Assembly (NCBI GenBank): GCA_947455805.1
Contig: CANGSN010000003.1
Span: forward strand, 1-32,380
Direction of reading: 5' to 3'
DNA: 32,380 nt
Origin: Planctomycetota bacterium
Lineage (GTDB): Bacteria > Planctomycetota > UBA1135 > UBA2386
Positions 1-32,380 of this stretch are shown in pieces. Positions within the stretch are counted from its first letter, which is position 1. Every line of letters begins with the position of its first letter. Under the pieces are notes generated by a model. It was not told the DNA's origin. It searched no databases and worked only from the letters and a program-made list of their open reading frames with translations. Made by a program: the position numbers and the translations under genes.

Positions 1-345
1 CCGCTCGCCGGCCACTCGCTGCCCGCAGCGGCGCTGCCCGAGTTGCTCGCCCACGCCGCGAGCCTTCGCTTCTTCGTCGCCAACGACGTCGCGGTCGTGC
101 GTTCGCCCGGGCACACCTCGCTCGTCCTCGGCAGCGGCGAAGCCGCCGACATGGTGCTGCACAAGCCGCCGCACGGCGTGCACGACGAGACGCTGGCGCC
201 CGCCCTGCGCACACGCGGCACGGCGATCGAAGCCGGCGTGCCCGACGGCGAACTGCGGCGGCGCTTCGCGGCGTTCGGCGAACGCGAAGCGGTGTTGCCA
301 CCGGCGCTGGCGGCACGGCGCCGAGGCGAACCGGCCGCGCGCTGA
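1..345 (+). CDS. Hypothetical protein, 3' portion only (truncated by window start)
   Basis: Frame 1 is open from base 1 to TGA at 343-345, with high-GC-typical codon usage; no recognisable motif. Confidence 0.6.
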   Translation, partial: PLAGHSLPAAALPELLAHAASLRFFVANDVAVVRSPGHTSLVLGSGEAADMVLHKPPHGVHDETLAPALRTRGTAIEAGVPDGELRRRFAAFGEREAVLPPALAARRRGEPAAR

Positions 346-405
346 ACGCCGCCCCGGCACCGCACCCTCGCCCTGCGCGGGCACGGACCTAGACTGCGCG
401 CCCCC

Positions 406-2154
406 ATGCCCGCTGCTCCGGATCGCCGCCTGCTCGCCCTGTTGCTCGCCGCGGCGGCGTTCTGGACGTGGCTCGCGTTCGGCGTGCACACCGTCGAGAT
501 CATCGGCGGCGAACTCGACCAGTACGTCGTGCGCGCGCGCGCGATCCTCGCCGGCAGCGACAACAAGGATCCCTACCACCCAGCCGGCTATCCGCTGTGG
601 ATCGCGGCGCTCGGCTGGTGCGGCGTCGAACCGTTCGCCGCCGCGCGCGCGCTCGGCGTCGGCTTCGGCCTCGTGCTGCTGTGGGCGAGCCACGGCCTGG
701 CGCGACTCTGGCTGCCGCCGTTCGCGTCCCTGCTGGTGGCCGCGATCGTCGCGTTGTCCGAGTTCGTGGTGACCACCACCGTGCAGGCGTGCAGCGACGT
801 GCCGGCGGCGGCGATGGGCACCGTCGCCCTGCTGCACTGGTGCCGCGCCGCGCGCTTGGGCGTCACCACGCGCCAGCTCGTGCTCGGCGGCCTTTGCCTC
901 GGCATCGCCACGTCGTTCCGTTCGCCGGCCCTGTGGCTCGGCGCGGGCTTCCTGCCGCTGCTGTGGAACGTCGCCCCGGCACACCCGCTGCGCGAGCGGC
1001 TGCGCCGCGTCGGCTGGACCGCGCCGGCGCTGGTCGTCGGCCAGCTGCCGCACTTCGTCTGGTTCGCGCACGTGTTCGGCTCGCCGCTGCACAACCTCGC
1101 GTGGCACAGCCTCGTGCTGAAGTTCCATTGCCACTACGACGAACCACAGTGGCTGGCCGCAGCTCCGCGCTACGACGAGATCCTGCGCGCCGAGTGGACC
1201 TCGTGGCTGTGGCCGGCGGCGCGCGATGCGCTGCAATACCTCGGGTCCGGCCTCGCCAACGGCCTCGGCGTCGGCGTCGCGACGGCACCGGCGATCGCCC
1301 TGTCGCTCGCGGTGCTCGCCGGCTTCCTGCACGCGCTCTGGCGCGGCGATCGCGCGCGGGTCGTGCTGGCCCTGGCCACGCTCTGCTACGCCTCGCTGCT
1401 GGCCGCGATGTTCCGGCCGATGGACCGCTTCACGATCCCGCAGCTGCTGCCGGCCGTGCTCGCGCTGGCGGTGCCGTTCGCGCGCCGCGACGAAGCGCGG
1501 CGAGCCACCGCCGTGCTGGTGTTGCTGCTCGCCGTCGTCGCCTTCCGCGCCACCGACGTGCTGCGCGGTTTCCCGCTGCTGCACGCGCACGCCGAACGCG
1601 CCGCCGTCGCCGCACTCGGCGCCGAACGCGGCGAGCCGGCGCGCGCGCTGGTCTGGCCGTTCTTCGCGTTCGTCGGCGACGATCCGTGGACCGAACTGCG
1701 GCGACACCTGCACGCGTACGACCAGGAGTTCGCCGTGCTGTCGCGCACGACGTCGCGCCCCGCCATCGAGGCGCTGCTGGCGCAACCGCTGCCGCCAGAC
1801 TTCGCCATCGTGCGCAACGACGAACTGCTGGTGCTCGACGCGACGCACACGCCGACGCCATGGCTCGCGGCCGCGAGCGCCACGCCGCGCGATGGCGCGC
1901 TGCACCTGCAGCTCGAACGCACGACGACGGCGCCGGGCGACGACCCGATCTTGATGGCGGCGTTCCTGGTCGGCGTGCCACGCGACGGCGCCTTCGCTTG
2001 GCAGCACGTGCCGCTGGTCCCGACCGGCGAACGCAGCTACGCGTTCGACCTGCCCGCCGGTGCCCTGCGCGGCCTGCGCTGTCGCTTGGTGCCGGCCGTG
2101 ATCCACACCTCCGGCATGATCCGCCGCGGCACGCCGTTCGAGGTCACGCCGTGA
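406..2154 (+). CDS. Polytopic membrane glycosyltransferase, GT-C fold (ArnT/PMT, GT39/GT83-like), 582 aa
   Basis: Many hydrophobic helices; acidic first loop GGELDQY..RA...DPYHPAGYP; SDVP motif; R(F)xxP motif in a late loop; soluble C-terminal domain. Confidence 0.75.
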   Translation: MPAAPDRRLLALLLAAAAFWTWLAFGVHTVEIIGGELDQYVVRARAILAGSDNKDPYHPAGYPLWIAALGWCGVEPFAAARALGVGFGLVLLWASHGLARLWLPPFASLLVAAIVALSEFVVTTTVQACSDVPAAAMGTVALLHWCRAARLGVTTRQLVLGGLCLGIATSFRSPALWLGAGFLPLLWNVAPAHPLRERLRRVGWTAPALVVGQLPHFVWFAHVFGSPLHNLAWHSLVLKFHCHYDEPQWLAAAPRYDEILRAEWTSWLWPAARDALQYLGSGLANGLGVGVATAPAIALSLAVLAGFLHALWRGDRARVVLALATLCYASLLAAMFRPMDRFTIPQLLPAVLALAVPFARRDEARRATAVLVLLLAVVAFRATDVLRGFPLLHAHAERAAVAALGAERGEPARALVWPFFAFVGDDPWTELRRHLHAYDQEFAVLSRTTSRPAIEALLAQPLPPDFAIVRNDELLVLDATHTPTPWLAAASATPRDGALHLQLERTTTAPGDDPILMAAFLVGVPRDGAFAWQHVPLVPTGERSYAFDLPAGALRGLRCRLVPAVIHTSGMIRRGTPFEVTP

Positions 2155-3971
2155 CCGACACCACGACCAGCGCGGCGACGCACGGCGCGCGCGACCTGCG
2201 CACCGCGCTGCTGCTCGGCGCCGCCACAGCACTGGCGTTCGCGCTGCTCGGCCCGTGGCTGCATCCCGCCGCTGGCGTCGGCGGCGAGATGGACGACTAC
2301 GAAGGGCGCGCCATGCGCATGGCGAACGGTGAAGCCGCCGGCGATCCATACCACCCGTACGGTCCGTCCCTGCTGATGCTCGCCGCGATGCAGTTCGGCC
2401 TCGGGCCCCTGGCGGCCGGCCGGCTGGTCAGCGCCATCGCCGCCGGCGTGCTGGTCGCCGCCAGCCATCGCCTGCTGCGTGCGTTCGTCGGTCCGCGGAC
2501 CGCCGGGCTCGGCGCGCTCGCCGTCGCCACCACCGGCATCACGTTCGCCAACGCCATGCTCGCGAGCTCCGACATGCCGGCGGCGGCCTTCGTGGCGCTC
2601 GCCCTGCTCGGCTGGCAGCGCGCTGCGGCCTCGGCGCGCACGGCACTCGCCGCCAGGGCGACGTTCGCGGCAAGCGTGGCGTTCGGCCTGGCGCTGGCGT
2701 GCCGTTCGTCGTCGATGTTCGTCGCCGCCGGCGCCTTGCCGCTGTTCGTGTTCGTGCCCTGGCGAACGGCGCTCGCACGCATCGCCGTCACCGGCCTCGG
2801 CACGGCGCTCGGGCTCGCACCGCACTGGCTGGCGACGCGCATCTGGGGCGCTGGCCCGCCGCATCCCGGCAACGCCGCCAACCTGGTGCTGAAGTACCGC
2901 CTCGGCTTCGACTACGACCGCATCGGCCAGATGGATGCGGGGGCGATCCAGCAGGACCTGCGCGAGCACTGGTTCGAGTACCTGCAGCGCGGCCTCGGCG
3001 ACGTGTGGACGCTGCTGACGAACGACCTCGCGCGCGCGCTCACCACGAGCGCCCCCGGCCTCGTCACCGCAGCGCTCGCCCTCGTGCTCACGATCGCGCT
3101 GCTGCTCGGGCTCGTGACGCGCGACCGCCGCCAGCACACGCTGGCGCTCGCCGGTCTCGCCTACGCTGCGCTCCTCGGCCTGACGTTCACGCCGATCGAT
3201 CGCATGCTGCTGCCGCTGCTGCCAGCGACGGTGCCGATGCTGCTCGCCGCCGGCGCCCGCGTCGGTCCGCGCGTTGCCACAGCACTCGGCGCGCTGGTGC
3301 TGGCGACCACGCTGGCGTCGCTGCCGCGCGCCGCCGAGGACTTCGCCGGCATGCAGGTCGACGAGCACTTCGCGGCGATGCGCGAACGCGTGCAGCGCGA
3401 CAGCCGGCCGCTGGTGTTCCTGTGCGACTTCGGCCGCACCGGCGACGTGCCCGGTGCGTTGCTGCTCGCGACGTTCGCAGGTTGGCGCGGCCTCGCCCCC
3501 GACGCGCAAGTCGCGTGGTTGCGCGACCAGGTCGAACGCCACCACGCCGACTACGTCGTCTACAGCCGCGGGCGTTCGCACGAACTGCTGGCCACACTGC
3601 GCAGCGCGACCTTGCCGCCGGGCTGGACGATCGAACGCGACGACGCGGTGTTCGTGCTGCGCGTGCCGCCGCCGCCGGTGCTCGGCGACTGGCAGACGCG
3701 CGTCGTCCGCGACGGCAACGAGCACGTGCTGAGCTTCCAGGTGCCGCCGCTGCCGAACGGTGGTGTCGTCGCCTCGGCGGGCTTCGTCGTGCGCAGCCCG
3801 GACGGGTCGACGCAGCTGCTGCCGGCGGCGAAGCGGGAGGACGGTTCCTACGAGCTGCGCGTGCCGGTGGCGCCGACGCTGGTCGGTGCGCACGGCCTGA
3901 CGCCGGTCGTCATCGCCGAGCCGGGCGGCGTGATCCGCGGCACGCCGCTCGAACACACGTTCACGAACTGA
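2151..3971 (+). CDS. Second GT-C fold membrane glycosyltransferase, paralogue of 406..2154, 606 aa
   Basis: GTG at 2151 overlaps the upstream TGA (GTGA coupling). Shares GGEMDDY..RA...DPYHPYG, SDMP, LVLKY, DRMLLP and the terminal IRGTP motif with the upstream gene. Confidence 0.75.
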   Translation: MTDTTTSAATHGARDLRTALLLGAATALAFALLGPWLHPAAGVGGEMDDYEGRAMRMANGEAAGDPYHPYGPSLLMLAAMQFGLGPLAAGRLVSAIAAGVLVAASHRLLRAFVGPRTAGLGALAVATTGITFANAMLASSDMPAAAFVALALLGWQRAAASARTALAARATFAASVAFGLALACRSSSMFVAAGALPLFVFVPWRTALARIAVTGLGTALGLAPHWLATRIWGAGPPHPGNAANLVLKYRLGFDYDRIGQMDAGAIQQDLREHWFEYLQRGLGDVWTLLTNDLARALTTSAPGLVTAALALVLTIALLLGLVTRDRRQHTLALAGLAYAALLGLTFTPIDRMLLPLLPATVPMLLAAGARVGPRVATALGALVLATTLASLPRAAEDFAGMQVDEHFAAMRERVQRDSRPLVFLCDFGRTGDVPGALLLATFAGWRGLAPDAQVAWLRDQVERHHADYVVYSRGRSHELLATLRSATLPPGWTIERDDAVFVLRVPPPPVLGDWQTRVVRDGNEHVLSFQVPPLPNGGVVASAGFVVRSPDGSTQLLPAAKREDGSYELRVPVAPTLVGAHGLTPVVIAEPGGVIRGTPLEHTFTN

Positions 3972-4010
3972 CCGGTGGCGGTGTCCCACGCGCGCGACCG
4001 AGGCGACCGC

Positions 4011-5564
4011 TCAGCGCGGAGCCGTGGGCAGTGTCTGGCCATTCAGCACCCGCAGACGCGGCAGCGAGCGCAGGCGCTTGAAGGTCTCCAAGTCGCTGAG
4101 GAACCCATGCTGCAGATCGAGCTCCTCGAGCCCGGTCATGGCGACGAGCGTCTCGAGGCTGGCCGCGGTGAGGCGCATCTGGCGCAGATCGAGGGCGCGC
4201 AGCTTCGGCATCGTCGCCAAGAAGGCGATACCGCGATCGGTGATGCGATCACAGGCCGCGAGCGACAACCGCTGCAGGCCCGGCAGGTGCTCGGCGATCG
4301 CCTGCAACAGGGCATCCGGATAGTCGCCGCACAGTTCCAGCGACTCGAGTCCGCGGGGCAGGCCGGCGACGAAGTCGACGCCGTCCAACTGCCCGCCGAA
4401 GGCGCCGAGCACGCGCAGGCTGCCACCACCCACCGCGTTCGCGCCACCGAGCAGAGCCAGCTGCGAGCTGCGCCAGTGGCCGCTGCCGATGTCGAGCGAA
4501 CGCAGACGCGATGCCGTGCCGAGGGCCAGCAGGGTCGCCTCGCCCGGCCCCATGCCGATCCGATCGGCGTGCCGCTGGGCGCGGGCGCGCACGACGCGGC
4601 CGATGTCGTCGTCGGCCTCGGTGCCGTTGCGCCAGTTCATGCCGTCGATCGCCGACAGGTCGAGTTCCTCGAGCTCCGGCAGTTCGGCGAGACGCGCCAG
4701 CACGCTGTCGTGAAGCTGCTGGCAGCCGCGCAGCGACAGCCGACGAAGCGTGCGACAACCGAGCAAAGCGACGACACCGTCGTCGACGAACCCGTGGTTG
4801 AACGACAGGTCGAGCCTGCGCAGCCACCGCGCGCGTGGCAGCAGGGCCAGCAGCTCGTCGTCGGTGTCCATGCAGCGCATCGTCAGCGACGTCAGCAGCG
4901 GCAGCGCTTCGAGTGCTGCGGCGAACACCGGGCGCTCCGCCGGGCCGAGGCGGCCGAGGCGCACGGTCCCCGACAGCTCGAGGCGACGCAGCTTCGGGAA
5001 GCCGAGCAGCACGGGCCAGCTGGCGGCAGTGACATGACGAGGATCGCTCGGGGCCACGGTCTTCAAGCCGAGCCCGAACGACTCGTTCCACGGTTCGCGC
5101 ACACGCAGGACCTGCAGTTCACGCAGCGGCGCCAGCGCCGCGATCACTTCGTCGTCGCCGCCGACGACCTCCACCGCGCGGGTGTCGTTCGGCAAGGCCT
5201 TGGCGGAGGCCACGTCGTGTACGAACACCACGGCCGGCTCCACGGCGGGGTCCTGTTCTGGGTCGACCGCGTGCGTCGGCTCGAGCTCGACACAGGTCGG
5301 CGTTCGCGCCCACACCGCGACGCCGACCACGACCGACGCGGCGAGCAGCACCGTCGCGGCCGTCAGCCAGTTCGCCGTCCGCGTCCTCGGCGCAGGCTGC
5401 GCCGCGAGCCGCGCCTGCACGCCAGCGAGCAGGTCGGGCGGCTCCGCGCCGCCGAGCCGTTCGGCCAGGGCCCAGTCCATCACCGGGTCGTCCGGTGCGC
5501 GCACCGGCTCTCGATCGCCAGCAGGACCAGAAGGCTGACCGGGCCTGTCGTCGTCGTTCGTCAT
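4011..5564 (-). CDS. Single-pass membrane protein with leucine-rich-repeat C-terminal domain; putative anti-sigma factor, 517 aa
   Basis: ATG at 5564 overlaps the sigma-factor TGA (ATGA). Short N-terminal segment DPVMDWALAERLGG..PPDL, TM helix WLTAATVLLAASVVVGVAVW, then about 12-13 LRRs (LRRLELSGT, LRRLDLSFN, LRRLSLRGC, LEELDLSAI, LQRLSLAACDRITDRGI, LRALDLRQM). Confidence 0.8.
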   Translation of the reverse strand: MTNDDDRPGQPSGPAGDREPVRAPDDPVMDWALAERLGGAEPPDLLAGVQARLAAQPAPRTRTANWLTAATVLLAASVVVGVAVWARTPTCVELEPTHAVDPEQDPAVEPAVVFVHDVASAKALPNDTRAVEVVGGDDEVIAALAPLRELQVLRVREPWNESFGLGLKTVAPSDPRHVTAASWPVLLGFPKLRRLELSGTVRLGRLGPAERPVFAAALEALPLLTSLTMRCMDTDDELLALLPRARWLRRLDLSFNHGFVDDGVVALLGCRTLRRLSLRGCQQLHDSVLARLAELPELEELDLSAIDGMNWRNGTEADDDIGRVVRARAQRHADRIGMGPGEATLLALGTASRLRSLDIGSGHWRSSQLALLGGANAVGGGSLRVLGAFGGQLDGVDFVAGLPRGLESLELCGDYPDALLQAIAEHLPGLQRLSLAACDRITDRGIAFLATMPKLRALDLRQMRLTAASLETLVAMTGLEELDLQHGFLSDLETFKRLRSLPRLRVLNGQTLPTAPR

Positions 5565-6106
5565 CGTTCTCGCCTCCGTTCGATGCAGCTCCGCAGCACA
5601 GCACGCAGGCGCTGCAGCAGCGTGCGCACGCCGTGTTCGCCGAGGCCGAGCTCGGCGCCGAGTTCGGCACGTCCGAGGCCATCGCGGTAGGTCCGCTCCA
5701 ACGCGATCCGCGAACGCTCCGGCAGTTCGCCAAGGCAGCGGTCGAGCGCCGCCAGCCAGCCGGCACCGTCGAGGTCGCCGCGCCTCAGCAGATCGCGCTG
5801 CCAGGCCTGTTCCGCAGCTTCCGCGTGCAGGGCAGCACGACGTCGCTCGCCGCGCTGCTCGCGCAGCCACAGGTGCTTCGCCGTCTGCCGCAGGAACGCC
5901 GCCGCCTCCGCACCGCTCCACGCGAGCACACCGCGCTGCAGCGCCACCACCAGGGCATCCTGCGCGATCGCCTCGGCTTGCTGGCCCCGGCAACCGAGCA
6001 CGTGCAGGAAGCGCCACACGGCGGCCTGATGGCCACGGACGAAGGCCGCGACGTGCTCGTCGCGATCGGTGGCTGGTTGCGTCGGCGGTTCGCTCAAGCG
6101 GGTCAC
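5561..6106 (-). CDS. ECF-type sigma-70 factor
   Basis: Region 2 (FVRGHQAAVWRFL..LG....AEAIAQD, AFLRQTAKHLWL) and region 4 (LDRCLGELPERSR..L...Y.DGL...ELG.ELG.....VRTLLQRLR). Start uncertain: in-frame GTG 6130, GTG 6106 (preceded by GGGGGA) or TTG 6097. Confidence 0.85.
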   Translation of the reverse strand: MTRLSEPPTQPATDRDEHVAAFVRGHQAAVWRFLHVLGCRGQQAEAIAQDALVVALQRGVLAWSGAEAAAFLRQTAKHLWLREQRGERRRAALHAEAAEQAWQRDLLRRGDLDGAGWLAALDRCLGELPERSRIALERTYRDGLGRAELGAELGLGEHGVRTLLQRLRAVLRSCIERRRER

Positions 6107-6162
6107 GCGCCACAGTCCCCCGTCGAGCACCAGGAGTACGCAGCGAACCCGGAAAACCCGGG

Positions 6163-7194
6163 TCAGGACGTCGGCGCCGCTGGCTGGCGATCGCGCAGGC
6201 GCAGCTGCCCGCACGCCGCCTCGGCATCAGGCCCGCTCGAGTCGCGGATCGTCGCCAGGATGCCGCGGCTCTTCACTGCGCGCACCATGGCGATGATGCG
6301 CTCGCGGCTCGGCGCCGCGAACGGCAGCCCGTCGACCGGGTTGTAGACGATGAAGTTCACGTAGCCGCGCACGCCCTGCAGCAGCGTGCACAGTTCGTCG
6401 ACGTCCTGGTCGGTGTCGTTGATGCCCGCCAGCATCGTCCACTCGATCTGCACCGGCGTGCCGACCTCGCGCGCATAGGCGTCGGCGGCCGCGGCGATCT
6501 CCGGCAGCGGGTCCTTGTGCGCGCGCGGCAGCAGTTCGCGGCGCTTCTGCTCGTTGGCGCTGTGCAGCGACCACGCGAGGCACGGCTTGACCGCGAACTG
6601 GCGCATGCGTTCGAGCGGCTTCACACCGCCGACGGTCGAGAACGTCTGCTTCTTCGCCGAGATCAGCACCTCGTCGCGGATGCGCGCCACCGCGGCCATG
6701 ACGTTGTCGAGGTTGTGCGACGGCTCGCCCATGCCCATGAACACGATGCGGTCGATGCGCATCACGCGCCGCGCGTGCACGATCTGCTCGACGATCTCGT
6801 CGGTCGACAGGTGGCGCTCGACGCCGAACAGGCCCGACGCGCAGAAGCGGCAGCCGACCGCGCAGCCGACCTGCGTCGACACGCAGCAGGCGCCGACCGG
6901 CATCGCCACCGTCTCGACCTTCTTGCCGTCGCGCAGCTCGAGCAGCAGCTTGACGGTGCCGTCCTTGGCGCGCGTCTCCGCGGCGACGCGCGTCACCAGG
7001 CCGGCGTCGAGCCACTGCTGCAGCACGACCTTCTCGTCCGGTGCGAGCCGCATGCCGTGCTTGTCGAAGTCGACCAGCGTCGGCGTGCGACCGGCGGCCA
7101 CGAGGCGGCGCGCCAGCAGCGCCTTGGCCTCGGGCAGGGCCTTCTGCAGGCCGGAGAGGCCGGAGCCGATCAGGGGTGCGGTCGCGTCCGTCAT
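6163..7194 (-). CDS. rlmN: RlmN/Cfr-family radical SAM RNA methyltransferase, 343 aa
   Basis: CVSTQVGCAVGCRFC (CxxxCxxC plus the preceding catalytic Cys), FMGMGEP, SLH, GINDT, VNFI.YNP and C-terminal AACGQL. The N-terminus is atypical, so it may be a paralogue rather than the housekeeping enzyme. Confidence 0.88.
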   Translation of the reverse strand: MTDATAPLIGSGLSGLQKALPEAKALLARRLVAAGRTPTLVDFDKHGMRLAPDEKVVLQQWLDAGLVTRVAAETRAKDGTVKLLLELRDGKKVETVAMPVGACCVSTQVGCAVGCRFCASGLFGVERHLSTDEIVEQIVHARRVMRIDRIVFMGMGEPSHNLDNVMAAVARIRDEVLISAKKQTFSTVGGVKPLERMRQFAVKPCLAWSLHSANEQKRRELLPRAHKDPLPEIAAAADAYAREVGTPVQIEWTMLAGINDTDQDVDELCTLLQGVRGYVNFIVYNPVDGLPFAAPSRERIIAMVRAVKSRGILATIRDSSGPDAEAACGQLRLRDRQPAAPTS

Positions 7195-7333
7195 GCGGGG
7201 CGCAAAGTGTGCCGCGGTGCGCGCGCGGCGCCATCCCTGGCTCACCGGCTTCGCGACGGCGAACGGCTGCGCGCCGGCACGAGCGCGATACCACCGCCCG
7301 AAGGCGCGCGCCCCCGCACTACGCCCAACGGCG

Positions 7334-7353
7334 ATGCTTGTCATGTCAACCAT
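7334..7353. promoter_or_regulatory. Palindromic operator, probably the MarR autoregulatory site
   Basis: ATGCTTGTCATGTCAACCAT matches its reverse complement at 16 of 20 positions, is AT-rich in a GC-rich background, and overlaps the -35 upstream of marR. Confidence 0.65.
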
Positions 7354-7366
7354 TGCGGTCGATACT
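7338..7366 (+). promoter_or_regulatory. Sigma70-like promoter of the marR-dioxygenase operon
   Basis: TTGTCA (7338-7343), 17-nt spacer, GATACT (7361-7366), then 6 nt to an in-frame GTG at 7373. Confidence 0.6.
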
Positions 7367-7372
7367 GATCCG

Positions 7373-7906
7373 GTGAACGCGACCCCGCCGAAGCCCCCGC
7401 CCGACGCACCGCTCGACCCCGACAGCGTGCAGGCGGCGCTCAAGCAGCGGCGGCCGTTCCGTTCGCGCCGGCAGGAGACGTTCCTGTGCCTGCTGCTGAC
7501 CGCGGAAGCGACGCGCTGGCCGCTGCTCGACCTGCTCGCCGGCCACGACGAGCTGACGCCGCAGCAATACAACGTGCTGCGCATCCTGCGCGGGGCCGGC
7601 GCCGACGGGTTGCCGACGCTCGAGATCGGCACGCGCATGATCGAACGCACGCCCGGCGTCACGCGGCTGATCGACCGCATGGAGAAGAAGGCGCTGGTGA
7701 CGCGCCAACGCGACCGCGGCGACCGCCGGCAGGTGATCTGCCGCATCACCGAACGCGGCCTCGCCCTGCTGAAGAAGCTCGACAAGCCGATCGACGGGCT
7801 CGAGGACGCAGCGATGGCGGCGCTGAGCGACGCCGAGGTCGAAGCCCTGCTGCCGCTGCTGAACAAGGTGCGGTTGCAGCTGACGCGAGGTCGCGCCCGT
7901 GGCTGA
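7373..7906 (+). CDS. MarR-family transcriptional regulator
   Basis: LTPQQYNVLRILRGA, TRLIDRMEKKALVTR, DRRQVICRITERG winged-helix signature. Start placed at GTG 7373 from promoter geometry; in-frame ATGs at 7334 and 7343 lie within the promoter/operator. Confidence 0.9.
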   Translation: MNATPPKPPPDAPLDPDSVQAALKQRRPFRSRRQETFLCLLLTAEATRWPLLDLLAGHDELTPQQYNVLRILRGAGADGLPTLEIGTRMIERTPGVTRLIDRMEKKALVTRQRDRGDRRQVICRITERGLALLKKLDKPIDGLEDAAMAALSDAEVEALLPLLNKVRLQLTRGRARG

Positions 7907-8816
7907 ACGCACCGACGCCGGCCTCGATCGACGCGCCTTCGTGCGCACTTCGCTCGGCGCCCTCGCGGCGGCGAGCTGTTCGCCGACACCGCCGATCACC
8001 GCTCCGACGCCCGCTCCCGAATCCGCGATGCCCGACGCAATGACGGCGACCATGCCGGTCGTGTTCGTGTCCCACGGCGCTCCGACGATGGCGCTCGATC
8101 GCGAGGCCGGCGCCGACTTCGCCCGCATGGCACAGGCACTGCCGAAGCCGCGCGCGGTGCTCGTCGTGTCCGCGCACTGGCTCGACGCCCCGGCGACGAT
8201 CGGCACGCGCAGTCGCCGCGAACTGCTGTACGACTTCTCCGGCTTCCCGGCGGAGCTCTACCGCGTGCGCTACGAAGCGCCCGCCGCCGCCGACGTCGCC
8301 GACGAACTGCAGCGCGCGGTGCCGTCGCTGCAGCGCGCCGACGAACGGCCGTGGGACCACGGCGTCTGGGTGCCGCTGGTGCACATGTTCCCCCGCGCCT
8401 CTGTGCCGGTGCTGCAGGTGTCGGTGCCGTACCGCTGGTCGCCGCGGCAACTGTTCGAGCTCGGGCGTTCGCTGGCACCGCTGCGGCAGCAAGGCGTGCT
8501 TGTGCTCGGCAGCGGCGGCATGGTGCACAACCTCGGCCGCCTCGACTGGAAGGGCGGCTCGGTGCCACCGGCGTGGGCCGCGAACTTCGAGGGCTGGGTG
8601 CGCGAACGGCTGCGCACCGGCGACCTGGACGGCCTGCTCGCCTACCGCGAGAAGGCGCCCGACCTGCAGCTCGCGCATCCGACCGACGACCACTTCCTGC
8701 CGCTGCTGGTCGCCGCCGGTGCTGCGGCGGGCGCGGGTGCTTCGGCACCGGTGACGTTCCCGATCGAAGGCTTCGAGTTCGGCTCGCTGAGCCGGCTAGC
8801 GGTCCGCTTCGGTTGA
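7899..8816 (+). CDS. ygiD: Class III (LigB/DODA-type) extradiol ring-cleavage dioxygenase with Tat-lipoprotein-like N-terminus
   Basis: VFVSHGAP, VVSAHW, YDFSGFP..LY, DHGVWVPL..MFP, GSGGMVHNL, AHPTDDHFLPL. N-terminal DRRAFV...LAAASC. GTG start overlaps the marR end and follows GAGG. Confidence 0.88.
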   Translation: MAERTDAGLDRRAFVRTSLGALAAASCSPTPPITAPTPAPESAMPDAMTATMPVVFVSHGAPTMALDREAGADFARMAQALPKPRAVLVVSAHWLDAPATIGTRSRRELLYDFSGFPAELYRVRYEAPAAADVADELQRAVPSLQRADERPWDHGVWVPLVHMFPRASVPVLQVSVPYRWSPRQLFELGRSLAPLRQQGVLVLGSGGMVHNLGRLDWKGGSVPPAWAANFEGWVRERLRTGDLDGLLAYREKAPDLQLAHPTDDHFLPLLVAAGAAAGAGASAPVTFPIEGFEFGSLSRLAVRFG

Positions 8817-8830
8817 CGCCGGCGCACGGC
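8795..8830 (+). repeat. Direct repeat, left copy (3' end of the dioxygenase gene plus downstream bases)
   Basis: GCTAGCGGTCCGCTTCGGTTGACGCCGGCGCACGGC; 33/36 identical to 10642-10677, with a perfect 20-bp core at 8799-8818. Confidence 0.85.
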
Positions 8831-8896
8831 AGCACCTTTCGCCCAGCACGCTGGTCGCGACTGGTCGGTCGCTCGCAGCGTCGTTAGCCTTCGGCG

Positions 8897-10039
8897 ATGC
8901 AGATTCGCCGCCTCCGACTCGAGAACTGGAAGAACTTCCGGTCGGTCGACGTGGCCTTGTCGTCGCGCGTCTTCCTGGTCGGCCCGAACGCCGCGGGAAA
9001 GTCGAATCTGCTCGACGCGGTGCGGTTCCTCGGCGACCTGGCGCGTCCCGGCGCCGGCGGTCTGCAGGCCGCAGTCGCCAACGAGCGGCGCCAAGGCATC
9101 AGCCAGATCCGTTCGCTGCACGCGCGAGCACGCAGCGCCATCGTCGTCGAGGTCGAGATCGGCGACGCCGAGACCACCAACTGGACCTATCGCCTCGAGA
9201 TCGCCGGGGGCAAGCAAGGCGCCGTGGTCGCTCGTGAGCGGGTGGAGCACGACGGCACCACGATGCTCGATCGTCCGAACGCGAACGATCGCGACGACGC
9301 TGCCCTGCTGGGCCAGACGCACCTCGAGCAGTTGAGCGCCAACGGCAGGTTCCGGCCGCTGGCCGAGTTCCTGGCCCGCATCAGCTACCTGCACTTGGTG
9401 CCGCAGCTGCTGCGCGAACCGCAGCGCTTCGATCTGATCGGCAGCGATCCGCTCGGGTCCGATTTCCTGCGCCGCGTGGCCAACACGCCGACCAAGACCC
9501 GCGAATCGCGGCTGCGCGCCATCGAGAAGGCGATGCGTGTCGCAGTCCCGAGCCTGGCCCAGCTCGAGCAGATCCACGACAAGGCGGGCGTTCCCCATCT
9601 GCGTGGACGCTTCGAGCACTGGCGCCCGAACGCCGGCTGGCAGGACGAACGGCAGTTCTCGGACGGCACGCTGCGGCTGATCGCACTGCTGTGGATCCTG
9701 ATGGAGGACCAGGCACCGCTGCTGCTGGAGGAACCGGAACTGTCGCTGAACGGCGCCATCGTGCGCGAGATCCCGCGCATGCTCCACGCGGCGACGCGCA
9801 AGCGACCGCGGCAGATCCTCGTCAGCACCCACAGCGGCGACCTGCTCGCCGATCGCGGCATCGCCCTCGAGGAGATCCTGATGGTGACGCCAGTGCGCCA
9901 AGGCTCGAAGGTCGAGGTCGCCGCCAACCGCAAGGACGTGCGGGCCCTGCTCGAGGCCGGAGTCTCGCCTGCCGAAGCCGTGCTGCCGCACACGGAACCG
10001 GGCGCCATGAAGCAGCAGCCGCTGCCGTTCACGGCCTGA
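8897..10039 (+). CDS. ABC/SMC-superfamily ATPase (AAA_21/AAA_15-like), 380 aa
   Basis: N-terminal IRRLRLENWKNF, Walker A GPNAAGKS, signature-like FSDGT, Walker B LLLEEPE, H-switch STHS; no transmembrane partner gene. Confidence 0.88.
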   Translation: MQIRRLRLENWKNFRSVDVALSSRVFLVGPNAAGKSNLLDAVRFLGDLARPGAGGLQAAVANERRQGISQIRSLHARARSAIVVEVEIGDAETTNWTYRLEIAGGKQGAVVARERVEHDGTTMLDRPNANDRDDAALLGQTHLEQLSANGRFRPLAEFLARISYLHLVPQLLREPQRFDLIGSDPLGSDFLRRVANTPTKTRESRLRAIEKAMRVAVPSLAQLEQIHDKAGVPHLRGRFEHWRPNAGWQDERQFSDGTLRLIALLWILMEDQAPLLLEEPELSLNGAIVREIPRMLHAATRKRPRQILVSTHSGDLLADRGIALEEILMVTPVRQGSKVEVAANRKDVRALLEAGVSPAEAVLPHTEPGAMKQQPLPFTA

Positions 10040-10040
10040 G

Positions 10041-10616
10041 ATGGCGATCTGGACCCTGGCTGTCGAAGGCCCGTCGGACGAGGCCGTGGTCGCCGCAGTG
10101 CTGCGCGCGAACGGACACGACGTGGGAGTGGTGCACGGCAAGCGCGGCAAGCACCACCTCGACGGCAACCTGCGCGGTTATGCGCTCGCCGCGATGCACG
10201 CCCCGTGGCTCATCGTGCGCGACCTCGACCAGGACGCGGCCTGCGCGGCCGAGCTGCTGGCGGCGAAGCAACCCGGGGGACACCCAGGCTGCGTGCGCAT
10301 CGCCGTTCGCGCCATCGAAGCCTGGCTGCTCGCCGACCCCGCGAGCGCCCAATGGCTCGGTGTCGCCGCTTCCTTGCTGCCGCGGGATGTCGAGAGTCTG
10401 GAGGATCCGAAGGATGCCCTGGTCAACCTCGCCCGCCGCTCCCGTTCGGCGACGATCAAGGCGGACATCGTGCCTACCCTCAGCCGCTCGATCGGGCCGG
10501 GCTACGTGGACCAAGTGCGCACGTTCTGTGCTTCGCGTTGGCGGCCCGACGTCGCCGCTCGGCGGAGCGAGAGCCTGTCGCGCCTGATCCGCCACGTCCG
10601 GAGCCGGCAGTCGTGA
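10041..10616 (+). CDS. TOPRIM-like protein (DUF4276-like), partner of the ATPase, 191 aa
   Basis: VEGPSD glutamate motif, RDLD DxD motif, IEAWLLAD, DPK and terminal SESL; starts 1 nt after the ATPase stop. Confidence 0.75.
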   Translation: MAIWTLAVEGPSDEAVVAAVLRANGHDVGVVHGKRGKHHLDGNLRGYALAAMHAPWLIVRDLDQDAACAAELLAAKQPGGHPGCVRIAVRAIEAWLLADPASAQWLGVAASLLPRDVESLEDPKDALVNLARRSRSATIKADIVPTLSRSIGPGYVDQVRTFCASRWRPDVAARRSESLSRLIRHVRSRQS

Positions 10617-10641
10617 CTGGCTAGGGCCGGCGCGACGGCTC

Positions 10642-10677
10642 GCTCGCGGTCCGCTTCGGTTGACGGGGGCGCACGGC
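10642..10677 (+). repeat. Direct repeat, right copy
   Basis: GCTCGCGGTCCGCTTCGGTTGACGGGGGCGCACGGC; perfect 20-bp core at 10646-10665; still reads LAVRFG-stop like the dioxygenase C-terminus. Confidence 0.85.
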
Positions 10678-10692
10678 CGATAGCACCGCGGC

Positions 10693-11217
10693 ATGCGCAT
10701 CCACACCGCCCTGCTCTCGTCCTCGCTGCTGGCCATGCTCACGTCGTGCGCCGGCACTCCCGCCAACGACGACGTGAACATGCCGTTCGGCGCCGCCCCG
10801 ATGGGCGAGGTCGCGACGGCGCAACCGGCGAGCCCGTGCCTCGTGATGTCGCCGCAGACGATGCCGCTGCACTGGCACGACCGCGACGGTTCGGAGTGGG
10901 ACGGCGAACTCGAGATCGTCTGCGAGACCGACACCGCGCACGAGCAGATGGCCTGCGCCTGCATGATCGCGCGCTGGCCGCACGCGATCGAGCAGTGCCA
11001 GAACCTCGCCGAGCAGGCGATGATGGAGAGCGCCGCCGACGTCCAGCACATGACCGAGCACCTGCAGAAGACGCTCGACGAGGCGCTGTTCCCGTGCGAG
11101 ACAATGGGCAACGACCAGAAGCCGGTCGGCCGCGTGCGCGGTCTCAACTGGAAGGTGCTGCGCAAGCGCCGCAGCGGTCACACGTTCGACTACCAGCCCT
11201 TGCTGCGCCGCAACTGA
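10693..11217 (+). CDS. Hypothetical lipoprotein, 174 aa
   Basis: Signal peptide with lipobox LTSC; strong high-GC codon bias; Met/Cys/His-rich. Its 3' end overlaps the convergent yfiT by 28 bp. Confidence 0.75.
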   Translation: MRIHTALLSSSLLAMLTSCAGTPANDDVNMPFGAAPMGEVATAQPASPCLVMSPQTMPLHWHDRDGSEWDGELEIVCETDTAHEQMACACMIARWPHAIEQCQNLAEQAMMESAADVQHMTEHLQKTLDEALFPCETMGNDQKPVGRVRGLNWKVLRKRRSGHTFDYQPLLRRN

Positions 11218-11714
11218 GCGATGTGCGCCACGTGGTGGCTGCCGTGCCACGCGTAGAGCGCCACCAGGTCGTCGAGCGTCATCGCACCGCGTTCGCTGTG
11301 CACGCACGTCTTCGCGAACGCAGCAACCGGCAGCGTGCGCAGGCAGTGCACCCAGCGCTCGTGGATCGCCTGCACCAGCAGCAGCGACGTGCCGATCGGG
11401 CCGTTGGCGTCGGCGAGCCTGGCCCACTCGTTCTCGTCGTAGGCCTTGATCGGCGGCGGCGTCTTCTCGGTGATCGTCAGCTTGTGCCGCACGTACGCGT
11501 TGACGTGGCTGTCGGCGATGTGGTGCACGACCTGACGCAGCGTCCAGCCGCCGTCGCGGTAGGGCGTGTCGAGCTGCGCCTGGTCGAGGCCGCGCACGAC
11601 GTCGTGCAGCGCGTGCGGGATGCCGGCGATCGTGCTGATCGCCTGCGCGCGCGCGGCCGGCGTCAGCGTGCCCGGCAGTTCGATCTTGCCGATCGGGTAG
11701 CGCGGGTCGCTCAC
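11190..11714 (-). CDS. yfiT: YfiT/DinB-family metal-dependent thiol S-transferase (bacillithiol transferase-like), 174 aa
   Basis: DPRYPIG, LDTPYRDGGWTLRQVVHHIADSH, IKAYDENEWA, YAWHGSHHVAHI. GTG at 11714 overlaps the upstream TGA. Confidence 0.9.
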   Translation of the reverse strand: MSDPRYPIGKIELPGTLTPAARAQAISTIAGIPHALHDVVRGLDQAQLDTPYRDGGWTLRQVVHHIADSHVNAYVRHKLTITEKTPPPIKAYDENEWARLADANGPIGTSLLLVQAIHERWVHCLRTLPVAAFAKTCVHSERGAMTLDDLVALYAWHGSHHVAHIAQLRRSKGW

Positions 11715-12238
11715 GACTTCTTCTCCTCGACCTTCTGCGGCTCGACCACGACGAGTTCCGCGCCCTGATCGACGGTGCCGCCCTTCTGCGCCGTGACCTT
11801 GCGCACGACACCGGCGACGCCGGCCGTGAGCTTGTGCTCCATCTTCATCGCCGAGACGACGACCAGCGTCTGCCTGGCTTCGACGACGTCGCCCGGCTTG
11901 CACGCGACCTCGAGCACGGTGCCGGTCATCGGCGCGCGCACGACGCCGTCGCCGCCCGCAGCCCCACCACCGCGCCGCGCCGCCGGCGCTTCGAGCGTCC
12001 ACGTGCGGCCGTCGACGCGCACCATGTAGCCCTTCGCCAGCGACGCGCCGTAGGCGACGAACGCGCGGTCCGCACCTTCGCCGAGCGACTGCAGCTTCAC
12101 GCCGCCGTCGCCGAGCGCCTTCGCTTCGTACTCGTGCACGGTGTCGCCGATGCGCACGCGCCAGCGATCGCCCTCGAGGAACTCGGCGGTGACGGCGACG
12201 GTCTTGCCGTCGCGAACGAACTCGCGGGTGATCTTCAT
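11711..12238 (-). CDS. Biotin carboxyl carrier protein with N-terminal BT-like beta domain, 175 aa
   Basis: RAPMTGTV, AMKMEH biotinylation motif, VDQGAELV. ATG at 12238 overlaps the biotin carboxylase TGA. Confidence 0.88.
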   Translation of the reverse strand: MKITREFVRDGKTVAVTAEFLEGDRWRVRIGDTVHEYEAKALGDGGVKLQSLGEGADRAFVAYGASLAKGYMVRVDGRTWTLEAPAARRGGGAAGGDGVVRAPMTGTVLEVACKPGDVVEARQTLVVVSAMKMEHKLTAGVAGVVRKVTAQKGGTVDQGAELVVVEPQKVEEKKS

Positions 12239-13773
12239 CGTGCGCCCTCGAACAGGCGGAAGCCGCCCAACGTCTGCCAGACCGCGGTCGAACCGTTCGT
12301 GCCGCCGCCGCCACTCGCCGGCGCACCGCCATTGCCGCCGCTCTTGCCGAGCACCTGGCACAGCACCGCCGCCGCCAGCGTGTAGTCGCCGGGCGCCTGC
12401 TGCGGACCGGCCGCGAGCTCGGGCCGGTGCTTCAGCATGTCGGTCGAGATGTTCGCCGTGCGGAACGCTTCGTCGTCGACGACGCGGCGCAGGAAGTCGA
12501 CGTTGGTCGGGATGCCGAGGTAGACCATCTCGCGCAGCGCCTGGCTCAGGCGCGCACACGCGGTGGCGCGGTCGGGCGCGTGCACGACCAGCTTGGCGAG
12601 CATCGAGTCGTAGTAGGGCGGGACCTCCCAGCCGCTGTAGACGCCGCTGTCGACGCGCACGCCCGGCCCTTCGGCCTCGCGCACGAGCTTCAGCAGGCCG
12701 GCGGCCGGGATGTAGCCGGTCTCCGGCGACTCGGCGCAGATGCGCGCTTCGATCGCGTGGCCGCGCGGCCGCAGGTCGCGACCGGCGAGCAGCTGTTCGA
12801 GCTTGCCGCCGGCGGCGACGTGCAGCTGGAGGTGCACCAGGTCGACGCCGGTCACCAGTTCGGTCACCGGGTGCTCGACCTGCAGGCGCGTATTGACCTC
12901 GAGGAAGTAGAAGTTGCCCTTCGGATCGAGCAGGAACTCGGCCGTGCCGGCGTTGTCGTAGCCGACGCGCTTGGCCAGCGAGACGGCCGCCGCACCCATG
13001 CGCTGCCGCAGCGCTTCGTCGACCACCGCCGACGGCGCTTCCTCGAGCACTTTCTGGTGGCGGCGCTGCACCGAGCACTCGCGTTCGTGCAGCGACACGA
13101 CGTGGCCGTGCTGGTCGCCCATCAGCTGGATCTCGATGTGCCGCGCCGGGAACACCGCGCGCTCGAGGATCATGCGGTCGTCGCCGAACGACGCCTTCGC
13201 CTCGCGGCGACCGGCGGCCAGCGCCTCGGCGAGGTCCTCTTCGCGTTCGACCATGCGCATGCCGCGGCCGCCGCCGCCAGCACTGGCCTTGACCATCACT
13301 GGCATGCCGATCTTCTTGCCGAACTCGATCAGCGACGCATCGCCATGGTCCTTCTCGGTGCCCGGGATCACCGGCACGCCGGCCGCGATCGCCTCCTCGC
13401 GCGCCGCCTTCTTGCCGCCGAGCCGCTCCATCGCCTCGGGGTTGGGGCCGACGAACACGAGCCCCGCGTCGCGCACGGCCCTCGCGAACCCGCTGTTCTC
13501 GCTGAGGAAGCCGTAGCCAGGGTGGATCGCCTCGGCGCCGGTCTTCTTCGCCGCGGCGAGGACCTTTTGGATGTCGAGGTAGCTCTCGGCCGCGGTGTTG
13601 CCGCCGAGCGGCACCGCGTGGTCGGCCGCCTGCACGTGCGCGCAGCGGGCGTCGGCGTCGCTGTGCACCACCACCGACTCGATGCCGAGCTCGCGCAGAC
13701 CGCGGGTGATGCGCACCGCGATCTCGCCGCGGTTGGCGATCAGCACGCGGCGGAAGGGAGGGTTCTTGGCCAT
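12235..13773 (-). CDS. Biotin carboxylase subunit of an acyl-CoA carboxylase (PCC/MCC alpha-like), 512 aa
   Basis: VLIANRGEIA, HPGYGFLSEN, KASAGGGGRGMR, ERECSVQRRHQK, EVNTRLQVEHPVTE, YYDSMLAK. Confidence 0.93.
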   Translation of the reverse strand: MAKNPPFRRVLIANRGEIAVRITRGLRELGIESVVVHSDADARCAHVQAADHAVPLGGNTAAESYLDIQKVLAAAKKTGAEAIHPGYGFLSENSGFARAVRDAGLVFVGPNPEAMERLGGKKAAREEAIAAGVPVIPGTEKDHGDASLIEFGKKIGMPVMVKASAGGGGRGMRMVEREEDLAEALAAGRREAKASFGDDRMILERAVFPARHIEIQLMGDQHGHVVSLHERECSVQRRHQKVLEEAPSAVVDEALRQRMGAAAVSLAKRVGYDNAGTAEFLLDPKGNFYFLEVNTRLQVEHPVTELVTGVDLVHLQLHVAAGGKLEQLLAGRDLRPRGHAIEARICAESPETGYIPAAGLLKLVREAEGPGVRVDSGVYSGWEVPPYYDSMLAKLVVHAPDRATACARLSQALREMVYLGIPTNVDFLRRVVDDEAFRTANISTDMLKHRPELAAGPQQAPGDYTLAAAVLCQVLGKSGGNGGAPASGGGGTNGSTAVWQTLGGFRLFEGAR

Positions 13774-13826
13774 TTGCAGGCCGCGAACCATAGCGAGCGC
13801 CTCGCCCCATGGCATCCTTGCCTCCC

Positions 13827-14264
13827 ATGGCCTCACCGTCCGAGCCCACCACACCCCGCGAGCCCGAGATCGAAGCCCTGGGCCGCCTCGCACGGCGCTT
13901 CCTCTGGTGCCTCCGCGGCGTGTTCCTGCTCGCCGGCCTCGGCTTCGTCGGCTACGGCCTCATGAACCTGCTGCAGGGCCGCACCGGGCTCAGCGAAGTG
14001 ACCCCCGGCACGATGGTGACCGACCATCACATCGACGTCGTCTGGCTGTGCCTCGGCCTGCCGATGCTGCCGGCCGTCGACTGGACGTTGGGCCGCGGTC
14101 GCTGGCTCGTGCTCGCGGTGCTGGCGGCGCTGGTGGTGACGCCGGTGCTGCTCGGCGGCGACGACGACTACGGCTACATCATCCGCGCGTTCGCAGGAAT
14201 GGTGTCGCTGGCTTCGCTGGCGGTGTGGCGCACGGTGTGGAAGCTGACGACGCCGGTGACCTGA
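13827..14264 (+). CDS. Hypothetical membrane protein (about 4 TM helices)
   Basis: Four hydrophobic segments and good codon bias; alternative ATG at 13809. Confidence 0.7.
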   Translation: MASPSEPTTPREPEIEALGRLARRFLWCLRGVFLLAGLGFVGYGLMNLLQGRTGLSEVTPGTMVTDHHIDVVWLCLGLPMLPAVDWTLGRGRWLVLAVLAALVVTPVLLGGDDDYGYIIRAFAGMVSLASLAVWRTVWKLTTPVT

Positions 14265-14293
14265 CGACGCCGCCACATCCCGATCGCACGCCG

Positions 14294-14725
14294 ATGGACT
14301 TCGAACCTCCCGCCATCCTCGACCCCACGCTCGTTGGCAGCTACTCCGCAGTGGCGAAGGCGGGCGGCGGCTATGTGTGGGACGCCGTGCTGGAGTATCG
14401 CGTCTGGTGCCACCCGCACGACGGCGCGCCGGACGAAGCGGACGGCAGCGACTACTACCACGCGTTCGCGTCGTACGCCGAGGCCGCGGCCTTCGCCGCC
14501 AAGACGCCGGGCGCGGAGGAACCGTTGGCGCTGATCCGCCAGGACGAGTACCTCGACGAACCCGAGCCCGGTCGATTCGTGCACCGGCGCGAAGTTCGCG
14601 TCGCCGAGTGGCCGGTGGAGTTCCTGCGGCGACCACGGCGGACGGCACGCACGATCCCGGACTTCCTGTCGCCGGACGCGCCGCCGAACCGGCTCGACAT
14701 CCTGCGCGGGCTGGCGAAGCCGTAG
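14294..14725 (+). CDS. Conserved-looking hypothetical protein, 143 aa
   Basis: ATG at 14294; aromatic/acidic motifs GGGYVWDAVLEYRVWCHP, DYYHAF, EEPLALIRQ, EWPVEFL. Resembles a family I recall being loosely labelled GCN5 acetyltransferase, but I see no GNAT motif. Confidence 0.75.
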   Translation: MDFEPPAILDPTLVGSYSAVAKAGGGYVWDAVLEYRVWCHPHDGAPDEADGSDYYHAFASYAEAAAFAAKTPGAEEPLALIRQDEYLDEPEPGRFVHRREVRVAEWPVEFLRRPRRTARTIPDFLSPDAPPNRLDILRGLAKP

Positions 14726-14879
14726 GGAGCTTCCCGCACGGTGAGAACCACACTCTCTGCTCGTGCGCGGCATCCGCGTGTCGTGTCGTCGCGTCCTCCG
14801 TGCCCCCGGGACACGATCGGCGCCAGCTGACAAGTGACTTACCGTGGCTGGCGCTTCCGAGCGCATCGTGGCGTCGCCT

Positions 14880-15998
14880 ATGATCACGACCAACCCATTC
14901 CAGGAACGCTCGCCGAGGCACTGCCGTGTCTTCGCCGCGCTCGCCCTGGCTGCACTGACGAGCTGCGCAGCGCCCGACCAGGCCGCGACGCCGACCCTGA
15001 CTTCCTCTGCACCGCCCCCGCGACTGCGCTTCGAGACCGTTCGCTCGATCCTGCACGACAGCAAGGGCAACCTCTGGTTCGGCAGCTGGAACGAAGGCGT
15101 CGCGCGCTACGACGGCACGAGCGTGACCTACCTGACGACGAAGGACGGGCTGTGCCACGACCAGATCCGTTCCATCTACGAAGACAAGAACGGCGTCGTC
15201 TGGTTCGAAGGCGGTGCAGGCCTCTCCGGCTTCGACGGCAGCAAGCTCATCGCCCCAGGATCACGCGACTACGCAGCGAAGCAGCGCTGGGCGCTCGGCG
15301 ACGGCGACCTGTGGTTCAAGGACGACGGTGAGATGGGCGCCAACGCGCAGGAAGGCCAACCGGGCGTCTATCGCTACGACGGCACGACCTTCACCTACCA
15401 CGCCTATCCAGTGCCGGTCGAACCGACGCGGAACTCCGCCTATGCGACGACCGGCTTCGCGCGCGGCAAAGGCGGCCGGGTGTGGTTCGCGACCTATGGC
15501 GCCGTCTTCGGCTTCGACGGCACGGCGCTGACGACCCTCGACAACGAACGACTGCAGCGCACCGAAGCGAACGGCCGCATGCACTGCCGCTGCGTGTTCG
15601 AGGATCGCCGCGGCAATGTGTGGATCGGCAACAACGGCATCGGCGTGCTGCTCTGGGACGGCACGAACGTCACCGACTTCACCCAGCTGCACGGACTCGG
15701 CAGGGCCGGCCGGCAAGCCGGACGGATGACGCCAATGCCCGGCGACCTGCTCGGTGACGGCCCGTCGATGCACCGCGTGTTCTCGATCGGCGAGGACCGC
15801 GACGGCAACGTCTGGTTCGGCACCGTCGAGAGTGGCGCATGGCGCTACGACGGCAAGAATGTTCGCCACTTCGGAGCTGCCGAGGGGCTGACGACCAACG
15901 ACGTGTTCGGCATCTATCGCGATCGCAACGACGACCTGTGGCTCGCGGGCCACGGCGTCTTCCGTTGGAACGGGACTTCGTTCGAACGCGTGTTCTGA
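14880..15998 (+). CDS. Lipoprotein with Reg_prop-type beta-propeller repeats, 372 aa
   Basis: Lipobox LTSC; repeated I..D..GNLWFG...G...YDG units (DSKGNLWFG, EDKNGVVWF, EDRRGNVWIG, EDRDGNVWFG, RDRNDDLWL). Confidence 0.85.
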   Translation: MITTNPFQERSPRHCRVFAALALAALTSCAAPDQAATPTLTSSAPPPRLRFETVRSILHDSKGNLWFGSWNEGVARYDGTSVTYLTTKDGLCHDQIRSIYEDKNGVVWFEGGAGLSGFDGSKLIAPGSRDYAAKQRWALGDGDLWFKDDGEMGANAQEGQPGVYRYDGTTFTYHAYPVPVEPTRNSAYATTGFARGKGGRVWFATYGAVFGFDGTALTTLDNERLQRTEANGRMHCRCVFEDRRGNVWIGNNGIGVLLWDGTNVTDFTQLHGLGRAGRQAGRMTPMPGDLLGDGPSMHRVFSIGEDRDGNVWFGTVESGAWRYDGKNVRHFGAAEGLTTNDVFGIYRDRNDDLWLAGHGVFRWNGTSFERVF

Positions 15999-16022
15999 CC
16001 TACGCTGCGCGGAGGAGCACCG

Positions 16023-16493
16023 ATGCCCACCCGCGAACCGAGCGCCAGCGCGCAGTTGGCCAAGTCCCTGTCGCGCTTCCCGACCGACATCACGGCGCTG
16101 GCGAAGCGCTGTTTGCCGAAGCTGCGCCGCGCGTTGCCCGGCTGCAACCAGCTCGTCTACGACTATGCCGCGTCGCTGGTCGTGTCGTTCGGCGTCAGTG
16201 ATCGCGGATACGAAGCCATCGTCGCGCTCGCGGTGCAGAAGGACCGGGTTCGCTTGTACGTGGACAAGAACACGCCCGACCCCGATGGCCTGCTCGAAGG
16301 TGCGGGCGGCAAGGTGCGCAGCGTCACGCTGGCGAGTGCGGCCCAGCTCGACCGCGGCGCCGTGCACGATCTGATGCACGCGGCGATCGAACGCGCCGGC
16401 GAAGCGTTGCCACGCAGCGGCAAGCCGCGCACGATCGTGAAGTCGAACGCAAGCAAGCGCGGCAAGCGCAAGGCGAAGAAGCGTTCGTCGTGA
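16023..16493 (+). CDS. DUF1801/YdhG-like protein with basic C-terminal tail
   Basis: GGAGG RBS at 16011; LVYDY, V.LY, LPDP-like TPDPDGLLEGAGGKVRSV motif. Confidence 0.72.
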   Translation: MPTREPSASAQLAKSLSRFPTDITALAKRCLPKLRRALPGCNQLVYDYAASLVVSFGVSDRGYEAIVALAVQKDRVRLYVDKNTPDPDGLLEGAGGKVRSVTLASAAQLDRGAVHDLMHAAIERAGEALPRSGKPRTIVKSNASKRGKRKAKKRSS

Positions 16494-16547
16494 ACGACCG
16501 TGCGGCGCTGAGCACGACCGCATCCGCACCCACCTCCACCGCCCGCA

Positions 16548-17231
16548 ATGACGAAGAGCTCCCTGCACGGGTTCGGCGCCATCCTTTGCTCGGCGATCAC
16601 GAGCATCTGCGGCTTCTTCGTCGGCTACTTCACCGCCTTGTGGGGCTGCTACTTCGCGTTCCCGCTCGTCGGCCTGACTCCTGCCTCGCTCAGCGAATAC
16701 GAGCGGGGTAAAGCCCTGATTCTGATCTTCGCCATCAGCCTGGCCGGAGGGATTGCCGGAGCCATGCTGGCCTTCGCGCTCGCCGCCAGCCATTTCCGCA
16801 AGCAGAGGCTACGGTCACGGCCGGGCAGCCAGACTCCTCCGCGCTTGGAGCCAGCAAAGCCGAGCTCCGACCTCGAACTCGACCACATCGTGATCCGCTG
16901 CCGCGATCTCGATCGTTCGCGCGCGTTCCATGAGGCGCTGGGCATGGCGTTCGCGCGCGAACAGCACGGACGCGGGCCGCTGCACTACGCCTTTCGCCTC
17001 GGCACCGTGGTGCTCGAGCTGTATCCCGCCACCGGCGAGGCGAGCGCTCCGATCCGCATCGGCCTGCGGGTGCGCGACGTGCGCACCACCTTGGCAGCCG
17101 CGAGAGCAGCCGGAGGCACCGTCGTGCGCGACCACACAGATGCCGACGAGCCATCGGCCGTCGTTCGCGATCCCGACGGGCACGAGATCGCACTCACGGC
17201 CCTGACCACGAACGGTCCGCCGCCGGCATGA
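16548..17231 (+). CDS. Two-TM N-terminal region fused to a VOC/glyoxalase-family domain
   Basis: C-terminal LDHIVIRCRDLDRSRAFHEALG..F..EQHGRGPLHY, LELYP, VVRDPDGHEI; N-terminal ~80 aa hydrophobic. Confidence 0.75.
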   Translation: MTKSSLHGFGAILCSAITSICGFFVGYFTALWGCYFAFPLVGLTPASLSEYERGKALILIFAISLAGGIAGAMLAFALAASHFRKQRLRSRPGSQTPPRLEPAKPSSDLELDHIVIRCRDLDRSRAFHEALGMAFAREQHGRGPLHYAFRLGTVVLELYPATGEASAPIRIGLRVRDVRTTLAAARAAGGTVVRDHTDADEPSAVVRDPDGHEIALTALTTNGPPPA

Positions 17232-17265
17232 TGGTGCTGCAGCTCTGCAACTCCCGACGCTTCGC

Positions 17266-17493
17266 ATGCAACGCGCCTTCGCCATCCTGGTCTGCATCGC
17301 AGCCACGTATTCGTTCCTCGTCACCGTGGCTGAGCTGGGCATCTGCTGGTACAGCGGCAGCGAAGACCAGATCACCGCGCACGTGTGGATCAACATCGGT
17401 GTCAGCGCGTTCGTCCACGTGGCAGCACTGGCGATGGCGTGGCAACTCGCGCACCGTCGAAGCAGCACTGCAGCGAAGGCGACGAACGGTTGA
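17266..17493 (+). CDS. Small two-TM hypothetical protein, 75 aa
   Basis: Two hydrophobic helices; fits the gap between neighbouring genes. Confidence 0.5.
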   Translation: MQRAFAILVCIAATYSFLVTVAELGICWYSGSEDQITAHVWINIGVSAFVHVAALAMAWQLAHRRSSTAAKATNG

Positions 17494-17525
17494 CGAGCCG
17501 TGCCTGTCCGGCGATAGGCACGCAC

Positions 17526-18329
17526 ATGACCGACATGGAGGAGAAGTACCGCAGCGTGCTCGAGCACTTCGCCCAGCTGCTGCGCGAAGTCGCCGACGAC
17601 GCACCGCCGCGCAAGCCCTCCGCGGACGGCAAATCGCCGGACCTGTTCGAGGACGGTCGCCAGCTGGGCCTGCACACCGCAGCCTCGCTGCTCGCCGAGA
17701 GCCTGCGCGTCTTCGGCGTGCCAGCGGGCAACGTCGACGCGGTCGGTTTCGAAGGCTTGCTGCTGTCCGATCGTGACCCGCCGAAGGCCGGGCCGCCGCC
17801 GCAGACCGGCAGCGCCGAGGCCGCCGTGCTGTCCGACGCGACCAACGTGGCGGTCGTCCAGTTGCCCGGGAGGCGATTCCCAGCGTCGGCCATTCAGGGC
17901 GACTCGCTCGCGAACCTGCACTCCTTGGCGCTCGACCTCCGTCGGCGCGCGAGCCAAAGCACGGATGAAGAACTGGCGGACACGGCCACCGAGCTGCACG
18001 AACTGCTGCACGCCCGACTGCTGCACTACCAGCAGGTGCTGCTGGCGAACGGCCGAACCCTTCCCTACTCGCCGCGCATCGGCGAGCATTGCGGAGCAAG
18101 AGTCCGGGCCGTCGTGATCCCGCAGCCGCCGCCCCGCAAGAACCCCGCACCCATGACGAAGCTCACCAGGGAACGCGTCGTGATCGTGCTGTTCACCGCA
18201 CTGCTGCTGTGGAGCTGGGGCCCGACCACCCCGCACGTCGCCGCGGCCGTCGTCGCCGTCGCGTTCTTCTGGTGGTTCGTCGGCCCGAACGAACGCGCGC
18301 GCCACGAAGCGAACCGGCCGCCGGCGTGA
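17526..18329 (+). CDS. Multi-module hypothetical protein: helical domain, DUF6959-like domain and TM tail
   Basis: ATG at 17526; middle module NVAVVQLPGRRFP...IQGDSL...HY..VL...G..LPY; internal in-frame ATG at 18153 before a two-TM segment. Confidence 0.65.
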   Translation: MTDMEEKYRSVLEHFAQLLREVADDAPPRKPSADGKSPDLFEDGRQLGLHTAASLLAESLRVFGVPAGNVDAVGFEGLLLSDRDPPKAGPPPQTGSAEAAVLSDATNVAVVQLPGRRFPASAIQGDSLANLHSLALDLRRRASQSTDEELADTATELHELLHARLLHYQQVLLANGRTLPYSPRIGEHCGARVRAVVIPQPPPRKNPAPMTKLTRERVVIVLFTALLLWSWGPTTPHVAAAVVAVAFFWWFVGPNERARHEANRPPA

Positions 18330-18366
18330 GCGCTGCCTGCCGCAACGACGAAGCATCCGAACGCCC

Positions 18367-18630
18367 ATGACCGAAGCCACCGTCCGCACCATCCTCCGCC
18401 TCGTCGCCGTCGTCACGATCCTCGTCGGAGCCATCCTCGTCGCCACGACGCTGGTCGCGATCGTCGGCGCCAATCGCGCAATGAACGCCGCCTCGATGGG
18501 TGGTGTGCTGCGCAGCGCGACGATGGAGGTGACGTTCTACAGCGTGCTCGCACACATCGTGATCGCCGGCGAAGGCTTGCTGCTCTACATGCTGAGTCCC
18601 GCGCTGGCGAAGAAGATCGTCGCCGAGTGA
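18367..18630 (+). CDS. Small membrane protein, 87 aa
   Basis: Two long hydrophobic helices; strong host-like codon bias. Confidence 0.72.
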   Translation: MTEATVRTILRLVAVVTILVGAILVATTLVAIVGANRAMNAASMGGVLRSATMEVTFYSVLAHIVIAGEGLLLYMLSPALAKKIVAE

Positions 18631-18661
18631 ATGCTGCGGGGCGCTGCCGCCACGCGGTCCC

Positions 18662-20221
18662 TCAGTCGGCAGCCGGCACGAAGCCGGCCTGAAAGTCGAG
18701 ATCGGCGAAGCCGGTGATGGGGTCGATGCCGCGAACCCAGGCGTAAACGAAGTAGAGCACTCGTCGACCGTCGACGACGGCCACGGTCGGCTCGCCGATG
18801 GCGACGATCTTGCCGAGGTCGGCGGTGGTGACGCGCAGGCTCGCGATCGAGGTGTCCTTCTGCAGCAGCGTCACCGGCGCCGACCAGTTGCCGCCGTCGC
18901 CGAGCGCCGCGGCGTCGTGGGTGCCGGCATAGGCGGCGAACGCGATGCTGGTGTCCTGCGTGAAGTAGAGCCCCTCGTCTCGGAACGTCGGCTGGATCGC
19001 GGTGGTACCCGGCACGTTGACGACGCCGGGCAACACCACCTTGGTGAAGTCGTTCGAGCTCGGGAACACACCGCTGCCCAGCACATGGACCGTGATGCGG
19101 CCGGTGTCGGCGTCGCCGTCGTACTCGTCGTCGGTCCACACCGAGCGCACGTCGCCACCAACACCGATGTACAGACCCGGATTGCCCTGGGTGCCGGTGT
19201 TGTCGCCGAGGTCCAGCAGCACCGAAGGGAACGGCGTGCTTCGCGCCGGCGGGTTGCCCGGGGTCGTCGCCGCGTAGGTGCCGAGCACGTTGGTGGTGCC
19301 GAACACGACCTCGCAGGTGTAGGCGTCGAAGCCGTTGCCGACGGTCACCGCGTCCTTCAGCGTGAACACCGCGCGATGACTGTCGCCGCCGATCGGTTGG
19401 AACGAGAGTCCGAACGGACCGACGATGCCGTCGCCGAGGTCGTCGAACGCCAGCGAGAACGGCGCCGCGAAGCTGCCGTCGGGCTGCTTGCGAAAACCAT
19501 AGAACATCGTCGTCAGCGCCAGCACCGGCGCACCGTCCGGGCCGATGCCGAACGACGCCGCGTTGTGCAGTTGGGTGGTGCCGCTGAAGCGTCCGGTGAA
19601 GAAGCCCGGTCGCTCGGGGCCGGCGAGCGGCCCGATCGTGGTGTCGAGCCAAGGGTGCGTGCAGCGGTCGGGCACCAGCCGATTGCCACCGCAACCGCCG
19701 TTCGCTCGCGACTCCTGGAACACCAGCAGGCTCGACCAGCGAAACGGTCCGTACTGCACGAACAACGTCTGGCCGTCGGGGGCGATGGTGACGCCGTCCT
19801 CGTAGCCGTCGGTGTTGACGAGGCCGGCGACCGACTGCGGTTGCCCCCAGTCGGCATGCACGTCCTGCAGCACCAACGCGGTGCGCACGATCGAGCTACC
19901 GGCAACCGTCGCCGTCACGCGGTACTCGCCGGTGGTCGTCGGCAGCATGGTGCTGACGAACCTGCCACCGCCGGTCCGGGCGATGGGGCCAAGGCTGCCG
20001 CGGTCGACGGCCAGCGAAGGGGTCGCCTCGCTGCCGCTGACGTCGACCGCGACTTCGACCGCGTCGAGACCGGGGCCTGGCACGCGGGTGAACGACAGCG
20101 TCAACGCCGGTGCCGGCGTGGGTGCCGTAGCGCTGCCACCGCCGCTGCACGCAGCCGCGAGAACGACGAGGGCTTCGGCGGCCAAGAACGCAGGGGCGAG
20201 GCTCCGTGACGAGCGGGGCAT
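18662..20221 (-). CDS. Lipoprotein with Ig-like domain and PD40/beta-propeller-like region, 519 aa
   Basis: ATG at 20221; lipobox LAAAC-SGGG; PD40-like WGQPQSVAGLVNTDGYEDGVTIAPDGQTLF; C-terminal aromatic beta strands. Confidence 0.75.
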   Translation of the reverse strand: MPRSSRSLAPAFLAAEALVVLAAACSGGGSATAPTPAPALTLSFTRVPGPGLDAVEVAVDVSGSEATPSLAVDRGSLGPIARTGGGRFVSTMLPTTTGEYRVTATVAGSSIVRTALVLQDVHADWGQPQSVAGLVNTDGYEDGVTIAPDGQTLFVQYGPFRWSSLLVFQESRANGGCGGNRLVPDRCTHPWLDTTIGPLAGPERPGFFTGRFSGTTQLHNAASFGIGPDGAPVLALTTMFYGFRKQPDGSFAAPFSLAFDDLGDGIVGPFGLSFQPIGGDSHRAVFTLKDAVTVGNGFDAYTCEVVFGTTNVLGTYAATTPGNPPARSTPFPSVLLDLGDNTGTQGNPGLYIGVGGDVRSVWTDDEYDGDADTGRITVHVLGSGVFPSSNDFTKVVLPGVVNVPGTTAIQPTFRDEGLYFTQDTSIAFAAYAGTHDAAALGDGGNWSAPVTLLQKDTSIASLRVTTADLGKIVAIGEPTVAVVDGRRVLYFVYAWVRGIDPITGFADLDFQAGFVPAAD

Positions 20222-20361
20222 GCGGCCATCATCGGCAGCTTGCCGTGCAGTTCTCCGTTCGTTCGGCACTGCCTGGTTCCGCTCGGCAGCTCGCTGGTCC
20301 GCGTCATGCTGAGTGCATCGCCGGCGAAGGAGATCGTCGCTCGAGGGAAGGCGCTGCACGA

Positions 20362-22701
20362 CTACACCGACGGCGCGCGCGCTGCGAGCGAACGCCGCCG
20401 CTGCCGCCACGCGATCACCGCGAGGCCCGAGCCGAGCAGCAGCCACGTCGCCGGCTCCGGCACCGGCTGGCCACCGAGCAGCTCCGGCGGTTCGCGGCCG
20501 CTGATGGCGCCCGGCTCGAGCTTGTGCTCGTCGTATTGCTCCCGACGCTCGAGCACGACGGCGCTCGCCCCGGCGGTCACCACGCGATAGCTCGCGGCCA
20601 GGCCCGTCGCCGTCGCATCGCCGCGGTGCCGGCGATCGCGCGCCTCGGTCGCGGCCCACAAGCGCACCAGCTGGTCGTCGACCACGACGGCATCGGCCGG
20701 CGGTGTGCTCGCACGAGCGAACGTGCGCACGAAGCCGTCGGTCGGCACGTTCGCCGCATCGACGTTCACGAACTGCTGCAGCCAGCGCTGCGCCGCGGCG
20801 AGTGGCCGCAGCGGGGCGGTGACGAGCTGCGCGCGGAAGGCCTCGAGCTGGTAGAGCTGCTGCGGCGACCGGCTGAGCGGCACCGCGTAGACCCGCACGT
20901 CCTTCGCCCAGGCGGCATCTTGTCCCGGCAGCAGGTGCACGGAGCCGCCATGGAACCACAGCACCTCGGTGGAGCCGAGCCTCGCCGCTTCGGCGGTCGC
21001 CGCCGCGAGGGCGGGACGCGGATCGGCGCCGCCAAGGAACGGTTGCGAGCGCAGCCACGCGACGAGCGCGTCGTCACCGGCGATCGCTTCGTGGCGCTGC
21101 AGGCCACTGCCGTAGGCGGCATACAGGGACAGCTGCCGACCACGCGGCAGCGACTGCACGAGCGCCACCAGATCGTCGCGCGCCGTCGCCGTCGAGTAGC
21201 TCGCATCGAACACCACGACCAGCGGCTTCGGCACCCGCGGCACGGCGGTTTGCTCCGACGGCGCGAGCGTCTGCACGACGAAGCCGTCGGCATCGCGGGC
21301 GCAGGTGACCCGCACGAACCCACCCGCGATCGGCACCGCCTGCGACAGATCCTTGCCTTCGACGGTGCGCTCGTCGACGGACCCGTCGGCGCGAACCACG
21401 CGCAGCGTGTGCAGGTCGCCGACGAGCGGCGTGCAGGTGTGGTCGACCAGTTCCGGCAACGACAGCACCAGGGAGTCCCCGTCGCGGCGCAGCGGCACCG
21501 TGATGCCGACCCGCACGCGCATCGGCGGCAGGTTGGCCGCCAACGGGAACAGCTGCAGCCACAACCGCCGCGGCCCGACTTCGCGCAGCAGCACCGGATC
21601 GAGCCGTCGCGCCACGACGCTGTCGAACGCCTTCTTGGCGCGGCCGTCGCTGGCGAACGCCGCGGGCCGCTCTTCGCCGTCGATCCACGACGACAGCGAA
21701 CTGGCGACGGCACCCGGCGGCAGCTGCAGTTCGAACCACGCCGTGTCGAGGAAGGAGTTGCGCCCCTCGGCGACGAGCTCCCAGTCGAGTCGCGCCACCG
21801 CGGCGCGCGGTTCCGCCGTGATCGTCCATTCGCTCTGCTTCCACCACGGCCCAAGCCCGCCCGACGACGCTCGCCCGCCCGCCTGCGTCGGCCCGAAGCC
21901 GTGCGCGCGATGGAAGGCCGCGTGCCGCTCGTGCTGGCTGACCTTCTTGTCGCGCAGGAACCAGAACGTCGAGTGCGAGAACAGCTGCCGAGAGCGCCGA
22001 CCGAACGGACCGAAGTCGTCGGAGTCTTCGTACACCACCGAGTCCAGCCACTTACGCTGCTTGTCGATGTCGCCCTGGCGCGCTTCGGCAGCCAGCGCCT
22101 CGACAACGGCCTCGCCCGCAGTCCCCTGGCGCATGGCGAGCGCCAGTCGATCGATCGGCGCACGATCCTGGTTGCGCGGCAAGGCCGCGTAGCAGACGGC
22201 GGCGATCGTCAGCGCCGCCACCACCAGCACGTGACGGCCAGCGCGCCCCGCCGGCCAGCCTGCGTCCGCAGCCTTCGCCCGCACCTCGCGCCAGATCCGG
22301 GGCTGACCGCAGAGCACGAGGTAGGGCGCCCAGGCGAGGAAGCCGACGAGGAAAACGGCACCGAAGATCATCATCGGCACCAGTGGCCCGAGGACGACCC
22401 CGTAGAGCACCGCCATGCCGAGCACGAAGCCGAACACCGTCGCATGGGCACCCGGCGGTAGAAACCCGGCGACGGGAGGCAACCGGAGGCCGATGTTCAG
22501 GACCAGCGAAGCGAGGACCGCGCCGAGCACCACAGCGTTGGGGAAGAGACCGAGCGCCTCCGTCGCGAACCTCCATTCCAGCTCCGCGATCAAGCCGGCC
22601 AGCGGCAGCACGGCCATGAACAGGAAGTCGAAGACCGCGTAGTGGGTCGACGCCGCCGACGGCTGCCTCGCGGCGCTCTCCGCCGTGCGTGGACTCGTCA
22701 T
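20362..22701 (-). CDS. Membrane protein with VIT domain, VWA-like region and C-terminal PEP-CTERM sorting signal, 779 aa
   Basis: About 5 N-terminal TM helices; VIT-like FELQLPPGAVASSLSSWIDGEERPAAF...DPVLL...LQLFP; VVVFDASYS (partial MIDAS DxSxS); terminal VPEPATWLLLGSGLAVIAWRQRRR. Confidence 0.85.
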   Translation of the reverse strand: MTSPRTAESAARQPSAASTHYAVFDFLFMAVLPLAGLIAELEWRFATEALGLFPNAVVLGAVLASLVLNIGLRLPPVAGFLPPGAHATVFGFVLGMAVLYGVVLGPLVPMMIFGAVFLVGFLAWAPYLVLCGQPRIWREVRAKAADAGWPAGRAGRHVLVVAALTIAAVCYAALPRNQDRAPIDRLALAMRQGTAGEAVVEALAAEARQGDIDKQRKWLDSVVYEDSDDFGPFGRRSRQLFSHSTFWFLRDKKVSQHERHAAFHRAHGFGPTQAGGRASSGGLGPWWKQSEWTITAEPRAAVARLDWELVAEGRNSFLDTAWFELQLPPGAVASSLSSWIDGEERPAAFASDGRAKKAFDSVVARRLDPVLLREVGPRRLWLQLFPLAANLPPMRVRVGITVPLRRDGDSLVLSLPELVDHTCTPLVGDLHTLRVVRADGSVDERTVEGKDLSQAVPIAGGFVRVTCARDADGFVVQTLAPSEQTAVPRVPKPLVVVFDASYSTATARDDLVALVQSLPRGRQLSLYAAYGSGLQRHEAIAGDDALVAWLRSQPFLGGADPRPALAAATAEAARLGSTEVLWFHGGSVHLLPGQDAAWAKDVRVYAVPLSRSPQQLYQLEAFRAQLVTAPLRPLAAAQRWLQQFVNVDAANVPTDGFVRTFARASTPPADAVVVDDQLVRLWAATEARDRRHRGDATATGLAASYRVVTAGASAVVLERREQYDEHKLEPGAISGREPPELLGGQPVPEPATWLLLGSGLAVIAWRQRRRSLAARAPSV

Positions 22702-22725
22702 GGCGCGCAAGGGACCGGGCGGATG

Positions 22726-22756
22726 GCGCCATGGCAAGCCCTGCGGGCCATGGCGC
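22726..22756. repeat. Perfect 10-bp inverted repeat in a divergent intergenic region
   Basis: GCGCCATGGC-N11-GCCATGGCGC. Confidence 0.6.
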
Positions 22757-22865
22757 GGCTGCCCAGCGGCCACAAATCCTGGCCCCACGGCACCTTTTCG
22801 CCGCGGCAATCGTCCCAACGCGGGACCACACGTCCGGCGCGCCCCACGCCGACCTCCCTCGCTCC

Positions 22866-25800
22866 ATGCACGATCGTCGATCGCGTCTCCCGCGGCTCGC
22901 TGCCGCCGTCGCCACCGTTCTCTCGCTCTCGCTCTCGCTCGCACCGCCGCTGCTCGCCCAGAAGGGCGACGCCGCCGGCGAACAGCAGGCCGCCTTCCAG
23001 ATGTCGCCGTCGTGGCGCACGTTCCTCGCCGAACGCGGCGGCGAATGGCGCATCGACTGGTGCGCCGCGACCGGCACGCCGCGCGCCATCTACGGCACCG
23101 GCCTCGACCTCGCCGACTGGCGCGGCAACACGCTCGACGAAGCGCGCCGCCAGGCGCACCAGCTGCTGCGCGACCAGGCCGAACTGCTGCGCCTGGGCAC
23201 GTCCGACTTCCGCGAGACCATCGGTAGCCGCATGGGCCGCACGTGGTCGTTCGTGTTCGACCAGTTCCACGCCGGCCTGCCAGTGATCGGCGGCCGCGCC
23301 GACGTGCGCGTCAGCATGCGCGGGCGCATCGCGATGTTCGGCAGCACCGCGTGGCAGATCCCGGCGAACTTCGGCATCACGCCGACCATCGACGGCGACA
23401 CCGCGCTGGCGCTGGCCTGGCAGGCGCTCGGCGAAGTGGCGACCGACGCGCCGCAACCGAAGGCGCCGGCCGCGCCGCGCCTCGTGATCTGGGGCGACGT
23501 GCACCAGGCCACGCCCGGCACCGTGCACCTCGCCTGGGAGTGCGCGATCCGCAACGTCGATCGCAACGGCAACGGCTCGATCGGTCGTTCCTACGTCGAC
23601 GCGACCAACGGCCAGGTGCTGCAGTTCGTCAGCGACAAGCACGAGTGCGGCTTCGCCGGCTGCAGCCTCGGTGAAGCGCCGTCGACGCCGACGGCTGCGG
23701 CCGCGAACACGAACGCCCCGCTCGCCGCGCCGGTGCTGACCACCGTGACCGTGCGCGGTTGGACGCGCACCGGCAACGACGCGTTCGACCCGCTGGTCGA
23801 CACGCCGCTGCCCGGCATCGAACTCAACGTTCCTGGCATCGGCGTCGTCACCACCAACGCCAGCGGCCAGGTGCAGATCAACATCGCCAGCCCGGTGACG
23901 ATCACCATCAATGGCCTCGACGGCCGCCACCACGCCCTGGTCAGCGGCAGCAACCAGCCGAGCGGTTCGTGGAACGTCAATCCCGGCGTCGCCACGACGA
24001 TCACGCTGCTGTCCTCGGGCGCCACGCCGGAGCAGGCAGCACACACGACCGTGTCGTGGTGGACCGACCGCACCAACGAGTTCGTGCGCTCGATCCTCGG
24101 CAACACGCCGCAGATCACCACCGCCAGCGCGATGGCGGTGACGGTCAACATCGCGGACACCTGCAACGCCTACTACACGGGCAACTCGATCAACTTCTTC
24201 TCGACCGGCGGCGGCTGCTCGAACACGGCGTTCTCGACCGTCGTCGCGCACGAATGGGGGCACGGCCTCGACGACCGCTACGGCGGCATCTCGCAGATCA
24301 ACGGCCTCAGTGAAGGCTGGGCCGACACCCTCGCGTTCTACCTCGTCGACAACCCGATCCTCGGCAGCGGCTTCTCGACGCAGGGCCAAGGCATCCGCAA
24401 CGGCAACAACACGCGCCAGTATCCGACCGGCGGCGGCGTGCACGCGCAGGGTGAGTCGTGGATGGGCTTCGCGTGGAACCTGCGCGATCGCCTCGCGACG
24501 ACGCTCGGCAGCCGCCCGGCGGCGATCGCGCTCAGCAACGACATCGTCCTCGGCTCGATCGTCGCCGACGCGACCGACCAGCCGGCGGCGCTGCTCGAAG
24601 TGTTCCTCGCCGACGACAACGACGGCAACCTGACCAACGGTACGCCCAACTCCGTCGACCTGACGTGGGCCGCCAACCAGCACTCGATCCCGGTGCCCGG
24701 CGCGCCGAGCATCGTGCCCAACGACGAATGTGCCGGCGCGATCGCGCTGACGAACGGCATCAACGGGCCGTTCTCGACGGTCGGCGCCTACACCTCGGCT
24801 CCCGCCTGGCCCTGCGCGTCCGGCGGCAACGACGCGTGGTTCACGTTCTACGTCGCCCAGAGCGGCACGCTGACGGTGCAGACCTGCGGCCAGGCCTCGT
24901 GGGACACGGCGCTGCAGATCTTCAGCGGCTCGTGCGCTGCACTGACCAGCCTCGGCTGCAACGACGATGCGTGCTCGAGCCTGCAGTCGTCGCTGGCGGT
25001 GCCGGTCAACCCGGGCCTGCACTTCATCCGCGTCGGCGGCTACAACAGCGCGTCGGGCTCGTTCAGCCTCGACGTCAACGGCCCCGGCGGTGTGCCCGCG
25101 ACGGCCACCAACTACGGCACCGGCTGCTATCGCGCGTCGAAGGCGTTCTACGAGCTCTACCCGAGCACCGGCTTCGACCTCGGCGGCACCTCGATGCGCC
25201 TCGCGCGCCTCGGTGACTACTACCTCGTGCAACCGGGCGGCGCCTATGTCGCCCCCACGGCGGCCGCGACGCAGCTGACGCTCTCCGACGACGCGGTCGC
25301 CACTGTCACGCTCGGCGGCACGCTGCTCTATCCAGGCGGCTCGACCACGTCGCTCGAAGTCTGCTCGAACGGCTTCGTCTCGCCGGTGACCGGCAACGGC
25401 AACTCCTATCAGGTCGCCGCCGCCGCCTGGCTCGCTTCGCCGCAGCCGCGCTGGGGCACGTGGCACGACTTCAATCCGGCCGCCACCGGCTCGGGCAAGG
25501 TGAAGTTCGAGCAGATCGGCAGCACCGCCTATGTCACGTGGGACGGCGTCTACAGCTTCAACACCACGACGCCGAACACCTGGCAGCTGCAGTTCGACCT
25601 GCTGACCGGCTTCGTGACCTTCGTGTGGCCGAACGTGGTCTCGTCGGGCAACGGCTGGCTCGTCGGCTTCGCCGGTGCTCTCCCGAACGACGACCTCGGC
25701 AGCTTCGACCTGTCGACGATGGTGCCGGCGACGTTCCGCACCAGCAGCTACAACGCCCTGCCGCTCGCCCTCGCCAGCACGCTGCCGCAGCTCGGCACGA

Positions 25801-26111
25801 CGCTGACGATGACGACGTCGCAGTTCCCGCCGACGAGCCTGCTCGGCATCCAGCTGGTCAGCTTCACTGCGATCGATCCGGGTGTGGAACTCGGCTTCCT
25901 CGGCATGCCGGGCTGCTACGTGCATGCGGGCACCGACGCGATGTATGCGCTGCTGCCGAGCGGCGGTCAGGCGCAGTGGCAGCTGCCGGTGCCGAACAAC
26001 CCGTCGCTGATGGGTGCGCAGCTCGCCGGCCAGAGTGCGGCGTTCGCACCGGGTGCGAACACGGCCGGGCTGATCACGTCGAACGGCGTGCGGCTGACGA
26101 TCGGCGTGTGA
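22866..26111 (+). CDS. Large secreted zinc metalloprotease (thermolysin M4/fungalysin M36-like) with propeptide and C-terminal accessory domains, 1081 aa
   Basis: Signal peptide; FTP/PepSY-like propeptide (FDQFHAGLPV, YVDATNGQVL); CNAYY; HEWGH plus GLSEGWAD third ligand; VHAQG; Cys-rich NDEC...CNDDAC module; NIDO-like LSDD...SNGFV region. Confidence 0.85.
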   Translation: MHDRRSRLPRLAAAVATVLSLSLSLAPPLLAQKGDAAGEQQAAFQMSPSWRTFLAERGGEWRIDWCAATGTPRAIYGTGLDLADWRGNTLDEARRQAHQLLRDQAELLRLGTSDFRETIGSRMGRTWSFVFDQFHAGLPVIGGRADVRVSMRGRIAMFGSTAWQIPANFGITPTIDGDTALALAWQALGEVATDAPQPKAPAAPRLVIWGDVHQATPGTVHLAWECAIRNVDRNGNGSIGRSYVDATNGQVLQFVSDKHECGFAGCSLGEAPSTPTAAAANTNAPLAAPVLTTVTVRGWTRTGNDAFDPLVDTPLPGIELNVPGIGVVTTNASGQVQINIASPVTITINGLDGRHHALVSGSNQPSGSWNVNPGVATTITLLSSGATPEQAAHTTVSWWTDRTNEFVRSILGNTPQITTASAMAVTVNIADTCNAYYTGNSINFFSTGGGCSNTAFSTVVAHEWGHGLDDRYGGISQINGLSEGWADTLAFYLVDNPILGSGFSTQGQGIRNGNNTRQYPTGGGVHAQGESWMGFAWNLRDRLATTLGSRPAAIALSNDIVLGSIVADATDQPAALLEVFLADDNDGNLTNGTPNSVDLTWAANQHSIPVPGAPSIVPNDECAGAIALTNGINGPFSTVGAYTSAPAWPCASGGNDAWFTFYVAQSGTLTVQTCGQASWDTALQIFSGSCAALTSLGCNDDACSSLQSSLAVPVNPGLHFIRVGGYNSASGSFSLDVNGPGGVPATATNYGTGCYRASKAFYELYPSTGFDLGGTSMRLARLGDYYLVQPGGAYVAPTAAATQLTLSDDAVATVTLGGTLLYPGGSTTSLEVCSNGFVSPVTGNGNSYQVAAAAWLASPQPRWGTWHDFNPAATGSGKVKFEQIGSTAYVTWDGVYSFNTTTPNTWQLQFDLLTGFVTFVWPNVVSSGNGWLVGFAGALPNDDLGSFDLSTMVPATFRTSSYNALPLALASTLPQLGTTLTMTTSQFPPTSLLGIQLVSFTAIDPGVELGFLGMPGCYVHAGTDAMYALLPSGGQAQWQLPVPNNPSLMGAQLAGQSAAFAPGANTAGLITSNGVRLTIGV

Positions 26112-26362
26112 GGCTGCACGCCCTTCCGCGGCCTGCGGAGCTGGTCAGCATGTGGTTCGACGACCAGCACCATCCAGCGTCCTCGTCGTTCCGCGCCGCG
26201 TTCACAGCAGCCGAGCTGCAGCTGCTCGCGGAGTTTCACCAGTTCTACGACTCGCGGACGAGCTCCCTGCCCTCGAGCCGCAGAGTTCGGGACCTGCATC
26301 GATGCAGAGCGTGGACCGAGATCATGGCCATGGCCACTTCGGTCCGGTCGCGCATCCGATGA
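26112..26362 (+). pseudogene. Probable 5'-truncated gene fragment (or short gene from ATG 26150)
   Basis: Protein-like sequence PAELVSMWFDDQHHP...FRAAFTAAELQLLAEFHQFY...W.EIM..A begins right at the protease stop, with no room for a normal N-terminus. Confidence 0.45.
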
Positions 26363-26404
26363 CCACTCGCTTCTCGGCCGAGCAGTGAAGCCATCTCTTC
26401 CGCG

Positions 26405-26998
26405 ATGAACAACCCAAACAGGCCACCGCACTTCGGCCGCCACGTTCGCGCGATCCCGGTCGTCGAATGGCCCCGCGACGTACTGACGAGCCTGAGCCTC
26501 GACCACGGCTTCGCGGAGGTCGCCAGCCTTCCTGACGACGAGTTGCCTGCGCTGCTCGAGGCGCACTTCGCACCGCTGCGCGAACGAGGCGAACCGATCC
26601 GCGACTCCGTTCCCCTGTTCGGCGGCCTGATTCTCGAGTTCGACGCGACGCGGCGGATCTACCCACAGTGCTGCGGCGACCTCTCGGACGTCACGTCATG
26701 GCTCGATCCGGACGATTCGCTTTCGGGCAAGGCGTTGGTGGCGACTGCGGGGCACCCGTGCCCGGAGCTCATCCGTGAGGGCAAGATGGTGCGGTTGGTT
26801 TGCTCCGATCGGGACGAGCCGTTCGACCCACGCGTCGATCGCGACGTCGTCGTGCCTGCGGCGAGTCTGCGAGCGGCAGTCGCATCCGCCCTGGAACAGC
26901 TCGAGGCGTTCGCCAGGCGACTCGAACGCACAGGCCACCTTCGGGGTCATCCGGGACTGGCGCAGATCCTGGCCGGCCGATCCGACCTTGCTCACTGA
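26405..26998 (+). CDS. Hypothetical protein, 197 aa
   Basis: ATG-started ORF with motif LFGGL.....IYPQCCGDLSD...W and GHP.P. Confidence 0.65.
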   Translation: MNNPNRPPHFGRHVRAIPVVEWPRDVLTSLSLDHGFAEVASLPDDELPALLEAHFAPLRERGEPIRDSVPLFGGLILEFDATRRIYPQCCGDLSDVTSWLDPDDSLSGKALVATAGHPCPELIREGKMVRLVCSDRDEPFDPRVDRDVVVPAASLRAAVASALEQLEAFARRLERTGHLRGHPGLAQILAGRSDLAH

Positions 26999-27053
26999 GC
27001 CGGCCGAGGAGGCGAACGGCAGAGGGCAGCGACCGCGGGCGTGCTCGCGGGCG

Positions 27054-27290
27054 CTACGCGGGATCAGGCGGCGCCGCCTTCCACGTCTCAGGCTTCCTCC
27101 GGCGATCGCGCTCGAACGGCTTACCGGCGCACTGGGCAAGGCCTCGTAGCTGCAGCGTGATCAGGTGGGCCTCCACCGCCTGCTTGTCGATCCCGGTCTG
27201 CGCCGCGATCTGGTCCACCGAGAGCATGTTGTGCGCGGCTCGCAGCGCGCTCAGCACACGGGACACGGCATTCTGGTCGCCCTCCTGCAT
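27054..27290 (-). CDS. Small winged helix-turn-helix protein, 78 aa
   Basis: VLSAL...LSVDQIAAQTGIDKQAVEAHLITLQLRGL HTH pattern. Confidence 0.65.
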   Translation of the reverse strand: MQEGDQNAVSRVLSALRAAHNMLSVDQIAAQTGIDKQAVEAHLITLQLRGLAQCAGKPFERDRRRKPETWKAAPPDPA

Positions 27291-27563
27291 TCCCCCACCG
27301 TACGCAAGGCCTCACAGCGTTCCAGCCGCTCGTCGCAGGCGCTGGCTCTCGCTGCGGCGCAAGCCGCTCGTGTCCGCTGCTTCCGATGCGCAGCGCACGG
27401 CCAGACGCCGAGGGGCCGTTTGGTGCTTCGCATCACGGTCCGTATCGTGAGCAAGGCGGACGGTCGCCCCCAGCTGAGCGGGCAACCCATCTTGACATGC
27501 ATCGATGTCGAGGACCCGCGCGGGCCCCCTCGACTCGTAGATGGGAACCTGTATCATGCAGAG

Positions 27564-27944
27564 ATGCAGATGCCTCTTTGGTTGTCGAGGTTCGTGAGAA
27601 CGATAGTGATATGCACGCTACCGCTCGCGACTTCGTGCTCTCTCCGCCTTGCGGACTTCAACGCAATATCGACCCGCAACGTCAATCTCGATCAGATCGA
27701 CCTCGACAGTGTGCCCGGCAAGCGCGTTGTCGGCACCTCGACGCGCTTCATCTTCTTGTTCATCCCATTTGGTCTGCCGACACTCGAGGAAGCGGTGGAT
27801 GATGCTCTCGACTCCGGTGGAGGCGACCTGATGACCGACACGGCGGTCTACAGCACTGGATGGTGGTTCCTCGTGGGCACGACTTCGATCGAGGTGCGCG
27901 GCTCGGTGGTAGACACGAAGAAGGCAAGGCGAGGGGGATCTTGA
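27564..27944 (+). CDS. Small lipoprotein, paralogue 1
   Basis: Lipobox-like LATSC; TLEEAVDDALDSGGGDLMTD; start at ATG 27564 or 27570. Confidence 0.75.
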   Translation: MQMPLWLSRFVRTIVICTLPLATSCSLRLADFNAISTRNVNLDQIDLDSVPGKRVVGTSTRFIFLFIPFGLPTLEEAVDDALDSGGGDLMTDTAVYSTGWWFLVGTTSIEVRGSVVDTKKARRGGS

Positions 27945-28300
27945 TGTCATACCGACTTTGCACCGCAGTCTTGAGCACATTGCTGCTATCCGGCTGCGTC
28001 GTCCATCACGGCGACTTCACCGTACTCTCCAACAAGCTTGTGCGCCTTTCCGACTTCAACGTGTCGAAGGCTGAACGCCAGAAGGGCGTCGAGGGTACCG
28101 ACCAGCTGCACATCATCATTCTCTTCCCTACCAAGGGCAACACCACCCTGGAAGAGGCTGTAGATGACGCTCTCGCGAAGGGCGGTGGAGATGTGATGAC
28201 GGATGCGACCGTACGGCGATGGTTCTGGTACATTCCATACATCTATGGGCAGGAGGGTTGGTCCGTCACCGGAGACGTCATCAAGACGCGACGCAACTGA
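27944..28300 (+). CDS. Small lipoprotein, paralogue 2, 118 aa
   Basis: TGATG coupling with GAGGGGG RBS; lipobox LSGC; TLEEAVDDALAKGGGDVMTD. Confidence 0.8.
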   Translation: MSYRLCTAVLSTLLLSGCVVHHGDFTVLSNKLVRLSDFNVSKAERQKGVEGTDQLHIIILFPTKGNTTLEEAVDDALAKGGGDVMTDATVRRWFWYIPYIYGQEGWSVTGDVIKTRRN

Positions 28301-28510
28301 CCTGATACGGCTCCAGGAGCGATTTGGCTCAGCGTCTGGCGTGCCGGCAAGCGGCTCGACCGCCTGCGCCAACCAAGTCAGCAATGGCGAAGACGGCGAA
28401 GAGCACGAGGGACGGCGTCTCAACACCAACGCTGTGCGCTCTCCCGACCCGCTCGCTGCGAACACCGCCACAACGCGCCTGAGCCCCCAGTGGAACACCC
28501 CCCCACAACC

Positions 28511-28539
28511 TCGACGCCACACAGCCCCGCGCGCACGAT
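28511..28539 (+). promoter_or_regulatory. Putative sigma70-like promoter
   Basis: TCGACG, 17-nt spacer, CACGAT, then 6 nt to ATG 28546. Confidence 0.35.
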
Positions 28540-28545
28540 GGAGCG

Positions 28546-31260
28546 ATGCGCCACCTCGCCCTCCCGCTCGCGGGCCTCGCGTTCGTCGCCTGCCTCGGCT
28601 CGGACCCGCAGCGACCAGCCGCCCCGCGCGAACGCGTTGGGCGCGGCACCGACGGGCGGCAGACCACATCGGTCAACCAGACGCTGACGCCGCGCGGGCA
28701 GCAGCTCGACCTGCCCGGCCTTCGCCCGCAGGTGCTCGCCTCGTCGCCGGACGGCCGCTTCCTCTACACCTCCGGCAAGACCAGCGAACTGCTCGTCGTC
28801 GACGCCGAGAACGGCACCGTGGCCCAGCGTGTGGCGCTGCCGAACGACGCGCAGCAGGCGCCGCTGCCGCCGAACAGCAAGGAGCAGAAGCCCGACAAGG
28901 ACGGCCAGGCCAGCTACACCGGCCTGTGTGTCGCTGCCGACGGCCGCACGCTGTGGCTCGCCAACGTGCGCGGCTCGATCAAGGTGTTCACCGTCGACGA
29001 AGCCGGAGTCGTCAAGCCGTCGCACAGCCTGCCGCTGCCGAAGGCGAACGCGCCGCGGCGCGACGAGGAGATCCCGAGCGGGCTCGCGCTGACCCCCGAC
29101 GGCGAACGGCTGCTCGTCTGCGGCAACCTGAGCAACCGCCTGCTCGAGATCGACGCGAAGACCGGTGTACTGCGCCGCAGCTTCGAGGTCGGCGTGGCGC
29201 CGTACGACGTCGTGCTGGTCGGCGACCGCGCGTTCGTCAGCAACCAGGGCGGTCGGCGGCCGGAGGCAGGCGACCTCACCGGCCCGGCCGGCCGCGGCAC
29301 CGTCGTGCGCGTCGATCCCGTGCGCCACATCGCCAGCGAAGGCAGCGTCACCGTCGTCGATCTGGCGCGCGGCAGCGTGCTGCGCGAGACGCGCACCGGC
29401 CTGCACGCCAGCGACCTCGCCGTGGCGCCGGGCGGCGCGTTCGTCGTCTGCGCCAACGCCGGCAGCGACACCGTTTCCGTGCTCGATCGCGACGGCAACC
29501 TGGTCGAGACCCTGTGGACGCGGCAGAAGCCGAGCGACCTGCTGCAGGCGTCGCCGAACGCGCTCTGCTTCGACGCGGACGGCGAACGCCTCTACGTCGC
29601 CAACGGCACGATGAACGCGATCGCCGTGCTGCACTTCGAACCCGAGGACCGCGGCGACAGCCGCCTGCTCGGCTTCGTACCCGTCGGCTGGTATCCCGGC
29701 GCGATGCTGTTCGACCAGGCGCGCGGGCGCCTCGCCGTCGCCAACGTGAAGGGCCTCGGCCCCGGCCGCCCGCGCAAGGGCAGCGGCATCGCCGAGTGGA
29801 ACAGCCACCAGCACCACGGCTCGCTGTCGCTGGTGCCGCTGCCGGCGGACGACGACGAGCTGCAGCGCCTGTCGCTGCAGGTCGACGCCAACCTGCGCCG
29901 CGACGCGATCGAGCACGCGTTGCTGCCGCCGCGCCCAGGCCAGCCGCCGCGCGCGATCCCCGAGCGCATCGGCGAGCCGAGCCGCATCCGCCACGTCGTC
30001 TACGTCATCAAGGAGAACCGCACCTACGACCAGGTGCTCGGCGACATCACGACCGGCGACGGCGACCCGCAACTGTGCGTGTTCGGCGAGCACTTCACGC
30101 CGAACCAGCACGCGCTGGCGCGGCAGTTCGTGCTGCTCCACAACACGTATTGCAGCGGCATCCTGTCGGCCGACGGCCACCAGTGGAGCACGGCAGCGTT
30201 CGCCAGCGACTACCTCGAGAAGAGCTTCGCCGGCTGGCCGCGCAGCTATCCCGACGGCATGGGCGAGGACGAGAAGGACGCGCTGTCGTACTCGCCGGCC
30301 GGCTTCTTGTGGGACCACGCGCTCGCCCGCGGCATCACGCTGCGCAACTACGGCGAGTTCTGCGGGCCGAAGGTGCGTTGGCGCGACGCCGAGAAGTACG
30401 GCGAGCCCCAGTTCCTCGACTGCTTCCGAGCCTGGCGCGACAAGACCGGCGACGTCGTGTTCGCCAGCGAACCCAGCGTGCCGTCGCTGCTGCCGCACAG
30501 TCCGCCGCACTACGTCGGATGGAGCATGGAGACCCCGGACCAGTATCGCGCCGACGTCGTGATCGACGAGCTGGCGCAGTTCGAGGCGAAGGGCGAGTTC
30601 CCGCAGCTGGTGCTGATCTGCCTGCCGAACGACCACACCAGCGGCACCAAGGCCGGCTGCCCGACGCCGGCGGCGTGCATGGCCGACAACGACCTCGCGT
30701 TCGGCCGCATCGTCGAGGCGCTGTCGAAGTCGCGCTTCTGGCCGCAGATGGCGATCTTCGGCATCGAGGACGATCCGCAGGCCGGCTGGGACCACCGCAG
30801 CGGCTACCGCACGACCTGCTACGTCGCGAGCCCGTTCGCGCGCCGCGGAGTGACGGTGTCGACGCAGTACAACACCACCAGCGTCCTGCGCACGATGGAG
30901 CAGATCCTCGGCATCCCGCCGATGAACGTGTTCGACGCCAGCGCCGAGCCGATGTTCGACTGCTTCACCGAGACGCCCGACCTGACGCCGTTCACGGCGC
31001 TGCCGACCAACGTGCCGCTCGACACGATGAACCCGCAGCCGACGTCGCTGATCGACCGCCAGCTGCGCGACGACGCCGCGGTGTCGGCGACGCTGAACTT
31101 CGCCGAGATCGACCGTGCGCCCGAGGACGTGCTGAACCGCATCCTGTGGCGCGCGATGCGCGGCTCGGTGGCGCCCTATCCGGAGTGGGCGATCACCAGC
31201 GGCGACGACGACGAGGAGGAAGAAGAGGAGGAGCGGCGGCGCGCGGCGGCGACGAAGTGA
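28546..31260 (+). CDS. Exported bifunctional YncE/YVTN beta-propeller plus alkaline-phosphatase-superfamily phosphoesterase, 904 aa
   Basis: Signal peptide; propeller repeats (PSGLALTPDG, VGVAPYDV, VPVGWYPG); phosphoesterase IRHVVYVIKENRTYDQVLGD, SADGHQW, LPNDHTSG, EDDPQAGWDH. Confidence 0.9.
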   Translation: MRHLALPLAGLAFVACLGSDPQRPAAPRERVGRGTDGRQTTSVNQTLTPRGQQLDLPGLRPQVLASSPDGRFLYTSGKTSELLVVDAENGTVAQRVALPNDAQQAPLPPNSKEQKPDKDGQASYTGLCVAADGRTLWLANVRGSIKVFTVDEAGVVKPSHSLPLPKANAPRRDEEIPSGLALTPDGERLLVCGNLSNRLLEIDAKTGVLRRSFEVGVAPYDVVLVGDRAFVSNQGGRRPEAGDLTGPAGRGTVVRVDPVRHIASEGSVTVVDLARGSVLRETRTGLHASDLAVAPGGAFVVCANAGSDTVSVLDRDGNLVETLWTRQKPSDLLQASPNALCFDADGERLYVANGTMNAIAVLHFEPEDRGDSRLLGFVPVGWYPGAMLFDQARGRLAVANVKGLGPGRPRKGSGIAEWNSHQHHGSLSLVPLPADDDELQRLSLQVDANLRRDAIEHALLPPRPGQPPRAIPERIGEPSRIRHVVYVIKENRTYDQVLGDITTGDGDPQLCVFGEHFTPNQHALARQFVLLHNTYCSGILSADGHQWSTAAFASDYLEKSFAGWPRSYPDGMGEDEKDALSYSPAGFLWDHALARGITLRNYGEFCGPKVRWRDAEKYGEPQFLDCFRAWRDKTGDVVFASEPSVPSLLPHSPPHYVGWSMETPDQYRADVVIDELAQFEAKGEFPQLVLICLPNDHTSGTKAGCPTPAACMADNDLAFGRIVEALSKSRFWPQMAIFGIEDDPQAGWDHRSGYRTTCYVASPFARRGVTVSTQYNTTSVLRTMEQILGIPPMNVFDASAEPMFDCFTETPDLTPFTALPTNVPLDTMNPQPTSLIDRQLRDDAAVSATLNFAEIDRAPEDVLNRILWRAMRGSVAPYPEWAITSGDDDEEEEEEERRRAAATK

Positions 31261-31263
31261 TCG

Positions 31264-32380
31264 TCAGCGCCCGTCGTTCGCGCCTGCCGATGGCGGCTTC
31301 ACCTCGACGTCCGGACCGTTGTCGCGTTCGTCGGTGCCCTCGCGCACCAGCAGCAGCTTGCTGTTGGCGACGCGGTTCGTGCGGTTGCCGCGGATGGCGC
31401 CGCGCACGAAGCGGACGGCTTCGTCACCCATGATCCCGAACAAGAAGTCGTCGTCCGCCAGCTTGGCGCCCATGCCGCCGTCGATGCCCCGGACGACGCA
31501 GTCGACGAAGGCCGCCTGCTCGCATTCACGGAAACTGAACGCGGAGTAGTCAGCGCCCGAGTCCCGGAACAACACACCGACCAGATCGACACGCTTGCAC
31601 TTCGTGAAGTAGGCAACGCCGTTGCGGCACGTGTGGATCTCGCCGCGCTCCATGCGGAACCCGTCGACCTGCTCGGCGACGACGCCCTCGGTGCCACAGC
31701 CGAACAGCTCGCAGTCGCGCACGACGACGTTCTTGCAGTCCTTCAGCGTCAGCACCGGCGCCGTGCAGTAGTGCTCGACGCTGGTGTCGTGGCCGAGCAC
31801 GAGCCCTTCGAACGTGACGTCGCTGCAGCCTTCGCAGCGCACGACGTCGACCGGCGACTTGCCGAGCACACGCACCGGCCCGCCGATCGTGCACAGCCGC
31901 AGGTTGCGCACCCCCTTGATCACCAGGAACGGCACCGGATGCGGATCGCGGAACTCGACCGCCGGGTTGGCCGGCAGTTCGCCGTCGTCGTCGCTGCCGG
32001 TCAGCACGAACGGACCGCCGACGAGTTCGATCGTGCGGTCGCTGCCGATCGCCGCGATCAGCTGGCGCTGCGTGTGCACCTGCATGCGCTGGCGCGCCGG
32101 CGGCTTCTGCTTGGCGAGGATCTGCCACTCGCCGCGCAGCTTGCTCGCCATCTCGGCCGGCAGCGCCGAAGCGAACGCGAACTTCGCCGTGCCGACGCGC
32201 ACCTCCTCGCCGGTGATCGACACGCGCAGGCGCACGAAGCCGTCTTCGCCGGCGAGCCGCAGTTCGGCCTGCGTGTCGCGCACGGCGAACGGTTCCTTCG
32301 TCGCCGCATCGGCGGGCAGCGTGGCGCACAGCGCCTTCCGCAGCAGGCCGCCGTCATGGACGATCCCGCTGTACTCCGGC
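31264..32380 (-). CDS. Right-handed parallel beta-helix repeat protein, 5' end outside the window
   Basis: The frame is open from the window end to TGA at 31264; repeats such as VTFEGLVLGH, CKNVVVRDCELFGCGTEGV, CRNGV, CKRVDL. Confidence 0.78.
   Translation of the reverse strand, partial: PEYSGIVHDGGLLRKALCATLPADAATKEPFAVRDTQAELRLAGEDGFVRLRVSITGEEVRVGTAKFAFASALPAEMASKLRGEWQILAKQKPPARQRMQVHTQRQLIAAIGSDRTIELVGGPFVLTGSDDDGELPANPAVEFRDPHPVPFLVIKGVRNLRLCTIGGPVRVLGKSPVDVVRCEGCSDVTFEGLVLGHDTSVEHYCTAPVLTLKDCKNVVVRDCELFGCGTEGVVAEQVDGFRMERGEIHTCRNGVAYFTKCKRVDLVGVLFRDSGADYSAFSFRECEQAAFVDCVVRGIDGGMGAKLADDDFLFGIMGDEAVRFVRGAIRGNRTNRVANSKLLLVREGTDERDNGPDVEVKPPSAGANDGR

Follow-up and report, generated by a model that had tools for sequence, protein, structure and literature searches.

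Small integrase-less islets that are flanked by att sites are known as CIMEs. Another way in which small blocks of genes enter chromosomes, insertion with long target duplication, was reportedly described for restriction-modification genes by Nobusato et al. in 2000 (Gene 259:99). In the accessible text of Furuta, Abe & Kobayashi 2010 (NAR, PMC2853133), such insertions of restriction-modification genes are recognised by a duplication of >30 bp, an insert of <20 kb, the absence of mobility genes and the alignment of both repeats with an empty site, and their cargo includes R and M homologues.

The cargo of the locus described here has relatives among anti-phage systems. HEC-01 was originally found embedded in Hachiman (Hma) systems, and in the one published test covered by the accessible part of the source, carried out in E. 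coli, it gave no protection (Payne et al., bioRxiv 10.1101/2024.01.29.577857). PARIS (AriA/AriB) and OLD, as far as they are described in the available portion of PMC11464382, pair an ABC ATPase of the AAA_15/21 type with a small TOPRIM nuclease.

We analysed a stretch of 32,380 nucleotides (the window) from a metagenome-assembled genome (MAG) of a freshwater planctomycete (G000, 56% complete), in which two genes of the HEC-01 type stand between two copies of the 3' end of a dioxygenase gene. On balance, it is probable that this arrangement arose by a 1.79-kb insertion of the HEC-01 operon and nothing else, in an event that left about 60 nt of target sequence in two copies.

RESULTS

Structure of the locus and its direct repeat

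The target is an intact LigB-type extradiol dioxygenase gene (7899..8816, + strand; Pfam LigB, E 2.3e-29), whose C-terminus GSLSRLAVRFG-stop is identical in 6/6 relatives aligned. The left copy of the duplicated target (8780..8836) comprises the last 12 codons of this gene, stop included, and 20 nt 3' of the stop. Inserted DNA follows, all of it on the + strand: a 60-nt leader (8837..8896), the gene for the ABC-type ATPase HEC-01A (8897..10039), the gene for the DUF4276-like TOPRIM nuclease HEC-01B (10041..10616) and an 11-nt tail (10617..10627) that leads from the HEC-01B stop to the right copy. In the right copy (10628..10687) a pseudo dioxygenase 3' end is followed by the stop codon and by the 5' region native to a small lipoprotein gene, which itself begins a few nucleotides further on (10693..11217, + strand; signal peptide ending in LTSC, no Pfam family). 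Between the repeat copies lie the ATPase and TOPRIM genes only, and the unique inserted DNA amounts to 1791 nt. Promoter and terminator scanning returned 0 sites, and the leader has no promoter-like site. Cassette G+C (0.68–0.71) and GC3 (0.86–0.88) are like those of the neighbouring genes, and composition gives no foreign signal. The 63 long frames of the window gave no match to an integrase, a transposase or any other recombinase family.

A 33/36 repeat with a 20-bp core around the two genes had been reported in the initial annotation, and every coordinate given there agrees with the sequence. Positions 8795-8830 and 10642-10677 are identical at 33 of 36 sites with a spacing of 1847 nt; the perfect 20-nt core occupies 8799..8818, where it overlaps the dioxygenase stop codon, and 10646-10665. 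Further matches are CGGCTCGCT at 8780 and 10636, AGCACC at 8831 and 10682 and GGCTAG at 8794 and 10619. Allowing up to 3 mismatches, the core occurs twice in the window against 0.02 occurrences expected, and no shuffle out of 100 contained it twice or more. With up to 2 mismatches it has two matches in all of G000, a lower bound at 56% completeness, and these are the two copies themselves, so that the dispersed repeat against which the initial annotation had cautioned did not appear. The core is absent from viral_contigs. Local alignment of one flank with the other scores 57, whereas 30 shuffles scored 21.4 +/- 2.9 (z 12.4), and folding of the repeats is not unusual (z -0.45 and +0.87).

The extent of the duplication becomes clear by comparison with L059, a 95%-identical relative with the same structure. 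The right copy encodes GSLAVRFG-stop in the window's strain and GSPSRLAVRFG-stop in L059, where all 11 codons are retained; positions 10628-10645 are rearranged in the former and full length in the latter. Homology with L059 sets the start of the right copy at 10628, and the duplicated segment therefore measures about 60 nt (8780-8836 and 10628-10687). Because the right copy of L059 is full length, the 9-bp indel between the copies, earlier taken as element-derived, is a later change private to the window's lineage. An attP model that had been based on the 9-bp and 4-nt gaps of the inner arms was dropped after the full-length right copy of L059 was found. The left copy lacks 4 nt (CGAT) that are present in the right copy and in the empty site described below; this gap is common to the window and L059, and hence is older than their split or dates from the insertion. 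The two copies in L059 are identical at 48/53 positions, and the leaders of the two strains have an identical 3' part of 44 nt and a diverged 5' part. GGCTAG at both ends, which the initial annotation had pointed out, is likewise private to the window's strain: L059 reads GGCTCG and GGCCAG at these sites and contigs of runs X6, X13 and X17 carry C at 8798, so the shared CTAG is a coincidence.

Empty site, assembly and age of the insertion

The initial annotation had predicted an empty site in relatives, and the congener G010 has one on contig C462: the dioxygenase stop is followed by 30 nt and then by the ATG of the lipoprotein gene, with one repeat copy, and this site aligns with both copies in the window. 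The view of the locus as a minimal two-gene islet (1791 nt of unique DNA) inserted at the dioxygenase 3' end is upheld. The cassette is also far from universal in the genus, a homologue being present in only 2/12 other genomes and at other loci in both. Moreover, the two copies share the codon states GTC CGC TTC GGT TGA, from which 5/5 congeners of other species differ, as well as four states 3' of the stop that differ from G010. Such lineage-specific states in both copies indicate that the repeat is the local target, duplicated, and not a look-alike carried in by an element. In five more distant relatives the genes 3' of the dioxygenase are ADH, LysR, TetR, DinB, biotin carboxylase and ferredoxin; these are ordinary genes, and the idea of alternative defence cargo at this site was rejected.

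The structure does not depend on a single assembly. Record 25 of X6 spans 7900-11300 with 8 differences, record 11 of X13 spans 8202-11300, and records 1 and 8 of X11 span the left and the right junction, respectively. Since contigs across the junctions came from three other studies, an assembly artefact, the last reservation of the initial annotation, does not account for the locus. Neither a skip of 1847 nt, that is, a form lacking the cassette, nor a joint linking the two repeat copies was seen in contigs of four runs, in which rare variants tend to be dropped. The contig joints that were listed have sides of 21-39 nt, one of them connecting 9245 to 10636 in X6, and probably come from other organisms.

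Identity of the cassette to L059 is 94.6% for HEC-01A and 92.0% for HEC-01B, against 92.8-97.1% for the flanks. The cassette has thus diverged as much as its surroundings, which makes the insertion old; it is common to lineages about 5% apart and is stably inherited. Quartet sites among the window, L059 and G010, with G007 as outgroup, are distributed 20/27/16 over the three groupings, a split that does not polarise gain versus loss.

The cargo

By sequence and structural modelling, the cargo is the PADLOC candidate anti-phage system HEC-01, a predicted ABC ATPase with a predicted DUF4276/TOPRIM nuclease of OLD-like fold. HEC-01A matches PADLOC PDLC04180 (E 8.2e-141, residues 1-373) and Pfam AAA_21 (E 1.7e-29), and its translation contains a Walker A motif (GPNAAGKS), a Walker B/D-loop (LLLEEPE) and an H-loop (STHS). 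A profile of 24 homologues matches the ABC heads of GajA, OLD, PtuA and AriA in PDB. HEC-01B, which begins 1 nt after the HEC-01A stop in the same orientation, matches PADLOC PDLC04194 (E 1.3e-47); its match to Pfam DUF4276 is weak and below the cut-off (E 0.0024), and DUF4435, the AriB-type family of PARIS proper, was not matched. Comparison of 22 homologues shows conservation of its residues E9, G10, D13, D61-x-D63, E93 and D99, at a level of at least 90% for E9 and D61-x-D63. A sequence-level search of PDB gave no match for HEC-01B. Its AF2 model has a pLDDT of 93.2, and the top five Foldseek matches are C-terminal Toprim regions of OLD proteins (E 6e-4 to 3e-3), the best PDB folds being 6NK8/6NJW (OLD; E 6e-4, TM 0.48). 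The pair is retained at most loci compared, and no other defence family was found in 29 frames.

The locus shares with HEC-01 of PADLOC the adjacent, co-oriented arrangement of an ABC ATPase with its TOPRIM partner with an OLD-type metal site. In contrast to the setting given in the accessible description of HEC-01, the cassette stands alone amid housekeeping genes and not inside Hachiman. Likeness to PARIS and OLD lies in the combination of an ATPase of that type with a small TOPRIM nuclease, in the retained Glu and DxD catalytic motif, in OLD Toprim as the best fold match and in AriA among the profile matches. However, the nuclease is DUF4276-like whereas AriB belongs to DUF4435, and HEC-01A aligns with solved ATPases over ABC head regions only. 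PARIS, Gabija and OLD suggest by analogy that the ATPase may sense an invader and license the TOPRIM nuclease.

A second insertion and a census of HEC-01 loci

Genome G118 carries an HEC-01 cassette that is distantly related in the tree; its neighbours, within a methylmalonyl-pathway cluster, are a glyoxalase-family gene on one side and a lipoprotein-type amidohydrolase gene on the other. A repeat of 57 nt, 45/57 identical (z 16), encloses the cassette; the right copy is a decayed pseudo 3' end, and four congeners have the empty site. No recombinase was found near it in 12 frames of 16 kb. Its target is unrelated to that in the window, 69/200 shuffles reaching the alignment score of the two. 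This is a second, independent HEC-01 insertion with target duplication.

Testable loci for flanking repeats were 22/23, 17/32 and 14/19 in three sets, the remainder being incomplete, which gives 53 locus rows, some of them the same contig from two collections. A flanking repeat is present in three rows, namely those of the window, of L059, which represents that same event, and of L023, corresponding to two independent events, and is absent from the other 50/53. Hence, duplication is not a regular property of HEC-01 insertions, and flanking repeats were rejected as a trait of the family. A z of 4.4 at L006 was dismissed as a gappy match within conserved flanking genes. A third cassette, that of G007, occupies an intergenic spacer of about 140-350 nt, and its flanks are adjacent on one contig in six congeners; no duplication was found in the three junctions read. 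The right flank of the G005 cassette is not syntenic in congeners, so its empty site is undefined. Alignment of five cassettes with 130 nt of upstream and 110 nt of downstream sequence revealed neither shared non-coding ends nor inverted repeats, and conserved cassette ends were rejected accordingly.

DISCUSSION

Insertion with long target duplication as the probable origin

The footprint at this locus comes without a recombinase, terminal inverted repeats or a conserved att core. It agrees closely with insertion with long target duplication. Both copies of about 60 nt align with the single copy in G010, the insert of 1791 nt is free of mobility genes in the 63 frames of the window, and both genome matches of the repeat (2/2) are the copies themselves, which is a lower bound for a genome 56% complete. 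As for restriction-modification genes, a small defence block without a mobility gene lies between direct repeats of more than 30 bp that are unique in the genome; in H. influenzae cases of 46 bp, as given in the accessible text of PMC2853133, the repeat likewise overlaps the 3' end of a neighbouring gene. The locus differs in its cargo, which is the HEC-01A/B pair of ABC ATPase and TOPRIM nuclease instead of R and M homologues, in its host, a planctomycete MAG, and in its repeats, which have decayed to 33/36 plus indels here and to 45/57 in the second case. Such decay implies long persistence and not a recent event. The mode of insertion is therefore already described, if rarely noticed, and the cargo is new for it.

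According to this reading, the HEC-01 operon would have entered the 30-nt junction between the LigB dioxygenase gene and the lipoprotein gene, and the event itself would have duplicated the last 12 dioxygenase codons, stop included, and most of the intergenic spacer. In this way the left copy would preserve the dioxygenase's own end and the right copy the native upstream sequence of the lipoprotein gene. The route, which we infer from the footprint, may have been independent of any recombinase: the target would suffer a staggered break, or replication would switch template there, after which host repair would capture foreign DNA and fill in the overhang. Tight gene junctions that need both sides intact would favour the survival of such insertions. 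Duplications of near-equal length, 57 and about 60 nt, are not predicted by random repair and may reflect a defined stagger. Both left copies lack 4 nt that are present in the target, so the junction is not a clean copy. A trans-acting enzyme is conceivable, G000 being 56% complete with four tyrosine-recombinase matches on other contigs.

Alternative explanations

The initial annotation had read the copies as attL and attR of an islet mobilised in trans. On that account they would be the att sites of a non-autonomous, CIME-like islet, inserted at and excised from the dioxygenase 3' end by a tyrosine or serine recombinase from elsewhere. We consider this unlikely, although the insert has direct repeats on both sides, it sits at the 3' end of a gene, which is regenerated, the core is perfect over 20 nt, and four Phage_integrase-domain matches lie on other contigs of the 56% complete genome. 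The window itself has no recombinase, and the core is found a third time neither in G000 nor in viral_contigs. In their inner arms the repeats have the states of the host lineage, the indel that resembled an element's is late and private, and non-coding ends of only 60 nt and 11 nt leave no room for arm sites. In addition, the second event struck an unrelated target, the repeats have no unusual fold, and the cassette has been stable across about 5% divergence. For integrative elements one expects a core shared among independent insertions, or borne by a free element; the second event, viral_contigs and the rest of G000 provided neither. Thus, the locus resembles CIMEs in its small insert, in being flanked at a gene 3' end by direct repeats and in having no recombinase of its own, but differs in that there is no partner element, no core common to independent insertions, and a repeat that is the host's sequence. 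Excision by recombination between the copies is possible.

Homologous recombination of the Campbell type is somewhat less probable still. A circle derived from a sibling, with the cassette and one junction copy, would re-enter by a single crossover within the homology of about 60 nt. This would agree with copies that are the lineage's own sequence, and with the polymorphic presence of the cassette among three roughly equidistant lineages, the 20/27/16 quartet fitting recombination in the region. Such a model would explain spread through the population and not the first origin of the duplication. It requires a pre-existing duplicated allele and so merely moves the question; moreover, 60 nt is short for a RecA-dependent crossover, the cassette is as diverged as its flanks and so gives no sign of recent transfer, and no skipped or circular form was seen in the contigs examined.

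Kobayashi is said to have proposed that double-strand breakage by the cargo drives insertions of this kind. An extension of that proposal would make HEC-01 a minimal selfish mobile unit, whose own TOPRIM/ATPase makes a break in the target, staggered by about 60 nt, that host repair then seals. We regard this as improbable. No joining activity is known or predicted for either protein, 50/53 locus rows have no repeat, the G007 insertion took place without one, and the events number only two. Those two are independent, however, with near-equal duplications of 57 and about 60 nt, and at three loci the inserted unit hardly exceeds the two ORFs. Nuclease cargo is also found in every class of this footprint described in the accessible text of PMC2853133.

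Finally, chance similarity or misassembly is already refuted: high G+C (70%) does lift background similarity, but the flanks stand at z 12.4 against shuffles, the core occurs twice in 0/100 shuffles, the empty site aligns with both copies, independent contigs span the junctions and L059 has the same structure.

Implications

To our knowledge, the footprint of long target duplication has never been explained since its description in 2000. The window adds a clean example with a different nuclease cargo, complete with an empty site, confirmation at the population level and a dated, decayed repeat; the survey adds another, independent case from this protein family, together with 50 locus rows without repeats. 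Repeats of this kind do not justify an automatic annotation as att sites. Self-cutting by the cargo, if true, would provide a mechanism for long target duplication and would explain why the footprint is tied to nuclease-bearing defence genes, and there are now two concrete loci at which the mechanism can be tested. The case thereby bears on how small defence operons may move between chromosomal sites without mobility genes.

Results

The window has a G+C content of 70%, and its HEC-01 cassette lies in a run of forward-strand genes that comprises a MarR-family gene, a LigB-type extradiol dioxygenase (7899-8816; Pfam LigB, E 2.3e-29), the ATPase HEC-01A (8897-10039), the small protein HEC-01B (10041-10616) and a lipoprotein gene (10693-11217). 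A repeat search confirmed the direct repeat described in the initial annotation, in which 8795-8830 and 10642-10677 are identical at 33 of 36 positions, and the short motifs listed with it were each found at their coordinates. The 20-mer core of this repeat has two matches in the window with up to three mismatches (0.02 expected; two copies in 0 of 100 shuffles) and exactly two in the assembly G000 (479 contigs, 56% complete).

When 7899-11217 was searched against 41 genomes (G000 and 40 relatives), the empty site predicted for a relative was found in the congener G010 (contig C462). Here the dioxygenase 3' end (92% identity) is joined directly to the lipoprotein gene (96-97%) through ...GSLSQLAVRFG-stop, 30 nt and the lipoprotein ATG, with a single repeat copy, and thus the locus is a true insertion. 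The same 11 C-terminal residues or near variants end the dioxygenase in all six aligned relatives, which identifies the left copy as the working gene end. In addition, a metagenome contig (L059) with 94.8% identity over 7.9 kb has an identically located cassette with a repeat copy on each side. Contigs from three other studies, identified by their runs, also span both junctions (X6 record 25, 7900-11300 with 8 differences; X13 record 11, 8202-11300; X11 record 1 for the left junction and record 8 for the right), and an assembly artefact is therefore excluded.

With L059 as a guide, the duplicated target is ~60 nt long. It opens with CGGCTCGC, takes in the final 12 codons of the dioxygenase, counting the stop, and closes with AGCAC(C), 5 nt short of the lipoprotein ATG. 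The left copy occupies 8780-8836 and the right copy 10628-10687, leaving 1791 nt of unique inserted DNA (8837-10627), in which a 60-nt leader precedes the two genes and 11 nt follow the second stop codon. Both copies carry the codon choices of their lineage (GTC CGC TTC GGT TGA), from which each of five other-species congeners differs, and 3' of the stop the copies agree with each other, against G010, in four further states. Hence, the repeat is a duplication of local sequence. Two arguments of the initial annotation do not stand. The GGCTAG at both ends is private to the window strain, L059 having GGCTCG and GGCCAG and the contigs of X6, X13 and X17 having C at 8798. In L059, moreover, the right copy has kept the full 11-residue end (GSPSRLAVRFG-stop), so the 9-bp gap in the window is a later change and was not brought in with an att site.

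At 10660-10692, the dioxygenase stop codon falls within TTGACG, and ATAGCAC follows ~15 nt later, just 5' of the lipoprotein ATG. This pair resembles -35/-10 elements and was not called by the consensus scan; the absence of 4 nt from the left copy would delete the second element there. One contig of run X6 passes from 9245 to 10636, where the right-hand motif of the repeat begins. That side comprises 23 nt only, with 4 mismatches in the other part, and the joint is probably the dioxygenase end of another organism.

Between the window and L059, identity is 94.6% for HEC-01A, 92.0% for HEC-01B and 92.8-97.1% for the flanks. The cassette is as diverged as its flanks, and the insertion thus predates the split of the two. 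Distances among the window, L059 and the empty-site G010 are similar, and with the congener G007 as outgroup, informative sites group the window with L059 at 20 positions, the window with G010 at 27 and L059 with G010 at 16. We therefore do not choose among the histories of the G010 site, which may never have held the cassette, may have lost it through recombination between the repeats or may have received an empty allele.

Pfam matched no integrase, transposase or other recombinase in the window, the scan covering 63 of 87 stop-to-stop frames (minimum 200 aa; the other 24 overlap the four scanned genes or other listed frames), and PADLOC matched no other defence gene in 29 window frames. Housekeeping genes make up the neighbourhood (radical-SAM enzyme, MarR, DinB and biotin carboxylase). 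Most bacteria carry Phage_integrase-domain genes, and the four matches to this domain in G000 are all on other contigs. The core was not found in viral_contigs, the repeats showed no unusual fold, no promoter-like or terminator-like sites were called in 8600-10900, and composition does not set the insert apart from its surroundings. Elsewhere in the window, ~2.2 kb (~3981-6186) is absent from L059; this segment has minus-strand frames for a leucine-rich-repeat protein (4014-6272) and for a protein with sigma-70 region 4 (5564-6226), and the borders of the segment show no long direct repeat.

The 400 nt 5' of HEC-01A were compared with the 400 nt 3' of HEC-01B at every complete fetched locus (22/23, 17/32 and 14/19, giving 53 rows, with some contigs represented twice, once from each of two collections). 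A flanking repeat stood out in three rows, namely the window (z 12.4), L059 (z 29.9), which represents the same event, and L023 (z 16), contig C6 of G118, a genome from another family of the same order. In G118, a 57-nt repeat (45/57 identical) encloses 1933 nt holding only the two HEC-01 genes. In its left copy, a glyoxalase-family gene terminates (...GGVLSELVEEPRAH-stop) and is followed by 7 nt and the downstream gene's ATG. The right copy has decayed (GGVFSEPVEGQSAR-stop) and precedes the true start codon of a lipoprotein-type amidohydrolase gene. The corresponding empty site (stop, 7-8 nt, ATG) is present in four congeners (G119, G120, G121 and G123). The surrounding 16 kb is a methylmalonyl-CoA pathway cluster, in 12 frames of which no recombinase was found. 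The two targets are unrelated, their alignment score being reached by 69 of 200 shuffles, and the two cassettes are far apart in the HEC-01A tree. In L023 (703-852), the ATPase can be read in frame from the duplicated downstream-gene ATG, giving a possible 36-codon N-terminal extension, and neither ATG, GTG nor TTG occurs close to where the ATPase usually starts; this cassette may borrow the translation start of its target gene.

In the HEC-01A tree, the cassettes of two congeners (G005 and G007) join that of the window (support 100/99), the cassette of one family member comes next, and each sits at a different locus. The G007 cassette, again with little beyond the two ORFs, is located in a spacer between two divergent genes; in six congeners its two flanks are 139-350 nt apart on one contig. 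No duplication was seen in the three junctions read at this site, and cassettes at different loci have no non-coding ends in common. At the same site, the window genome (L102, contig C143, ~1480-3690) carries a different ~2.2-kb insert encoding a protein with two CxxCH haem-binding motifs, and the spacer may be a shared insertion-prone site. Of 339 genomes of the order, 13 have HEC-01-like DNA or protein, as do 20 of 401 sampled from the phylum (G000 included in both), and the distribution is patchy.

The ATPase matches the PADLOC model HEC-01A over its full length (E 8.2e-141; Pfam AAA_21, AAA_15 and SMC_N), and a profile of 24 homologues matches the ABC heads of GajA, OLD, PtuA, AriA and a retron ATPase. 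The small protein matches HEC-01B (E 1.3e-47), with only a sub-threshold DUF4276 match in Pfam, and 22 aligned homologues conserve E9, G10, D13, D61-x-D63, E93 and D99. A sequence-level search of the PDB gave no match for it. The best five PDB matches of its AlphaFold model (mean pLDDT 93.2) all come from Burkholderia and Xanthomonas OLD nucleases, in each case the C-terminal Toprim region (E 6e-4 to 3e-3, TM ~0.48). A HEC-01B homologue in a Microcystis record (L043, 7141-7731) has an in-frame stop, and the ATPase match of this locus falls into two pieces; it may be a decaying copy.

Discussion

A HEC-01 cassette has been inserted at a gene end with duplication of the local sequence and no recombinase in the scanned surroundings, and such an event has recurred at an unrelated target. 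The initial annotation was thus correct about the insertion and its empty site, and its reading of the repeats as att sites is not supported. That HEC-01 is a self-mobilising unit is kept alive by the near-equal duplication lengths of the two events, and we consider it very unlikely. We infer that the duplication arose independently of a recombinase. A staggered break or a template switch at the target may start the process, and host repair would then complete the insertion. The cassette would be retained because it leaves both gene ends undamaged at junctions that are very tight (30 nt here and 7-8 nt in G118).

This footprint is that of 'insertion with long target duplication', with a small block of defence genes, no mobility gene, repeats well over 30 bp that are unique in the genome and overlap the 3' end of a neighbouring gene, and both copies aligning to one copy in an empty-site genome. 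Insertions of this type were reportedly first described by Nobusato et al. in 2000. In the excerpted text of Furuta, Abe and Kobayashi (PMC2853133), who use this name and distinguish the process from site-specific recombination, the examples are 45-47 bp or several hundred bp and cover restriction-modification systems of every type, and a role for double-strand breakage by the cargo is raised as a possibility. Judged by titles and abstract openings, none of 13 papers since 2012 retrieved by full text with the term deals with ABC-ATPase/TOPRIM systems.

Excerpts of the preprint on HEC-01 (bioRxiv 10.1101/2024.01.29.577857) describe an ABC ATPase with a TOPRIM partner, originally found inside Hachiman systems, which carries an OLD-type metal site and gave no protection against the phages tested. 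In portions of two other papers, DUF4276 is among the listed partners of AAA15/21 ATPases (PMC11464382) and is described as a Toprim member (PMC12065111). By analogy with PARIS, Gabija and OLD, the ATPase would act as sensor and the nuclease as effector. The present case is a further example of a known, little-studied insertion type, here carrying a candidate defence system.
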